From positions 480,001-544,000 of the forward strand of contig CAVRAG010000008.1 in NCBI GenBank assembly GCA_963718895.1: a stretch of DNA of 64,000 nucleotides. The letters run 5' to 3'. The stretch's first letter is position 1; each line of letters opens with the position of its first letter. A program made the translations under genes and the position numbers. This DNA is from an uncultured Nitrososphaerota archaeon (lineage in GTDB: Archaea; Thermoproteota; Nitrososphaeria; Nitrososphaerales; Gagatemarchaeaceae). Positions 1-64,000 of this stretch are shown here, one piece after another. The notes beneath the pieces were generated by a model. The model made no database searches, was not told the origin of the DNA, and was given only the letters and a program-made list of their open reading frames with translations.

Positions 1-371
1 CGGGCTTCCCCTCTGCGCACATCATTGCCACAGCGCCATCTCTGGAGAGAGCGGATCAGCTTCTCCAATCCGGCCTTGAACTCTTCCGTCTGCAAGTAGT
101 CTGCATAACCCCGAAAGCCCGGGTTCCTCCACCCGGTGTTCTCGGAGTCCCTCAAAGGACGTCTGAGACCTCCGAGCTCTTTCAGGTGGATGTACCTGAT
201 TCCGGTTTCAGTGACTCTTCGAGCGCCTCAGAGTTGAACTGAGGATTGTGGCTGGAAGGGGGAATCTTCCGTATGTCAACAAGTATCGTGATTGTGCGCA
301 AGGAGGATTCTGACGAACCTTTCGACAGATAGGGTCGAATGGCCGATTAGACAGATGGTGACTTTGCTCAA
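1..371 (-). pseudogene. DUF488-family protein, frameshifted (runs off the window edge)
   Basis: Manual translation gives MSKVTICLIGHSTLSVERF / ITILVDIRKIPPSSHNPQFN / GIRYIHLKELGGLRR..GWRNPGFRGYADY / AVAMMCAEG, joined by three frame changes; these are DUF488 hallmark motifs. Confidence 0.8.
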
Positions 372-634
372 AGTAATCAACGGTTAATCCGTACATGGCA
401 GATATAGCACTTGAATTGAGGTCATCACTTCGTCAGGACATCCCTCGTTATGGTCAGCGCCAACCTTAACGCCGCACTTGGGACACAGTATCGTGGGGAT
501 CAGGCACTCCTTTCCTTTTCAATCTACTTCGGAACACAGCATTCGAGGAATCTGACAGGAGATCCGGCTGCAACTCGAAAACTGTTGAGTCTTGATAAAG
601 CAGCCCAGCAAGAGTCGAACCTTAGTGTCTTGTG

Positions 635-1561
635 TTACGGATGAACGTAACCTGAATCTTCGAGCTGGTTGAGACGCAGGTGGAAGTACAGCAAACCTCC
701 GTATCCCTTCCATTCGCCAATAACCTGTTTCACTCCGTCGTAGTCTAGGTCACCCTTTAGTTTCAAGAGACGCTTTAGACCATTCCTTGCGCCAACATCG
801 TCTCCGGGGAAGATGTTCGTCCGGCCAAGCCCTCGGAGAAGTACGTACTCGGAGGACCAACGACCTATCCCCGGAATCTCGTCAAGATATGACAGCGCTC
901 GGTCTTCGCTCACTTGTCCGAGACCATCCAGGTCCAAGGCTCCGCTGACAACCCTCTGAGAGAGTTCAATCAGAGCGCGCGATTTTCTGGAGCTAAACCC
1001 GAGTTGTCTGAGTTCACTCTCTCGAAGGTTCGACAGGTCGCCAGGCCTCGGGAATGCATAGTGCAACGTCTCCGTCTGCTCGATTCTTCCCCCGTACCGC
1101 TGGGACAACCTGTTTAGCAGCTGCAGGCCGGCACTCATCGAGAGTTGTTGACATGCGACAGCGTTCACCAGCGCCTCAAAGACCGAAGGGAATCGCGGGG
1201 GCTTCACTCCTCTGAACCTCCTGACCAAATCCCCCAACTCACCATCTTCCTTTCTTGCGCGGTCATAGAACGCGCCCAAGTCCACTCGGGTGCCCAGCAT
1301 GCCCTCAATCACTGTTCTGACCTCAGCCGGAGACACGCGGTGGGGTGCAGTTGCGCTGACCATCAGCCGAGGCGTCTCAAACGAGCCGCGCTGGATTACC
1401 ACGACGTCCACAGGCGCGCCGTCAAGCATTAACACGCGAGCATACACGCCGTCGTCAAGTCGGTCGACGATGTTGGTTGGTCGGCGACGCAGCGCCCAAG
1501 CCGTGAGGTCCAGCCTGAAGGGTGGCAGCGGCTTCACCTGAAACGTTACTGTATCCAACAT
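635..1561 (-). CDS. alkA: AlkA-family DNA-3-methyladenine glycosylase
   Basis: FEALVNAVACQQLS, HhH motif IPGIGRWS, FPGDDVG. Confidence 0.9.
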   Translation of the reverse strand: MLDTVTFQVKPLPPFRLDLTAWALRRRPTNIVDRLDDGVYARVLMLDGAPVDVVVIQRGSFETPRLMVSATAPHRVSPAEVRTVIEGMLGTRVDLGAFYDRARKEDGELGDLVRRFRGVKPPRFPSVFEALVNAVACQQLSMSAGLQLLNRLSQRYGGRIEQTETLHYAFPRPGDLSNLRESELRQLGFSSRKSRALIELSQRVVSGALDLDGLGQVSEDRALSYLDEIPGIGRWSSEYVLLRGLGRTNIFPGDDVGARNGLKRLLKLKGDLDYDGVKQVIGEWKGYGGLLYFHLRLNQLEDSGYVHP

Positions 1562-1660
1562 TCGAGAGTTGCCAGGAACGAAGTCCCCCTTACATGGCTA
1601 TCGGACAGTTGATTCGTTTCAGTATCCCCAAATATGATTTGTTGAATTGAGGTACGCAAG

Positions 1661-1891
1661 ATGCCAAAGAAGTTCAAGCGCGGCGATCACGTTGAATGGA
1701 ACTCAGAAGCTGGGAGGGTTCGCGGCGTAATCATAAGGAAGATCACTTCTGATGTACGGGTCGAAGGGTATGTACATCATGCCTCCGAAGACGAACCACA
1801 GTACTTCATCAAGAGCGACACGACCGAGCACGTGGCAATTCACAAAGGCGAGACGCTAAAACTTCTAAAGGCAACGAAGAAGAATCACTGA
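1661..1891 (+). CDS. DUF2945 / HVA1-like small Tudor-like protein
   Basis: GDHVEWNSEAG...HASEDEPQYFIKSDTT..AIHK pattern. Confidence 0.8.
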   Translation: MPKKFKRGDHVEWNSEAGRVRGVIIRKITSDVRVEGYVHHASEDEPQYFIKSDTTEHVAIHKGETLKLLKATKKNH

Positions 1892-1955
1892 CAGAGTGAA
1901 AGGGGATTACGCGAAGGGGACAAAGGTGGAAGTATGGTTGCCAAAAGCATCTTGA
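1890..1955 (+). pseudogene. C-terminal remnant of a sensor histidine kinase (end of HATPase domain)
   Basis: Translates as DRVKGDYAKGTKVEVWLPKAS*, resembling archaeal HK C-termini; lies just upstream of a receiver-domain pseudogene. Confidence 0.55.
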
Positions 1956-2090
1956 TCGTTCGACAGGTCTACCCACCAGTTCCGCTCCTTGGACAAATTC
2001 GACCAGAGATTCTTCAGGAAAACAAATCGGATAGGACGGAACACCTGTCTTTCAAATGACCAACGCGAGATAGGCAAGCAGGACAGCGAG

Positions 2091-2340
2091 AGCATAGCGA
2101 TTGTGGATGATGAGGAGTAGCTGTGCTCGTTGTTTGCAATACTGGTTAGGAGTAGGGGATATCATTCGGAGTGTGTGCCACTGACTGGGATGAGATTGTT
2201 CAGCTTGAGCTGGAAGATACCACCCATCCGGACCTGATACTTATGGACCACCGCATGCCTACGATGAACGGCATGCAGGCAGCTGAGAGGATTCTGCGCG
2301 TCAGGCCTGAGATGAAGATAGTCATCGCCACGGGGACGGG
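2091..2340 (+). pseudogene. Response-regulator receiver domain, disrupted
   Basis: SIAIVDDEE then in-frame TAG at 2118-2120, frameshift near 2171, then PDLILMDHRMPTMNGMQAAERI..MKIVIATG. Confidence 0.8.
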
Positions 2341-2607
2341 ACGGTCAGGCCTTATTCGTGTGGCTTCCTTAGGTCTTCGACCGCCTGCATCAGTTCTTTC
2401 CGCCCATGTTCCTGGGGGTTTTCTCCCATTTACCAGCTGGCATCGGACTCAGGGGAGGCGGGCCCGACGGGAACCGCCCGGTTTACTTTCTGATCTGGAA
2501 TTGAATTGTAACTCTTGATGGGGCCAGTGAGCTTCGACCAATACACCTTCGATCGATGGATTTGAGTGAACTCGGCAATCGGCATCCGAGCCTTAGAGAC
2601 CAACTAT

Positions 2608-2976
2608 TCAGGGTACGAATTCCACGCCGGGCAATTCCTTGAATGCCTCATCCCCTGTGAGGAATTTCAGACCTTCTTTCTTAGAAATGTAATACCCCAA
2701 TGCATCAGCGTAGGACAACTCAAGATTTTTCAGTTCATGTCGCAGCTTCATGGCAGCTTCAATGTCGGAAAACGAAAAGTCGATTTCGTATACCGAATAG
2801 GCTTCTACGACTTCGTGAGCCGCGCTCTCTCCATGGGTCCTCAAAATGGCGTAACATATCTCCATCAAGTTCAATCTGGTGAGGACGCCTGTGTTCTTCT
2901 CGAAGTAGCCGGCATATCCGCGTCTGTCGCTTAGATAGGCGAGTACGCTGTAGCTGTCGTAGAAGTACCTAGCCAC
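2608..2976 (-). CDS. vapC: PIN-domain toxin (VapC-like)
   Basis: YFYDSY, LSYADAL, FLTGDEAF PIN acidic residues; overlaps the antitoxin stop. Confidence 0.85.
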   Translation of the reverse strand: MARYFYDSYSVLAYLSDRRGYAGYFEKNTGVLTRLNLMEICYAILRTHGESAAHEVVEAYSVYEIDFSFSDIEAAMKLRHELKNLELSYADALGYYISKKEGLKFLTGDEAFKELPGVEFVP

Positions 2977-3184
2977 GCCAACCCTTCCTCATCTCTTCCT
3001 TGGCGGCTTGAAGATTCTCGACTGGGTATTTCCCCTTGAGCTCCGTAACATCACTCAGCTTTGTAAGCCGTAACTCAACCTCCTCTCCCACGTGCAACCC
3101 GTTTTTTTCCGCAGCCTCCTTCGGGATGACTACTCCGAGCGAGTTTCCCCACTTCTTGAGCCGAGCTTTTGCCTGCACGACCAT
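2969..3184 (-). CDS. vapB: AbrB/MazE-type antitoxin (VapB-like)
   Basis: KKWGNSLGVVIPKE AbrB motif; ATG at 3184 chosen. Confidence 0.85.
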   Translation of the reverse strand: MVVQAKARLKKWGNSLGVVIPKEAAEKNGLHVGEEVELRLTKLSDVTELKGKYPVENLQAAKEEMRKGWRG

Positions 3185-3186
3185 AG

Positions 3187-3200
3187 TTATACATGTATAA
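3187..3200. promoter_or_regulatory. Perfect 14-bp palindrome, probable vapBC autorepression operator
   Basis: TTATACATGTATAA immediately upstream of the antitoxin start. Confidence 0.65.
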
Positions 3201-3239
3201 TTCAACTAGTTAAGGTTTCCGATGTAAGTGCTCTTAATC

Positions 3240-3262
3240 GGTGGGGCCGGCGGGATTTGAAC
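3240..3262 (-). mobile_element. Isolated tRNA 3'-end fragment (att-like scar)
   Basis: Minus strand GTTCAAATCCCGCCGGCCCCACC = T-loop, T-stem 3' strand and acceptor 3' strand of a Pro/Trp-like tRNA; no matching 5' half nearby. Confidence 0.55.
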
Positions 3263-3391
3263 ATTCAATCGCCCCAAGATAACTGGACTTTCGCGGATGC
3301 GCGGGTCTCAACTGCGAGGGAATCTTTCGGGATGGCTTGTCGAGCCCCGGAAGGAAAAGGGAAGGGCGAGAAGATCGCCGTGCTGGGGTGG

Positions 3392-3536
3392 CTACTTCCC
3401 CAGTATCTTGAAGAGCTTGGCGCCGCACGAGGGGCACGTCCCCTGCATGACCCTCCGGCCGTTCTTAAGCCGCACTTCCGGGGGCGAGATCATTCTCCCT
3501 CTTTGTCCTCTCCTTCGCGCAGAATGCTTCGGTCAT
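3392..3536 (-). pseudogene. DUF5679-like small zinc-ribbon protein with a 1-nt insertion
   Basis: MTEAFCAKERTKRE [extra A] MISPPEVRLKNGRRVMQGTCPSCGAKLFKILGK*. Confidence 0.65.
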
Positions 3537-3693
3537 GCGCCAGAGGTCTTCCATGATGAATAGACGTCAGTGGGGCGAACTGATTCCACTCATGCCTCAC
3601 CACGGATTGGCTGAGTGAGAGGAGGGGGACCAAGAGGGGGGAGTGAACGACGAACCACTCGCAACAAACGGATAAAGCGAAGCCGACAGGCGC

Positions 3694-5574
3694 ATGCGTG
3701 AGCCAATGTCAGCTACAGGTCTGTCGCCATCAGGGGCAACGATGGAGCGTGGCGATTTACTCGAGCTTGCTGCTCGCCTCGGAATCAACCTCCAGACCCT
3801 CTCCGAAGAGAAGGTCCGGGATCTGCTGGGGAGAGTCAGGGTTGCCGATATCGACGGCTTCGCCGAGATAGCTGCGACAGAGAAGAAGAAGGCGTACCTG
3901 CTCATCCGCGCTTATGCCGAAAAGGCATCGGGTGTCCAGGAGAGGAAGGCTCTCAGGACGCCGGACGCGAGAAAACTCGCCCGGGACATACTCTCGCTCT
4001 TTTCGGAGCACACCTCGTCCAAGCTTGCCAGGAACAGATTCTCACTCCGTACACCGGCCCTTGACAGGGAGACGATCCAGGGCAGGCTGAGTGCATGCCT
4101 GACGGGAATGGATATCCTGAGGGAACTGAGGCAGCGAGGAAAGCGAGATGAGCTGGGGAAGGTGCTCGCGGAGGTTTCCTTTGACGTTCCCTCTGGAAAG
4201 AAACCGTCTTCGAGGACGGAGTCTGACACCTTGGATTACTTCATGTCACGGAGGCGCATGATCAAGGCGGCTCATTCGATTCTTGCAAACTTCGATGAGG
4301 TTCGGACGCTGAGCTCGTTCTTCAAGAACACGGATAGGAAGGTTCTGGAGAACGTGATGAAGACGCTTGAGGAACGTGACAGCGAGGAGGTTCAGGATGC
4401 GGATGGAGTCCTCTCCGACGCGGAGATTCTGATCAACGAGAAGTTCCGGAAGGGAGGGGTTGACGAGGAGAGGGCGAGAAGGATAGTCGAAGAGCAGCTC
4501 GAGGAGGTAGTCAGTACGCTCAGGATGAATTCGGAGGAGGAGAACGAGGTCAGAAGGGCGGCGCTGGAGGGGCTGTCGATTCCCTTCGAGTTCGAGAGGA
4601 TCGGGAGGCGAAGGGTCATCGAGGAATGGGAGGGAAGGCAGGAGAAGGAGAGAGCAGCCAAGCTGGCCAGGACAGAGTCGCTTCTGAAGCAGCACTGGGC
4701 CGCGGTGGATGATGCTGTTGAGAGGGCAATCTCTCTAGACCAGTTGCTGGCGATAGCGTCACTGATGGAAGAGTACGGCCTCACGATCCCCACGATTGGG
4801 AGCGAGGGCATAGCCTTCGTAAACGGCCGCGGCCTCTTCCTGATGAAGGACCGGCTGGAAGGCGGAAGCGGGGCGGTCGTCCAGCCCGTCAGCTACGCGC
4901 TTGGCAGGACGAGGTCGACGAAGGTGGTGGTAGCGGCCAAGCCCAGGAACGTCGTCATGCTAACGGGAGCGAACAGCGGTGGGAAGACTACCCTTCTCAC
5001 GACCCTCGCCTCGATTCACATCCTCACGCTCCTCGGCCTGCCGGTTCCCTGCGAAAGGGCCGAGGTCGTCCCAGTTCCCATCTATCTGTTCAGGAGGAGG
5101 GTGACGCGGAAGATAGGGAGCCTCGAGCAGGCCCTGAGCTCGCTCATCCCTATCTTCGCCGACAGGCACCGAAAGCTCGTGCTCATGGACGAGTTCGAGG
5201 CCCTGACCGAGCCCGGAGCTGCCGGCAGGATCCTGGCGGGGATAATCAACGCGGTGGCGACGGGCAGCAGCCTCCTTCTTCTCGTGACGCACCTTGCCCG
5301 GGAGACTCTTCCTCATGTGAGGCTTCCCATCAGGGTCGACGGGATAGAGGCGGAGGGCCTTGACAAAGACGGAGAGCTCATCGTCGACAGGCAGCCAAAG
5401 TTCAACCACATCGGGTCGAGCACGCCGAAGCTGATCATCATGAAGCTCTCGAAGAGTGCGAAGACGGGTGACAAGGCGCTGTATGGCGATATTCTGAACT
5501 CGCTTGAGGGTGAGTCGAGCATGCCGGTGCAAACGCCGTTGAACTTGCCTTGGCTCTCCAAAGAGGACGCTTAG
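3694..5574 (+). CDS. Archaeal MutS-family (domain V ATPase) protein
   Basis: Walker A GANSGGKTT, Walker B LVLMDEFE, VTHL; no mismatch-binding domain evident. Confidence 0.8.
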   Translation: MREPMSATGLSPSGATMERGDLLELAARLGINLQTLSEEKVRDLLGRVRVADIDGFAEIAATEKKKAYLLIRAYAEKASGVQERKALRTPDARKLARDILSLFSEHTSSKLARNRFSLRTPALDRETIQGRLSACLTGMDILRELRQRGKRDELGKVLAEVSFDVPSGKKPSSRTESDTLDYFMSRRRMIKAAHSILANFDEVRTLSSFFKNTDRKVLENVMKTLEERDSEEVQDADGVLSDAEILINEKFRKGGVDEERARRIVEEQLEEVVSTLRMNSEEENEVRRAALEGLSIPFEFERIGRRRVIEEWEGRQEKERAAKLARTESLLKQHWAAVDDAVERAISLDQLLAIASLMEEYGLTIPTIGSEGIAFVNGRGLFLMKDRLEGGSGAVVQPVSYALGRTRSTKVVVAAKPRNVVMLTGANSGGKTTLLTTLASIHILTLLGLPVPCERAEVVPVPIYLFRRRVTRKIGSLEQALSSLIPIFADRHRKLVLMDEFEALTEPGAAGRILAGIINAVATGSSLLLLVTHLARETLPHVRLPIRVDGIEAEGLDKDGELIVDRQPKFNHIGSSTPKLIIMKLSKSAKTGDKALYGDILNSLEGESSMPVQTPLNLPWLSKEDA

Positions 5575-5752
5575 AAATGGGAGTTCTGACTGCTCCAGCT
5601 TCAGGCGGCGGTAGTTCAGCAGATTGATGGCACTGGTTGACCATACGCGAATTCTCTTGCCTTCCTTACGAATTCGCCTATCTCCTTGTTCCTGCCATTC
5701 TCGTAGTCGCGCGGTCGCAACCACGACGCAGCTGTTCTAGGTCGCGCCCGCC

Positions 5753-5902
5753 TTACTTCGGATGGCCGTACTTGTGCGGGTCCTTGTCGAAGGCTGTCTT
5801 GCAGCTCGCCGAGCAGAAGTAGAAGGTCTTGCCCTCGTGCTCCGACTTCAGCTTCGTCTTCTTCTCGTCCACCGTCATTCCACACACAGGGTCTTTCATC
5901 AT
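5753..5902 (-). CDS. YHS/TRASH-domain metal chaperone
   Basis: KDPVCGM...FYFCSASCKTAF. Confidence 0.9.
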   Translation of the reverse strand: MMKDPVCGMTVDEKKTKLKSEHEGKTFYFCSASCKTAFDKDPHKYGHPK

Positions 5903-5948
5903 TGTTTTCTCAACGGAGTGTAGGATTCCTTCCTTTATCAAAACTCCT

Positions 5949-5964
5949 CTTTACGAATGTCAAG
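5949..5964. promoter_or_regulatory. Candidate copper-regulator operator CTTnAC-N4-GTnAAG
   Basis: CTTTACGAATGTCAAG between the divergent YHS and regulator genes; its reverse complement matches the site before copA at 14/16. Confidence 0.65.
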
Positions 5965-6622
5965 CTTTTTATTCCTGCGGTCTCTCGTACATCACCTGAA
6001 ACCCGACGCTATCGATACCAGGATACTCGAGGTTCTGATGGATGACGGGCGAGCCTCGTTCAGGCAGATAGCTCAGAGGACCTCCCTCACCACCCCGACA
6101 GTCTCGTCCCGAGTCGCAAGAATGACTAGGGCCGGTCTAATCAAGAAATTCATCCCCTTACTCTCGGGAGATTCGGTCAACCGCGGGGTCACGACCCTGT
6201 TGACGCTGAAGGTAGGTTCCGCTTCGGTTCAGAGGCTCGCCGAGGACCTGGCGAAGATACGAGAGGTGGAGGCTGTCTACATGACGACGGGACAAAGCAT
6301 CACGCTGAAGGTTACCCTGGACAGCGTCCAGAGTCTGCAGTCCTTCCTAGCTCAGAACGTCTTGAAGAAGCGGGGCGTCGAGGTGACATCGAGCCAGATA
6401 ATCACGAGCACGGTGAAGGAAGAGCCTCCTTCTTTCCTTCCGAGCACGCTTGTCATGAACCTGAAGTGCGACTACTGCGGAGGAGACGTGACGAGCAGCC
6501 GCCCCTACACCATCTCGGTGGGCCCCTCACACTACTACTTCTGCTGCAAGACATGCAGGAAGGACTATCTCGGGGAGCACAGTAAGAGGCTTGCGAAGAT
6601 TACACGCAAGCTCGAGTCATGA
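5957..6622 (+). CDS. Lrp/AsnC-family regulator with C-terminal TRASH domain (CopT/CopR-like)
   Basis: HTH DGRASFRQIA..TVSSRV; CDYCG...YFCCKTC; true start may be downstream (in-frame CTG at 5996). Confidence 0.85.
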   Translation: MSSFLFLRSLVHHLKPDAIDTRILEVLMDDGRASFRQIAQRTSLTTPTVSSRVARMTRAGLIKKFIPLLSGDSVNRGVTTLLTLKVGSASVQRLAEDLAKIREVEAVYMTTGQSITLKVTLDSVQSLQSFLAQNVLKKRGVEVTSSQIITSTVKEEPPSFLPSTLVMNLKCDYCGGDVTSSRPYTISVGPSHYYFCCKTCRKDYLGEHSKRLAKITRKLES

Positions 6623-6626
6623 TGGG

Positions 6627-6642
6627 CTTAACGTTCGTAAAG
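6627..6642. promoter_or_regulatory. Candidate copper-regulator operator upstream of copA
   Basis: CTTAACGTTCGTAAAG, 7 bp before the TATA-like TTTAAG (6650-6655). Confidence 0.65.
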
Positions 6643-6680
6643 ACGCGGGTTTAAGACAGCGGATCCGGTCGTGAAGTTTC

Positions 6681-8780
6681 ATGGCGTCGGACCCGATCTG
6701 CGGAATGTACGTCGACGAGGCCACCGCCGAGCTGAAGGCGGAGGTCAGGGGGGTCACGTACTACTTCTGCAGCGAGTCCTGCATGCACGAGTTCCTGGCC
6801 CCGGAGAAGGAGCTCCGGAAGCTCAAGATCGAAGTTCTCGCCTCGGCGCTTCTCTCTATCCCGATACTCCTCTTCACCTATGTCTCTCCCCTCTCAACGC
6901 AGTCCTCCAGTTACATCCTCTTCGCGCTCGACACACCCATCCAGTTCATCGTCGGATGGAGGTTCTACCGCGGAGTCTACGACAGCGTCAGGAGCAGGAT
7001 GGGGAACATGGACGTCCTGATCGCGCTAGGCACGTCTGCGGCGTGGGCCTACTCGACCGTTGTCACCTTCGGCCCCGGGTTCTTCCCCTCCTCCGGCGTC
7101 TACTTCGACACTTCCGCGATCATCATCACCCTGATTCTGACTGGCCGGTATCTCGAGCACGTGACGAAGAGCAGGGCCTCCGCAGCGGTGAGGAAGCTAG
7201 TCGACCTCCAACCGACCGTGGCTCACAGAATCGACGGGAGGGGTGCGGAGGTCGACGTTCCAATAGAGCAGGTCGAGGTCGGAGACGGTTTGGTCGTAAG
7301 ACCTGGGGAGAAGATCCCCGTGGACGCGATTATCGTAGAGGGAAGGTCGGCCATCGACGAGTCCATGATCACGGGCGAGAGCATACCCGCCGAGAAGTCG
7401 GCAGGAGACGAGGTCATAGGAGCGACGATCAACAGGTCTGGGCTGCTGAAGCTGAAAGCGGAGAAGGTGGGCCAGGACACCGCGCTATCTCAGATAGTCA
7501 AGCTCGTCGAGGAGGCTCAGGCCGGAAAAGCGCCCATTCAGAGGCTCGCAGATAGGATCGCTTCATATTTCGTTCCCGTAGTCGTAGCGGCCGCTACCGT
7601 CGCCAGCCTATCCTGGTACTTCTTCGGCCACATAGGGTTCGGCTTCTCCATGCTCGTCTTCGTCTCGGTCGTGGTGATATCTTGCCCGTGTGCACTCGGC
7701 ATCGCTACTCCAGCAGCTCTCCTAGTGGGTACGAGCAAGGGCGCGCAGAGCGGCGTTCTGATCAAAGGAGGCGAGTACCTAGAGCTCGCCAGCAAGGTCG
7801 ACATCGTCATATTCGACAAGACGGGGACGCTCACCGTTGGGAAACCCTCGGTCACCGATGTCATCCCCGTCGATACTCTCAGTTCGGACGAACTTCTGAG
7901 ATTTGCGGCCTCGGTCGAGAAGGGTTCCGAACACCCGCTGGGTCAGGCCATCGTCAACGAGGCGAAGAGCCGCTCCATCGGTCTGTCTGACCCGCAGGAC
8001 TTCGAGGCGGTCGCTGGAAAGGGTGTCAAGGCCAGGGTGGACGGCAGAGTAGTTCTGCTGGGAAACAGGCGACTCATCACAGAGAGCGGTGGAGACCTCT
8101 CGGCGGCGGAGTCGGAAATCAGCAAACTGGAAGATGAAGGAAAGACCGCCATGATTGTCTCTCTGGATGGGAAGGTCGAAGGGGTCGTCGCGGCCGCGGA
8201 TACGGTGAAGCCGTCGGCCAGGGCGACCGTGGACGCTCTGAAAGCCATGCGAGTTCAGGTCGTGATGCTGACTGGAGACAACTCCAGGACTGCGGCCGCA
8301 ATCTCGCAGAAGATTGGCATCGACAAGTTCGTCGCCGAGGTTCTTCCGCAGCAGAAGGAGGAGAAGATAGAGGTCCTGCAGAAGGAGGGGAGGGTGGTCG
8401 CCATGGTGGGGGACGGCATCAACGACGCGCCGGCGCTGGCCAGGGCTGACGTCGGGATAGCAATCGGCAGCGGAACCGACATCGCGAAGGAGACGGGCGG
8501 GATCGTGCTGATCAAGGACGACCTCCGGAACGTTGCGACCGCAATCAAACTCAGTCGGAAGACGCTCGCGAAGATCAAGCAGAACCTCTTCTGGGCCTTC
8601 GCGTACAACGTGGTCCTGATACCCGTGGCAGCGGGGGCGCTCGTGCCGGCCTTCGGGGCCCAGGTCTACACGGTCCTCCCCTTCCTGGCGGCGGGTGCGA
8701 TGGCAGTGAGCTCGGTAACGGTGCTAAGCAACTCGCTCCTGCTGTTCAGGTTCAAAGCGGATTTCGGTGAGAAAGCTTGA
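6681..8780 (+). CDS. copA: Cu(I)-transporting P1B-1 ATPase with N-terminal YHS domain
   Basis: DPICGM..FCSESC, TGES, CPC, DKTGT, HP, GDGIND, YN and MxxSS. Confidence 0.95.
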
Positions 8781-9034
8781 GCCAGGAGAAGGCGGGGAAA
8801 GGCAAGAGAGCCGTATTCGCGGTGAGAAACATGGACTGCGCGACCTGCGGCCTCGCCCTGGAGAAGAAGTTGAGAAAGGTGGACGGCATCGAAGGCGTGG
8901 CTAGCGCCATCATGCTGAACAAGGTCTTCGTCGACTACGACGGGTCGAAGCTCGGCGTCAACGAGATCAAGAAGGCAATCAAGGAAGCAGGGTATGCCGG
9001 TTACGTGACCAGCGATGGTAATAAAATGCGCTGA
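8777..9034 (+). CDS. copZ: HMA-domain copper chaperone
   Basis: MDCATC motif, AIKEAGY; overlaps the copA stop. Confidence 0.85.
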
Positions 9035-9128
9035 CTGCGACTGCACCCCTCAGGAGTGCAGAACCGCGAGGTCAGCGCGTGATTGTCCTCGCTGCACCCG
9101 CGAAGTCTGCTGTTGCTGGGTAGGTTAG
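9015..9128 (+). CDS. 37-aa Cys-rich metallothionein-like peptide (below the ORF-track cutoff)
   Basis: [37 protein letters not shown]; 9 Cys; overlaps the copZ 3' end; Cys spacing matches the N-terminal domain of 12219..12962. Confidence 0.7.
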   Translation: MVIKCADCDCTPQECRTARSARDCPRCTREVCCCWVG

Positions 9129-9198
9129 CTCGCCCGGCCGCCCGAATTAGGCAACCCAAAAAGAACCGAAGGCAGCCTCGCTCGAGAGATCGAGGCTG

Positions 9199-10680
9199 TC
9201 ACGTCGTTACGATTGCTCCGTACATCCCGCTCTCGGCGTGCCCCGGATAGGTGCACAGGTACCAGAGGTTGGTGGCAGCGCTCGGGAGCGCGACCGTGTA
9301 GGAGTAGTAGGGCGCCCAACCCGCAGCGTAGTTCGCCGGGCTCAGCACGGGCATCATGTACAGGAAGTCACCGCCCCACATCATCCCCTGCATCATCATG
9401 TAGGGATATGGAGGGCTGAGTGTGGTCATGACCAGGTCGTGGTACATGTCGTCGTCGAGGTTGACCACGGTCATGTGGATGGTAGCTCCCTTGGGGACGT
9501 TGAGCGTGGGGTCGATAAGCCCGCCTATGACGAAGACGTCGTCCTTGGCGTAGGATGGCGGCTGCATGCCCGTCATGTTCGTCGCGTTGTCGGGCATTAT
9601 GGCGAACGCTGTTATGTTGATGTTGTGCGAGGTGAAGGTTATCGAGTTGCTGCTCTGAGATACGGTCGCGCCCTCCGGCGCCGTCTTCAGTAGCGCCTCT
9701 GCAGCTGCGATGGACATCGTCCCGGGTGGAAGGCTCGTCGAGGTGGAGGTGGTGTGGGTGCTGGATGTCGTGCTGGAGGCGGCAGAGGTCGTGGACGTGC
9801 TTGTCTGGCTCGTCTTGATTGTACTGGTGCTCGAGGTCGTAGTACTGGTAGTGGTTCCGGTCGTCACGATCTCACCATACATGCCCCCCATGCCGTGGCC
9901 AGGATACGTGCAGACGTACCAGAGGTTCGCGTAGCTCGGGATGGTTACTGTGTAGGAGTAGGTGAACGCCCATCCTGCGCCGTAGTTTGCGGGGCTGAGG
10001 ACGGACATCATGTACAGGAATCCCTGGAAGCCGCTGCCCCCCATCATCCCCGTTCCGTACCCGTTCCAAGTCATGTACTGGCTCATGTTGGAGGCGAAGG
10101 GCGGGCCCACCGTCGAGACCACTAGGTCGTTGTACACCGCGTTGTCCATGTTGACTATGGTGAAAGTCACCGCCGCGCCCGTCGGGATGTACAGCGTCGG
10201 GTCGATCAGGCCGCCCATGACGAATACGTCGCCCTGAGCATACGAGGGTGGATGCATCCCGGTCGTACGAGTGGCGTTCTCCTGCGTGGTGGCGAAGGCC
10301 GTGATGCTGATGCTAGACGAAGAGGTGAACGTTATCGAGTTGCTGCTCTGGGAGACGGCCGCGCCCGCGAGCGGAGACCCCATGAGCGCCATGGCCTCGC
10401 TGATGGAGATGGACCCGCTCGGAAGACCAGTGGAGGTGCTGGAGCTGCTGGTCGTTGTTCCCGGGCTCGTTGAAGCCGTGCTCGTGCCAGATTGGGTGCT
10501 GCTGCCGGTCACTGTCTTTGTGCCGGCTCCTCCCAGACCATATGCGCCGTAAGCGGCGACCGCTGCGACCGCTATGATGACTATGACCACTATGGCGAAG
10601 ATGGAGTTAGAAACTCCGGGCTTCCGCTTTTGCCTGAGAAGGCTCGGCCATGTCCTTGAGACTCCACTATTCAGGGCCAA
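9199..10680 (-). CDS. Membrane-anchored protein with two rusticyanin/sulfocyanin-like cupredoxin domains
   Basis: N-terminal TM, S/T-rich linkers, two repeats with GGLIDPTL and C-terminal CTYPGH..GMYG. Confidence 0.85.
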   Translation of the reverse strand: MALNSGVSRTWPSLLRQKRKPGVSNSIFAIVVIVIIAVAAVAAYGAYGLGGAGTKTVTGSSTQSGTSTASTSPGTTTSSSSTSTGLPSGSISISEAMALMGSPLAGAAVSQSSNSITFTSSSSISITAFATTQENATRTTGMHPPSYAQGDVFVMGGLIDPTLYIPTGAAVTFTIVNMDNAVYNDLVVSTVGPPFASNMSQYMTWNGYGTGMMGGSGFQGFLYMMSVLSPANYGAGWAFTYSYTVTIPSYANLWYVCTYPGHGMGGMYGEIVTTGTTTSTTTSSTSTIKTSQTSTSTTSAASSTTSSTHTTSTSTSLPPGTMSIAAAEALLKTAPEGATVSQSSNSITFTSHNINITAFAIMPDNATNMTGMQPPSYAKDDVFVIGGLIDPTLNVPKGATIHMTVVNLDDDMYHDLVMTTLSPPYPYMMMQGMMWGGDFLYMMPVLSPANYAAGWAPYYSYTVALPSAATNLWYLCTYPGHAESGMYGAIVTT

Positions 10681-10850
10681 TTCCCCCTTCGCAGTCGTTG
10701 CTTACTTCCTCACCGGACATTTCAACTCGTCTATCGCCGTGCAAAAAGGGGAGCGTTAAAGGGATTCCAGTGGTTCTCAACGTTGAGGACCGGCCCTCGG
10801 ACGTAGCTGACGGACCCGATGTGTTGTCGACCACTCCGATCACTTCGCTT

Positions 10851-11228
10851 TCAGCTCGCCGTTCGGTTCGTCCCGATGCCGAAGTAGTTGGTCATGTACT
10901 GGACGCACCCCATGAAAAAGTTGCCCCCATTGGTCAACAGGCCTTGGTTCCCCATCATCCCCCACGGTCCTCCAGTGCCCCAAGAGCTTGCTCCCATCAT
11001 CCCGCCAAAGTGCGTCGGTGTCGAGGTTGCCCCCCCACTTGCGGATCCCACTACACCGGAGAAACCGCCCATCATGCCTCCTCCGCCGTAGCCCGACATC
11101 ATGCCCCCTCTTCCCTGCTGACCCGCTGAGGGCGTCTGTCCAACGAATCCGAACGCTGCCCCTGCAGCCAGTCCGACCGCCACCAGGAGCCCAAGTCCCA
11201 CGATGATTGCCTTTTCAGTTGTGTTCAT
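10851..11228 (-). CDS. Gly/Met-rich membrane-anchored or exported protein
   Basis: N-terminal hydrophobic helix followed by four GMM repeats. Confidence 0.7.
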   Translation of the reverse strand: MNTTEKAIIVGLGLLVAVGLAAGAAFGFVGQTPSAGQQGRGGMMSGYGGGGMMGGFSGVVGSASGGATSTPTHFGGMMGASSWGTGGPWGMMGNQGLLTNGGNFFMGCVQYMTNYFGIGTNRTAS

Positions 11229-11281
11229 TTTGATGCACGGCGTGTACTACGCATGGCGGGGTTATGGTAGTACGCTGAAAC

Positions 11282-11300
11282 GAAACGGTGAAACCGTTTC
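11282..11300. promoter_or_regulatory. Inverted repeat, candidate operator
   Basis: GAAACGGT-GAA-ACCGTTTC (perfect 8-bp arms) about 55 bp upstream of the 10851..11228 gene. Confidence 0.5.
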
Positions 11301-11367
11301 ATCCGGCCTTAACTGAAAATCTCGCAGAAACGCAGCCCAAAAGACGCGTGATGTGCAATAATCTGCG

Positions 11368-11937
11368 CTAGGCCGAACGGCCTGGGCGGGGTCGCAGGGA
11401 CGGTGCCAGCGATATCTCATTGGTGTTCCCGCTGCTGACGGCCGTCACTATCCCTCTCTCGGCGAAGCGTGAGACTATCCTGTGCGTCTTGAGCTTGCTC
11501 AGACCCGAGTCCTTTACGATGAACTTCTGGAGGTACTTGCCATCATGCGCGGCGAGTACCTCTAGGACCTTGCGCTCGTCCGGCTTCGAGGTACTCAGGA
11601 GGAAGTCCCAGCTCTGTGCGGCTTCCGGCAGTTCTGGAACGGTTTCAGCCGTGGGTATCAGGAGCCGCTTCCTCGGGATCTGAGGGTAGGTCATGAAATA
11701 GACCAACCCGACGACGCCTACGACCGTCAGTCCTATGAACGCTGCTGCCAGGTACCAGACGTACGAGGGCATTTGGAGGTTCATCCCTGCTGAGTTCTCG
11801 CTCCCCATCATCTGTCCCATCATCCCTCCCAGACTCCCCGTCCCAGATTGGTAGTCCGAAAGGTACCAGATGATGATAAGGAGAAACGCGGCGAGGGACC
11901 CGACGATTAGGGCCGTGAACAGCCAAGTCCGTTTCAT
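11368..11937 (-). CDS. Two-TM protein with Met-rich loop and C-terminal winged HTH
   Basis: TM1, GGMMGQMMG loop, TM2, then DERKVLEVL..LQKFIVKDSGLSKLKTHRIVSRFAERGIV..GNTNEI. Confidence 0.8.
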   Translation of the reverse strand: MKRTWLFTALIVGSLAAFLLIIIWYLSDYQSGTGSLGGMMGQMMGSENSAGMNLQMPSYVWYLAAAFIGLTVVGVVGLVYFMTYPQIPRKRLLIPTAETVPELPEAAQSWDFLLSTSKPDERKVLEVLAAHDGKYLQKFIVKDSGLSKLKTHRIVSRFAERGIVTAVSSGNTNEISLAPSLRPRPGRSA

Positions 11938-12218
11938 CGTCTTGTGCCTCCAGATTCCATTCGAGCGCCATGGTTGGGCATCGCCGCACCCTTCTAACGA
12001 CCCGACATCGCCCATGCTAATTAAGGATGGGTTGGAAAGGCGAGAGGAAAGACCACTCTAGGGGTCGTTTCAGCCGCCGTCGTTATCCCTACTCGCTCAT
12101 GCCACGGCAAGGGTCAGAAGAGAATTGGAGGTGTCGCCTTCGCTTAGGGGAGAAGGCTCAACTTAAACTGGCTCTTGCGTTGTCCGATCCGGAGGGACCG
12201 GGATCAGCGGTGTCTCCT

Positions 12219-12962
12219 CTATTCCGCCGCGTGGAGCTCACGGTATGATTCTGTAGCTTCTTTTGCGACGAAGATGAGTATCACTGCGGTGGCAAGATAG
12301 TCGACCCACCAGAGCCCAAGAAGATACTCGGCGAGAAGGCCGACCAGCAAGACCGTGGCCATCAGGAAGCACGTGACCGATTCGACGGCGTCCATCTTCA
12401 GGGGCAGACAACGGGTCTCTTCTCCGATCCTCCTCTTGCGGAAGTAGAGATAGGGCATTATGATGACGGCGCCTGCGGCCACGGCTACTCCCAGCGGCGA
12501 CCCTTCTGGCCGGAGCCCCGAGGCGTAGGAGTAGACAGCCCCCAAGCCTATGACGGGGATCAGGGTGAAGAGTAGCGCGCTCGTGATTTGCTCAGCCCTC
12601 CGGTTCTCCAGTTCCGAGTTGCTCGCATCCCTTCGCAGGTGGCCCAGGACCACAAAGCCCGAGATCAGTTCGATCACGCTGTCGCCTCCGAACGCCAGTA
12701 AGGCGAGGCTGCCCGCGATCAGGCCGAATCCGATCGAGGCGAGAGCCTCGACGGTCATCCACGCCGAGCTGAGGTACTCGACCCTGATTCCCATCTCTGC
12801 CCTAGCCTTCCTCCAGTGGCCGTGGGCGGCACTGCAGCAGCAGGAGGCGCAGTTGGAGCACTCGGCTCGAGCGTTGCAGGGCGCGCAGGAGTTCTCCACG
12901 CAGCCACAGGTCAGGCACGAGGAAGATGCTGGCGCTCCGAGTGGCATCGGGCAGGAATGCAC
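12219..12962 (-). CDS. Cation-efflux (CDF/TMEM163-like) transporter with Cys-rich N-terminus
   Basis: GSLALLAFGGDSVIE, LKMDAVES, WWVDYLA; 11 Cys in the first 43 aa. Confidence 0.8.
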   Translation of the reverse strand: MHSCPMPLGAPASSSCLTCGCVENSCAPCNARAECSNCASCCCSAAHGHWRKARAEMGIRVEYLSSAWMTVEALASIGFGLIAGSLALLAFGGDSVIELISGFVVLGHLRRDASNSELENRRAEQITSALLFTLIPVIGLGAVYSYASGLRPEGSPLGVAVAAGAVIIMPYLYFRKRRIGEETRCLPLKMDAVESVTCFLMATVLLVGLLAEYLLGLWWVDYLATAVILIFVAKEATESYRELHAAE

Positions 12963-13097
12963 CTAGGGTCTATTATCTGTTTCACGACGTGGCCTCACAC
13001 CCGGCCGGCTGCTGGCGCAACCTGGGCTGCTGCTCATCGAGTACTTTCCTATGCTGCGCGGGATTCAGGCAATCTGCTCTCGTCGGCCGAACCGCGG

Positions 13098-13409
13098 TCA
13101 GCTCTGCCTTGCCGTGGGGCAAGCGTGGAAGAAAGGATCCACGTGCTGGACGCAGAAGCTCTTCATGCACAGTTGGCACTGGAAGACCTCCGCCTTGGGT
13201 CCCTTCACTGGGCCGCAAAGGTCGCAGATCACCACCGGTTCCGCCGTTTTGGGCGCGTCGGGAGCCGCATCCTCGAGGCCTTCCGTCGAGACACCGATGG
13301 GTGCGGTCGACTCCTCTTGGTCGGTCGGGGAAGATTCTGGCACTTCGACCTCGCCCGAATCTTCGGCAGATTCGGGTGCCGCATCTACCTGACTTTCCTG
13401 CATGCCCAA
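13098..13409 (-). CDS. Acidic protein with C-terminal zinc finger (AN1-like)
   Basis: E/D/S/P-rich N-terminus; CDLC...CQLC..FCVQH...HAC. Confidence 0.65.
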   Translation of the reverse strand: MGMQESQVDAAPESAEDSGEVEVPESSPTDQEESTAPIGVSTEGLEDAAPDAPKTAEPVVICDLCGPVKGPKAEVFQCQLCMKSFCVQHVDPFFHACPTARQS

Positions 13410-13493
13410 GGACGAATTCGCGTCCCATTAAAAAATCTCCGGTGAGGTGAGACTCTGCCCCTCCTAGGCCGCAATCTCGCTCAGGTGGTCGGC

Positions 13494-14030
13494 TCAGAGC
13501 TTGGCGGTGCCAGTCTTGGGGAGCCGGGCGAACTGCCACGCGGCACCCGCCAAGACCGCCGACGCGGCGAGGATGAGGACGATACCGGAGATCGTGACGG
13601 GGATGCCCCTCCCGGCGCCGATTACGTGCACAAGGATTAGCGACGCTCCGATCAGAGAGAGAAGACCGTGGTAGAACAGCGAAGACCCTAGGCCTTCCAT
13701 GAAAAGAAGGCCGGTCACCCAAACGACGAAGGCGGCGTAGGTCGCGAGGTAACCCAGGAGGACCGGCAAAGATACGGGGAAGAGAAGGAAGAAGGCCGCA
13801 TGGGCCAGCAGGAACCCCCCGCCTGACGCTGCTATCCAGACATGGATTCCCCTCAGGAGGTCAGGATTTCTGAACCTGCGCAGCAGACTTCGCCGGAAGA
13901 TCATCATCACCCCGGCCGCGCCAATCAGGAAGAACGCGAGAAATCCTGCGAGGTTTGCCAGGAAGGCGCCTCTGTAGAGGACGTCGACAGGGAGAGGATT
14001 GGCGAAGGCGAGCAAGACGGAGAGCAACAC
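13494..14030 (-). CDS. Membrane protein with paired TM histidines (cytochrome b / ferric-reductase-like)
   Basis: Hydrophobic; IHVW..LAHA and YHGL..LVHV His pairs 13 residues apart. Confidence 0.5.
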   Translation of the reverse strand: MLLSVLLAFANPLPVDVLYRGAFLANLAGFLAFFLIGAAGVMMIFRRSLLRRFRNPDLLRGIHVWIAASGGGFLLAHAAFFLLFPVSLPVLLGYLATYAAFVVWVTGLLFMEGLGSSLFYHGLLSLIGASLILVHVIGAGRGIPVTISGIVLILAASAVLAGAAWQFARLPKTGTAKL

Positions 14031-14122
14031 GAAGGCCGTGAGTGTCAGGGTAGAGTAGAAGGCCAGCTTGCCCTGCAGCTTATCGCATCCCCTTGGTCAA
14101 CCTGCGTCTGGCTTGTCCCGGT

Positions 14123-14530
14123 CTATTTCTTGAGATAGGAGCGGCCGGTCCTCAAGTAAAGGTCCTTCCCGTTCAGCCAGTCCCGTCTCAGGGGTGAGAA
14201 GCAATCGTAGTCTTCAGTGTCTTCGAGCGCGACAGCCTCGTGCACCACGTTCGAAGGGATTATCAGGACCTCTCCCGATTTGACCGTGAAGTCCTCATCG
14301 TCTATCGTGAACTTGAGAGCGCCCTTCATTATGAAGGTTATCTGCTCGCTAAGGTGTTTGTGGGCTGGCACTATGGCACCCTTCTTCAACCAGATGTAAC
14401 CCAGCATCTCCCTCTTCCCGACGGCAAGACGCCGGGAGATCTTGGGGTTCAGCCACTCGGGCTCCATCTCTGCCCACCTAATGTGTCTGACTCTCCTCTC
14501 GGTGGTCGTTGCTGCTTTCTTCGGCTTCAT
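14123..14530 (-). CDS. Cupin-domain protein
   Basis: PAHKHLSEQ, IPSNVVH, DCFSPLRRDW. Confidence 0.85.
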   Translation of the reverse strand: MKPKKAATTTERRVRHIRWAEMEPEWLNPKISRRLAVGKREMLGYIWLKKGAIVPAHKHLSEQITFIMKGALKFTIDDEDFTVKSGEVLIIPSNVVHEAVALEDTEDYDCFSPLRRDWLNGKDLYLRTGRSYLKK

Positions 14531-14625
14531 CGCTCCGTCATGAGACCCCGGCGGACTTCAATATAGGTTGTCGCATCGTGCCGCCGGGCCCGGCCCTCCG
14601 CGAACGGGGCAGGTCTTCTGGGCGG

Positions 14626-15186
14626 TCATCCAGACGTCTGTGACCCACACCGTCGGACGTAGGACCAGAATTCATCCCAGGCTATGGGTTTCCACTTGTC
14701 GACGCCTTCGGGCGTCTTGTACCACTCGATCAGGACCTTGCGCTTGCCGATGCGCAGGCCGAGTAGTGGCACACTCTGCATCGGCTCGGCGTTTATTTCG
14801 AACCACCTGTTCCCGACCTTGCACGACGTGCCGGGAGCTAACTTGGCGTTGAAGTGCTTGCGGATCTCGGCCTCAAAGAGCTTCGGCGAGGCGTAGCGGA
14901 CTATCTCCCTGTCAGCGAAGACGGTGAAGGCCAGTTTCCCGCTCGGCTGCTGGTCGGGGACTGCCTCGGGCTCGGCCACGCGTGGCCGTACTCGATAGCC
15001 CTGCGATATCATTATGGTGCTGTACGCCTCTGTGATCGCGTTGAACTTGGCCTCGGCCTCCGGTCCGCTGTTCCGGTCGGGATGGTACTCTAGGGCGAGC
15101 CTCCGGAAGGCCGACTTGACCTCGGAGAAGTCTGCGTCCGAGCGTATCCCGAGGATACGGTAGCACCTTTCGAGTTCCATGAGCAA
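14626..15186 (-). CDS. J-domain protein with unrecognised C-terminal domain
   Basis: YRILG..AFRRLALEYHPDRN..ITEAY. Confidence 0.8.
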   Translation of the reverse strand: MLMELERCYRILGIRSDADFSEVKSAFRRLALEYHPDRNSGPEAEAKFNAITEAYSTIMISQGYRVRPRVAEPEAVPDQQPSGKLAFTVFADREIVRYASPKLFEAEIRKHFNAKLAPGTSCKVGNRWFEINAEPMQSVPLLGLRIGKRKVLIEWYKTPEGVDKWKPIAWDEFWSYVRRCGSQTSG

Positions 15187-15292
15187 CTTCGCCCTGGCAC
15201 TAGCGGAGATGCGCCAGTCCGCTTAGCAATTCGTCAAGCCTAGCGAGGCGGACGTATGAAAGGTTATAGTTCCACGCCCTCTCGGACGGGCG

Positions 15293-15892
15293 TTGCTCGA
15301 GAGCTGGCAGGTCTTTCTTAGCGGCATGGCCCTGGGCGTCTCGATCGCAGCTCCTCCGGGGCCGGTCAACGCCGCAGCGACGTTTCAGGTGACGAAGTCG
15401 TGGATGGCGGGCTGGCTCACCCTCCTCGGAGCCACCGCGGCCGATGGAATCTTCTTTGTCCTGACCTACTTCGGGTTGACCACCCTGATAGCGAACGGGG
15501 AGGCGCGGGATCTGCTCTTCGTGGTCGGCGGGGCGTTCATGCTCTACCTCGCGTACTCGACTCTCAAACTCGCCAAGGACAAGCCCAAGTCTGGTCCCGT
15601 GAGAGGAGGTAGGTACCCTTTCTTCCTGGGCCTCACCATCGGAATCACCAACCCTTTCCAGCTGGCGTGGTGGATAGCGGTCGGAGTCGGGATGGTCTCC
15701 ACGTTTGGGCTTAGCATCGTCGCGGGGTTCTTCGCTGGGATCGTCGCCTGGACCCTCTTCTTCTCCACGCTCCTGAGGGCGGGCCTCACCAGATACCAGA
15801 GCGTCTACCCGGTCCTCGTCTACGTCTCCGGGGCCATCCTGTTGGGATTCGGGGTCTGGTTCCTCTACTCGGCTATCTCTTCGCTCGCCTGA
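15293..15892 (+). CDS. LysE-family translocator
   Basis: APPGPVN, GATAAD, ITNPFQ. Confidence 0.85.
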   Translation: MLESWQVFLSGMALGVSIAAPPGPVNAAATFQVTKSWMAGWLTLLGATAADGIFFVLTYFGLTTLIANGEARDLLFVVGGAFMLYLAYSTLKLAKDKPKSGPVRGGRYPFFLGLTIGITNPFQLAWWIAVGVGMVSTFGLSIVAGFFAGIVAWTLFFSTLLRAGLTRYQSVYPVLVYVSGAILLGFGVWFLYSAISSLA

Positions 15893-16379
15893 CTCTCTGC
15901 TCGTACCCGCGGACCGCCGATTCCTGGGCGCCCTCCACGGAACCGGGCCGCATGGCTCGGAGCCGGGCGATCGCTTCGTCGGCCGTTCTGCCTTCGTACT
16001 CTATCATGTAGGCGGCTATCACGCTCCCGGTCCTTCCTACGCCGGCCAAGCAGTGGACCAGCACGGTCTTGCCGTCTTTGAGCTGAGACGAGATGTACCT
16101 GGTCGACTCCTCGAGCGCCTCGGGTGCCGGTGGCGCGTGGTCGAACATCTGGATGTGTTTGGACGACAGTTTGGTCGAATCGAACCATTCCTTCGGCAGC
16201 GGTGACTCCGTGAGCGTGAGCACGGAGTCAACCCCGTGACTCTCGAGCCACTGCAACTGCCTTCGAGACGAGGGGAGGCCCGAAGCGGCCAGCTGGCCTT
16301 CGATCACCCAGCTGAAGGAGGTGGGCCTGTCCGTGAACTTGGAGCGGACTCTCCGGTACGCCCTTCCGGTTCTTCCCAA
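15873..16379 (-). CDS. Dual-specificity protein phosphatase
   Basis: VHCLAGVGRTG (HCX5R). Confidence 0.9.
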   Translation of the reverse strand: MGRTGRAYRRVRSKFTDRPTSFSWVIEGQLAASGLPSSRRQLQWLESHGVDSVLTLTESPLPKEWFDSTKLSSKHIQMFDHAPPAPEALEESTRYISSQLKDGKTVLVHCLAGVGRTGSVIAAYMIEYEGRTADEAIARLRAMRPGSVEGAQESAVRGYEQRVRRAKR

Positions 16380-16456
16380 GCGGAAACGACTCTCGCAGTC
16401 TGAGAAGGAAAACGAAGATACGCTTTTCGGTTTGTCGCTTACGGGGCGGTGCTAGT

Positions 16457-16750
16457 TCAGCCTTCGACGATGTCGAGCTTGCCGTAGCGTCCGATATTCA
16501 ATTGCCGCTCGCCTCTGAAGGTGTTGATGTAGCCGTTGGAGACCTTGACCTTCGCGCCCTTGGTGACGGCATCGATTTGCGCGTCCCAGAGTGAGAGCTT
16601 GATGCTCCCGCTCTCGTCCCGCAGCGTGGCGTCTGCGACCCTGGCCTGGCCTCCGGTCCTCAGGCTCACTTCGCGGGGAGACGAAATGTCCACAACCTCT
16701 CCTTCCACTTCAACAGTTCGCATTCCGTCACGTAGATCCTTGATGTTCAT
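16457..16750 (-). CDS. ssb: Single OB-fold ssDNA-binding protein (crenarchaeal SSB type)
   Basis: DESGSIKLSLWD, NGYINTFRGERQLNIGRYG. Confidence 0.9.
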   Translation of the reverse strand: MNIKDLRDGMRTVEVEGEVVDISSPREVSLRTGGQARVADATLRDESGSIKLSLWDAQIDAVTKGAKVKVSNGYINTFRGERQLNIGRYGKLDIVEG

Positions 16751-16895
16751 CGGTAGCTAACTCGCTACCACCCATTCCATGGATATATTTAATCGTTGAT
16801 AAGGCGACCGCGGAGCATCTGGTCGAGGTCTCGTGGTGGTTGAGTAGACACTTCGTCGTCGAGCGCCGACAGCCCTCCTTCTCTGGGAGCGTACC

Positions 16896-17897
16896 ATGAG
16901 ATTCGGCATCGCAAGGTATGTCGCCGAACTCACCGAATCCGGGCTCATCTGGGTCATCGCGGTGTTCTTCTGTCTGATCGCGCTCAACCTCGCCACCCTC
17001 GGCATGGGGCGATCGGCAGTGCTCGCCACTCTCAACTCGAACCCGGCGGGGGCCCTGCTCGCTCCCTTCGTCTTTGACTCCTGGGGGACCATCGGGGGGC
17101 TTGGCGGGGTGGTGCTTCTCTTTGCGCCGGTCCTCTTTGGGACCCCCGTGTCGCAGAGGAGGCCGCTGTCCCTCTTCTTCGCTACGGCGAGCGTCGCGAT
17201 CGGGGTCCTTGCGGCGCTCCTGTGGGACGCCTTCTACGACGACACAGGGCTCTTCGGGTCGGGATCATCGTCCATAGCCATCGCGGCGCAGGGGCTCATA
17301 TTCGCCCTCTCGATCCTCGGGCTGGTCAGGCTGGCGAGACAGGACACGCGGGACCTCGGGCCTCTGAGCGGCCACTGGTGGTACTCGTTTGCGATAATCT
17401 ACTTCACGCTCATCCTGACCTCCCTCTGGTTCATCCTCTCGCTCGAGCCGATATTCGTCCCTACGACGCTCTACAACTGGAGGGTCCACGAATTCGGATT
17501 CCTCTTCGCGGCGGCCGCGGCCTTCGCCTACGCCGGCGTCAGGTGGCGGGGACTGGGCCTGGACGGCGTCGTGCGCATCGACGAGACGCTGATGAACTTC
17601 CATTTCGACGACCTCTGCGGAAGGTTCCCGTCGAGAATACCCAAGTACCACGTCGTGTTCGCGGAGGTTGGAGGCGCCGAGAAGTCCGAGCTGCATCCGG
17701 AGCGGGGGGAGGTCTGGGTGAGCGGGGAGTTCCGGAACAGGGCGTACGACGTCGCCGGCCCGGACTTCGAGAGGACGCTCCTCCGCGCAATGGTCCGCGC
17801 AGAGCTCCTAGCCGAAGGCATGGACCCAGAAGATGGGACCAGGGGTACCGCGAGTCGGTTCGACGAGGTCGCCCGACTGGTCGGCGCGCCCTCCTAG
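16896..17897 (+). CDS. Divergent rhomboid-like membrane protein with C-terminal degenerate SprT-like domain
   Basis: About 6 TM, GSGSSS and VHEFG in rhomboid-like positions; C-terminal TLLRAMVRAEL. Confidence 0.5.
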   Translation: MRFGIARYVAELTESGLIWVIAVFFCLIALNLATLGMGRSAVLATLNSNPAGALLAPFVFDSWGTIGGLGGVVLLFAPVLFGTPVSQRRPLSLFFATASVAIGVLAALLWDAFYDDTGLFGSGSSSIAIAAQGLIFALSILGLVRLARQDTRDLGPLSGHWWYSFAIIYFTLILTSLWFILSLEPIFVPTTLYNWRVHEFGFLFAAAAAFAYAGVRWRGLGLDGVVRIDETLMNFHFDDLCGRFPSRIPKYHVVFAEVGGAEKSELHPERGEVWVSGEFRNRAYDVAGPDFERTLLRAMVRAELLAEGMDPEDGTRGTASRFDEVARLVGAPS

Positions 17898-18003
17898 GCG
17901 GGCCGCCGCGTCGGCTGCAGACAGGGTCCGCCCCTATCCTGCGTCCCGCTGGGCCTCCCTTTGGAATCCTTAAGACGAGGAATCCGACGGTGGTGCAAAC
18001 AAA

Positions 18004-19038
18004 TTGGTGCCGTCAGTCGAAGACCTGGTCATTTTCGCGGTGGCCTTCGCCGTCCCATGCGCCGTCATCTTCGGTCTGATGCCGAGCTACATGCGTCTTC
18101 TCGCTTCGAAGGGCAGACTGGTCAGCGACGTGCACAAGGCAGACGGGGTCAAGGTCCCCACGCCTGCGGGACCGCTCCTGATACTCGCAATCGTAGCTGG
18201 CGAGGCCGGGATATACCTTGTTGCGGAATCTTCGATACCCCTCGCGGCGATCTCCGTGACACTGGTCGCCGGAGCCGTGGGCCTCTACGACGACGTTCGA
18301 GGATTGGGGGGAATCGTGAAGCCCCTACTGCTTACCCTCGCCGCCGTGCCCCTTGTGCTCCTGGAGCAGGTGCACCAGAGCCTCTACAACGCCCAGCTCT
18401 TCTTCCCGCTGTTCGGGGGGACGGGCACCCACTTCATCATCTTCATCATCTTGATTGTAGCGGCGATGCCCGTGGCGTCCAACGCGTTCAACATGCTTGA
18501 CGCGTTCAACGGCGAGCTCGCCGGGTTCACCGTGATCGTCACGGTCGCCTTGATCGTCGCCATCATCTTCCGGGCCTCGGTCTCTGCCTCGTTCGACTAC
18601 ATCAGGCTCGCCGCCGCCCTCCCGCTCGCCGCGGCCGCCCTCTGCTTCTACTTCTACAACAGGTTTCCCTCGAGAGTCTTTGATGGAGACAGCGGCAGCT
18701 TGGTCTTCGGCGCCCTGTTCGCCACGCTCGCCATAGTGGGTGGAGTCGAAATCGCAGCCCTGGTCGCGGCGATACCCGCTGTCCTGAACTCGTACTACAT
18801 ACTCGCCAGCTTAAGAGGGTTGGTAGAGCACAAGAAGATGGTTGCCAGACCCACATATCTCGGCGAGGACGGCAAGCTCCACGCCTCGCAGACACCGGGA
18901 GCCCCTGCGACGCTCGTAAAGATGATCTTGGCGAGGGAACCGATGGGGGAGAGGGACCTGGTCAGGAGCATCCTGATGCTCACGACGTACGCCTGCGTCC
19001 TGTCCGTTCTGACATCCGCAATGACGTGGTTTACTTGA
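18004..19038 (+). CDS. MraY/GPT-like polyprenyl-phosphate HexNAc-1-P transferase
   Basis: GLYDD, NAFNMLDAFNG, YNRFPSRVFDGDSG. Confidence 0.9.
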   Translation: MVPSVEDLVIFAVAFAVPCAVIFGLMPSYMRLLASKGRLVSDVHKADGVKVPTPAGPLLILAIVAGEAGIYLVAESSIPLAAISVTLVAGAVGLYDDVRGLGGIVKPLLLTLAAVPLVLLEQVHQSLYNAQLFFPLFGGTGTHFIIFIILIVAAMPVASNAFNMLDAFNGELAGFTVIVTVALIVAIIFRASVSASFDYIRLAAALPLAAAALCFYFYNRFPSRVFDGDSGSLVFGALFATLAIVGGVEIAALVAAIPAVLNSYYILASLRGLVEHKKMVARPTYLGEDGKLHASQTPGAPATLVKMILAREPMGERDLVRSILMLTTYACVLSVLTSAMTWFT

Positions 19039-19283
19039 CCTTGAAGAGCATCTACGGCCTCGTTGTCATCGTGACCGTGGCCTGGTTGTTGATCCTCGGG
19101 GAGAGCTACTTCTTCATCTTCGTGGTCAGGCCCCTGGGACCACCCCTGCACCTTGCAGACCTCCCTTCCTACGTCCTGAAAGTAGTGCTTACCGCGGGAC
19201 TCGGAGTGCTATGGGTTGGGGTTATGTTCGTGATGGACTCGTTGCACTCGCGCCTCACGAAGTCTCCCACTTCAGCTTCTTAG
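19035..19283 (+). CDS. Small two-TM hypothetical protein
   Basis: Overlaps the upstream stop; hydrophobic. Confidence 0.55.
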   Translation: MTLKSIYGLVVIVTVAWLLILGESYFFIFVVRPLGPPLHLADLPSYVLKVVLTAGLGVLWVGVMFVMDSLHSRLTKSPTSAS

Positions 19284-19746
19284 CGTCGTACTCCTTCCGA
19301 GTGTACGCGACCCTGGCCGGCACGCCCATCACCACGGTCTCCGGAGGTACGTCCTTCGTGACCACTGCGCCCATCCCGACGACGCTGTTCTTGCCTACGG
19401 TGACGCCGGCCCTTATGACGGACCCGCCGCAGATTATCGCGCCGTCCTCGATGGTCACGCCGACCATCTTCTTCCCCATCGGATAGGGGTCGTTGGTGAT
19501 GACCACTGCCGGTCCAATGAAGACGCCCTTCCCTATCTTCGTGAGGGGAGGGATATAGACCGACCCCTCCACCCTGGTGTTGTCTCCGATCGTTACCTTG
19601 TAGTCCACATGGGCCAGCGATCCAATCATCACGTTGTCGCCGATTACAGTCCCGGATCCAACATATGCGTAATGCCAGATCTTCACGTTCTTACCGAGCT
19701 TGGCGTCGTCCGCCACGAAATTGAGAGGTCCGCGCCTGGCTTCCAA
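19255..19746 (-). CDS. Hexapeptide-repeat acetyltransferase (nucleotide-sugar N-acetyltransferase-like)
   Basis: Left-handed beta-helix repeats, TNDPYP, VVTKDVP..GVPAR. Confidence 0.85.
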   Translation of the reverse strand: MEARRGPLNFVADDAKLGKNVKIWHYAYVGSGTVIGDNVMIGSLAHVDYKVTIGDNTRVEGSVYIPPLTKIGKGVFIGPAVVITNDPYPMGKKMVGVTIEDGAIICGGSVIRAGVTVGKNSVVGMGAVVTKDVPPETVVMGVPARVAYTRKEYDAKKLKWETS

Positions 19747-19891
19747 GGTGGAACGAAGCTTGCACCCAGAGGGCTAGATAAACATCCTCTTCCGGACGCC
19801 GAAAGGAACTCGAAGGAGAATGTGGTAGAAGGTTCGGACTACTCCCCAGACTCAAGAAGGGGCCCTTTCATAATCTTAAATAGAATGAGCT

Positions 19892-21085
19892 TTGACATCG
19901 CGAGCCGTAATGGTCCATGAGCCTATCGGCAAGAGCGCGGGCACGGCACTGCCCGAGATGGCTCAACTGGCGAAACTCCTCATGAAGATGGGTCCGGACA
20001 TCGACCTTATCGCGAGAATCTCCGGACAGTACAAGGAGACGATTCGGTACAGGTACAAGGAGAAGATCCTCGGGAAGGGATTCGCGATACACGCTAGGGT
20101 GAACTTTGAGGGGCTCGGCATGCAGCGGGTGATCATGAAGGTCAGTTTGAGCGAGACATACTCCCGGTATGCCAGAGAGATGTTCCTGGCCATGAACAAG
20201 CTCTGCTATCTCGTATCGTTCAACCAGCTTCTCCCCGACGGCAACTACATGGTCCATGCGAGCGTCCCCAAGGAATACAGCCAGGGCCTGATGGACCTGA
20301 TGAATCAGCTGAAAGAGCTAGGAGTATTCGAGTCGGTCGAGTTCTTTACCTTCGACTGGTTCAGCAACACGCCGATGAGGGCCGAGTTCTTTGACTTCGA
20401 CCATGGGAACTGGGACTACGACTGGACCAAGAACGTGGAGCCCGGGAAGAACGAGGACCCTAGGCAGACCGAGAGGTTCGCGTTCGACAAGATCGACCTT
20501 CTCATCCTGAAGGAGCTTCAGGCCGACGCCAGCAGGTCGCTCAGCGAGATCAGGGACTCGATAAAGACAAACAACGGCCTGGACATCAACTACAAGACGC
20601 TCGCGTGGCACTGGGCGAGACACGTCAAGGAGAAGGGGATGATCAACGGCTACGCACTCAGATGGATGGGCACGACCTATGACTCGGTCGCTGACAAGGC
20701 CAAGCACCGGCAGCACAGGTACATCATGATCCCCGTCTTCGTGAGAGGAGTCAGCGACGCTGAGCGCGTCGCCCTGATTGGCGAGATGAACAAGCTCCCA
20801 TTCCTCTGGTGCGAGGCCGCTGGAAAGGACTACCACGCGCAACTCGCGTTCCCGGTCGAGATGGTCAACGACGCGTTCGAGTTCCTGAAGGAAGCGCTCG
20901 GGCCGTTCGGGCCGAGAGCCAGCTACAGCGTGCTCGACCAGACCAACGCGCTGAGCTTCACATTCTCCTACGGGCTCTTCGACGACGAGAAGAGGATGTG
21001 GACCTTCAATGGACCAGAGCTCACAGCCAGGTTCCAGAATCTGATCCTGAAAATAAGGGAAAGCTCCGGGGCCGCCCGGAACTAG
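19892..21085 (+). CDS. Large duplicated Lrp/AsnC-like regulator
   Basis: DKIDLLILKELQADASRSLSEI second HTH; two-repeat architecture. Confidence 0.65.
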   Translation: MTSRAVMVHEPIGKSAGTALPEMAQLAKLLMKMGPDIDLIARISGQYKETIRYRYKEKILGKGFAIHARVNFEGLGMQRVIMKVSLSETYSRYAREMFLAMNKLCYLVSFNQLLPDGNYMVHASVPKEYSQGLMDLMNQLKELGVFESVEFFTFDWFSNTPMRAEFFDFDHGNWDYDWTKNVEPGKNEDPRQTERFAFDKIDLLILKELQADASRSLSEIRDSIKTNNGLDINYKTLAWHWARHVKEKGMINGYALRWMGTTYDSVADKAKHRQHRYIMIPVFVRGVSDAERVALIGEMNKLPFLWCEAAGKDYHAQLAFPVEMVNDAFEFLKEALGPFGPRASYSVLDQTNALSFTFSYGLFDDEKRMWTFNGPELTARFQNLILKIRESSGAARN

Positions 21086-21356
21086 GCCTCTCTACAGAGT
21101 GCCGGAGCCACCCACGATTTCCAAAGGGCCGATGTGGAGGCCCATCGCCGTCAGCACCAGGCTCGCCCCTCCCAGTGCCATCATCCCGTAACGGACTTTT
21201 TCGTCAATGGTCATGATGTGAAGAGAATCATAATTCGGATTTAAGCATATACTTAGCCTGAACTAGTGAAATTTGTGCAACTTCCGGGGGACCCCCAGCG
21301 AGAACGATGGGGGTCATGCTTATCACACCCAGCCCGGTCGCCGAGGGCAAGGGACG

Positions 21357-22184
21357 ATGGCGATGAAGGACGGTGTCCGGAGAGGGAGGAGGACCAAGGC
21401 TGCTGTTGTCTTGACATCAGTTGTCGTCATCATAGCCGCGGTGGCCTTGGGCAACGTCCTCGGCGGAGGAGGGGGGCCTCGTCTGAGCTCGACGGCGACC
21501 GTGGGCTCGCTAACGTCCGCAGGCGTCGCATGCACGGACCCATCTCTCTCAGCCACGGCCGCCCAGGCTGAGGGAGACCCGAGGTTCACCCAGCTCAGCG
21601 ACGGTCTCTGCTACAGCTTCGTCGGGACAGGTGATTCGGCCGTCGGAGGCTCCGATATCGCGGCCCTCTACACCTTCGACTACTACAACGGGTCCGTCAT
21701 CTATCCCTGCGGGACCTTCCCCCAGGCCCTCGTGGTGAGCCAGATCCAGGCCGAGGTCGTCGCGAACGGGTCCCGGTCAGTGGTCCAGTCGGCCGAGCTC
21801 GTGAACGACACGGCTTCGTTGAACTCGGCTACGGGTTGCGGGCCGGACAGACCCCCGGTCTCCGTGGTCAGCGCCCAGCTAGTCGAGGTCACGATCCCCG
21901 CAGTCCTGGAGGTGAACCTGACCCTCGACGCACCCTCTCCCCCGCAGCCGGTGACCGCACTGAAGGCCGTCATTCTGGTCCCGGGTGCGAACCAGACGAT
22001 CGAGTTCTCAGGAGTGACGCCTAGGAATCCTCTCTCGGCGGGGAGGTCTGCGTCTCAAATCAGCATAATAACAGGGCCGGCGGGTTTCACGGCCGGCGAG
22101 GTCTTCGAGATGGCGATTGAAGGGAAGTATCAGGGTGGGCAGTCGTTCGAGTACACCGTCGAGATCGCCCTGGTGAGCACCTGA
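21357..22184 (+). CDS. Hypothetical membrane-anchored extracellular protein
   Basis: N-terminal TM, beta-rich, 4 Cys; stop overlaps the next start. Confidence 0.6.
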   Translation: MAMKDGVRRGRRTKAAVVLTSVVVIIAAVALGNVLGGGGGPRLSSTATVGSLTSAGVACTDPSLSATAAQAEGDPRFTQLSDGLCYSFVGTGDSAVGGSDIAALYTFDYYNGSVIYPCGTFPQALVVSQIQAEVVANGSRSVVQSAELVNDTASLNSATGCGPDRPPVSVVSAQLVEVTIPAVLEVNLTLDAPSPPQPVTALKAVILVPGANQTIEFSGVTPRNPLSAGRSASQISIITGPAGFTAGEVFEMAIEGKYQGGQSFEYTVEIALVST

Positions 22185-22693
22185 TGCCTACGCTCGAGTA
22201 CGTCGCGGCAGCGACATTCATCGCAGCCGTCGTCATCATAGGCGGGGTCGAGATCATAAGCTTCGTCATCAAGCGGGCGGCCAAGGCCGCAGGGGCAGGC
22301 AGCGTCACCCTGAGGGACTTGGGCGCCTTCGCAAGGATCTCGGAGGTTCTGCTCATCGCGGTCTCGATCGCTCAGATATCTGGAGTGAGCTCTATCTTCA
22401 CCACGCTGACCCTGTCAGGAATAGGTGCGCTGGCCCTCTCGCTGGCGCTGCAGACATCTCTCTCGAACATCATCTCGGGCATCCTCCTTCTGAGCGACGG
22501 GGTGATCCACCTCGGCGACGTCATCGAGTACAGCGGGGCGAAGGGGAAGATCGTGAGGATCGCGCTGAGGAACACCTGGATCATGGCCGAGGACGGCAGC
22601 ATCGCGGTCGTGAGCAACACATCCCTGTCCAACGGCCCGCTCCTCAACAGGACCGGGGCGGAACGACTAAAGAAGAAGTACGCGATCCAGTGA
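22184..22693 (+). CDS. mscS: Small-conductance mechanosensitive channel (short form)
   Basis: LALQTSLSNIISGI, GDVIE, IALRNT. Confidence 0.85.
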   Translation: MPTLEYVAAATFIAAVVIIGGVEIISFVIKRAAKAAGAGSVTLRDLGAFARISEVLLIAVSIAQISGVSSIFTTLTLSGIGALALSLALQTSLSNIISGILLLSDGVIHLGDVIEYSGAKGKIVRIALRNTWIMAEDGSIAVVSNTSLSNGPLLNRTGAERLKKKYAIQ

Positions 22694-22721
22694 CCAGAAC
22701 AGACCAGACGATAGCGGCCAA

Positions 22722-23144
22722 CTACGGTTTTGATCGGCCCAGGCCGTCGATCACTTCTAGATGGTCGCTCGCGATGTCGGCCCGAGGGAGCGCGCTCAGC
22801 CGGTAGTAGGAGGCCTCAACGTACGGGAGCCTCGCCGCGAGCTTTGGAATCCCGCCCTTGAAGTCGTAGACGAAGCACAGGTCCCAGTGTGATCCCAGGT
22901 AGGACTGGATCTCTCTGAACTTCGGCTCCAGCGCGTCAGCCCCTTCAAGCTGCGAGGCAACCGCCCTCTTGGCGGCCGCGGGAGGCCACTCCCCGAACTC
23001 CAGCATCACCGCAGGCAGCATCAGGTTTCCCCGCCTGAAGGAGAGCGGGTGCGCGTCGCCCGCCTTCAGCAGAAGTATCGAGCCCTCGCCGTCCCCCACG
23101 ATCGCAAAGGCGGAGATGTGGAGGTTCTCGTCGCTGATGCGCAT
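22722..23144 (-). CDS. Nudix-fold protein with degenerate Nudix box
   Basis: SAFAIV..ILLLK..LPAVMLEFGEWPPAAAKR; the REUxEE motif is missing. Confidence 0.55.
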   Translation of the reverse strand: MRISDENLHISAFAIVGDGEGSILLLKAGDAHPLSFRRGNLMLPAVMLEFGEWPPAAAKRAVASQLEGADALEPKFREIQSYLGSHWDLCFVYDFKGGIPKLAARLPYVEASYYRLSALPRADIASDHLEVIDGLGRSKP

Positions 23145-23327
23145 CCTTCGTCGCTGCCCGTGGCTGCTGCTGGTCGATGCTGCCAATCTCGAGTCTAGCG
23201 CCTGGTGGGACGGCCGGGTTAAAGCCGTTTTCCCCGGCCCGTGCCACATAGGGGAATCCAGGAGGTGCGAGGCACACCATGAGGAAAGGTCGCAAGAGAG
23301 ATATCGTTGTGCCGCGTGCCTCCTCTC

Positions 23328-24215
23328 ATGGGACCCGTCGAGGCCGCGGTCGTCGTCCTTGCTCTCGTCGCGGCGTGGTCCATGGGCCACCACTACTCAG
23401 GCGCGGTCGTGGGGACGGCCTTCGGCTCGAAGTCGATAACACTTGGAAGGGGACTCCTGATCTCCGGACTCCTCGTGATCCTCGGGGCGGCATTGAGCAC
23501 CGTCGTGCAGACCTACGCCAATCTTGCGAAGGTGGGTGGTGAGTACAGCGTGGTGGTGCTCATCTCCTTCGTCCTCATGAGCAACGTGACCACGTACCTG
23601 AAGATACCCACGTCCACGATACAGCTCTACACCTTCGGGATATTGGGGGCGGCGCTCGCCTCAGGTACCTTCATCAGCTATCCCACCCTGGCGGTCATCG
23701 TCCTGTCCTGGGCCATAGCGCCCACGCTCGGGTACGCGCTGGGCCGGGTTGTCTACCGCTACATACCCCAGTCCGAGCACCTGCGGTACCTCATCCTGGG
23801 CACGATGCTCTACTCCGCCCTCGTCCTCGGGCTCAACGACGTGAGCAACGCGGCCACGAGCCTCGTCGTCTCGGGGGTCGCCATCCTTCCGGCCAAGCTC
23901 GCGTGCGGGGTCGCCATGATGGTCGGCATGGTCACGTGGGGGTCGAGGCTCGCCAGGAGGGTGGGCGAGGACCTTGTAGAGATGGACGCCAGGAAGGCCG
24001 CAGCGGCTCAGCTGACCAAGTCGGTTGTGATTTCAGCTTTGAACTTGTTCGGCGTGAACGCGTCCATGAACCAGACCATCGTGGCCGCCCTCGCATCAAT
24101 GGGAGCGAGGAGGAAGGTCCTGAAGAGCATCGTCATGGGCTGGGTCTACAGTCCGGTCATCGGGTTCGCCGTGTCCTTCGGGCTTTCGTACGTGCTGGCG
24201 AAGGGCCTCCTCTAG
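23328..24215 (+). CDS. Inorganic phosphate transporter (PiT family)
   Basis: IPTSTIQ, GLNDVSNA, SMNQTIV. Confidence 0.8.
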   Translation: MGPVEAAVVVLALVAAWSMGHHYSGAVVGTAFGSKSITLGRGLLISGLLVILGAALSTVVQTYANLAKVGGEYSVVVLISFVLMSNVTTYLKIPTSTIQLYTFGILGAALASGTFISYPTLAVIVLSWAIAPTLGYALGRVVYRYIPQSEHLRYLILGTMLYSALVLGLNDVSNAATSLVVSGVAILPAKLACGVAMMVGMVTWGSRLARRVGEDLVEMDARKAAAAQLTKSVVISALNLFGVNASMNQTIVAALASMGARRKVLKSIVMGWVYSPVIGFAVSFGLSYVLAKGLL

Positions 24216-24747
24216 GCGATCGGGGAGGTCTGCGATGGAGGGCGATGGCCTTCGTGATTAGGTCCCTGGCGTGTCTCTCATCTTTCCAGCCGTCTATGGT
24301 GACGAACTTGCCCGGTTCCGACTCCTTGTAGTGTTGGAAGAAGTGTTCGATTTGCCTCCTGGTGAACTCCGGGAGCTGGTCGACGGAATCGACGTCGGAG
24401 TAGTTGGGGTCGACGTGGCGAGCTGGTACAGCTACAATCTTCGAGTCTGGGCCCTTTTCGTCCTCCATCAACAGTACACCGATTGGTCGGGAGCGGATGA
24501 CCGACATCGGGAAGACCGGCTCCTCGGTCACGACGAGCGCGTCGAGTGGGTCACCGTCCTCGCCCCTCGTCTGGGGGATGAATCCGTAGTTGAACGGGTA
24601 ATAGGTCGGCGTGTACAGGAAGCGGTCGACGAAGACGAAGCCCGTCGCCTCGTCTATCTCGTACTTCACGTTGCTACCCCTGGGAATCTCCACGACCACG
24701 TTCACCTGCTCGGGTGCGTCTGCTCCAACGGTCAGCTTTCTTGGCAT
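24157..24747 (-). CDS. ppa: Inorganic pyrophosphatase
   Basis: YPFNYGFIPQT, DGDPLD, HFFQHYK. Confidence 0.95.
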   Translation of the reverse strand: MPRKLTVGADAPEQVNVVVEIPRGSNVKYEIDEATGFVFVDRFLYTPTYYPFNYGFIPQTRGEDGDPLDALVVTEEPVFPMSVIRSRPIGVLLMEDEKGPDSKIVAVPARHVDPNYSDVDSVDQLPEFTRRQIEHFFQHYKESEPGKFVTIDGWKDERHARDLITKAIALHRRPPRSPRGGPSPARTKARRTRRTR

Positions 24748-24927
24748 CCAGCCCACGGCGCCGAGAGCGCGTTGGCTCTGGCTTTAAGCTGAAATCCCAT
24801 CGGCGTTGCTCCGGGTGGTCGAAAGTAATCGAAAGGAGAGGTTCTCCAGCACGTGCGGCCCCGAGCATCCGCGTCCGAGAGGCGCGACTCGGGTCTCTTA
24901 TATGGTCAAGAGTATCACGGTTCGTGG

Positions 24928-26283
24928 ATGACGGTCGAGATCACCTGCTACGGTGGAGTCAACGAGATCGGCGGGAACAAGATTCTGGTCTCAGACAAGG
25001 ACACCAAGGTCCTGCTCGACTTCGGGGCGGGGTTCTCGGAAGGGTTGGACTACTTCGGTTCCGGTATAGATCCGAGGCGGGTCAACGGGGCGGGCGACTA
25101 CTTCGAGTTCGGCCTTCTCCCAGAGCTCCCGGGCCTCTACTCAGAGGCATCACTTCACAACACCGGGCTGAAGCACACGCCTCCGGAGGTGGACGCAGTC
25201 ATACTGAGCCACTACCACTCCGACCACATGGGGAGGATCTCGCTCCTCGACAGGGAGATACCGGTCTACTGTGGAGCTACGACGGCCCTCATACACGAGG
25301 CTTCACACGAGTCGGGAGGGTCCTCCCTCGACGGGCGGGAGGTCAGGACGTTCCGCACAGGAGACCGGTTCAGGGTCGGGGGGATCGAGGTGACGCCAGT
25401 CCACGTCGACCATTCGATCCCGGGAGCCTACGGTTTCATCCTGCAGACCTCCGAAGGGCCGATAGCCTACACGGGAGATTTCAGGTTCCACGGTCCTATG
25501 GGCTCCATGACCGAGGACTTCATCATCGAGGCCCAGAGAGCGGGACCCGTCACGCTGATCACTGAGGGCACGAGGGTAGCGAGCGGTGACAAGAAGCAGG
25601 AGATGGGGGAGGCGAAGGTCGCCGACGAGACTGCCAAGCTCCTGAAGGCGAATCCTCACCTCGTCTTCTCTTCGTTCAGGGGCAACGACGTCGACAGGGT
25701 CCTCTCGTTCTACAGCGCCTGCCAAGCGACGGGCCGTCGGCTCGTGGTCTCGATGAAGGTCGCGCTCCTCCTCGACGGGCTCAAGAACGACAAGCACCTC
25801 AAGGTACCCCGGGTCGGGAAGGACGTCTCAGTGTATCTCCGGAGGAAGGGCAAGGGGGGCTACGACGATCGGGACTACTACAAGTGGGAGAGGAAGTTCA
25901 TCGACCAAGGCTTCACGGCCGAGGACGTGAAGAAGCAACAGTCCGGGGTCCTGCTCCACCTCGACCAGTGGTACCTTCCCGAGCTGATTGACATCCGGCC
26001 CGAGACGGGCGGCGCCTACATCCATGCGACCACGGAGGCTTTCAACGAGGAAGGCGAGCAGGACGAGCAGATGATCAGGAACTGGGTAAGCCACTTCGGG
26101 TTCGAGTACCACCAGATACACGCCTCGGGCCACGCGCCCATGGAGAAGGTCGCGAGCCTCGTGAACGACATAGGAGGGAGGAAGGTGATCCCCGTCCACA
26201 CCGAAAGCCCCGACCTCTTCCGCAAACTCGTGAAGAAGGGTCTTGTAGTGAAGCCGGTCAAGGGGAAGGCAATCTCGCTCTGA
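24928..26283 (+). CDS. Beta-CASP metallo-beta-lactamase nuclease (RNase J-like)
   Basis: GGVNEIGGN, HYHSDH, VDHSIPG, TGDFRFHG, HASGH, PVH. Confidence 0.85.
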   Translation: MTVEITCYGGVNEIGGNKILVSDKDTKVLLDFGAGFSEGLDYFGSGIDPRRVNGAGDYFEFGLLPELPGLYSEASLHNTGLKHTPPEVDAVILSHYHSDHMGRISLLDREIPVYCGATTALIHEASHESGGSSLDGREVRTFRTGDRFRVGGIEVTPVHVDHSIPGAYGFILQTSEGPIAYTGDFRFHGPMGSMTEDFIIEAQRAGPVTLITEGTRVASGDKKQEMGEAKVADETAKLLKANPHLVFSSFRGNDVDRVLSFYSACQATGRRLVVSMKVALLLDGLKNDKHLKVPRVGKDVSVYLRRKGKGGYDDRDYYKWERKFIDQGFTAEDVKKQQSGVLLHLDQWYLPELIDIRPETGGAYIHATTEAFNEEGEQDEQMIRNWVSHFGFEYHQIHASGHAPMEKVASLVNDIGGRKVIPVHTESPDLFRKLVKKGLVVKPVKGKAISL

Positions 26284-26342
26284 CCCCGCACGGCCGGTCG
26301 AGCCTCCCAAACTTTAACTTCGTCAAGGGACATTGAGGGACG

Positions 26343-27617
26343 ATGGCTGTAGCGGGAGAAGAGCTCGTCCTCACTGCCTTCATCGTGCTAATGCTCATCG
26401 CCCAGCTCCTCTCGATCAAGGCGAAGGTCCCGTACACGCTGATCCTGGTCTTCATCGGGATAGGGGTGACCGCGCTGGTCTCTCTGCCCTCGCTTGGCTC
26501 GAACATCATCTCTGACGGGCTGCGGACCACAATCTCGCAGATGGGGAGCTTGTACACAGGACTGGTCCAGGGCGGACTCTTCGTGGGCCTGGTCGTCCCC
26601 CCGCTCATCTTCGAGGCGATGATGCACATACGCTCCAGCGACCTGAGGGCTGTGATCGCACCGTCCATCATCCTCGCGACCGTCGGGGTGATCATCGCGA
26701 CGCTCGTGGGAGGTCTCCTCCTCTGGCAGGTCGCCAGACTGTCCCCTACGGTCTCCTTCCTCTTTGCGGCGATAATCGCGCCGACGGACGTGGTCACGGT
26801 CCTCGAGGTCTTCCGGAGGACCAAGGTACCTCCTCGGCTCGGTGCCTTGATGGACACCGAGGCGGCCTTCAACGACGCGACGGCGATCATAGTATTCAGC
26901 ATCGTGCTCTCATCGATAGGCCTGCCGAGGGTCGCAATACTCTCGACTATCTCTAGTTTCGGCCTCACCACGCTGGGCGGCGCGGCCATCGGCTTTTTGG
27001 TCGCCTACGCCGCTGGAAGGATCAACGCGGCTGTGGAGGACAGCCTAGCCGGAATAACTCTCACAATCGCGGCGGTCTACGGCTCCTACGTCTTCGCCAC
27101 GGGTCTCGGCCTCTCGGGCCTGATCGCTGTTGCCGTGACCGGGCTGTACTTCGGTAACGTCACCATGAAGGCAACCGCGCGCCAGGATGCGAGAGACTCG
27201 ATCCTCACCTTCTGGAACGTGGCCGCCTTCGTCGGGAACTCGGTCGCCTTTCTCCTGATAGGCTTCGAGACGAACCTGACCGCGCTGGTGCAGTCGGCGG
27301 GCCTGATCCTGGCGGCCTACGTCGGTGTAACGCTCGCCAGAGCGGCTTCGGTCTATCCGATACTCGCCATCGTCGGCCAAGTGCGCAACAGGATCCCGAT
27401 CTCCTGGAGCAACACTGCGATGCTCGGAGGGATCAGGGGCGCGCTCTCGATAGCGCTCGCGGCCTCGCTCGGGGCATCGACGGTGGTCTCGGCCTCGGAT
27501 GTGCACACGATCACGACGATGGTCCTCGGGGTGGCGTTCCTCTCGATCGTCATACAGGCGCCTCTCCTCGCCAGCTACGTCAGGAGGAAGTTCGCGAACC
27601 AGGAGACATTGGTCTGA
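26343..27617 (+). CDS. CPA1 Na+/H+ antiporter (NhaP-like)
   Basis: APTDVV, EAAFNDA, GGIRGALS. Confidence 0.9.
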   Translation: MAVAGEELVLTAFIVLMLIAQLLSIKAKVPYTLILVFIGIGVTALVSLPSLGSNIISDGLRTTISQMGSLYTGLVQGGLFVGLVVPPLIFEAMMHIRSSDLRAVIAPSIILATVGVIIATLVGGLLLWQVARLSPTVSFLFAAIIAPTDVVTVLEVFRRTKVPPRLGALMDTEAAFNDATAIIVFSIVLSSIGLPRVAILSTISSFGLTTLGGAAIGFLVAYAAGRINAAVEDSLAGITLTIAAVYGSYVFATGLGLSGLIAVAVTGLYFGNVTMKATARQDARDSILTFWNVAAFVGNSVAFLLIGFETNLTALVQSAGLILAAYVGVTLARAASVYPILAIVGQVRNRIPISWSNTAMLGGIRGALSIALAASLGASTVVSASDVHTITTMVLGVAFLSIVIQAPLLASYVRRKFANQETLV

Positions 27618-27746
27618 GGGTTCCCAGACCCCACGGGTTGAAAACCACGTTTCAGTCCCATTTCCACGCCTTCCCCGGGTCGATTGTCCTGTCGATAACT
27701 GTCGGTCGAGAAGTCACACTTGGACTCCGCTAGTTTGAACGAGAGG

Positions 27747-27819
27747 TAGCCCGGCCAGGATTCGGACCTGGGTCACCGGCTCCAAAGGCCAGTATGCTTG
27801 ACTACTACACCACCGGGCT
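27747..27819 (-). tRNA. tRNA-Gln(TTG), intronless, CCA not encoded
   Basis: Cloverleaf AGCCCGG/CCGGGCT with A1-U72; anticodon loop CT-TTG-GA; atypical A18 and C55. Confidence 0.9.
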
Positions 27820-27900
27820 AAGTCGTGCTCCGCCATCTTCGGATGAGCTAGATAAGTCTCACTGGACTCGGCCGAGGAAAGGAGGTTTCGGGAGAGAGAT

Positions 27901-28950
27901 TCATCGGGGAACCGTCAGGTAGTTCACGATCCTCTCGACGGGGTCTTCCATCGAGTCGAGCAGCTTCTTGGCCTTCCTCTTGCAGTGGTCGTGGTACTTC
28001 TTGGTCAGCGACTTGCGGACCAGGCGGGTCAGGGCGTCGAGGTTGTGCGTCTTCAGGAGGAGTCCCATCGAGAGGAGATACCTCTCGGTGTAGAGGCCGG
28101 ACCCCTGGTAGGCCGAGATCGTCGGGACCCCGATGAGGGCGGCCTCGGTGGTCATCGTGCCGCCCATCCCTATGAAGACGTCGGACCTCCTTATCAGGCC
28201 CGCGCCGTCCACGACCCTCTCCGGGACGTGGATGATCCTCCCGAACCTCTGCTTGACCATCTCGAGCTGGTCCGGGTATCTGCAGAGGGCGATTATGTTG
28301 GTCTCCTTGAACTCGTCGGCGAGCCGCTGGAGGACCTTGCTGGTCCACGACTCGTCTGTCCCTATCATGTAGGGCGCGTAGGACTCCTCCAGTCGCACGA
28401 GGATGGTCGGGATGCCCGGCTTGGTCTTCACTTCCTGCTGGCTCGGCCTCGGCTCCCTCTTCAGCCAGGCCGCGGGGTCCAGGGCCCTGTACTTCGTTAT
28501 CTCGCTCCGCTGAAGGCCGAAGCGGTACCAGGCGATGTAGGGGATGATCCACGGGGTGAGCAGATGGCTGGAGAACGGAAGCGAGAGCTTGCCTGCGATC
28601 ACGGAGTGCGGGGAATCGCTGACCGCTATGTGCTTCACCCTTATGCCGAAGGAGATCCGGGCACAGTCGGCCGAGGCCACAGAGACAGACGCATCAGGCT
28701 GGAATCCCGCGACCGTCGGCAGGAGGGAGTTCATTCGCTCCAGGCTCGACCTGAGCTGGTCGATGGTCTCCTTCCCGCCCCTGGAACCGACAAACTTCAG
28801 ATCCACCCCCAGCAGGGAAGCGAGCTGCTCGACCTCCCTGTAGTGCCTCGAGGTCGCCAGGACCTCGTGGCCTTTGACCCTCAATTCCTCCATGACAGGG
28901 TTGAAGAAGAGGAGCTGCTTTGGCGTCAGGACGTCGAACCAGAAGCGCAA
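27901..28950 (-). CDS. DUF354 protein (GT-B-like)
   Basis: WFDVLTPKQ, DSPH, GGTMTTEAALIG. Confidence 0.85.
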   Translation of the reverse strand: MRFWFDVLTPKQLLFFNPVMEELRVKGHEVLATSRHYREVEQLASLLGVDLKFVGSRGGKETIDQLRSSLERMNSLLPTVAGFQPDASVSVASADCARISFGIRVKHIAVSDSPHSVIAGKLSLPFSSHLLTPWIIPYIAWYRFGLQRSEITKYRALDPAAWLKREPRPSQQEVKTKPGIPTILVRLEESYAPYMIGTDESWTSKVLQRLADEFKETNIIALCRYPDQLEMVKQRFGRIIHVPERVVDGAGLIRRSDVFIGMGGTMTTEAALIGVPTISAYQGSGLYTERYLLSMGLLLKTHNLDALTRLVRKSLTKKYHDHCKRKAKKLLDSMEDPVERIVNYLTVPR

Positions 28951-29102
28951 GGACGCATTCCTTAGAACCGGCGGTTAAAAATTATTCCTCGAGCGCTCGG
29001 CGACCCTGTTTCGCGCCCTGGAACCCCATCAGGCGTGCGGTCTTTTCGACTTGAAAGGCTATATGAGCTTCAGCCAACGATGGTGGTGCCGAGTTCATCG
29101 AG

Positions 29103-30227
29103 TTGCAGAAGATCAGGGTCGCGGTCTACGGCCTCACCACCGAGGGGTACGGCGTCGCATCGAGGTTGGTTGACAGGGCCTCGGTCACGATAGTGGACGA
29201 CACGCTCCAGATGGCAATGGACCTGGACCCGGCCGTTGTGAGGGGCAATCCGACCCTCCAGGAGCTCGTGGGCGGCGAGTCTCTGATGGGGCTCAAACCG
29301 GTCTCCCAGGTGCTCACCGATGCGCGGGTCGTCTTCTTCGCGCCGAAGCTCAGGAAGACCGGGGATGAGTCGATCATCGAGGCGAACACGAAGCTCCGCG
29401 AGGTCGCCAAGAACCTCACCAAGGGCACCATGGTGGTCAACGACCTCCCCACCGGGGTGGGCGGGAACAACGACTACATCGCTCTCATCGAGAAACAGAC
29501 CGGGTTGAAGGTCGGGGAGAGCCTCAACTACGGATACTGTCCTCTGAGGCCCGGGGCCGAGGCCGCGACGGTCGCGTGCTTCGCGAAGATGAAGGACGCC
29601 GGCAGCCTCGAAGGGCTAGGGATGCAGGCCAGCTATGGGGACATCACCGCGGCGGAGCTCGGCTACGCCTCTTCGATCCTGAACGAGAGCACCTCGATGG
29701 CGACGGAGGTCGAGCTCATGAGGAAGGCGAAGGGGCTGAAGCAGATCGCCGGGGGCACCACCGAGAGGTACATCGACGACCTAGCGGCCCACGTCTACGA
29801 CCTGACCGCCATCCAGGCGAGCGAGGACGTCGGGGAGCCCCTGACCTATCTGGCTGGGGCCTCTGTAAAGAGCCTCGAGAACCACGTCCGTTACATCGTC
29901 GACGAGACGAGAGAGCTGCTGAGGGAGCTGCAGCTCAAGGCGAGCAGGACACGCGTCCTCGTGGCCTGGACCGTGGACCGCTACGAGATGCGCGCGGACA
30001 GGATGAAGACAGCGGAGAGCCTTGTGGAGAGACTCAGGGACTACGTCACAGACGTGAAACTGGCCCAGGTGAGCGCCGGCCGTGACGACGTGATCGACTC
30101 GTACAAGCACAACGTCGCCATAGTCTGCTCCCCGAGGGACCTGGAATGGATCAAGAGCCTCAAGACCGGGTCGAGGTCGTCGGAGATTTCCATCCTCAGG
30201 GCCACCCCCGCGCTCCAGCGCGGCTAG
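29103..30227 (+). CDS. Divergent nucleotide-sugar dehydrogenase homologue (UDP-ManNAc/UDP-Glc DH-like)
   Basis: Rossmann start VAVYGL, KGTMVV, YGYCPLRPG; catalytic motifs degenerate. Confidence 0.6.
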   Translation: MQKIRVAVYGLTTEGYGVASRLVDRASVTIVDDTLQMAMDLDPAVVRGNPTLQELVGGESLMGLKPVSQVLTDARVVFFAPKLRKTGDESIIEANTKLREVAKNLTKGTMVVNDLPTGVGGNNDYIALIEKQTGLKVGESLNYGYCPLRPGAEAATVACFAKMKDAGSLEGLGMQASYGDITAAELGYASSILNESTSMATEVELMRKAKGLKQIAGGTTERYIDDLAAHVYDLTAIQASEDVGEPLTYLAGASVKSLENHVRYIVDETRELLRELQLKASRTRVLVAWTVDRYEMRADRMKTAESLVERLRDYVTDVKLAQVSAGRDDVIDSYKHNVAIVCSPRDLEWIKSLKTGSRSSEISILRATPALQRG

Positions 30228-30285
30228 CGGCACCAAAGTGTTAAGAGGACTCATCCGAGGAGGAGCTCCGGTTCGTGATAGACGC

Positions 30286-31221
30286 TTGACAAGGATTGCG
30301 GCCATCGGCACAGGAGGTTGGGGGAAGAACCACGTTAGGGTGCTGAGCGAGCTCGGGGTTCTAGCAGCCATCTGCGACCTCGACAAGTCGAGGGCGGAAC
30401 TGTACTCGAAGAAGTTCGGGGTGAACGGATACAGCGACCTAGACGAGATGCTGAGGAGCGAGGCCCTCGACGGGGTGACAATAGCCACCCCGGCGACCAC
30501 CCACTTCTCGGTCGCGTCGAAGACCCTACGGGCGGGGATAAACTCGTTCGTCGAGAAGCCCATGACGAGCTCTGTGCGGGAGGGAGAGGAGCTGATCAAA
30601 GTGGCCGAGGAGTCCGGGAAGATACTGACAGTGGGCTTCATCGAGAGGTTCAACCCGGCAATCTCGGAGCTGAAGAAGATAACAAAGGAGGGGAGGCTCG
30701 GAAGGCCGATCCTCTTCGAGTATCACAGGGAGAACCGGAGGGGAGACAACATCACCGACGTCGGGGTCGTCAAGGACGCCTCCGTCCATGACATCGACAC
30801 CGCCAGGTGGCTCTTCGGCGAGGAGCCGAAGACGGTCTACGCCCGGGTGGGGAGCGTCCTCGGCAAGAACGAGGATTTCGCGACGATACTCCTAGGGTTC
30901 GGTGACGAGAGGACGGCGTTCATCACCACGAACTGGGTGACCCCCATGCGGGTCAGGGAGCTGAACGCTGTCTTCACCAAGGGAGTTGTCACGGTGGATT
31001 TCATAAGCCAGGAGATGCAGATACACGAGGAGGAGGGGACGAGGGTCCCCAAGCACGACTTCGTCGAACCCCTCGTCCTCGAGCTGAAGGAGTTCGTCTT
31101 GGCGATCGAGGAGAAGAGGCAGCCTCTGGTGACCGGGAAGGACGGGCTCATCGCGATCAGGATAGCCGAGGCGGTGCTCGCGTCCGGAAAGAGCGGAAGC
31201 CCGATCTACCTTCCTCTGTAG
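30286..31221 (+). CDS. Gfo/Idh/MocA oxidoreductase
   Basis: GTGGWGKNH, EKP, GFIERFNP, DASVHDID. Confidence 0.9.
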   Translation: MTRIAAIGTGGWGKNHVRVLSELGVLAAICDLDKSRAELYSKKFGVNGYSDLDEMLRSEALDGVTIATPATTHFSVASKTLRAGINSFVEKPMTSSVREGEELIKVAEESGKILTVGFIERFNPAISELKKITKEGRLGRPILFEYHRENRRGDNITDVGVVKDASVHDIDTARWLFGEEPKTVYARVGSVLGKNEDFATILLGFGDERTAFITTNWVTPMRVRELNAVFTKGVVTVDFISQEMQIHEEEGTRVPKHDFVEPLVLELKEFVLAIEEKRQPLVTGKDGLIAIRIAEAVLASGKSGSPIYLPL

Positions 31222-31227
31222 ACAGGG

Positions 31228-31506
31228 TCAGGATCCGAGCAGTTCCATAGCCTTGCTCGTCAGCCTGTTGTCCTTGCTCAGGTAGCCGTTGGCCCTCAGC
31301 GACTGGGACTCCTTCTCCACCTCCCCGGCATCCATGGAGAGAGACCTCCCCACATCCTTCGAGTTCTTGTAACCCTGCCTGTTGCACCTCAGGACGACGA
31401 ACTGGGATCGCGTGATGTCGGCAGGCAGCTCGGGGGGATTCCCCTGCTGGGCGCCCATGAGCCCCTGCATGTTCATCCGGCGCATCATCTCGTCAGGAGA
31501 GGACAT
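31228..31506 (-). CDS. Small winged-helix-like hypothetical protein
   Basis: ORF with HTH-like pattern ending LTSKAMELL. Confidence 0.55.
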   Translation of the reverse strand: MSSPDEMMRRMNMQGLMGAQQGNPPELPADITRSQFVVLRCNRQGYKNSKDVGRSLSMDAGEVEKESQSLRANGYLSKDNRLTSKAMELLGS

Positions 31507-31785
31507 GCTCGGTGTCCTTACGGTTCCCTTCCCGAGCCGAAAGGTCGCTCACAACAAGCTGATTTTGCGGCGAGGGAGAAAGGGCTGGCAGGTGAAGCTG
31601 TGAAGGGGAACGGGACGCTGACCCTAATCCTCAGAGTCGATGCCAGCAAGCTGAGCGGCGGGCATGGCCCGCCAACTTAGCAGAACCGTCGCCTCCCGTC
31701 TTCATTCGGATGGGCGAAGAGTCAAAGGCACGACGGAGGAGGGCATCCACAAGCCATAAAGGCGAGAATCGATTCGCAATGATTC

Positions 31786-33939
31786 ATGTCGGCCCAGACG
31801 TCCAAGCTGAGAGTCGCAACCGGGAGAGAAGCAGACCTCTTTGCCCCTCTGCCCAACGGGCGGGTCCAGTGCACAGCCTGCGCCCGGCGATGCCAGATCG
31901 GTGAGGGCCAGATCGGCCTGTGCGGAATCAGGGGCGTGGTCGGGGGCAAGCTCTATCTCCTGAACTACGGCAAGATCATCGCGGGGCAGGTCGACCCAAT
32001 TGAGAAGAAGCCCGTCATCCATTACCATCCCGGGTCGAAGATATTCTCCATCGCGACGACAGGATGCTCATGGTTGTGTCATCCTGCAGGGGCCAAGATA
32101 CTTATGGCGAACGGGAAGACGAAGAGTGTGGAGGACGTAGCTCAGGGCGACAGCCTCTGGTCCTACGACCTCGGTGCAGGCATGGAGATTCACCCAAACG
32201 TCGTCACGCATACGGCTACAAGGACAGCTGAAATCTGGCAGATTCGGTATGGCAATCATTCGCACGGTAGCTTGCTTCTCACCGCCGAGCATCCGGTGTT
32301 GACGAAGGACGGCTGGAAGAAGGCGAGCGAGCTCAAAGTTGGAGAGAATATCCTAAGGGTGTGGAATCAGATCACAGAGTCCCGGATTGAGAAGCAGACG
32401 GCCGCGATAAAGACTCGCAGGTTCGTCTGTCGGAAGTGTGGAGACTCGTTCGAGGGCATCGTGGAATGGAATAGACATCGCGGGGGATGCTACACCGAGG
32501 GACTAGTGCGTTCAGAGGAGCAACTGACCAGATACAGCCAGCGGATGAAGGAGCACAACCCGATGAAGGATCCCGTGGTTGCTGCGAGGGCAATTGCTTC
32601 AAGTAAGCAGAGATTTCTCGTCGACCCAACCCACGGCTGGAACAGAAACATTGATCGACTACGGGGCTGGCTGCACGCGCATCCCTCAACATCCCAGCTC
32701 CTTCTTTACGTGCTTCTGGACGAACTGGGAATCTGTTATGAGCGCGAGTACAGAATTCGCTTAGAAGTTGCGATTCCATCTTCGAAATCGTCTTACATCG
32801 CGGACGCGGCACTGTTGCCGGCCAAGCTCGACATCGAAGTCGATGGGTGGTGGCACTACAACAACGAGGACGTCAAGGCCTCGGACAAGGTCAGGAACGA
32901 GGCCCTGAAAGTAAATGGGTGGGAGACTCTGAGAATCTCCGGAGCCTACCTATACAATCATCCGGAAGAGGTGAAGAAGCTAATCCTCGAGCGCCTCGCT
33001 AATGCGCCTATGGTCAACATGCGATACTGGGTAGAGGTCAAATCAGTCACGCGGACTTCCAGGGTGGAAAAGGTATACGGCTTGGAAACGATTCCGGACC
33101 ACAACTATGTTGCCGATGGAATACTCGTGCATAATTGTCGCTACTGCCAGAACAGCGAGATCAGCCAGCGTAGGAGGATTGAGGGGAAAGACGCGACGCC
33201 CTCGCAGGTCGTGGAACTCGCAGAAAAGAATGGCTGCGAGGGAATCGCCTACACCTACAACGAGCCCTCAATCTTCATCGAGTACGCTCGCGACGTCGGC
33301 AAGATCGCACACAAGAAGGGCATCTTCAACATCTTCGTCTCCAACGGATACGACACGCCAGAATCTGTGGGAGCAATGGGCGAGTTCCTCGACTGCTTGA
33401 CCGTCGACTTCAAAGGCAGCGGGGAGACCGGGTTCGTAAGGAAGTACATAGGCATCCCAAACGCCGAGCCAATCTTCCAGACACTCCTGGAGGTGAAGCG
33501 CCGGACGAAGATCCATGTCGAAATCACCGACCTCATCGTTCCAGGCGTGGGCGACGATCTGGAGACCGCACGGAAGCTCGCAAGATGGGTATACGATAAC
33601 CTCGGCCCGGACACGCCGATCCACTTTCTGAGGTTCCACCCCGACTACAAAATGATGGAGATCCCGGTCACCCCAGTCAGGACGTTGGAGAGGCACTGCG
33701 AGATGGCGAAGAAAGAGGGTTTGAGATACGCCTACATCGGGAACGTGCCGGGGCATCCCGCAGAGAACACCTACTGCCCCGGATGCAAGGCGCTCCTGAT
33801 CGAGCGAACAGGGTACGACATCGGAGCCTATACCCTCGACGACAGAGGGAGGTGCAAGTCGTGCGGCTACCAGACCCCGATCGTAGGGCCCTTGAGCAAA
33901 TCAGCGAGAGAGTACCGGTTCATCCCGGTCATCGGATGA
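31786..33939 (+). CDS. amrS: AmmeMemoRadiSam-system radical SAM enzyme, intein-containing
   Basis: CxxC..C..C N-terminal motif, DPIEKKP, YTYNEP, RFHPDY; CxxxCxxC restored after splicing (364-aa extein). Confidence 0.9.
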   Translation: MSAQTSKLRVATGREADLFAPLPNGRVQCTACARRCQIGEGQIGLCGIRGVVGGKLYLLNYGKIIAGQVDPIEKKPVIHYHPGSKIFSIATTGCSWLCHPAGAKILMANGKTKSVEDVAQGDSLWSYDLGAGMEIHPNVVTHTATRTAEIWQIRYGNHSHGSLLLTAEHPVLTKDGWKKASELKVGENILRVWNQITESRIEKQTAAIKTRRFVCRKCGDSFEGIVEWNRHRGGCYTEGLVRSEEQLTRYSQRMKEHNPMKDPVVAARAIASSKQRFLVDPTHGWNRNIDRLRGWLHAHPSTSQLLLYVLLDELGICYEREYRIRLEVAIPSSKSSYIADAALLPAKLDIEVDGWWHYNNEDVKASDKVRNEALKVNGWETLRISGAYLYNHPEEVKKLILERLANAPMVNMRYWVEVKSVTRTSRVEKVYGLETIPDHNYVADGILVHNCRYCQNSEISQRRRIEGKDATPSQVVELAEKNGCEGIAYTYNEPSIFIEYARDVGKIAHKKGIFNIFVSNGYDTPESVGAMGEFLDCLTVDFKGSGETGFVRKYIGIPNAEPIFQTLLEVKRRTKIHVEITDLIVPGVGDDLETARKLARWVYDNLGPDTPIHFLRFHPDYKMMEIPVTPVRTLERHCEMAKKEGLRYAYIGNVPGHPAENTYCPGCKALLIERTGYDIGAYTLDDRGRCKSCGYQTPIVGPLSKSAREYRFIPVIG
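32077..33135 (+). mobile_element. 353-aa intein with Vsr/DUF559-like endonuclease
   Basis: Starts CHPAGAKILMANG, block B TAEHPV, ends YVADGILVHN|C; internal IADAAL..DIEVDGWWH..DKVRN..GWETLRI. Confidence 0.9.
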
Positions 33940-34867
33940 TCGCACGCGACTCCTTGAGGAACCTCTCGGCATCCAGAGCAGCCTTGCAACCATCGGCCGC
34001 CGCCGTGACCGCCTGCCTGTAGCGGAAGTCCCGGACGTCTCCCGCGACGAAGACGCCCCTGACGTTCGTCTCGGTCTCGTTCTTCGCTATGAGGTACCCG
34101 TTGGCGTCCATGTCCAGCTGCCCCTTGAAGATCTCGGTGTTGGGGTCGTAGCCTATCGCCACGAAGAGCCCGTCGAACGGGAGCGACCTCTCCTCGCCGG
34201 TCTTGAGGTTCCTGACCTTCACCCCGTCGACCTTCCTCTCCCCCATGACCTCGGTCACCGCCGAGTCCCAGATGAAGCTCAGCTTAGGGTCGGAGAAGGC
34301 CTCCTTCTGGAGGGCGTTCGAGGCGCGCAGGGCGTCTCTCCGGTGGATCACGGTCACGCTGCTCGCCAGCTGGCTGAGGTAGGTCGCCTCTTCGAGGGCG
34401 GTGTCCCCGCCGCCGACGACCGCCAGCTTCTTCCCTCTGAAGAAGAACCCGTCGCAGACCGCGCAGTTGGAGACACCCTTCCCCATCAGCCTAATCTCAG
34501 ACTCCAGGTTGAGCCTCCGCGGGTTCGCGCCGCTGGCGACTATCAGGCTCAGGGCCTTTCTCTCCTCGTTCGGGGTCTTGACCACGAAGGGGTAGGTCTT
34601 CAGGTTCACCTCGATCACGTCGTCCTGTATCAGCTTGGTGCCCACCCTCTCGGCCTGGGCCCTCATGTGTTCCATGAGGTCGGGACCCATGACCGGATCC
34701 TTGAACCCGGGATAGTTCTCGACGTCGCTCGTTAACATAAGCTGGCCGCCGTATCTCGAGCCCATGTAGACCACTGGGGACAGGCCCGCCCTTGCGCTGT
34801 AGATCGCCGCGGTAAGGCCTGCCGGACCCGAGCCAATTATCACTACGTTGCTTGCGCCATCTTCCAA
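33929..34867 (-). CDS. trxB: Thioredoxin reductase
   Basis: GSGPAG, CAVCDG, GGGDTA, FVAGD. Confidence 0.95.
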   Translation of the reverse strand: MEDGASNVVIIGSGPAGLTAAIYSARAGLSPVVYMGSRYGGQLMLTSDVENYPGFKDPVMGPDLMEHMRAQAERVGTKLIQDDVIEVNLKTYPFVVKTPNEERKALSLIVASGANPRRLNLESEIRLMGKGVSNCAVCDGFFFRGKKLAVVGGGDTALEEATYLSQLASSVTVIHRRDALRASNALQKEAFSDPKLSFIWDSAVTEVMGERKVDGVKVRNLKTGEERSLPFDGLFVAIGYDPNTEIFKGQLDMDANGYLIAKNETETNVRGVFVAGDVRDFRYRQAVTAAADGCKAALDAERFLKESRAIIR

Positions 34868-34940
34868 GGAAAGGACCTTGGTTCGAAACCTCCGAGAGTC
34901 ATTGATAAACCTATTCGAAGAGCAGCAGGTCCATGGTCGC

Positions 34941-36626
34941 CTAGGCCTGCTTTCCTTCCCTCTGGGCCAGGTTGAGGAGGTCCGACAGGTGGTCGGTTGA
35001 GGCGGACCACCTCTTCTTGTAGTTCGGGAGCAGCCTCCGGAAGGTCTCTTCCTTCATCCTCCTGCCGTGGTACTGGTCGTAGAGGTTCAGGAGGTCCTTT
35101 GCCGAACGGTCCTCCTCCCGCTCGGCATCCTGTATCTGGCCGATGAGGTCGAGGAAGCGCTTGGAGCCGGCCGTCTGCCTTATCTCGTTGAGCCTGTTCG
35201 TGGCCCTGGTCTTCAGTGAGTCGATCTCGTTCCGGACCTTCGTCAGCTCGGCCCTGGTGACGGCGCCCTGGGACTTCCCGGCTACCTCCGTCTGGAACTG
35301 ACCGAAGAGGGCGATCTTGTCCTCGAGCCCCTTGATGAGGTCCGGCAGCATGCTCGTGACGGTCTTCTCTTCCTCCTCCTCCCCTTCCTTCTTCTTGGTC
35401 TCGGGGCGTCTGAGCGCTAGCACGATGAAAGCGGCGGCGAAGAGCACCGAAGCGATCGGGACCGCCTGGTCGGCGGCCCACCCGGCGCTGACTGAGTAGC
35501 TGACTGTGATGGAACCCTGTTCGATGGAGGTCGCGTTGGCGACCACCGTCTTGCTGGACCCCACTGAGTGCATCCCGGTCGGAAGGAGGGTGGTGACGGT
35601 GTAGCTGCCCACGACGGCATCGACGGGAAGGACATAGGGCACAGAGACCGAGACGGTGCTACCTGACGTCTTGATGAGAGAGCTCGGCACTGGGTACTCC
35701 ATCGCGAACGTGAAGTTGTCTCCGGCCGCGATGGGTGCGGTGAACGGCGAGCTCGTCAGGGTTATGGCGCCGTTGGTCAGCGTGACGAGCGTCGGGTCGA
35801 TCGTCGGCGGGGTGCTCCAAGGGACTATCGTTACGCTAGGGAGGCTCGACGAAAGGAGCGAGACAGGAAGGTCGCTTATCGAGTAGGAAGCGAGATTCTG
35901 GAGCGTGACCTGCTGCTCAATCTGGGGATACCCGTTCGTGGTCGGGATAATCGTGCTGACCACACTGGTGACCTTGACGGGCAGGAAGTAAGCCTGGTTT
36001 GTGGCGTTGAGCTTCGCGTACATCGTCGAGATGGTCGGCGTCACATTCGGCTTAGTCACAGAGTACGTCGGCGGAGTGCTGGCGGGGGCGGCTATGAAGC
36101 CCGTGGGGGCGGGAGAGAGGGAGCTCCCGTCAGGGAGCACGACGATCAGGTTCAGGCTGTTCACCTTGAGGTTGACCGATGGGCTCAGAAGCAGCAACGG
36201 ACCGAACGGCTTGGTGGAGCCCGCCGTGAGGTTGAGGATATTGTCTAGGGAGGTCTCGAGCGAGACCCTGCTGTGGGCGCCCGCGGCGAGAGTGGGCGAG
36301 GTCGGCGTAACTGTGAGGGTAGTCACGCTTCCGTTGTCCGCCGGCGACGATTCCGTGTACCCGCTCGAGGGCACGACGGCGAACCGTACCGCGTGGTGGG
36401 CGACCGAGTCGGGGATTCCGAGCTGGAACGATGGGACCTGTACCGTCGAGGTCCCGTTGTTCTGGAAGGTGAAAGTGTCGTTGAGCAGTCCTGCTCCGAA
36501 CACGTTGATGTAATACTCGTGGGTGAAGGTTATCACCGGGGTACCGCTCGTCTGGGCGGTCGCGGGGGCCGCCAAAGAGACCAAAAGCAGAAGCGCTATG
36601 CCCCCAAGCAGGAATCTCCTGATCAA
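34941..36626 (-). CDS. Type I membrane protein, ribophorin-I-like architecture
   Basis: Signal peptide, about 360-aa beta-rich lumenal part, one TM, helical cytoplasmic tail; family call is inference. Confidence 0.5.
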   Translation of the reverse strand: MIRRFLLGGIALLLLVSLAAPATAQTSGTPVITFTHEYYINVFGAGLLNDTFTFQNNGTSTVQVPSFQLGIPDSVAHHAVRFAVVPSSGYTESSPADNGSVTTLTVTPTSPTLAAGAHSRVSLETSLDNILNLTAGSTKPFGPLLLLSPSVNLKVNSLNLIVVLPDGSSLSPAPTGFIAAPASTPPTYSVTKPNVTPTISTMYAKLNATNQAYFLPVKVTSVVSTIIPTTNGYPQIEQQVTLQNLASYSISDLPVSLLSSSLPSVTIVPWSTPPTIDPTLVTLTNGAITLTSSPFTAPIAAGDNFTFAMEYPVPSSLIKTSGSTVSVSVPYVLPVDAVVGSYTVTTLLPTGMHSVGSSKTVVANATSIEQGSITVSYSVSAGWAADQAVPIASVLFAAAFIVLALRRPETKKKEGEEEEEKTVTSMLPDLIKGLEDKIALFGQFQTEVAGKSQGAVTRAELTKVRNEIDSLKTRATNRLNEIRQTAGSKRFLDLIGQIQDAEREEDRSAKDLLNLYDQYHGRRMKEETFRRLLPNYKKRWSASTDHLSDLLNLAQREGKQA

Positions 36627-36688
36627 CGGAGTTCATAGCCCCATTGAATATGTATTTTAACCATTTTTCTCGGCCCGGAGTGATGATT

Positions 36689-38065
36689 ATGCAGGGGCCG
36701 CACCCGTTCCTCCCGAACCTCGACGAAGAGATAGTCAAGGAGATGCTGAAGCGCGTCGGGGCTTCCTCGATCTCGGAGCTCTTCTCCGACATACCGGCCG
36801 AGCTAGCCCTCAAGAGGAGGCTCGCCATCCCGGAAGGCCAGCCCGAAGCCGTCGTGAGGAAGGACGTGAGCAGGAGGCTTTCACGGAACTCGACGCCCCC
36901 CTCCGCCCTCTGCTTCCTTGGAGGAGGGGTCTGGCCGCACTACATCCCGGCGGCTGTCGAGTCGATAGTCTCCAGACAGGAGTTTTACACCAGCTACACT
37001 CCCTACCAGCCGGAGATAAGCCAGGGGATCCTTCAAGCTCTGTTCGAGTATCAGAGCCTGATGTGCGACCTGCTGGGGATGCAGGCATGCAACAGCTCGA
37101 TGTACGACTGGGCGTCGAGCGCCGCCGAGGCTGTCAGGATGGCCGCCCGCGTGAAGAACAGGGACGTCTTCCTCGTGGCCGAGAGCATAGGCCCCCAGAG
37201 GCTGGGCGTCATCAAGACGTACATCGAGCCGATGGGGCTCGCGCTCCGCACCGTTAAGTTCGACAGGACGACGGGTGAGCTCGACAGGAAGTCTCTGGAC
37301 GAGTGTCTCGGTCCTGACGTGGCCGGGATCTACTTCGAGAATCCGAACTTCTTCGGCGTGATAGAGGAGGGGGCAGAGGAGGCGCTCGAGAAGGTCCACC
37401 GCGCAGGCGGTCTCGGCGTCGTCGGGGTCGACCCGATGTCCCTCTCGGTGCTGAGGGAGCCCGGAAGCTACGGCGCGGACGTCGTCGTGGGGGAGGGGCA
37501 GCCTCTGGGAATATCGATGAACTTTGGCGGTCCCCACCTCGGGATCTTCGCGGTCCGCGAGATGAGCCTTGCCAGGAGCATGCCTGGACGGATGATAGGG
37601 ATGACGACCACCAGGGAAGGCGCCGAGAGGGCCTACTGCATGGTCCTGCAGACGAGGGAACAGCACATAAGGCGGGAGCACGCCTCCTCCAACATCTGCA
37701 CGAACCAGGCGCTCCTCGCGGTCGCGGCGGCAAGCTACCTCTCGCTCCTCGGGAAGAACGGCTTCGCCAGGCTCGGCGAGGTGATCCTGGGGAACTCCCA
37801 CTACGCCGCCGAGATGATCGGTGAGGTCGACGGGGTCGAGTCCCCGCTGTTCGAGGGACCATTCTTCAAAGAGTTCGCAGTGCGGTACAGGGCCTCCAAG
37901 GCGAGCGACGTGCATAGGAAGCTGTCCGAGAGGGGCATTCTCGGCGGCTACCCTCTGACCAGGGAGTTCCCAGGGATCGGCGAGGCAGGAGGTTACTGCG
38001 TCACCGAGGTCCATTCGTCGGACGACATCTCCCAGCTGGTGGGTGCGTTGAGGGAGGCGGTCTGA
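36689..38065 (+). CDS. gcvPA: Glycine decarboxylase subunit 1
   Basis: YTPYQPEISQG, FGGPHLG, TREQHIRRE.ASSNICTN. Confidence 0.95.
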   Translation: MQGPHPFLPNLDEEIVKEMLKRVGASSISELFSDIPAELALKRRLAIPEGQPEAVVRKDVSRRLSRNSTPPSALCFLGGGVWPHYIPAAVESIVSRQEFYTSYTPYQPEISQGILQALFEYQSLMCDLLGMQACNSSMYDWASSAAEAVRMAARVKNRDVFLVAESIGPQRLGVIKTYIEPMGLALRTVKFDRTTGELDRKSLDECLGPDVAGIYFENPNFFGVIEEGAEEALEKVHRAGGLGVVGVDPMSLSVLREPGSYGADVVVGEGQPLGISMNFGGPHLGIFAVREMSLARSMPGRMIGMTTTREGAERAYCMVLQTREQHIRREHASSNICTNQALLAVAAASYLSLLGKNGFARLGEVILGNSHYAAEMIGEVDGVESPLFEGPFFKEFAVRYRASKASDVHRKLSERGILGGYPLTREFPGIGEAGGYCVTEVHSSDDISQLVGALREAV

Positions 38066-39541
38066 TTGGCACGAAACTACAGACAGGCGCGCTGGGACGA
38101 GCCGCTGATATCGGAGCTCAGCAGGAAGGGAAGGGCCGGGTTCGTGCCCCCCACCGACGCAAGGATCGAGGCCTGGAAGAAGGGGAGAGAGCTCCTGCCG
38201 GCCAACCTCAGGAGGACGGAACTCAGGCTGCCCGAGATAGCCGAGCTACAGGTGCTGAGACACTTCAACAGGCTCTCGCAGATGAACTTCTCGGTGGAGA
38301 CGGGGACCTACCCGCTCGGGAGCTGCACGATGAAGTACAACCCCAAGGTCTCCGAGTACATCGCCGGGACTCCCGGCATGAAGGAAGCGCACCCGCTCCA
38401 GCCGGAGGAGACGCTACAGGGGCTCATCGGAATATTCTACGACCTCTCACAGATGCTCTGTGAGATCACCGGAATGAACGGCTTCTCGCTCAGCCCGGCC
38501 GCCGGGGCGCAGGGAGAGTTCGCGGGGGTCCTGATGATCAGGAAGTACCTCCGCGACCACGGGGGAGCCGGGAGGGATGAGATCCTCGTGCCCGACTCGG
38601 CCCACGGAACCAACCCCGCAAGCGCCGCGATGGGTGGGTTCAGGGTCGTGAAGGTCGCTTCCGACGAGCGAGGCCTGGTCAGAGCGAGCGAGGTACGGAA
38701 GCTCGTATCCGAGAAGACCGCCGGGATGATGCTCACTGTGCCCAACACCCTCGGCCTCTTCGAGAGCGAGGTGGAGGAGGTCTCACGCGCCGTCCACGAC
38801 GCCGGCGGCCTGATGTACTACGACGGCGCCAACATGAACGCGCTCCTGGGGAAGGCGCGACCGGGCGACATGGGATTCGACATCGTCCACCTCAACCTAC
38901 ACAAGACCTTCGCGACTCCCCACGGCGGTGGGGGTCCCGGGGCCGGCCCGGTGGGGGTCACCCAGAGGCTCACGGAGTATCTCCCCGTCCCCGTGGTCAC
39001 CAAGAAGGGGGAGACCTATCACCTCGACTACGACCTTCCCAAGAGCATCGGGAGGCTGAAGGGGAGCTACGCCAACTCGGCGATACTCCTGAGGGCGTAC
39101 TGCTACATCAGGCTGCTGGGCTCGGACGGGCTCGATTCGGTCTCGAGCCTCTCCGTCCTCGCCGCCAACTACCTGCTCTCGAAGCTCGACCCGACCGCCT
39201 ATCCGCTGTTGCAGGGCAAGGGGCTGCGGAGGAAGCACGAGGCGGTGGTCTCTGTGAACGGGTCGCACAGCGGCGGCGCCATGAAGGTCGCCAAGGCCCT
39301 CTTGGACTATGGGGTTCACTCACCGACGGTGTACTTCCCCCTGACGGTAGAGGAGGCGCTGATGATAGAGCCGACCGAGACCGAGACGCTCGAGGCGCTC
39401 GACGAGTACGCCGATCTGCTCAACGACCTGTACGGGAGGTTGGAGAGGGGCGAGCTCGAGCACGAGCCCAAGAACACGACCGTCGGCAGGATCGACGAAG
39501 TGAAGGCTTCTCACCCTCTCTCCCTTAAGGTTAAGTGGTGA
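38066..39541 (+). CDS. gcvPB: Glycine decarboxylase subunit 2
   Basis: LGSCTMKYNP, SAHGTNPAS, HLNLHKTF.TPHGGGGPG. Confidence 0.95.
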   Translation: MARNYRQARWDEPLISELSRKGRAGFVPPTDARIEAWKKGRELLPANLRRTELRLPEIAELQVLRHFNRLSQMNFSVETGTYPLGSCTMKYNPKVSEYIAGTPGMKEAHPLQPEETLQGLIGIFYDLSQMLCEITGMNGFSLSPAAGAQGEFAGVLMIRKYLRDHGGAGRDEILVPDSAHGTNPASAAMGGFRVVKVASDERGLVRASEVRKLVSEKTAGMMLTVPNTLGLFESEVEEVSRAVHDAGGLMYYDGANMNALLGKARPGDMGFDIVHLNLHKTFATPHGGGGPGAGPVGVTQRLTEYLPVPVVTKKGETYHLDYDLPKSIGRLKGSYANSAILLRAYCYIRLLGSDGLDSVSSLSVLAANYLLSKLDPTAYPLLQGKGLRRKHEAVVSVNGSHSGGAMKVAKALLDYGVHSPTVYFPLTVEEALMIEPTETETLEALDEYADLLNDLYGRLERGELEHEPKNTTVGRIDEVKASHPLSLKVKW

Positions 39542-39560
39542 GGCGGGAGCAAGACTGCGC

Positions 39561-39851
39561 ATGTCCGAGGAACTGGCGACTAGGGCAAAGGAGGCCATCT
39601 ACGGTCTGGTCGAGGAGGAGACCGGGAGGAAGCTCGGAGAGCTGACGATAGTGACGGAGGTCGTGGAGGTCGCTCCAGGCGCGATAAAGGTCAGGTTCAC
39701 GCCCCTCACCGCCTACAGCCCCACCGCCGTCGATCTGGGAAGGAGGATAAGGGACGCAGCCGGGAAGGTGGAGGGGGTGAACAAGACGGTCGTGGAGTGC
39801 GACGGGCACATGCAGGACGAGCTCGTAAACAAGCTCGTCAACCCTGCCTAG
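39561..39851 (+). CDS. DUF59/SufT-like protein
   Basis: EETG..LGEL, FTPLTAYSP; the usual Cys is replaced by Ser. Confidence 0.6.
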   Translation: MSEELATRAKEAIYGLVEEETGRKLGELTIVTEVVEVAPGAIKVRFTPLTAYSPTAVDLGRRIRDAAGKVEGVNKTVVECDGHMQDELVNKLVNPA

Positions 39852-39992
39852 CCCGTCTTGCCCTCATCCAGGGCTACATAGCATGCTTCCGTAGTGATCT
39901 TCTGTAGTTAGTGTACATTCTGTAAACCATTGGTGGAAGGTTTTGACCCCGAGGCTGATTAATCCTGAGGCTGTACAGGATAGACTCACAAG

Positions 39993-41012
39993 ATGTCAAT
40001 CGCCTCTTCTGGTCAAGTTTTGGCTCTCGGCATCGGCAGCGCCGGGGCAAGAATCGTATCCGCACTCAGCAAACAGACGACGCTGGTCGACAGGTTCGCG
40101 TACATCTCCTGCGACCCGGCGGACTTGGCGTCCGTCGAGGGCGGTCAGAAGGTCCTGATCGAGTGTCCGATCGACCAGAAGCTCACACCGTCCATGGTCC
40201 GGGGCCTCTCTATCCCCTATCAGTCTCAGATGCGGACGCTGGTGGAGGGAGCCAAGGTCGTATTCATCGTAGCCGGCCTCGGGCGTGCGACCGGGAGTGG
40301 TCTCGCCCCCGTCGTGGCGGAGCTCGCGAAGGAGAGCGGTGCGGACACCGTCAGCATCGCGGTCATGCCGTTCGGCTTCGAGGAGAAGCTAAGGTTCTAT
40401 GCAGGCCTTGCGCTCAGGCGCCTCAGGAACGTTTCGAGGGGCGTGGTCGTGGTCGACAACGACACCCTGCTCAAGAGCACGTCGGACGCGACCCTGAAGG
40501 AGATCTACGAGATGGCGAACTCCGAGGCTGTGACCGCTCTCGGCTCTCTGCTTTCGAGACAGTCCGAAGACTCCATCCCGGTGGGGCTCAACAAGGTGCT
40601 GGGGACGGTCTTCGAGGGTGGTTACTCGTTCCTCAGCTCCGCTTCGTCCGGGTCTGTGGACAAGACCGAGGAGGCGCTCTCGCGGGCGGTCATTGGGATA
40701 AGCAAGAGGGCGGAGACGAAGGAGGCGAATCACGCCGTGGTGGTCCTCACCGGGGACTCAGGTCTCAGAGCCGGAGAGACCGCGACCGCCGTCAAGCGCC
40801 TGGGCTCCATGTTCGGGAACAGCGCCATAGACGTCGAGTACAGCGTCAGTTACACGGGAGGTTCGCAGCTTCAGGTGAGCGTCCTGGCCTCTGGGTTCAA
40901 GGCGACGAGCTACGACGAGTTCGACCCGCTTGCGTCCCTGCGGACAGTCATAGACGACAGCATGGACTACTCCCTCCCCTCGGGGCTCGAGGGCCTGCGC
41001 TCGTGCGAGTGA
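39993..41012 (+). CDS. ftsZ: Divergent FtsZ/tubulin-family protein
   Basis: GIGSAG, AGLGRATGSGLAP, MPFGFE, VDND, VSVLASG. Confidence 0.8.
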   Translation: MSIASSGQVLALGIGSAGARIVSALSKQTTLVDRFAYISCDPADLASVEGGQKVLIECPIDQKLTPSMVRGLSIPYQSQMRTLVEGAKVVFIVAGLGRATGSGLAPVVAELAKESGADTVSIAVMPFGFEEKLRFYAGLALRRLRNVSRGVVVVDNDTLLKSTSDATLKEIYEMANSEAVTALGSLLSRQSEDSIPVGLNKVLGTVFEGGYSFLSSASSGSVDKTEEALSRAVIGISKRAETKEANHAVVVLTGDSGLRAGETATAVKRLGSMFGNSAIDVEYSVSYTGGSQLQVSVLASGFKATSYDEFDPLASLRTVIDDSMDYSLPSGLEGLRSCE

Positions 41013-41021
41013 GCTACCCGC

Positions 41022-42725
41022 TCACTGCCTGAAATAGTCCTTGGCGTCGGTGCTCTTCGTAACTATCGACTTTATCCGCTCGATTTCCGTCTTCTCGAGC
41101 TTCTTGAAGAGAATCTCGGGCTTCTCGATGACCACCCTCTCCAGCGGGAGAGAGACGTCTTTCCACTCTGGCCTGGCGTCGAGCTTGAGGAACCCGTAGA
41201 TCCTCCTCGACGATTCGGGGAGATAGGGGTCCAGCAGGACGGCCAAGACCCTGCAGATGCTCACGCACGAGTAGATGACCTGCCTGCACCTCTCCCGGTC
41301 CTGTTTTATCAACACCCAGGGCTGACTCCTCTGGAAGTACTCGTTGCCGATCGTCGCGATCTGCAGGATGTTCTTCATGGCGTCACGTATCCTGACTTCT
41401 CGGAGCGCCTGGTCGGCCTCCGCTACCTCGGCGAGGACCTTCCGCTGGATCTCTCTGTCCTCCTCTTCGAGATCTACCGGCTCGACTACGCCGCCGAGGA
41501 AGTTCGAGGTGAACGTCAGCGTCCTGTGGACGAAGTTGCCGATGTTGGCCACGAGCTCGTTGTTGACCCGGTTCTCGAACTCGTCCCACTTGAACTCGGT
41601 GTCCTTGGTCTCGGGGATGAGGTAGGTGAGGTAGTACCTCCAGATGTCAGGTGCGAGCCCCGACTCGACGACCTTCTCGCAGAATATGCCCCAGTTCCTC
41701 GATTTTGAGATCTTGTCGCCTTCGTAGTTGCAGTACTGGAGCCCGACGACGTCGTAGGGCAGGTTGAAGTCGCCGTGGGCCATCAGCATCCCCGGCCAGA
41801 AGATGGTGTGGAACGGGATGTTGTCCTTCCCGAGGAAGTTGTAGACCGTCGTGCTTGGGTCGAGCCAGTAGGGCTTCCAGGCCTCCGGGTCTCCGGACCT
41901 CTGCGCCCACTCCTTCGTCGAGGAGATGTATCCTATCGGCGCGTCGAACCAGACGTAGAATATCTTGTCCTCGTACCCCTTCAGGGGGACAGGGACTCCC
42001 CATTTCAGGTCCCTTGTGATGCTCCTCTTCTTCAGGCCTTCGTCTATCCAGGCGAGCGCCAGAGAGGTGACCTGCCTCCTCCAGAGCTCCTTCGATCTTA
42101 TCCAGCTCTCTAGGCTCGCCTCCACCTTGCCGAGCTCGAGGAACAGGTTGTCGCTGTCCCGGAATACTGGGGTGCTGCCGTCGATCTTGCATTTCGGGTC
42201 TATGAGCTGCGACGGCTCGAGGAGGGTCGCGCAGTTCTCGCACTGGTCGCCGCGCGCAAACTCATACCCGCAGACGGGGCAGGTGCCCTGGATGTACCGG
42301 TCCGCGAGGAAGAGCCTGTCGTGCTCGCAGTAGGGCAGGCGGAGCACGCCCGCCGAGACGAAGCCCTTCTCGTAGATCCTCAGGAAGAAGTCCTGCGTGG
42401 TCCTGTGGTGGACCGGGAGGGAGGTCCTCGAGAAGTTGTCGTAGGATATCTCGAACCAGTCGTAGATGCGCTTGTGGACAGCGTAGAACACGTCCGTGAG
42501 CCGCTGGGTCGAGACCTTGAGCTCCAGGGCGGCGACCTCCGTAGGGGTCCCGTTCTCGTCGGCGCCCCCGATGAGCAGGGTCTCGTATCCCTTGAGCCTG
42601 CAGTACCTGGCGAAGATGTCGGCCGGGAGGTGCGAACCCACTATGTTCCCGACGTGCGGGACCGCGTTCGTGTAGGGCAGGGCGCACAGCACGAGGACGC
42701 GCTTCTTCCCGCTCTCGCTCGACAA
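41022..42725 (-). CDS. metG: Methionine--tRNA ligase
   Basis: HVGN, zinc knuckles, YVWFDAPIGY, KISKS. Confidence 0.95.
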   Translation of the reverse strand: MSSESGKKRVLVLCALPYTNAVPHVGNIVGSHLPADIFARYCRLKGYETLLIGGADENGTPTEVAALELKVSTQRLTDVFYAVHKRIYDWFEISYDNFSRTSLPVHHRTTQDFFLRIYEKGFVSAGVLRLPYCEHDRLFLADRYIQGTCPVCGYEFARGDQCENCATLLEPSQLIDPKCKIDGSTPVFRDSDNLFLELGKVEASLESWIRSKELWRRQVTSLALAWIDEGLKKRSITRDLKWGVPVPLKGYEDKIFYVWFDAPIGYISSTKEWAQRSGDPEAWKPYWLDPSTTVYNFLGKDNIPFHTIFWPGMLMAHGDFNLPYDVVGLQYCNYEGDKISKSRNWGIFCEKVVESGLAPDIWRYYLTYLIPETKDTEFKWDEFENRVNNELVANIGNFVHRTLTFTSNFLGGVVEPVDLEEEDREIQRKVLAEVAEADQALREVRIRDAMKNILQIATIGNEYFQRSQPWVLIKQDRERCRQVIYSCVSICRVLAVLLDPYLPESSRRIYGFLKLDARPEWKDVSLPLERVVIEKPEILFKKLEKTEIERIKSIVTKSTDAKDYFRQ

Positions 42726-42739
42726 GTGAATCCTTCTTC

Positions 42740-43972
42740 CTAGGTCTTCCAGCTCTCGGCATACTTCAGCTGAGCCTTCGTGGCCCTGTCTATGGAGATG
42801 CCCAGGGAATCAAGGGTCGCAAGAGCCACCTGGCTCTCTATCTCAGGAGGGACATCCAGGACCCTGGCCACGAGGTTGGAGTGGTTCTTCAGGACGTACA
42901 GCGCGCACATGAACTGGTTGGCGAACGACATCTGCATGACCTCCGGCGGGTGTCCCTCCGCCGCTACAAGGTTCACTATCCTTCCTTTGGCCAGGAGGTA
43001 GACCTTCTTGCCGTCTGGGAGGACGACCTCGTCGACGTTCGGCCTCACGCCCCGGACGGACTTGGCCTTGCGCAGGAGGGTCTTGACGTCTATCTCGACG
43101 TCGAAGTGTCCCGCGTTCGAGAGTATCGCCCCATCCCTCATGAGCTCGACGGCCGAGTACGGGATGACATCCTTCATCCCGGTGCAGGTGATGAACACCT
43201 CGCCCCTGCGTGCGGCCTCCCTGATCGACGCGACCTCGAAACCGTCGAGGTGGGCCTCCAGCGACTTTATCGGGTCGACCTCCACGACGGTCACCCTCGC
43301 GCCGAGTCCGGCTGCTCTCTTGGCGACCCCCTTCCCGACCCACCCGTACCCGACGACCACCACCGCCTTCCCGGCGATGAGCAGCGCCGTCGCCCTCAGT
43401 ATCCCGTCGAAGGTGCTCTGCCCTGTGCCGTAGCGGTTGTCGAAAAGGTGCTTGGTCTTGGCGTTGTTTATCGCGATGATAGGATACCCCAGCTTGCCCT
43501 CCCTCTCCAGAGCGGTGATCCTCACGACGCCAGTCGTGGTCTCCTCACAGCCTCCGAGGACGCTGTCGAGCCGGGCGGACATCGCTGCGACGTGCAGGTC
43601 GGCTCCGTCATCTATCAGTATCTTCGGCTTCTGGGCCACTACCTGCTTGATGCACCACTCGTATTCCTTCGCCGTCTGCCCCTTCCAGGCCCAGACCTCG
43701 GCCTCCCTCGCGAGGAAGGCGGCTATGTCGTCCTGGGTCGAGAGCGGGTTCGCTGCGGCGAGCTTGACGTCGGCCCCCGCCTTTGCCAGTGCGTCGACGA
43801 GGACGGACGTCTCCTTGGTGACGTGCAGGCAGACCCCGACGGTCACCCCCTTGAGCGGCTTTCCCTTGGAGTAGCGCTCGGATAGAGTGTTGAGGGCGAC
43901 CATGTGGTTCTTCGCCCAGAGGAAGTTCCTCTCCCCTTCCTCGGCGAGTCTAGAATCGGCTATCTTTCCCAT
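42740..43972 (-). CDS. ahcY: Adenosylhomocysteinase
   Basis: NPLSTQD, EETTTG, FDNRYGTGQS, GHP. Confidence 0.95.
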   Translation of the reverse strand: MGKIADSRLAEEGERNFLWAKNHMVALNTLSERYSKGKPLKGVTVGVCLHVTKETSVLVDALAKAGADVKLAAANPLSTQDDIAAFLAREAEVWAWKGQTAKEYEWCIKQVVAQKPKILIDDGADLHVAAMSARLDSVLGGCEETTTGVVRITALEREGKLGYPIIAINNAKTKHLFDNRYGTGQSTFDGILRATALLIAGKAVVVVGYGWVGKGVAKRAAGLGARVTVVEVDPIKSLEAHLDGFEVASIREAARRGEVFITCTGMKDVIPYSAVELMRDGAILSNAGHFDVEIDVKTLLRKAKSVRGVRPNVDEVVLPDGKKVYLLAKGRIVNLVAAEGHPPEVMQMSFANQFMCALYVLKNHSNLVARVLDVPPEIESQVALATLDSLGISIDRATKAQLKYAESWKT

Positions 43973-44017
43973 TTCTGAGTTCGCGGCTCTGGCGCGCCCA
44001 CCATTATTAAAATGCGA

Positions 44018-44723
44018 TTAGGCGTACTCGATCGCCCGTTCGACCAGCCTCTTGATGCGGGGGGAGTTCCTGCTCATCATAGCCACGACCTCCTCGTGCG
44101 AGATCCTGTCCTGGATGCCTGCGGCCCTGTTTGTCCCGACCACAACGGAAGAGTATCGCATCCCCAGCTCGTTCGCGAGGATGGCCTCGGGAGCCCCGGT
44201 CATTCCTACGACGTCGGCCCCGAGAAGCCCGAACATCCGGATCTCCGGCGGCAGTCTCGTACCTCGGCCCGTCGACCGAGAGATAGACGAGGCCGGCGGT
44301 CAGTCTGATCCGCAGAGCGGAGGCGGCCCCCAGGATGAGGGTCTGAAGCTCGGGGTCATAGGGGTGCGTCATGTCGACGTGTACGGGTCGCCGGTCGAAG
44401 AAGGTGAGGTGCCTCTTCGACAGGTCGATGAACTGGTCGAGCAGACCCAGCCCGCCCACGGGAAGCTTGCCGCTGATCGATCCCACCGCAGAGGTCGCTA
44501 TCACGCGCTCGACGCCGGCATCCTTGAGCGCCCGCAGGTTGGCCTTGAAGTTGATGCGGTGTGGGGGCATCGAGTGGTCCGGTCCGTGCCGAGGGAGGAA
44601 CAGAAACTCGCGCCCCGCCGCCGTGCAGGGGTACATCCTCGCCTCGCCGTAGGGGGTCTTGGCGCGCACCTCCGCCGCGATGGGGAATAGGTCGTGCATT
44701 CCGCTGCCCGCTATGACCGCCAT
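44018..44723 (-). pseudogene. Second MTAP/PNP-family phosphorylase with a 1-nt frameshift (pseudogene or assembly error)
   Basis: PRHG..PPH, GPRYETAA, extra base near 44246, then EIRMFGLLGADVVGMT in another frame. Confidence 0.75.
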
Positions 44724-44765
44724 GGGGGCGCGGTGAGTCTTCCGGCTCTGGCGCCTCTTCAGACC

Positions 44766-45311
44766 CTACTCATCCTCTGAGGCGTACTGGACCAGCGAGA
44801 AGACCTCGTAGCGGCCGAGCTTCTCCCGCCCGTGCAGGAACACCAGTTCGACCACGAAGGCGAGCCCGACGACCGTCCCGCCCATCCGCTCGACCAGCCT
44901 GGTGGCAGCCAGCGCGGTGCCTGCGGTCGCCATCAGGTCGTCGACGATTAGGACGTGTTCGCCGGACTGGACGGAGTCCTTGTGCATCTCGAGCCCGTCC
45001 ATCCGGTACTCGAGCTGGTACTCCTCCGTGATCCTCTCGGCCGGCAGCTTTCCCAGCTTCCTCGCCGGTATGAACCCCACGCCGAACCGCTCCGCCAGGA
45101 GAGCGCCGAAGACGAAGCCTCTCGCCTCTATGCCCAGGACCTTGTCGACCCTCCTGTCCTTGAAGTGGTCGTGTATCTCCTCGACGCTCTTGACCAGAAG
45201 CGGCTCGTCCTTCCAGAGGGTGGTGATGTCCCTGAAGACGATCCCTTTCTTGGGGAAATCCGGGACCCTGCGGATGGAGTTCTTCATCCGGAGGGCGAGG
45301 TCCGCGTCCAT
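44766..45311 (-). CDS. apt: Adenine phosphoribosyltransferase
   Basis: PDFPKKGIVFRDIT, IEARGF, VDDLMAT. Confidence 0.95.
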   Translation of the reverse strand: MDADLALRMKNSIRRVPDFPKKGIVFRDITTLWKDEPLLVKSVEEIHDHFKDRRVDKVLGIEARGFVFGALLAERFGVGFIPARKLGKLPAERITEEYQLEYRMDGLEMHKDSVQSGEHVLIVDDLMATAGTALAATRLVERMGGTVVGLAFVVELVFLHGREKLGRYEVFSLVQYASEDE

Positions 45312-46114
45312 CAGACCTTCAGCCTCGCGTTCTCCAGGGCCGACCCGCACGGGCAGGACCGCTTCTCGGGTATCTCCCCGACCATCTCCATGATGAGTTT
45401 CCTCAGGTTCTCAAGGTTCTGGTTGAAGATCCTGATCACTCCCTCGTGGGAGACCGGTTTGACGCTGGGGTCTCCCTCGAGCCCCGAGTCGTAGTCCGTG
45501 ACGAGTGAGATGTTCACGTAGCACATCTCGAGCTCCCGGGCGAGGACGACTTCGGGATACTGCGTCATGTTGATCACGTCCCAGCCCTGCTCCCTGAAGA
45601 ACCGGCTCTCGGACTTGGTCGAGAATCGGGGGCCCTGGATCACAACGACGGTCCCACGGGGATAGAACGGGATGCCGAGCTTCTCCGCTGCCTCGCAGGC
45701 GATCGTCCTCAGCTCCGGGCAGTAGGGGTCGGCTGTGCTGATGTGGGTGGTCTCGGGGCCGTCGAAGAAGGTGTCCTTCCTGCCTGTCGTGAAGTGGACG
45801 AACTGGTCGCATATCACAAATTCGCCGGGCTTCCTCTGCGGATCCAGGCTCCCCACCGCGCAGGGACCGATCACCCGCTCGACGCCGACCTGCCTGAAGG
45901 CCGAGAGATTCGCCCGGTACGGGACCATGTGAGGGGGAAACTGGTGCTGTTCGCCGTGTCTCGGGATGAACGCGACGTCCTGCGACCCGACCCTGGAGAG
46001 CTTCAGCGGGGAGCTCGGAGGCCCGTAGGGCGTCTCCACCTCCAGCTCCTCGTACTCCTTCAGGAACTTGTAGAACCCGGATCCGCCGAAGATGCCCAGT
46101 CTCGCCCGTTTCAC
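45311..46114 (-). CDS. mtnP: 5'-methylthioadenosine phosphorylase
   Basis: GGSG, PRHG, GPRFST, NMT, TDYD. Confidence 0.9.
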   Translation of the reverse strand: MKRARLGIFGGSGFYKFLKEYEELEVETPYGPPSSPLKLSRVGSQDVAFIPRHGEQHQFPPHMVPYRANLSAFRQVGVERVIGPCAVGSLDPQRKPGEFVICDQFVHFTTGRKDTFFDGPETTHISTADPYCPELRTIACEAAEKLGIPFYPRGTVVVIQGPRFSTKSESRFFREQGWDVINMTQYPEVVLARELEMCYVNISLVTDYDSGLEGDPSVKPVSHEGVIRIFNQNLENLRKLIMEMVGEIPEKRSCPCGSALENARLKV

Positions 46115-46219
46115 AGTGGTCCTCCGGCTTTGAGTGCTTAAAATCTTTGAAAGGGCAGACGACCGTTCTCTGCCTCGGTCAGACACACTTTATCCGCAGG
46201 CCTGCCAGTCGAACCCCCC

Positions 46220-46987
46220 TTGGCCGCAGGCGACTTCGGCAGGATCGCGGAGATCTATGACGCCACCAGGTCGCTCCCTGAGGAGGAGATGCGCCTTCTC
46301 GTTGATGCGCTCGCGACCGTGGTCCCAGGGAGCGGTCCAATCGTCGACCTAGGTGTCGGGACGGGTCGGTTTGCCAAGCCCCTTCAGGATAGGGGGTACG
46401 AGGTGATGGGCATCGACCTCTCCAAGGGAATGATGGTCAAGGCGAAGGTGAAGGGAGTTCGCGAGCTCTTCTTCGCGGACATCGAGAGGATTCCTTTCAG
46501 GGACGAGGTCTTCGAGGCAGCCCTGCTCGTGCACGTCCTCCATCTGGTCGGGGACTGGCGGGCGGTGGTGAGGGAGGCGGCCAGGGTATCGCGTGGCTCG
46601 GTCATCTCGGTCATCGAGGCCGGTGAAGGAAACGGCCGAGACGTGATGAGGGACGAATACAGGGAGATGAGGGTTGCGATGGGGTATCCGCTCAATCGCT
46701 TCGAGAAGGGCGAGGGGGGACTCCGTGAGAAGGTGCCACCGGCCAGGGTCATCCCGGTCGTTGAGGCAGAACGCGTGGCGCACGCGGACGATGAGATCCG
46801 GCACCTGGAAGCAAGGGGCCAGTCGCTCACCTGGGACGTCCCGGAGGAGACTCACAAGAGGATAATCATGGAGCTGACCGCAAAGCACGGCGGCACCGAG
46901 CTGCGCTCGAAGAGCAGGATAGAGGTCGCGGTCTGGTCGGCAACGGGTCTCCGGCAGCTAGACCTTACGAGCCACCAGAAGGGTTGA
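46220..46987 (+). CDS. Class I SAM-dependent methyltransferase
   Basis: VDLGVGTGRF, GIDLS. Confidence 0.85.
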   Translation: MAAGDFGRIAEIYDATRSLPEEEMRLLVDALATVVPGSGPIVDLGVGTGRFAKPLQDRGYEVMGIDLSKGMMVKAKVKGVRELFFADIERIPFRDEVFEAALLVHVLHLVGDWRAVVREAARVSRGSVISVIEAGEGNGRDVMRDEYREMRVAMGYPLNRFEKGEGGLREKVPPARVIPVVEAERVAHADDEIRHLEARGQSLTWDVPEETHKRIIMELTAKHGGTELRSKSRIEVAVWSATGLRQLDLTSHQKG

Positions 46988-47017
46988 AATACTCGCCGGC
47001 GACGAACGGGAAATCCG

Positions 47018-47434
47018 TTGAGCAGAGAATACGACGAGCTCCTTTCGAGGGCGCAGGCGGGGCTCCAGAAGATATCGACCAAGTCCTCACTCAACAGGCT
47101 GGAGCTTCCCGAGCCCCAGGTCATCTGGGTCGGCAAGAAGACCATCCTCAGGAACTACTCCGAGTTCCCCAAGCTCTTCAGGAGGGACCCTGACAGGGTC
47201 CTGATGTACCTAGCCAAGGAGCTCGCGACCGCCGCCTCCATCGACGGGGAAAGGGCCATCTTCATCGGCAGGAAGGACAAGGCCTCGTTCATGCAGCTGT
47301 TCCAGAAGTACATGTCGGACAACGTGACGTGCCCGGTCTGCGGCAGCCCGGACACGCGGATTGAGACGGTTAGCAGGCTCCACTTCAGGGTCTGCGAGGC
47401 GTGCGGGGCACGCTCATCAGCCAAGGTAAACTAA
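47018..47434 (+). CDS. eif2b: Translation initiation factor aIF-2 beta
   Basis: YLAKELAT, CPVCGSPDT..CEACGA. Confidence 0.95.
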   Translation: MSREYDELLSRAQAGLQKISTKSSLNRLELPEPQVIWVGKKTILRNYSEFPKLFRRDPDRVLMYLAKELATAASIDGERAIFIGRKDKASFMQLFQKYMSDNVTCPVCGSPDTRIETVSRLHFRVCEACGARSSAKVN

Positions 47435-47435
47435 C

Positions 47436-47747
47436 ATGTCCGACGGCGGCCTCTCGGTAAGGAGCATGAGCTGGAAGGATACCACGCTGATCAATATCTG
47501 CGACGTCGACCTCATCGGGAGGACCCTGAACGAGGGCAAGCTGGAGATGCACATCTCCCGAGAGTACTTTGGCGGGCAGATAGTGGACAGCACCGAGGCG
47601 CTCCGGATGATGAAGGCCTCGTCGATCGTGAACCTCGCGGGCGAGCGGGCCGTCGACATCGCGCTGGTCAACAAGCTGGGGGCCGAACAGGCGGTCAGGC
47701 GGATAGAGGGCGTCCCCTTTCTGATGATCTACAAGTTCTCTTACTGA
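47436..47747 (+). CDS. DUF424 protein
   Basis: [23 protein letters not shown]. Confidence 0.85.
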
Positions 47748-48835
47748 AGCTTCCCTTCCTCCAGCACCTTGCGCAGCAGGTCCTTCTGCTTGCCGCTGAG
47801 GCTCTTCGGGATGAAGATGTTCGCGATTACGTACTCGTCGCCGTTGCCGTGGTGGCCTAGCTTGGGAAGACCCTTGCCCTTGATCCTGAACTCGTGTCCA
47901 AGCGGTGTCCCGGCGGGGATGTCGAGGTTGACGTCGCCGTAGAGCGTGGGGACGCGCACGTTCGTCCCGAGCATCGCCTCGACGGCGCTCAGGCGGGTCT
48001 CGACGAAGAGATCAGCGTCCCTCCTCCTGTAGACCGGGTGGTCCGGAATGCTGATCACGACGTAGAGGTCGCCGGACGGGGTCCCTCTCGGCCCTGCCTC
48101 GCCCTCGCCTCTGAGGCGGAGAGTGTGGCCGTTGTCCACTCCGGCCGGAATCTCCAATCTAATCTTCCTGGTCCGCCGCACGACCCCGCGCCCCCTGCAC
48201 TCCCTGCAGGGAGTGTCAATTATGGAGCCTCGGCCGCCGCACTTGCCGCATGTCTCGACCCGGATGAAGCGGGCAAACCCGGCGTTCTGCATCCTCTGGA
48301 CCTGGCCGGCGCCGCCACACTGCGGGCAGGTGCGGGGCGATGTCCCCGGCGCCGCCCCGCTTCCCGCGCAGACGGGACACGCCTCGTCCCGCGGAATCTC
48401 GACCTCGCGTGTTGTGTCCCTGACTGTGTCCTCCAGCCGCATCTGCACGCGGACGGAGAGGTCGCTCCCGCGCTGAGGTCCCCGCCTTGCGCCTCCGCCG
48501 AAGAGCTGGCTGAAGATGTCATCGAAGCCCCCGAATCCCGTCCCCCGGAAGACGTCCGAGAAGTCGGTCCCTCTGAATATGTCCTCCTCCGATCCGTACC
48601 TCTGGTAGACGCCCTCCCTCCCTGAGACGTCGTACTGCCTCCGCTTGTCGTCGTCCGAGAGTACGGCGTAGGCCTCGGAAATCTGCTTGAACCTCTCCTC
48701 CGCCCCCGGGTCCTTGTTCCGGTCCGGGTGGTACTGAAGGGCGAGCTTCCGGTAGGCGGCCTTGATGTCGTCCTTCGGAGCGTCCCTCTTCACTCCTAGG
48801 ATATCATAGAAGTCCTGGGAGGGAGAGCCGCTCAT
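47741..48835 (-). CDS. dnaJ: Chaperone DnaJ
   Basis: HPD, four CxxCxGxG repeats. Confidence 0.97.
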
Positions 48836-48847
48836 GTAGTCCGGCGC

Positions 48848-50734
48848 CTATTTCTTGTCGTCTTCGACTACTTTGTAGTCGGCGTCGGTGACCTTCCCGT
48901 CCTCGGACGGCTCCTCGGGTCCGCCAGGAGGCGCGCCGCCGGGCTGGGGCCTCTGGGACGCCTGGGCCTGCTCGGCGGCCTTCTGGTAGACGGCGGACCC
49001 GATATCCTGCAGGGTCTTCCGCAGCGACTCCGTCTTGGACTTGACCTCTCCAAAGTCCTTGCTCTCGATCACCTTGCGGAGGTCCCTCGATGCCGCGTCG
49101 ATCTTGCCGACGTCGGCGTCGCTGATCTTGCCCGTGAGGTCGGTCTTGGTCTTCTCGGCCGTGTAGAGCAGGGAGTCCGCGTCGTTGAGCAGCTGCGCCT
49201 CCTCCATCTTCTTCTTGTCCTGGTCCGCGTACTGCTCGGCGTCCCTGACCATCTTCTCCTTCTCTTCCTTCGAGAGCTTCGTCGAGGCGCTGATCGTTAT
49301 CTTCGCCTCCTTTCCGGTCCCGAGGTCCTTGGCGGCCACGTTGAGAATCCCGCTGGCGTCGATCTCAAAGCCGACCTCGACCTGCGGCACTCCCCTGGGT
49401 GCGGGAGGAATCCCGGCCAGGTTGAACATCCCCAGCGATATGTTGTCGGCAGCCATCGCCCGTTCTCCCTGTAGGACGTGGATCGTCACGGTCGTCTGGA
49501 AGTCTGCCGCCGTCGAGAAGACCTGGGTCCTCTTGGTCGGGATCGTGGTGTTCTTCTCCACGACCTTGGTCATGATCCCACCCAGCGTCTCGACGCCGAG
49601 CGAGAGCGGCGTGACGTCGAGGAGGAGGATGTCCTTGACCTCGCCAGCCAGCACACCTCCCTGGATCGCCGCACCTATGGCGACGGCCTCCATCGGGTCG
49701 ACTCCTCTCTCGGCCGACTTGCCCATCACGTCCTCGACGGTCTTCCTGACGAGGGGCATGCGGGTCATGCCTCCGATGAGGATGACCTTCTGGATGTCCT
49801 TGATCTCGAGCTTCGCGTCGTGGACGACCCTCTTGATCGGCGACTCGATCTTCTCGACGATCGGTCTGGCGAGCTCCTCGAGCTTCGCCCGCGTCAGCGT
49901 GTAGTGGAGGTTCTTCGCTCCCGTCGAGTCGCTCGCGACGAACGGGAGGTCGATGTCCGTAGTTATCACGTTCGAGAGCTCTATCTTCGCCCTCTCCGCG
50001 GCTTCCTTGAGTCTCGCCATGGCGGTGCGGTCGTTCCTCAGGTCGATGCCCATCTTCGCCTTGAAGTCTTCGAGGAGGAGGTTGACTATCGAGTAGTCGA
50101 TGTCGGCCCCTCCGGTCTGCGTGTCGCCTGACGTCGCGAGGACCTGGAAGACTCCGCCTCCGAACTCCATCACCGTGACGTCGTGGGTACCGCCGCCGAA
50201 GCTGAAGACGAGCACCTTCATCTCCTTCTCCGTCTTGTCGAGGCCGAACGCGAGGCATGCGGCGGTCGGCTCGTTGATGATCCGGACGACCTCCAGGCCC
50301 GCTATCTCGCCTGCGTCCTTGGTCGCCTGCCTCTGGTTGTCGTTGAAGTGGGCGGGGACGGTTATGACCGCCTTCTTCACAGGGTAGCCGAGGAATGTCT
50401 CGGCGTCCTTCTTGATCTTCTGCAGGATGAACGAGCTGATCTGCTGCGGGTTGAAGACCTTCCCCTGCAGGCGGATCGTGTAGTCGGTGCCCATCTTCCG
50501 CTTTATCTCGAAGACCGTTCCCTCCGGGTTGGCGACGACCTGCCTCTTCGCGGGCTCGCCGACGAGGAGGGTGCCGTCGTTGGTGAACGCGACCACTGAC
50601 GGGAACATCTTCCCGGCCGCGGTCGGGCCTTCGGCGCTCGGGATTACCACCGGGCGACCAGCTTCCAGGACCGCGGCGGCCGAGTTGGTCGTGCCGAGGT
50701 CGATTCCGATTATCTTCTCTCTTGGTGTGCTCAT
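48848..50734 (-). CDS. dnaK: Chaperone DnaK
   Basis: [23 protein letters not shown]. Confidence 0.98.
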
Positions 50735-51357
50735 CTTATTTCACTATCACTTTTCACTGCCGACTCCACCTTGACCAGGGTGGGGCGTAAGACCTTGTTC
50801 TTGAAGATGTAGCCTTTTCTGGTCTCGCCCACCACCATGTCAACCTTCGTCTCTGACCCGTCGACCCGCTCCACGGCTTCGTGCAGGTCGGGGTCGAACG
50901 GCATGCCGACAGCCTCTATGCTCTTCAGCCCTTCGCTCTCGAGGACCGCGCCGAGGTTCTTGCGGACCATGCCGACGCCCTCGAGCAGGCCCTTGGACTC
51001 GGGATTGGCCTCTGCAGAGCCGACGGCCAGATCAAGGTCGTCCAGGACGGGAAGCAGCTTCTTCATCAGCTCTCTCGTGGAGAAGTCCTCGGCGTCGCGC
51101 ATGTCGCGGTCGACCCGTTTCCTGTAGTTCTCGAAGTCGGCCTGCAGGTACTTCAGGCGGTTGAGGTGCTCCTCGCTCCTGCGCTTCTCCTCGTCCATGA
51201 GCTTCTGGGCCCTGTCCAGGTCTGCCTCGAGGTCCGAGTCGCGGTGCTTGTCCAGCTTCGACCTAAGCTCCTCCAACTCCTCGTCCCTCTCCTTGAGCTC
51301 CTGCCTCAACCTGATCACCTCGTCCTCCTCCCGGCCAGGGACGCGCTCATCTGGCAT
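50731..51357 (-). CDS. grpE: Nucleotide exchange factor GrpE
   Basis: [25 protein letters not shown]. Confidence 0.95.
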
Positions 51358-51414
51358 TCGACCCACCTGTCGTAGCATCCGGGTAATTAACAACACAGCG
51401 CATAGCAATCAAGC

Positions 51415-51439
51415 AGTATACAACGCCGCGTTGTATACT
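51415..51439. promoter_or_regulatory. Perfect 25-bp palindrome upstream of grpE-dnaK-dnaJ
   Basis: AGTATACAACGC-C-GCGTTGTATACT. Confidence 0.6.
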
Positions 51440-51514
51440 AATAAATTTTGCTAGCCATCCGCCGCGGGTGGGGATGCACAAGCCTTAACCGCACCTCCCC
51501 GTTCCTAGGTCAGC

Positions 51515-52276
51515 TTGAGAGAGGAACAACTCAGAGAGAGACTTCTGAGGTTCGAACGCGAAGGCAGGCGCCTCACGAAGGACTCCAACGAGAGGAAGGT
51601 CATGGAGGAGGTCTTCGACAGGGCGACTCTCTGGGCTATCAACCATCTTCTCAGCAACGGTCAGCTGGAGTACCTCAACGGAGTTGTCAACACGGGCAAG
51701 GAGGCGCGCGTCTACTGGGGCGTGGCCCGCGACGGGACGCCCAGGGCGGTAAAAATCTATCTCACAGCCTCGGCCGAGTTCAAGAAGCGGCTCAGGTACA
51801 TCGCCGGCGACAGAAGGTTCGCCAGGATCCCGAGCTCCTCGCGTGACATCGTCAACCTCTGGGTCCAGAAGGAGTACAAGAACCTCCAGCTGGCGGAGGA
51901 GGCGGGCATACGGGTCCCGAAGCCCTACGCCTTCAACGAGAACGTCCTGGTCACCGAGTACATCGGCGTACCGCCCGGCCACGCGCCAATCTTCGCCGAG
52001 GTCCAGGTGGACGAGGTTGACTACAGGTGGACCATGAAGATGGTGAAGAAGCTGTACACGAAGGCGGGCCTGGTCCACGCCGACCTCTCCGAGTACAACA
52101 TCTTCAAGCTCGAAGGCTACAGGGTCCTCTTCGACATGGGCTCGGCGGTCCTCACGACGCACCCGGAATCAAGGGAACTTCTGCTGAGGGACGTGACCAA
52201 TCTCGTCAACTTCTTCAGGAGGCGGGGAATTTATGAGAAGGCTCCCGAGGAGATAGTGGAGTCGATAATACCATGA
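51515..52276 (+). CDS. rio1: Rio1 kinase
   Basis: TGKEARVY, AVKIY, HADLSEYN. Confidence 0.92.
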   Translation: MREEQLRERLLRFEREGRRLTKDSNERKVMEEVFDRATLWAINHLLSNGQLEYLNGVVNTGKEARVYWGVARDGTPRAVKIYLTASAEFKKRLRYIAGDRRFARIPSSSRDIVNLWVQKEYKNLQLAEEAGIRVPKPYAFNENVLVTEYIGVPPGHAPIFAEVQVDEVDYRWTMKMVKKLYTKAGLVHADLSEYNIFKLEGYRVLFDMGSAVLTTHPESRELLLRDVTNLVNFFRRRGIYEKAPEEIVESIIP

Positions 52277-52848
52277 GCTTCGAGCAGGCAGTCAGGGTGC
52301 CGCTGGAGAGGGTGGCCGCGGTCATAGGGAAGAAGGGCGAGACCAAGAAGCGCCTCGAGGAGGCCTGCCACGTCACCCTGGAGATCGACAGCCAGAGCGG
52401 GGAGATAACGGTCAAGAGCAATTCGCTCGAGGAAGGCGACCCCTTCAGGGCGATGAACGTCGTCGAGGCCGTTGGCAGGGGGTTCTCGCCACAGCGGGCT
52501 CTCAGGCTGATGGACCCGGAGACCGCTCTCGAGGTCATGGACCTCAGGGACTTCGGGAAGAGCGACAACAGCCTCGAGCGGATCAGGGGCAGGATCATCG
52601 GGCTCAACGGCAAGTCGAGGCGGGTGATCGAGGAGCTGACGAAGTGCTACGTCTCCGTGTACGGACGCACCGTCGCCATAATAGGAGAAATCACCGAGGT
52701 GAAGCTGGCCAAGGAGGCGATCGCTATGCTCGCGTCGGGGAGCAGACACAGGTCTGTCTACAACATGCTCCAGCGGGCGAGGACGAAGAGGAAGATGGAC
52801 CGCGTGCTCCTCTGGGAGGACCAGTCTCCCGAGGTCGAGCCTCACTGA
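52273..52848 (+). CDS. KH-domain rRNA-processing protein Dim2/Pno1
   Basis: VIGKKG, GRGFSP, RIRGRIIG. Confidence 0.9.
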   Translation: MSFEQAVRVPLERVAAVIGKKGETKKRLEEACHVTLEIDSQSGEITVKSNSLEEGDPFRAMNVVEAVGRGFSPQRALRLMDPETALEVMDLRDFGKSDNSLERIRGRIIGLNGKSRRVIEELTKCYVSVYGRTVAIIGEITEVKLAKEAIAMLASGSRHRSVYNMLQRARTKRKMDRVLLWEDQSPEVEPH

Positions 52849-55478
52849 CTCTTGAGTAGCTGAATCTTGTCGGGAAGATAGGTATCGACGATATAGCTGA
52901 GACCGTACCTAGAGAACGCTTCCTGCTCGCTCTTCTTCTTGATCCTGAGGAAGGTGTCCAGCTCTTCGTGCCACATCCTGTCCTTGTAGCGCGGGTCGGC
53001 CTTGAGCTCGTAGAGCCTCTTGATGTCGATCTCGGTGAGCGGGTCCGAGGGGAGCTTGTACTTGACGATGTCCGAGTTGTGAAGCAGGAGCCCTCCAACC
53101 CCTCCGACAAAGGTGTGAACACCCTCGACCTCGAGGTCATACACGGGTTGCGACGTCCTGCCGAGGTTAGCGACGCTCTTCACAGGGAGGAGAACGATCT
53201 TATTTTCGACCAACCACGACAGCGTCTTGAGGCGCTCATCCTCAAGCGGGGCCTCGAGCATCTCAAGCCCTTTGGCGAGTCGCTCATAGCCTATCGAGGT
53301 ACTCCCATGTCCTGTGAAGAGAAGCTGATGGAGCGCCGTCTTCGCTCCCCTTGGAACGCGCCGCCTCATCTCGTCCCTCAGACCATACACGAGGTCTCCA
53401 GGCATGCTCTGAATCTTGGACTTTGTAGCGGTCGGCTTCCTGCAGATTTCGTTGACCAGGTCCTGGATTCCGGAAGCTTCAGCGCACGATACCACGTAGG
53501 CGGTCCCGCTCTTCCAGACGTAGGCTACGCAGTCCAGCTGCCTAAGGAGGACCACCAAGTCGGAGGCGAGCGTTCTGGAGACAGTCTTCAGGGACAGGCG
53601 TGTGTTGACGTCGTAGTTTACCGTCCTATCACCCCGGAAGCAGCCCCTTAGGAACTCGGTCTTGACCAGGTCAGGAGTGTTGAGGAACACGAAGGGGACG
53701 CGCTTGCTCCGGACGCCGTCGCCCGCCCTCAGTGCATCGCAGACGATTCTGACGAGCAGGCTGTTGCCGTACCTAATCCTCGTTGCGTGATGCCGCGCTT
53801 CCACTCTTCCGCGAATACCTAGGGAAGCACTCATGCAGTCCAGGGCGTCGTTAACGTACTCCTGCTCGCTCGAAGCGAAGGTCAGCTCGCAGCACCCGGT
53901 CTTGGATCCCGCCGAAAACCCGCCCTCCGCCGCATGGTAGCCCATGAGACGCCCGAACTTCGCGATTTGTGTTATCACCACGGGAAGTCTTTGGGTTGAG
54001 TACCTCAGCCTAAGCCGTCCTTCACTGGGCATTCGTCCCTCCTTGAGGAAGTACGAGAGCTTCACTCCGCCATGCTTGAGCACCTGATAGAACTGCTCTC
54101 GCAAAATCTTCTTGGGGTAGATGGTTCGGAGTTCCCTCGCGAAGTCGTCAGCTTGCTCGCCTTCAACGAAGACATCCTCTGCCAGTTGTGGGCATTCCCG
54201 AGCGACAGCTTGCGCAAGATTGATTTCCTTTAGGCTCTCGTTGTTCGGAAGCCTGAAGCATGACGCCACCAGGTCGCCTTCTGCCAACTGGTCGACTGGC
54301 TTCGACTGGAAGGAGAAGGAATCCCTGTCGAAGACTTCTATGCTGTGGTTTCCCGTGGTCTTAACGCTGAAGCCCCCAGGTGTCCTTATCTCGTACAAAT
54401 CGCCGCTGTACTTGTGTTTGGTGAAGGCGGAGACGGGCATCACCCCTAGCCTTCCGGAGGATGAGCAGCACAGGGCGTTGACTTTCGTGGCTGCGGGCCA
54501 AGTCGCCTCGGTAGAGTCGCGTACGCTTTTGACCGAGTCGTAGAGTTCGCTAATCGCCTCGTTTCTTATCAGGCCATCCCGCTCTATAATGACAGGTTCG
54601 TCCCCCGTCACACTTGCCCAGACCCCCAGCCAGACGGCGGAGGGGGTGGTGAGGTCCCTGAGGTGCGCCGCGGCGGCTGAGCCGGATTTGATCACCATGG
54701 CGATGTGGGCCCCCCACGGGTCTGCGTCGCACAGGATGCCTATCGGGAGCTTGAGCTCCTGGTGGAGCCTCCTCAGCAGGTAGCGAGTCGAGCGCGGGGG
54801 CTGCCCGGCGGTGTTGACCAGGATTGCCTTGTACTTCTCATGGACTTTCTCCTCGATGAACCTGGTGAACAGGCCGCCCTTCTCGATTGCGAGGACCATC
54901 TCGGCGTCGGTGTCCCTGAACTCGGCGGTCGTGAGCGCGGGCCCGATCATCATCCCGTCCGGGTGCGAGGAAAGGTCGAGGCGCTTGCCCTCGTACCCCT
55001 TGACGGTGTACTCCACCGTGAGGTTCCCGAAGATCGCGCTCCTCTCTTCCGGGAAGACGTTGAACTCCTCCCTCGCGGACTCGAGTAGCACCTCGAGGTC
55101 GGTGATGAGCTCGTCGGACTCGGCCTGGTCCATGAACTCCACGTTGAAGGCCTGGGCGGAGTAGTAGACGTCTCTCAGCGTCGACGTCCTCTTCTCGGCG
55201 ACGAGCTTCCTCGAGAAGAACGCGAGCCAGAGTAGCTGCGTGAACGGCCTGATGTGCTTGATGTTGCCCGCCGACCTCCTGACCGAGCTGGACCCGAGGA
55301 TGAACTGCTGCAGCTTCTTGTCGTAGACGATGTTCCGCACCGACCTGCTGGCGAAGGTCACGCTGGGGAACTTCCCGCTGTCGAGGTCCTGGTAGACGTT
55401 CTGCCCGAGCGTCTTGAGGGCCTTCTCGACCTTCTCCTTCCTGGCTTCAGCGGTAGTCTTCGATCGTGGTTTGCTCAA
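52842..55478 (-). CDS. top6A: DNA topoisomerase VI subunit A, intein-containing
   Basis: TLRDVYY, IEKGG, DADPWG, EQEA; 365-aa extein after splicing. Confidence 0.93.
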   Translation of the reverse strand: MSKPRSKTTAEARKEKVEKALKTLGQNVYQDLDSGKFPSVTFASRSVRNIVYDKKLQQFILGSSSVRRSAGNIKHIRPFTQLLWLAFFSRKLVAEKRTSTLRDVYYSAQAFNVEFMDQAESDELITDLEVLLESAREEFNVFPEERSAIFGNLTVEYTVKGYEGKRLDLSSHPDGMMIGPALTTAEFRDTDAEMVLAIEKGGLFTRFIEEKVHEKYKAILVNTAGQPPRSTRYLLRRLHQELKLPIGILCDADPWGAHIAMVIKSGSAAAAHLRDLTTPSAVWLGVWASVTGDEPVIIERDGLIRNEAISELYDSVKSVRDSTEATWPAATKVNALCCSSSGRLGVMPVSAFTKHKYSGDLYEIRTPGGFSVKTTGNHSIEVFDRDSFSFQSKPVDQLAEGDLVASCFRLPNNESLKEINLAQAVARECPQLAEDVFVEGEQADDFARELRTIYPKKILREQFYQVLKHGGVKLSYFLKEGRMPSEGRLRLRYSTQRLPVVITQIAKFGRLMGYHAAEGGFSAGSKTGCCELTFASSEQEYVNDALDCMSASLGIRGRVEARHHATRIRYGNSLLVRIVCDALRAGDGVRSKRVPFVFLNTPDLVKTEFLRGCFRGDRTVNYDVNTRLSLKTVSRTLASDLVVLLRQLDCVAYVWKSGTAYVVSCAEASGIQDLVNEICRKPTATKSKIQSMPGDLVYGLRDEMRRRVPRGAKTALHQLLFTGHGSTSIGYERLAKGLEMLEAPLEDERLKTLSWLVENKIVLLPVKSVANLGRTSQPVYDLEVEGVHTFVGGVGGLLLHNSDIVKYKLPSDPLTEIDIKRLYELKADPRYKDRMWHEELDTFLRIKKKSEQEAFSRYGLSYIVDTYLPDKIQLLKSQ
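53076..54614 (-). mobile_element. 513-aa intein with LAGLIDADG-type domain
   Basis: WA|SVTGDEPVII, TTGNHS, MGYHAAEG and FLRGCFRGD motifs, VYDLEV..LLLHN|S. Confidence 0.9.
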
Positions 55479-57067
55479 TTACCTTTTCACCATTCTTCCC
55501 GGCTTCGGCAGTCCCGGACTTCTCGGCCATCTCCTCCTGGACCTCCTCGATCTCGGCTTCTTCCTGCTTGATGAGCTGGTGGTACCTCGGCTCCTTCTTC
55601 TGGCCGGCCAACTCGGTGGAGAACTGCGCTATGAGGGGGAGGTACCTCTCGTAGATGCCCATCTTCCTCTGGACGGCCGCCATGGACCCTTTCTTCGAGA
55701 GGAAGAGGCTGAGCCGCCTGAGGGTCTCCCTCACGGCGTTGCGGATCTCGGACTCGATCTCGGGCCTGTCGGCGATGTACTCCTTGCCGACGGTCTTGTA
55801 GGGAATCTTGGTCGAACAGATGTGGGTGATTATCCCGATCGGGGCGTCCTCGGGAACGTGGTAGCGCCTCCAGTCTATCTCCTCGTTGAGCACCTTGAAC
55901 GAGACGTCGTTGCCCTCGTCGTAGAGCAGGGGTATGCGATTCGCGAACCTGAAGAGCTTCCTCCCGGGCTCGAGGAGCTTCCCTCCGTAGACAAGCCCGA
56001 CCTCGACCAGAAACGGAAACCCGGAGTAAGACGATGGCGGTCTCACGACGACGGTGGAGAACTCCGGCTGCAGCTCCTTCATGATCCCGGTCTGGAGAAT
56101 CGGCTCCCCCACTGGTGAGAGGCAGGACGCGTCCGGCGGGAGGAACTCGGGATATCTCTGGAGAGCGTCGACAACCCTGACTATCTGTTCGTTCGAGAGC
56201 TTCTCGGGGGCGATCCTGGTCTCGATGCCGGCGAAGTTGAGGAACTTCCTTGCGTTGGTCTCGCCGACCCTGTGGAAGTGCTTGTTCCCCATGAACTTCT
56301 CCATCGTCTTCTCATCGGTGAGCTTGATCATCCGCTTGAACGCCTCGACGTCCACGCCGTACGGGTGCGGAAGGGTCTCCTTCGGCGCGGGGGGCATCGA
56401 CTCGGTGGCCCTCTCGTAGGTGGTGATCCTGCCTATCGGGTCGACGAAGGTGAGGTTGGCGTATGACCCGACGAGTGCTGTCTGCTTGAAGTACTCGTTG
56501 ATCTTCTGCGCCGCTCTGGTGAAGTCGCCCTCGAGGATGACGTCGACCCTTGTGCCCGTCTTCTCGGCGCCGTCCTCGGTGTCCTTTCGGAGGATGATGG
56601 GCTTGTTCTCGGAGATGTCTATGAGCATCTCGAAGATGTGCCTGCTCTTGCCGTCGGTCGAGGTCGTGATCTTCACGGGCTTGTTCGTCGTTATCTGGCC
56701 GTAGAGGATGGCCATCGTCCCTCCCATTCCGAACATCCCTCTGGACTGCCTCAGTACGTACTTGGAGCCATAGAAGACCTTCCCGAACGCCCTCGGGACG
56801 TGGTGGGGGTCGACTCCGGGACCGTTGTCTGCGACGGTGACCCTGTAGGCCTTCGGCTCCTGGTTTGCGTTCTCGGCGGAGGGGTCGTCGGCCACGATGC
56901 GGACGTAGATGTCGGGGAGGATGCCGGCGAGCTCCGTGGCGTCGAGCGAGTTCTCCACGAGCTCCCTTACGGCCATGTAGAGCGCCCTCGCGGGGTTGGT
57001 GAAACCAGCTAGGTCGCGGTTACGGTAGAAAGAATTCAGATGGACTAATCTCGGAGAAAGTCACCAA
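55447..57067 (-). CDS. top6B: DNA topoisomerase VI subunit B; N-terminus joined by a +1 frameshift near 57030
   Basis: ELVENSLDA, DNGPG, QSRGMFGMG, RFANRIPL; upstream MVTFSEISPSEF | FYRNRDLAGF, with SD GGAGGTGA at 57077-57084. Confidence 0.9.
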
Positions 57068-57072
57068 TCTGT

Positions 57073-57282
57073 TCACTCACCTCCGGAAATGCCGCCGTAC
57101 CATTGATTCAGAATAGACATTGTGTCTGCCCTCGCCGTGCAGTGCTGAGTTCGGCAAGAAATCAGGTCGTTCCGCACGAAAGTGTAAGATCTTTCTGTCT
57201 TGGATGCGATTTCGTTGATTGACATCCCTCCAGCGTACAATGAAGGGAACACGCTCGGGGAAATCTCAGAAGATGTTACCAA
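57073..57282 (-). pseudogene. Duplicated top6B N-terminus fused to an HTH remnant (possible decayed selfish gene)
   Basis: MVTSSEISPSVF followed by LYAGGMSINEIASKTERSYTFVRNDL. Confidence 0.5.
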
Positions 57283-57507
57283 GTTACCTGATTAGCACCT
57301 TACTAACGTCTCGCGGCAGGGGTTCTATTAAAATTAGATTATAATGAGTTCTGTCAATCCCTTTGCCCGAAGCTGACGTTGACTCTCAACCGTCCACTCT
57401 GAGGATTTACCGTCCTCTCCTGGGACGGGTTCAGACATAGTCGGCTCAGGTCCAGAATCCCGCTGCAACAAAAAGGGAGGAGAGGCCCAGGCCTGTTGAG
57501 CCCAGAC

Positions 57508-57897
57508 CTACCCTATCTTGTAGCGCTTCGCGAGCTTGACGATCATGAAGATGACGAAGGCTACGATCACGAAGGTGATGATAGCATTCAGGAAGTCCCC
57601 TAGGGCGAAGCTCTGCCCGCGGAAGATGGCGGTGTAGCTGGTCAGGTTGGCCCCAGGGTAGACTAGCCCGATTATGGGGAGGATCAGGTCGCCCACGAGT
57701 GCCTTTACTAGTGCGCCTAGATAGACACCGAGAATGAACGCGACAGCAAGCCCGAGAACCTTGTAGTCCGAGAGGAAGGCCTTGAATTCAGGTCCAATGC
57801 CCTTGGGCGCGGGAGGAGGTGGTGGCGGCGTTGCTGGAGTGAGCAGTTTCTTTATCTCGCGAAGCTCAGCAAGCATCTCTTCGTCTGTGGCCGTCAT
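57508..57897 (-). CDS. mscL: Large-conductance mechanosensitive channel
   Basis: EFKAFL..VLGLAVAFILG, GDFLNAIITFVIVAF. Confidence 0.9.
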   Translation of the reverse strand: MTATDEEMLAELREIKKLLTPATPPPPPPAPKGIGPEFKAFLSDYKVLGLAVAFILGVYLGALVKALVGDLILPIIGLVYPGANLTSYTAIFRGQSFALGDFLNAIITFVIVAFVIFMIVKLAKRYKIG

Positions 57898-58022
57898 TGC
57901 GCGGAGAGGCCTTGAAACCGCATTTAAGCGTTGATGATGGAGAACCGGAGCGGCTGCGGTCCGTGGTGTCCGAGGATAGCAAACAGCTTAATTACTTGCA
58001 AAAGGCGCGCGGAACCAGCGAA

Positions 58023-58232
58023 ATGACTCTAGATGCACCCGGCTCGAGGGTGAGCATGATGATAAGGCTCGTGGGCCTTCTCATCGCGGCCCTTGGCCTG
58101 GTCCTGACCTACTTCACCTATCAAGGGGCAAGCCAGGCCAGCATCGTTCCGCAGATCGTCCCTGTGTTCTATCTTGGATCAGGCCTGCTGGTGATCGTGG
58201 GCGTGGTCGCCGTCATCGCGCGCTACAAGTAG
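58023..58232 (+). CDS. Small two-TM hypothetical protein
   Basis: Hydrophobic ORF with GC3-rich codons. Confidence 0.55.
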   Translation: MTLDAPGSRVSMMIRLVGLLIAALGLVLTYFTYQGASQASIVPQIVPVFYLGSGLLVIVGVVAVIARYK

Positions 58233-58355
58233 TCGTCCCCGGCGCGTCCTCCCGGATTCTGCCGTGGTCGACGGGATGGACGCGGTCTCAGTGCTTTCGA
58301 GAATCACGTCCGGTACACATCAAGCTCGGTGTATAGGGTAGGGCGTCTGAGACGC

Positions 58356-59267
58356 CTAGAAGACGAGGCCCATGACCAGATATCCTGCCAGCAAGAGCAG
58401 GCCGGTCCAGAGGGTAGCCATGACCATGCTGGCCATGCCCGGAATCAGTTCCACCACCTTGTCATGCTCCAGACTGAGGACGCGCGTCGCGGCCCAGGCC
58501 TTTGGCAGGGCGAGCAGAGAGAGCAGAGCAAGAGGGGTGACGTACCCTGCGACCACGCCGGCCACAAGCACCACGTATGCTCCCGCGACGAGGACCCTGA
58601 AGCGGGCCGCGGCCTTGGCCTTTCCCCACCTCGCGACGAGGTGCCGGCGTCCGACCGCCATGTCGGCGACCGTGTCCGGGAACTCGTTGATGTACAGGAT
58701 GCCTGCGACCATAATCCCGAGCGTCGTCCCCAGCAAGAACGGTTCGACGGCGAGCCGTCCGGTCTGAAGGAAGTAGGTTCCGAGGATCAGGAGCGGCCCG
58801 AAGTTCAGGCCCGCCACGAGCTCGCCGATTCCCCAACGGGAGAGCAATGTGGTGTAGGCCACTATCGCGACCGAAGAGATTGCGATTATGCCGATGAGGA
58901 CTGGGCTGAACGCGAACTTGAGGAAGAAGTAACCTCCTATAGCAAGACCGACTGCTAGAAATGCAATTCCTCCGCGGAGGACGCTCTTCGGCGTCAGCTG
59001 CCTCTCAGGGAGAACCCTGCTCCCCCCGCTGAAGGGGGTAGGTGTCGTCGCGAGGTCCAGACCGCTTTGGAAGTCGAAGTAGTCGTTCAGGACGTTCACG
59101 CTGGCGTGCATGCAGATGGCGCCGATGAAGGTCAGTATCGCGGTCGGCAGGTCGAAGCTGCCATGGACCCACGCGACAGCGACGCCGAGGGGGACGAATA
59201 TCGTTGGAAGGAGCAGGAACGGAGCCCGGACTTCTCTGATCCAGACGCTGAGTCGCGTCGCTGGCAT
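58356..59267 (-). CDS. UbiA/MenA-family prenyltransferase
   Basis: NVLNDYFDF.SGLD, FSGGSR, NEFPD..AD. Confidence 0.88.
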   Translation of the reverse strand: MPATRLSVWIREVRAPFLLLPTIFVPLGVAVAWVHGSFDLPTAILTFIGAICMHASVNVLNDYFDFQSGLDLATTPTPFSGGSRVLPERQLTPKSVLRGGIAFLAVGLAIGGYFFLKFAFSPVLIGIIAISSVAIVAYTTLLSRWGIGELVAGLNFGPLLILGTYFLQTGRLAVEPFLLGTTLGIMVAGILYINEFPDTVADMAVGRRHLVARWGKAKAAARFRVLVAGAYVVLVAGVVAGYVTPLALLSLLALPKAWAATRVLSLEHDKVVELIPGMASMVMATLWTGLLLLAGYLVMGLVF

Positions 59268-59688
59268 CTTACGCCGGGCAGAGCTAGTGCGGATTTAAGC
59301 CTTGGTCCCCTGCTTCGCAGGCTCCCGGAATCATTGGGTGTTTTGCGCAAATAACTCTCCCTCTAGCTCATTGCTCACGCCAGTTCCGACCCTGCGTTGG
59401 TCCCTGCAGCTCCCCAGAATGGGAACATGAGAAATGCCGAGGCTGAGGCTCGTGAAATCCTCGCAATGCCACACCAGCGGCCAGACGACAGGCTCGGGAG
59501 GTGCATCGAAGTCCGGATCGGGAACCACGAGGACTCTGTCATTGTCGGTGGATCGAAACGCAACCGCTACGGCAGCAGTCAGTGGAACTCGCCTCTGAAG
59601 CCCGACGCCCGGTTCCAGGAGCAATTCCAACGTCGCTCTTCGGGGTGTCGAGCTTTTGGGAAGAGCCTAAACGTGGAGATCTGGTTTG

Positions 59689-60081
59689 TCAGCGGGAACG
59701 GATGCCAATCTCCACGTACCGCTTTGGATCGCAGTTTTCCAGGAGCTCGGGATAGTTGTCTTGCTTGCTGGCCCAGAGAAGCAGAGGCTGAATTGCCTGC
59801 TCCAAGTCCTTTCCGTTCCGCGTCAGGCTGTACTCCACCCTCGGCGGTATCTCCGCGAAAGACTTCCTCTCGATCACTCCAGCCTCTCCAAGCTTCCTCA
59901 GGATCCAAGAGAGGGTCGAAGGCGACACACCGCGCAGTTCTTTGTAGAGCTCCGTGAACCTTACGGTGCCATGACCGCCTATGGAGTTTATCGCAAACAG
60001 GACCCACTTCTTCCCGAGCAGGTCCATCACTCCGTCCAGGGCGCACATGCAGACCTCCTCTGGTTCACTTCGGTTCTTCAT
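59689..60081 (-). CDS. HxlR-family winged-helix regulator
   Basis: LLGKKW, RFTEL, EIPPRVEYSLT; N-terminal CMC. Confidence 0.9.
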   Translation of the reverse strand: MKNRSEPEEVCMCALDGVMDLLGKKWVLFAINSIGGHGTVRFTELYKELRGVSPSTLSWILRKLGEAGVIERKSFAEIPPRVEYSLTRNGKDLEQAIQPLLLWASKQDNYPELLENCDPKRYVEIGIRSR

Positions 60082-60112
60082 AGTTGCTTTGGGGCTTCGA
60101 ACATCGGAATAT

Positions 60113-60137
60113 AAATGCTACGAATTCTGTAGTATTT
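60113..60137. promoter_or_regulatory. Inverted repeat between hxlR and arsD
   Basis: AAATGCTAC-N7-GTAGTATTT (8/9 arms) overlapping the TATA-like ATATAAAT. Confidence 0.55.
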
Positions 60138-60229
60138 GGGAAGCGAGCAAGTTTGTCAAACGATTTGTCGAACCAGTCAGCACTTCCAGTCAGGGATGAA
60201 CGTCTAGGTCTAGAAGGAGGCAGGAATCC

Positions 60230-60568
60230 ATGAACCACAGCAAGCACTTGGTGGTGTACGAAGGAGCCATGTGCTGCTCCACAGGCGTATGCGGTCCCGA
60301 GCCAGACAAGGAGCTAATCGAATTCAGTGAAGCGCTTAAGAAACTCCAGAGCGAATACAAGGACGAGCTATACGTCACGCGGGCGAGCTTGTCCTTCGAC
60401 GTTCCCTTGTTTCTTGAGAACCGGGAGGTCGCGAAGACGATCAGGGAAGAGGGTCTGAGCACCCTCCCGATAGTGACCATCGATGGGAAGATAGTTTCCA
60501 AGCAGAGATACCCGAGGTACGCTGAGCTGAGAAACGAAATAGGAGAACGAGCAAAGCTAACCCTGTGA
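60230..60568 (+). CDS. arsD: Arsenite metallochaperone ArsD
   Basis: AMCCSTGVCGP, LPIVTIDG, RYP. Confidence 0.93.
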   Translation: MNHSKHLVVYEGAMCCSTGVCGPEPDKELIEFSEALKKLQSEYKDELYVTRASLSFDVPLFLENREVAKTIREEGLSTLPIVTIDGKIVSKQRYPRYAELRNEIGERAKLTL

Positions 60569-60581
60569 TGATAAGCGGGGC

Positions 60582-62510
60582 ATGGGCGAGATTGAGTTTC
60601 CATTGAATGCGCTTTCTGACCTGGTTGACCCGACGCGGCGAAGTGGCGAAACGAAATTCGTATTCTTCACCGGAAAGGGGGGCGTCGGAAAGAGCACCAT
60701 GAGCTGCGCGACAGCCGTGTGGTTGGCGAAGAGAGGCTACAAGACCCTGCTGGTCACCACAGATCCAGCTCCAAATCTGTCAGACATATTCGGACAAGAG
60801 ATAGGCGCCAAAGTCACGCAGATAAACGGGATTAGAGGTCTCTACTCCATTGAGATAGACCCCGACGTAGCAACCCAGGAGTACAAGGAAAGAACCATTT
60901 CGCCGATCAGACAAATCGTGAGCGACGAAAAGCAGTTGCAGGTCATAGGGGAGCAGCTGAACAGCCCCTGTGTGGACGAGGTCGCGGCGTTTGACAAGTT
61001 CATAGAGTTCATGTATGATCCGCAATACGACGTGGTGATATTCGACACGGCCCCGACGGGGCACACGATTAGGTTGCTCGAGCTACCGAGCGGGTGGAGC
61101 GAAACATTGAACGAGAACACTACGACATGCATTGGTCCCAGCGCCTCGCTACAAACCGCAAGGCTGAAGTATGAAAAGGCGATTTCTTACCTCCAGGACC
61201 AAGAGCGGACTCTTTTCATCTTTGTTTCAAGACCAGAGACTCTGTCCCTCTTTGAGACGAAGAGGAGCATGGAGGAGCTGAGCAGGCTCGGCATCACGAC
61301 GCGCTCCTTGATAATCAATGGTGTTCTGCCAGAGGAGGCCTGCACGGACGAGTTCTTCAAGAAGAAGAGAGAGGATCAGGAAAAGGTGCTGGCTGCAATC
61401 GGGAAGGAGTTCAAAGACATTGAAAGATCCTACTTTCCGCTAAAAGACACCGAAATGATCGGGCTCAGCTCCCTTGAGTATGTCGGAAGGTACCTGTACG
61501 AAGGAGTGGCTGCCGCGAAAACGGGTGGTGCGAGCACCGTCACAGGCGCCGCCAGAACGAGCAACAAGCCATCACTGGATACTGGCAAACGTCAAACGGA
61601 GCTGATTGAACTACTTACCCCTCGCAACGCTAGGACGACGAGATACGTATTCTTCACCGGGAAGGGGGGTGTCGGAAAGAGCACCGTAGCTTCTATCACC
61701 GCGCTCTACCTCGCCGAAAAGGGGTACAAGACCCTGATTCTTACGACGGACCCAGCATCCCACCTTCAGGAAATCTTCGGTCAGCCGGTCGAACACGAAG
61801 TCAGAGGAATCAGACGGGTCGACAATCTATTCGCGGCGAGGATAGATCAGAAGAAAGCTCTTGAGGAGTACAAAAAGAGAATATTGGACGTAGTCAAAGA
61901 CCGTGATGCCGATACAAGGAAGTCCGTCGAGGAGGACTTGAATTCGCCCTGCGCCGAGGAAATGTCAGCGTTCGAGAAATTCATGGGCTATTTCGAGCTT
62001 CGTGGCTACGACGTGATAATATTCGATACAGCCCCGACAGGCCACACGCTGAGGCTTCTCGAACTACCCAGCGAGTGGAAGGGCTTCATGGACCTGGGAA
62101 CCCTGACCAAGAGCACGTCGGAGGAGACGCGCAGCAAGTATTCGAACGTCATTGAAACAATGAGGAACAAGGAGAAGAGCACCTTTGTCTTCGTGGTGTA
62201 TCCGGAATTCACACCGATAGTCGAAGCGTGGCGTGCCTCTGAAGACCTGAAGAAGCAGGTCGGAATAGAAGCCGGCCTCGTCGCGGTCAATTATCTTCTG
62301 CCTCAGGACTACGGCAGGAATGAGTTCTTCGAGAACAGAAGAGCCCAGCAGGAAAGATACCTCTCGGTAATCCGAGACAAATTCGGAACGCCCCAGATGG
62401 CCATACCCCTTTTCGAGAGCGAACCAAAGGGACTAGACGATCTGAGATCACTGGGCAGGAGGGTGTTCGATGACACTCGAAGAACGAAGATCCTAACGAA
62501 ACTGTCTTGA
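60582..62510 (+). CDS. arsA: Arsenite-stimulated ATPase ArsA (two NBDs)
   Basis: Two GKGGVGKS and two DTAPTGHT motifs, metalloid-binding Cys retained. Confidence 0.93.
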   Translation: MGEIEFPLNALSDLVDPTRRSGETKFVFFTGKGGVGKSTMSCATAVWLAKRGYKTLLVTTDPAPNLSDIFGQEIGAKVTQINGIRGLYSIEIDPDVATQEYKERTISPIRQIVSDEKQLQVIGEQLNSPCVDEVAAFDKFIEFMYDPQYDVVIFDTAPTGHTIRLLELPSGWSETLNENTTTCIGPSASLQTARLKYEKAISYLQDQERTLFIFVSRPETLSLFETKRSMEELSRLGITTRSLIINGVLPEEACTDEFFKKKREDQEKVLAAIGKEFKDIERSYFPLKDTEMIGLSSLEYVGRYLYEGVAAAKTGGASTVTGAARTSNKPSLDTGKRQTELIELLTPRNARTTRYVFFTGKGGVGKSTVASITALYLAEKGYKTLILTTDPASHLQEIFGQPVEHEVRGIRRVDNLFAARIDQKKALEEYKKRILDVVKDRDADTRKSVEEDLNSPCAEEMSAFEKFMGYFELRGYDVIIFDTAPTGHTLRLLELPSEWKGFMDLGTLTKSTSEETRSKYSNVIETMRNKEKSTFVFVVYPEFTPIVEAWRASEDLKKQVGIEAGLVAVNYLLPQDYGRNEFFENRRAQQERYLSVIRDKFGTPQMAIPLFESEPKGLDDLRSLGRRVFDDTRRTKILTKLS

Positions 62511-62848
62511 TTGCAACCCCATGGCCAATCTCAGCGAAGCTGCAGTAAGTCTATGAACACATGGAGGGAATGCCTCGTGAGCCCTCATCCCTGTTGCTCT
62601 CGTGGTGCCTGCGGGCTACTGTTCAAGCGACTTTGCTACGGCGAACGAGAGAGAGGTCTGCGCGCGAGGAGCGACCCGTTGTTGTCATAAAGCCCCTGCT
62701 GCTTTGCAACCCGTCGGGAGAAAGCAAGGGCGGCCACAGAAGTAACTTCCGACCTCTTCATGCGCCGAACAGCGGATGCGTACCTCGACGGCTTCATGCT
62801 CTTGACGCGATTATCATCGTTGAGAATCCGACCAAACGTATTAATATA

Positions 62849-62869
62849 CATCGATATGAGGATTTGATG
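62849..62869. promoter_or_regulatory. Imperfect inverted repeat, possible ArsR operator
   Basis: CATCGA-N9-TTGATG directly after the TATA-like TTAATATA. Confidence 0.35.
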
Positions 62870-63065
62870 CTTGAGAATTGACCCAGAACGCCTCGACGGA
62901 GAAGATGGAGGACCCTTTCACCCTTATCGCGTTGGGAGCGTTTCTCCCAACGCAGAATGCTGTCTCTGAGGTGCGCCCTCCCACCTATTCAATCCGTGCG
63001 ATTACCCCGGGGAGGGGGATTGTATCCAACCATTCGTCCCGCATTCTAAGGGTGGTCCAAGATTC

Positions 63066-63443
63066 ATGAAACGTGAGGAGAGCAAGTCCATACAGCGGCT
63101 GATTCAAGCTGGAATCTGCAACCCCTCAGACATAGAACAAGCCAGGAACGAGGCGGCGGTGCTCTCATCCCCCGAGTACTCGCAGAGGATTCGTCAGGCG
63201 GAGAGCGTCCTCGGGGCGATAGGTGAACCCAACAGGATCAAGATTCTGCTGCTTCTCTCCAAGCGGGAGATGTGCGTATGCCACCTCGAATCGGCGCTCG
63301 GGATGTCTCAACCGACGATTTCCCACCACCTTGGAGTCTTGGAACGGGCTGAGTTGCTCCAAAGGAGCAAGAGACAGAAGTGGGTCTTCTACAAGTTACG
63401 TGATTCACCAGCAACGGATCTTGTTAGGCGCATGGTGTCATAG
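63066..63443 (+). CDS. arsR: ArsR/SmtB-family repressor
   Basis: RIKILLLL..EMCVCHL..SQPTISHHL. Confidence 0.9.
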   Translation: MKREESKSIQRLIQAGICNPSDIEQARNEAAVLSSPEYSQRIRQAESVLGAIGEPNRIKILLLLSKREMCVCHLESALGMSQPTISHHLGVLERAELLQRSKRQKWVFYKLRDSPATDLVRRMVS

Positions 63444-63609
63444 TTGATTCCGCGATACGCCACCTCAAGACGCAACTTCGAGTTGCAACCAATGAAGGTA
63501 CTGCGGACAAGGAGACAGGAATCAGGCTCTGAAGTCCTCCGAACACAATCGAGGGTCTTCTCGAAGTCGTTCCGCTTCGTCTCTTTAGCTTCTTGAGGAG
63601 AGACTGGCA

Positions 63610-64000
63610 ATGACCAAACGAAGGATGTACACGATTGGTCTGACAGTATTGCTCCTAGGCGTCACGGTAACGACGTACGGTGTCTGGACCCAGAGCAGCT
63701 TCTCGCACGGTACGCCGGACCAGGACAATGGCTGCTACTGCCACAACAACGGAATCGAAGTCTTCGTCAACCGTACAGGAGACGGGAATGGTGGGGTCTC
63801 CTTCAGCCAAATAATGGTCGGAAGCACGTTCCACCTCCTCGTCAGCACGGACGACGCGTACGCCACGGGCGTAGTTCCGCAACTCCAGCTGTGGGAGTCG
63901 AACCAGACCGACAACGCCAAGTTCACGTTCAGCCCCACGAGTGTCATTGCCCTCTCCCCATACAACCTCAGCCAACAAACAGGAAACATCACCGCGCTAT
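63610..64000 (+). CDS. Secreted or membrane-anchored protein with GCYCH motif (partial, runs off the window)
   Basis: Open frame from ATG 63610: MTKRRMYTIGLTVLLLGV...DNGCYCHNNGIEVFV... Confidence 0.65.
   Translation, partial: MTKRRMYTIGLTVLLLGVTVTTYGVWTQSSFSHGTPDQDNGCYCHNNGIEVFVNRTGDGNGGVSFSQIMVGSTFHLLVSTDDAYATGVVPQLQLWESNQTDNAKFTFSPTSVIALSPYNLSQQTGNITAL

What the first reader, a model, noticed from the sequence alone, without database searches (positions are those of the whole stretch)
9015..9128. Hidden 37-aa metallothionein-like gene ending the copA-copZ operon
Seen: an ATG at 9015, overlapping the copZ end, encodes [37 protein letters not shown]. It has 9 Cys in the pattern C-x2-C-x-C-x4-C-x8-C-x2-C-x4-CCC and is too short for the ORF track. 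The same spacing (C-x2-C-x-C-x4-C-x8-C-x2-C-x2-CCC) recurs about 4 kb away at the N-terminus of a cation transporter, with little identity outside the Cys, which argues that both are selected metal-cluster domains. Established: characterised prokaryotic metallothioneins (SmtA/BmtA, MymT) are bacterial. Inference: this is an archaeal Cu/Zn metallothionein-type family; I do not recognise it as described.
Basis: partly seen in the sequence, partly recalled or inferred. Interest (0 to 1): 0.88.

Follow-up and report, generated by a model that had tools for sequence, protein, structure and literature searches.

The report
New nine-cysteine microprotein family in ammonia-oxidising archaea
The 37-codon reading frame behind copZ is a real, conserved gene for a tiny nine-cysteine protein of a so far unnamed family found only in ammonia-oxidising archaea and their kin, most likely a soft-metal binding module, and the same module also sits on the front of a nearby metal transporter.

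Summary
It is the most Cys-rich of 623 ORFs in the window. It is a real gene. Homologues with all nine Cys occur in relatives and in at least 119 public contigs, almost all Nitrososphaerales. Third codon positions vary about twice as much as first and second, and dN/dS is about 0.2. No Pfam, NCBIfam or PDB family matches, and sources call it only 'hypothetical protein'. The CDF transporter 3.8 kb away carries a homologous N-terminal domain (hhalign 91.5%, E 8.6e-7), conserved in 20 orthologues. Other members are fused to MerB, an ArsR-type HTH, a receiver domain and others.

The copA-copZ link is lineage-specific and the gene is patchy (30 of 97 genomes of its family). Metal binding is inferred, not shown. 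Strongly conserved non-Cys residues and a confident fold prediction fit a structured metal hand-off or sensing domain better than a classical metallothionein.

Unexpectedly, seven relatives carry their only detected copy antisense inside a group I-like intron of the 23S rRNA gene.

The parts
9015..9128 (+). 37-aa nine-Cys microprotein gene (the finding); ATG overlaps the copZ 3' end by 20 nt
   Evidence: sequence; frame open for 39 codons only; conserved homologues; dN/dS 0.14-0.18 against cop-linked orthologues
8777..9034 (+). copZ-like HMA metallochaperone; its TTG start overlaps the copA stop (TTGA)
   Evidence: Pfam HMA 6.5e-11 and NCBIfam CopZ models below their cut-offs
6681..8780 (+). 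copA, a P1B-type Cu ATPase with an N-terminal YHS domain
   Evidence: TIGR01511 2.1e-181; YHS 7.5e-12
5957..6622 (+). Lrp/AsnC-HTH plus TRASH regulator (CopT/CopR-like)
   Evidence: HTH_24 3.1e-14; Arc_trans_TRASH 1.6e-9
12804..12929 (-). N-terminal Cys-rich domain of the CDF transporter (10 Cys, His, Trp), homologous to the microprotein
   Evidence: Invariant in 20 orthologues; hhalign against the peptide family gives 91.5% probability, E 8.6e-7, all nine Cys in register
12219..12962 (-). CDF (Cation_efflux) transporter of 247 aa. The membrane domain spans residues 67-239, so there is no room for the usual C-terminal cytoplasmic domain
   Evidence: Pfam PF01545 4.1e-11 and no other domain
9199..10680 (-). 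Context: tandem rusticyanin-like cupredoxin with Ser/Thr-rich linkers and Met-rich stretches, convergent on the peptide gene
   Evidence: NCBIfam TIGR03095, 2 stretches, 4.2e-46; sequence
10851..11228 (-). Context: Gly/Met-rich small membrane protein (GGMMGG repeats)
   Evidence: Sequence read directly; no family match
11368..12015 (-). Context: membrane-anchored DUF7343 winged-helix protein with a Met-rich segment
   Evidence: PF24034 8.1e-12

Best explanation
Window 9015-9128 is a genuine protein-coding gene. It belongs to an undescribed family of 37-50-aa proteins, consensus M-x-I-K-CADCGC-x-P-x-EC-x3-S-x3-CPNC-x4-CCCW, restricted to Nitrososphaerales among the genomes sampled. The nine invariant cysteines most likely hold metal ions. 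The CADC and CPxC knuckles look like a zinc-ribbon-type site. C10, C15 and the CCC triplet would give a second thiolate site or a shared cluster. The domain would then act as a soft-metal (Cu(I), Zn, Cd, Hg, As(III)) capture and hand-off or buffering module. In this genome it is translationally coupled to copZ at the end of the regulator-copA-copZ unit. It would therefore be made with the copper-efflux machinery and act as an extra cytoplasmic Cu(I) sink or donor. A paralogous copy fused to the N-terminus of the nearby CDF transporter, which lacks the usual C-terminal regulatory domain, would capture or sense the transported metal. Shown: the gene is real, the Cys frame is conserved, selection is purifying, the CDF domain is homologous, fusion partners exist, and the family is new to the libraries searched. 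Inferred: metal binding, which metal, and the buffer or hand-off role.
For: Gene reality. P0001 finds 17 places at E<1e-3 in 16 of 61 genomes, own genome included. All nine Cys are invariant in 88 aligned members. I examined 80 of those, and 78 also keep the three unspecified Cys. Codon-position entropy is 0.67/0.66/1.43 over 119 unique cores from 125 of 139 loci, median dN/dS is 0.21, and window versus L004 is 0.18.

Metal link. Both copies of the domain in this genome lie within 4 kb in an island holding a TRASH regulator, CopA, CopZ, cupredoxins, Met-rich proteins and the CDF. The overlap with copZ recurs in the 4 cop-linked loci. The CDF fusion is conserved in 20 orthologues with 10 Cys, His and Trp invariant, and hhalign gives 91.5%, E 8.6e-7. 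Of 10 longer family members scanned, 5 carry partner domains: MerB, ArsR-type HTH_5, Response_reg, HFX_2341_N and SLFN_AlbA_2. L016 places the gene after arsR, an LMW-phosphatase (ArsC-type) gene and a MIP gene. A CopA-like ATPase lies within the fetched locus in 6 of 80 pattern-scan loci, from several genera and scattered on the weakly resolved peptide tree. My rough expectation is 0.6 or fewer, from 96 P-type ATPase matches in 61 genomes.

Structure. AlphaFold2 gives mean pLDDT 82.5.
Against: No experiment or RNA data bear on expression or metal binding. Immediate neighbours are very diverse across the 67 upstream and 74 downstream ORFs scanned: 68 and 74 different Pfam families, and none is seen in more than 4 upstream or 3 downstream neighbours. 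So there is no obligate metal context. Cop synteny is confined to close relatives. Thiol-redox neighbours also recur: Redoxin/AhpC in 3, several thioredoxin-like genes, and L010 lies between two thioredoxins and an AhpD-like gene. The MerB, ArsR and receiver fusions each rest on one 50%-identity cluster as called by the source gene finders. The hhalign score between two Cys-rich profiles is inflated by composition. The window's own protein lacks the C-terminal His tail common in the family. Seven relatives keep their only detected copy inside an rRNA intron, which no metal-homeostasis reading explains. The enrichment estimate for CopA is a rough calculation over related genomes, not a proper test.
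Confidence: 0.55

Rival explanations
1. A structural zinc (or Fe-S) mini-domain that works as a small zinc-finger microprotein. It would mediate protein-protein or nucleic-acid contacts in regulation. Metal would be only a scaffold, and the cop location would be incidental.
For: Non-Cys residues A6, D7, P12 and W35 are at least 90% conserved. The fold prediction is confident. The CADC...CPxC spacing resembles the S27e zinc ribbon, the best PDB sequence match, although E is only 0.45. Fusion partners include regulators and nucleic-acid-related domains: Response_reg, HTH_5, HFX_2341_N/CARF-like and SLFN_AlbA_2. Gene contexts are diverse.
Against: Five more invariant Cys than a C4 ribbon needs. 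The domain is fused to a CDF transporter in 20 orthologues and to MerB. Both copies in this genome lie in a metal island. No significant match to any zinc-ribbon profile or fold.
Confidence: 0.25
2. A thiol-based redox buffer or zinc-redox switch. The cysteines would cycle between thiolate (metal-bound) and disulfide states, serviced by thioredoxins.
For: Thioredoxin-fold or peroxiredoxin neighbours recur: Redoxin and AhpC-TSA in 3 each of 67 upstream neighbours, Thioredoxin_4 and DSBA in 2 each of 74 downstream. L010 lies between Thioredoxin and Thioredoxin_3/CMD genes, and L015 precedes a DsrE-like gene.
Against: These are a minority of contexts. The transporter, MerB and ArsR fusions and the cop island point to metals rather than redox. 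Nothing nearby in this window is redox-specific.
Confidence: 0.1
3. Cargo of a mobile element. The gene would spread with a 23S rRNA group I-like intron and persist for selfish or intron-related reasons rather than for host metal handling.
For: Seven distinct relatives carry their only detected copy inside the same LSU intron. Distribution is patchy and genomic position varies.
Against: Only 4 of the 80 pattern-scan loci are in rRNA. The ORF lies antisense to the intron RNA. Purifying selection and domain fusions to cellular proteins argue for a host function. No nuclease or maturase features in 40 aa.
Confidence: 0.05
4. A chance open frame in GC-rich DNA at the 3' end of copZ, not translated.
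For: It is short and unannotated, overlaps copZ, and no RNA data are available.
Against: Conserved in well over 100 contigs with synonymous-biased variation and nine invariant Cys. It is the highest Cys fraction of 623 ORFs.
Confidence: 0.01

Closest known systems
Bacterial metallothioneins SmtA/BmtA (Pfam Metallothio_Pro) and Mycobacterium MymT
   Same: Small, cytoplasmic and prokaryotic. Nine Cys in about 30 residues; SmtA's Cys9His2 Zn4 cluster and the 9-Cys mammalian beta-domain are recalled, not tested. This copy is linked to metal-resistance genes.
   Different: No profile match for any of 88 members. No His ligands in the window's protein. Strongly conserved non-Cys residues and a confidently predicted fold. 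It is also used as a domain on transporters and regulators, which classical metallothioneins are not (recalled).
TRASH/YHS domains of archaeal metal trafficking and sensing
   Same: The same modular lifestyle. It stands alone, sits at the N-terminus of a metal transporter and is appended to HTH regulators. It co-occurs here with a TRASH regulator and a YHS-CopA.
   Different: A different motif: nine Cys against the C-x19-22-C-x3-C of TRASH (recalled). No TRASH or YHS profile hit, although the same scan detects both in the neighbouring genes.
HMA domains (CopZ, the N-terminal domain of MerA, N-termini of P1B ATPases)
   Same: The inferred job, soft-metal hand-off next to a transporter or a mercury enzyme. 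Fusion to MerB and to a transporter N-terminus mirrors HMA usage (HMA usage recalled).
   Different: No MxCxxC ferredoxin-like fold. It is about 40 aa against about 65 aa, with nine Cys against two.
Zinc ribbons such as ribosomal protein S27e
   Same: Two CxxC knuckles about 15 residues apart (K-C-A-x-C ... C-P-x-C). S27e is the best PDB sequence hit.
   Different: E is only 0.45. Five additional invariant Cys, including a CCC triplet. The Foldseek best hit has E 8.3. Patchy distribution excludes a core ribosomal role.
Host genes carried in LSU rRNA group I introns (fungal mitochondrial rps3 in the mL2449 intron; recalled)
   Same: A non-endonuclease protein gene lodged in a group I intron of the large-subunit rRNA gene.
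   Different: Here the gene is antisense to the rRNA, archaeal, and paired with GYD-domain ORFs. Nawrocki et al. 2018 (PMC6125680, passages read) report only LAGLIDADG ORFs in archaeal group I introns, and LSU/2500 introns only in Euryarchaeota.

Membership tests
Bacterial metallothionein (SmtA/BmtA, Pfam PF02069) | Sequence matches the family profile | tested here: not met
   0 of 88 members match it at E<=1. The only hits at all are Zn_ribbon_FGT1_1 (1 member, E 0.51) and DUF7130 (1 member, E 0.69).
Bacterial metallothionein (SmtA/BmtA, Pfam PF02069) | Cys9His2 ligand set with conserved His (recalled) | tested here: not met
   Nine Cys are present, but the window's 37 aa contain no His. A His five residues after the CCC triplet is seen in many but not all members.
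Bacterial metallothionein (SmtA/BmtA, Pfam PF02069) | Binds several metal ions in a thiolate cluster | not testable with these tools
   Needs ICP-MS or native MS on purified peptide.
TRASH/YHS metal-binding domains | Profile match to Arc_trans_TRASH, YHS or related Pfam families | tested here: not met
   No hit for the peptide or for 88 members. The same scan finds YHS in CopA (7.5e-12) and TRASH in the regulator (1.6e-9).
TRASH/YHS metal-binding domains | Modular use: stand-alone, on transporter N-termini, and fused to HTH regulators | tested here: met
   Stand-alone in about 100 loci. CDF N-terminus in 20 orthologues. HTH_5 and HFX_2341_N fusions. This is a functional analogy only, not membership.
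Zinc ribbon (S27e-like, rubredoxin-type knuckles) | Two CxxC knuckles | tested here: met
   CADC and CP.C are invariant Cys pairs, C5/C8 and C24/C27.
Zinc ribbon (S27e-like, rubredoxin-type knuckles) | Significant sequence or fold similarity to a known zinc ribbon | tested here: inconclusive
   PDB profile search best hit is S27e at E 0.45. Foldseek against PDB gives best E 8.3 and 0 matches at E<=0.001. Such short queries have little power.
HMA (CopZ-like) | Pfam HMA profile and MxCxxC motif | tested here: not met
   No HMA hit for the peptide. The adjacent CopZ scores 6.5e-11 in the same scan.
Group I intron (for the rRNA insertion that carries relatives of the gene) | 5' exon ends in U, intron ends in G, and the exon sequence is exactly restored | tested here: met
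   ...GGUACCU | intron ...GUUG | CGAUGUCGGCUC in 6 of 6 loci with both junctions in the fetched DNA.
Group I intron (for the rRNA insertion that carries relatives of the gene) | Match to the Rfam Intron_gpI covariance model | tested here: inconclusive
   The own-genome intron (L023 1946-2017) scores 25.6 bits, E 2e-4, below the gathering score of 50. There was no hit in the L014 intron stretch at E<=1. The 3' core carries AAGACAUAGUC, close to the classical P7 region (recalled).

The most novel reading that the evidence does not exclude
This is the first archaeal metallothionein-like or metal hand-off domain family, a Cys9 module private to ammonia-oxidising archaea and close kin. It would be used as HMA and TRASH domains are: free, on a CDF transporter, on MerB and on regulators. 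In several genera it would be maintained as an antisense, non-endonuclease cargo gene, with GYD-domain partners, inside a group I intron of the 23S rRNA gene. That arrangement has not been reported for archaea.
Probability: 0.3. Interest if true: 0.85.

Novelty: new variant of a known kind. Interest (0 to 1): 0.7.

Why it matters
Ammonia-oxidising archaea depend on copper enzymes and drive global nitrification, yet their cytoplasmic metal buffering is poorly known. My searches found no archaeal metallothionein in print. A conserved, unannotated Cys9 module would be a concrete, testable candidate for that missing buffering or hand-off function. It appears free, on a CDF transporter and on MerB/ArsR-type proteins. 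The case also shows that gene callers systematically miss or misname it: it is 'hypothetical' or absent in the sources. The intron-borne copies add a second, independent curiosity about what archaeal rRNA introns can carry.

Tried and rejected
- **Expression:** no RNA holder listed for window 8300-9700.
- **Complex prediction:** not run, because I do not claim a specific partner.
- **AlphaFold2 of the CDF N-terminal domain** (20-row alignment) gave pLDDT 59.7 and was uninformative.
- **ESM Atlas:** only unnamed 43-44-aa clusters at 0.80-0.82, below the level that counts.
- **Tool failures:** The search for related loci with the alignment failed for lack of a conserved 7-10-column stretch, so I used a degenerate DNA pattern instead. 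An Rfam E-value scan of three loci failed internally and was repeated on one stretch.
- **RiPP precursor or chalkophore idea:** rejected. No recurrent modifying enzyme among 141 neighbours, and the module occurs inside larger proteins.
- **Core ribosomal or housekeeping microprotein:** rejected for patchy occurrence. 30 of 97 genomes of the family, 8 of 26 high-quality ones; 9 of 56 in family f12.
- **Conservation as an artefact of rRNA or intron RNA structure:** rejected. Most copies lie outside rRNA, and variation is synonymous-biased.
- **Earlier findings of this scan:** nothing for this place or sequence.
- **Peptide tree:** too poorly resolved to date moves between contexts (42 columns; 42 of 85 inner branches open).
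- **Rows dropped:**
  - L015 was left out of the alignments because C27 is W and W35 is R, so it may be a decaying copy.
  - L028 and L058 did not fit my regular expression and were not examined.
  - L104-L142 (39 of the 119 pattern hits) entered only the codon analysis.
- **Supplements:** those of the papers read were not available and could list small ORFs that I could not see.

Full report
**Observation.**
Window 9015-9128(+) reads ATG...TAG and translates to [37 protein letters not shown]. The frame is open for only 39 codons, so this ATG is the only start. It overlaps by 20 nt the end of an 85-aa HMA protein (8777-9034; Pfam HMA 6.5e-11). That protein in turn overlaps the stop of a P1B ATPase with a YHS N-terminus (6681-8780; TIGR01511 2.1e-181). 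Upstream lies an Lrp-HTH/TRASH regulator (5957-6622).

Among 623 ORFs of 30 aa or more in the window, this one has the highest Cys fraction: 24.3%, against a mean of 2.3% and a 99th percentile of 9.7%. The only richer 30-aa stretch in any frame is the N-terminus of the CDF transporter at 12219-12962(-). It has the same spacing plus one extra Cys.

**It is a real gene.**
- The peptide finds 17 places at E<1e-3 in 16 of 61 related genomes, own genome included.
- The 20 loci I read (L001, L004-L022) each contain a short ORF with the motif.
- In an 88-member alignment all nine Cys are invariant, and A6, D7, P12 and W35 are at least 90% conserved.
- Of the 80 contigs I examined, 78 also keep the three Cys that the pattern left free.
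- Over 119 unique 93-nt cores (125 of 139 loci), entropy at codon positions 1, 2 and 3 is 0.67, 0.66 and 1.43, and TGT and TGC are mixed.
- Median pairwise dN/dS is 0.21. Window versus its cop-linked orthologues gives 0.14-0.18.
- Part of that set was ascertained by the motif. The free Cys positions, the synonymous bias and the independent protein-based hits are not explained by ascertainment.

**What is known about the family.** Nothing in the libraries searched.
- No Pfam or NCBIfam model matches the peptide or any of the 88 members at E<=1, apart from two stray hits at E about 0.5-0.7.
- All 111 database relatives of 20-97 aa have no Pfam domain on record, and where named they are 'hypothetical protein'.
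- A full HMMER pass over 1.84 billion representatives gives only 102 clusters at E<=1e-3.
- The best PDB sequence match is the S27e zinc ribbon at E 0.45.
- AlphaFold2 with the 88-row alignment gives mean pLDDT 82.5, pTM 0.48 and two short helices. Foldseek finds nothing in the PDB (best E 8.3).
- Six of my seven literature searches concerned this question, and none found an archaeal metallothionein or a Cys-rich small protein of ammonia oxidisers. The seventh concerned the intron.
- The passages I read in Reyes et al. 2020 (PMC7785015) describe the N. viennensis CopA2-CopZ-CopT cluster and a Csp copper-storage protein, but no such peptide. I could not see supplements.

**Who has it.**
- Record titles of the pattern hits are almost all Nitrososphaera, Nitrosocosmicus, Nitrosotenuis, Nitrosarchaeum, Nitrosotalea, Nitrosopumilus or unnamed Nitrososphaerales/Thaumarchaeota.
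- There are also four soil 'Bathyarchaeota' MAGs, two Thermoplasmata MAGs and one Povalibacter MAG, which may be a binning error.
- In an even sample of the phylum, 11 of 401 genomes match the profile at E<=1e-5, all in the window's own order, and 9 of 56 in family f12.
- In the window's own family 30 of 97 match (8 of 26 high-quality genomes), and 13 of 22 in its genus.
- It is therefore an accessory gene, not a core one.

**Context.**
- CopA/CopZ synteny with the start overlapping the copZ end is seen in L001 (own), L004, L005 and L013 only.
- Across 67 upstream and 74 downstream neighbours from 80 public loci, the Pfam families are very diverse. The commonest are DUF7482 (4+3), GYD (3), Redoxin and AhpC-TSA (3 each), and several thioredoxin-like and DsbA families.
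- L016 places the gene after arsR, an LMW phosphatase and a MIP channel. L010 lies between two thioredoxin-fold genes and an AhpD-like gene. L015 precedes a DsrE-like gene.
- A CopA-like ATPase lies within the fetched locus in 6 of 80 loci (L036 and L056 are near-identical). A CopZ-like hit alone occurs in one more.
- With 96 P-type ATPase matches in 61 related genomes, I estimate 0.6 or fewer such loci by chance. This is a rough calculation over related genomes, not a test.
- On a poorly resolved tree, these ATPase-linked members are scattered.

**The module is also a domain.**
- The CDF of the window is 247 aa, with Cation_efflux over residues 67-239 and no C-terminal domain.
- It has close relatives in 25 of 61 genomes.
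- Twenty distinct orthologues keep the N-terminal C-x2-C-x-C-x4-C-x2-C-x5-C-x2-C-x2-CCC-x3-H-x2-W, with all 10 Cys, His and Trp invariant.
- The profile-profile comparison with the free peptides gives 91.5% probability, E 8.6e-7, and all nine Cys in register with one 2-residue gap. Composition inflates such scores, but the register is persuasive.
- Among longer proteins in the representative search I fetched 18 and scanned 10. Five carry a recognised partner: Response_reg (P0149), ArsR-type HTH_5 (P0121), HFX_2341_N/CARF-like (P0159), MerB (P0146) and SLFN_AlbA_2 (P0157).
- At least two others (P0114, P0122) are over-extended ORF calls.

**Mechanism, as far as it can be argued.**
- Nine invariant cysteines in about 30 cytoplasmic residues almost certainly ligate metal. 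This is an inference.
- CADC and CPxC look like ribbon knuckles. C10, C15 and CCC could form a second site or a shared thiolate cluster.
- The domain is used where HMA or TRASH domains are used elsewhere: free next to CopZ/CopA, at a transporter N-terminus, on a mercury enzyme, and on wHTH regulators.
- I therefore read it as a soft-metal capture, hand-off or sensing module.
- In this window that would mean an extra Cu(I) sink or donor, made by translational coupling with copZ.
- The conserved non-Cys residues and the confident fold argue against a floppy classical metallothionein.
- The thiol-redox neighbours keep a redox-switch reading alive, and the regulator fusions keep a zinc-finger-microprotein reading alive.

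**Unexpected side finding.**
- In seven distinct relatives (L006, L007=L064, L009, L012=L072, L014, L078, L080), the only copy found with this query lies inside the 23S rRNA gene, antisense to it.
- The insertion sits exactly between ...GGUACCU and CGAUGUCGGCUC, at Rfam LSU model position about 2595. By recalled E. coli numbering this is the LSU/2500 site.
- It ends in ...AAGACAUAGUCU...GUUG, and the exon sequence is restored. I read this in the six loci that hold both junctions: five of the carriers (L006, L007, L009, L014, L072) and the window's own rRNA locus L023. The fetched DNA of L078 and L080 lacks the 3' junction.
- Lengths in the five carriers are 809-1292 nt.
- The window's own genome has a 617-nt ORF-less version at the same site. 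Its 3' part gives a sub-threshold Intron_gpI hit (25.6 bits, E 2e-4).
- Several copies also carry one or two GYD-domain ORFs on the rRNA-sense strand, divergent from the peptide gene.
- The passages I read in Nawrocki et al. 2018 list archaeal LSU/2500 group I introns only in Euryarchaeota, and only LAGLIDADG ORFs.
- I cannot explain why a Cys9 gene sits there.

**Verdict.** This is a new family whose likely job is of a known kind. Metal binding and the copper role remain to be shown.

Noticed in passing
L014:787-1816, L006:1009-1817, L009:542-1829, L007:1138-2429, L072:3011-4152; also L078 and L080: A group I-like intron at the LSU rRNA ~2500 site carries the nine-Cys gene antisense. In several genomes it also carries one or two GYD-domain ORFs on the rRNA-sense strand. 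In these genomes it is the only copy of the nine-Cys gene found with this query.
   Followed up: partly
L023:1938-2554 (own genome, contig C8, outside the window): The window's own 23S rRNA gene spans 4002 bp against a 2987-nt model. It holds a 617-nt ORF-less version of the same intron, with Rfam Intron_gpI at 25.6 bits, E 2e-4, below gathering.
   Followed up: partly
L007:266-515 and L009:2492-2980: The same rRNA genes hold further introns: a complete Rfam group I intron (67.1 bits) in L007 and a LAGLIDADG_1 endonuclease ORF (1.7e-23) in L009.
   Followed up: partly
L018-L022 (e.g. L018:1477-1629 and 767-1411, minus strand): A longer subfamily (...SQAANSFAAECCCWQAAHGFA) always lies directly upstream of, and on the same strand as, a 200-214-aa DUF996 membrane protein with a C-terminal zinc ribbon. 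This holds in 5 of 5 loci; Pfam was checked on 2.
   Followed up: partly
window 9199-10680 (-), 10851-11228 (-), 11368-12015 (-): A tandem rusticyanin-like cupredoxin with Ser/Thr-rich linkers, a Gly/Met-rich membrane protein and a membrane-anchored DUF7343 HTH protein with a Met-rich stretch. Together with cop and the CDF they form a copper/metal island of about 7 kb.
   Followed up: partly
window 12219-12962 (-): The CDF transporter ends right after its membrane domain (247 aa), so it lacks the usual C-terminal cytoplasmic metal-sensing domain. The Cys-rich N-terminal domain may stand in for it.
   Followed up: partly
L016:32-334 (-): The ArsR-type regulator of the ars cluster beside a family member itself ends in ...CNDSCCC, another CCC triplet.
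   Followed up: no
L015:1193-1381 (+): A family member with C27 replaced by W and W35 replaced by R, and a long C-terminal extension. It may be a decaying copy and sits just before a DsrE-like gene.
   Followed up: no
window 10455-10577 (+): The second most Cys-rich ORF of the window (6 Cys in 40 aa) lies antisense to the Ser/Thr-rich part of the cupredoxin gene. It is probably a composition artefact. Conservation was not tested.
   Followed up: no
L024-L103 neighbours: DUF7482 proteins are the commonest single neighbour of the gene: 4 of 67 upstream and 3 of 74 downstream.
   Followed up: no
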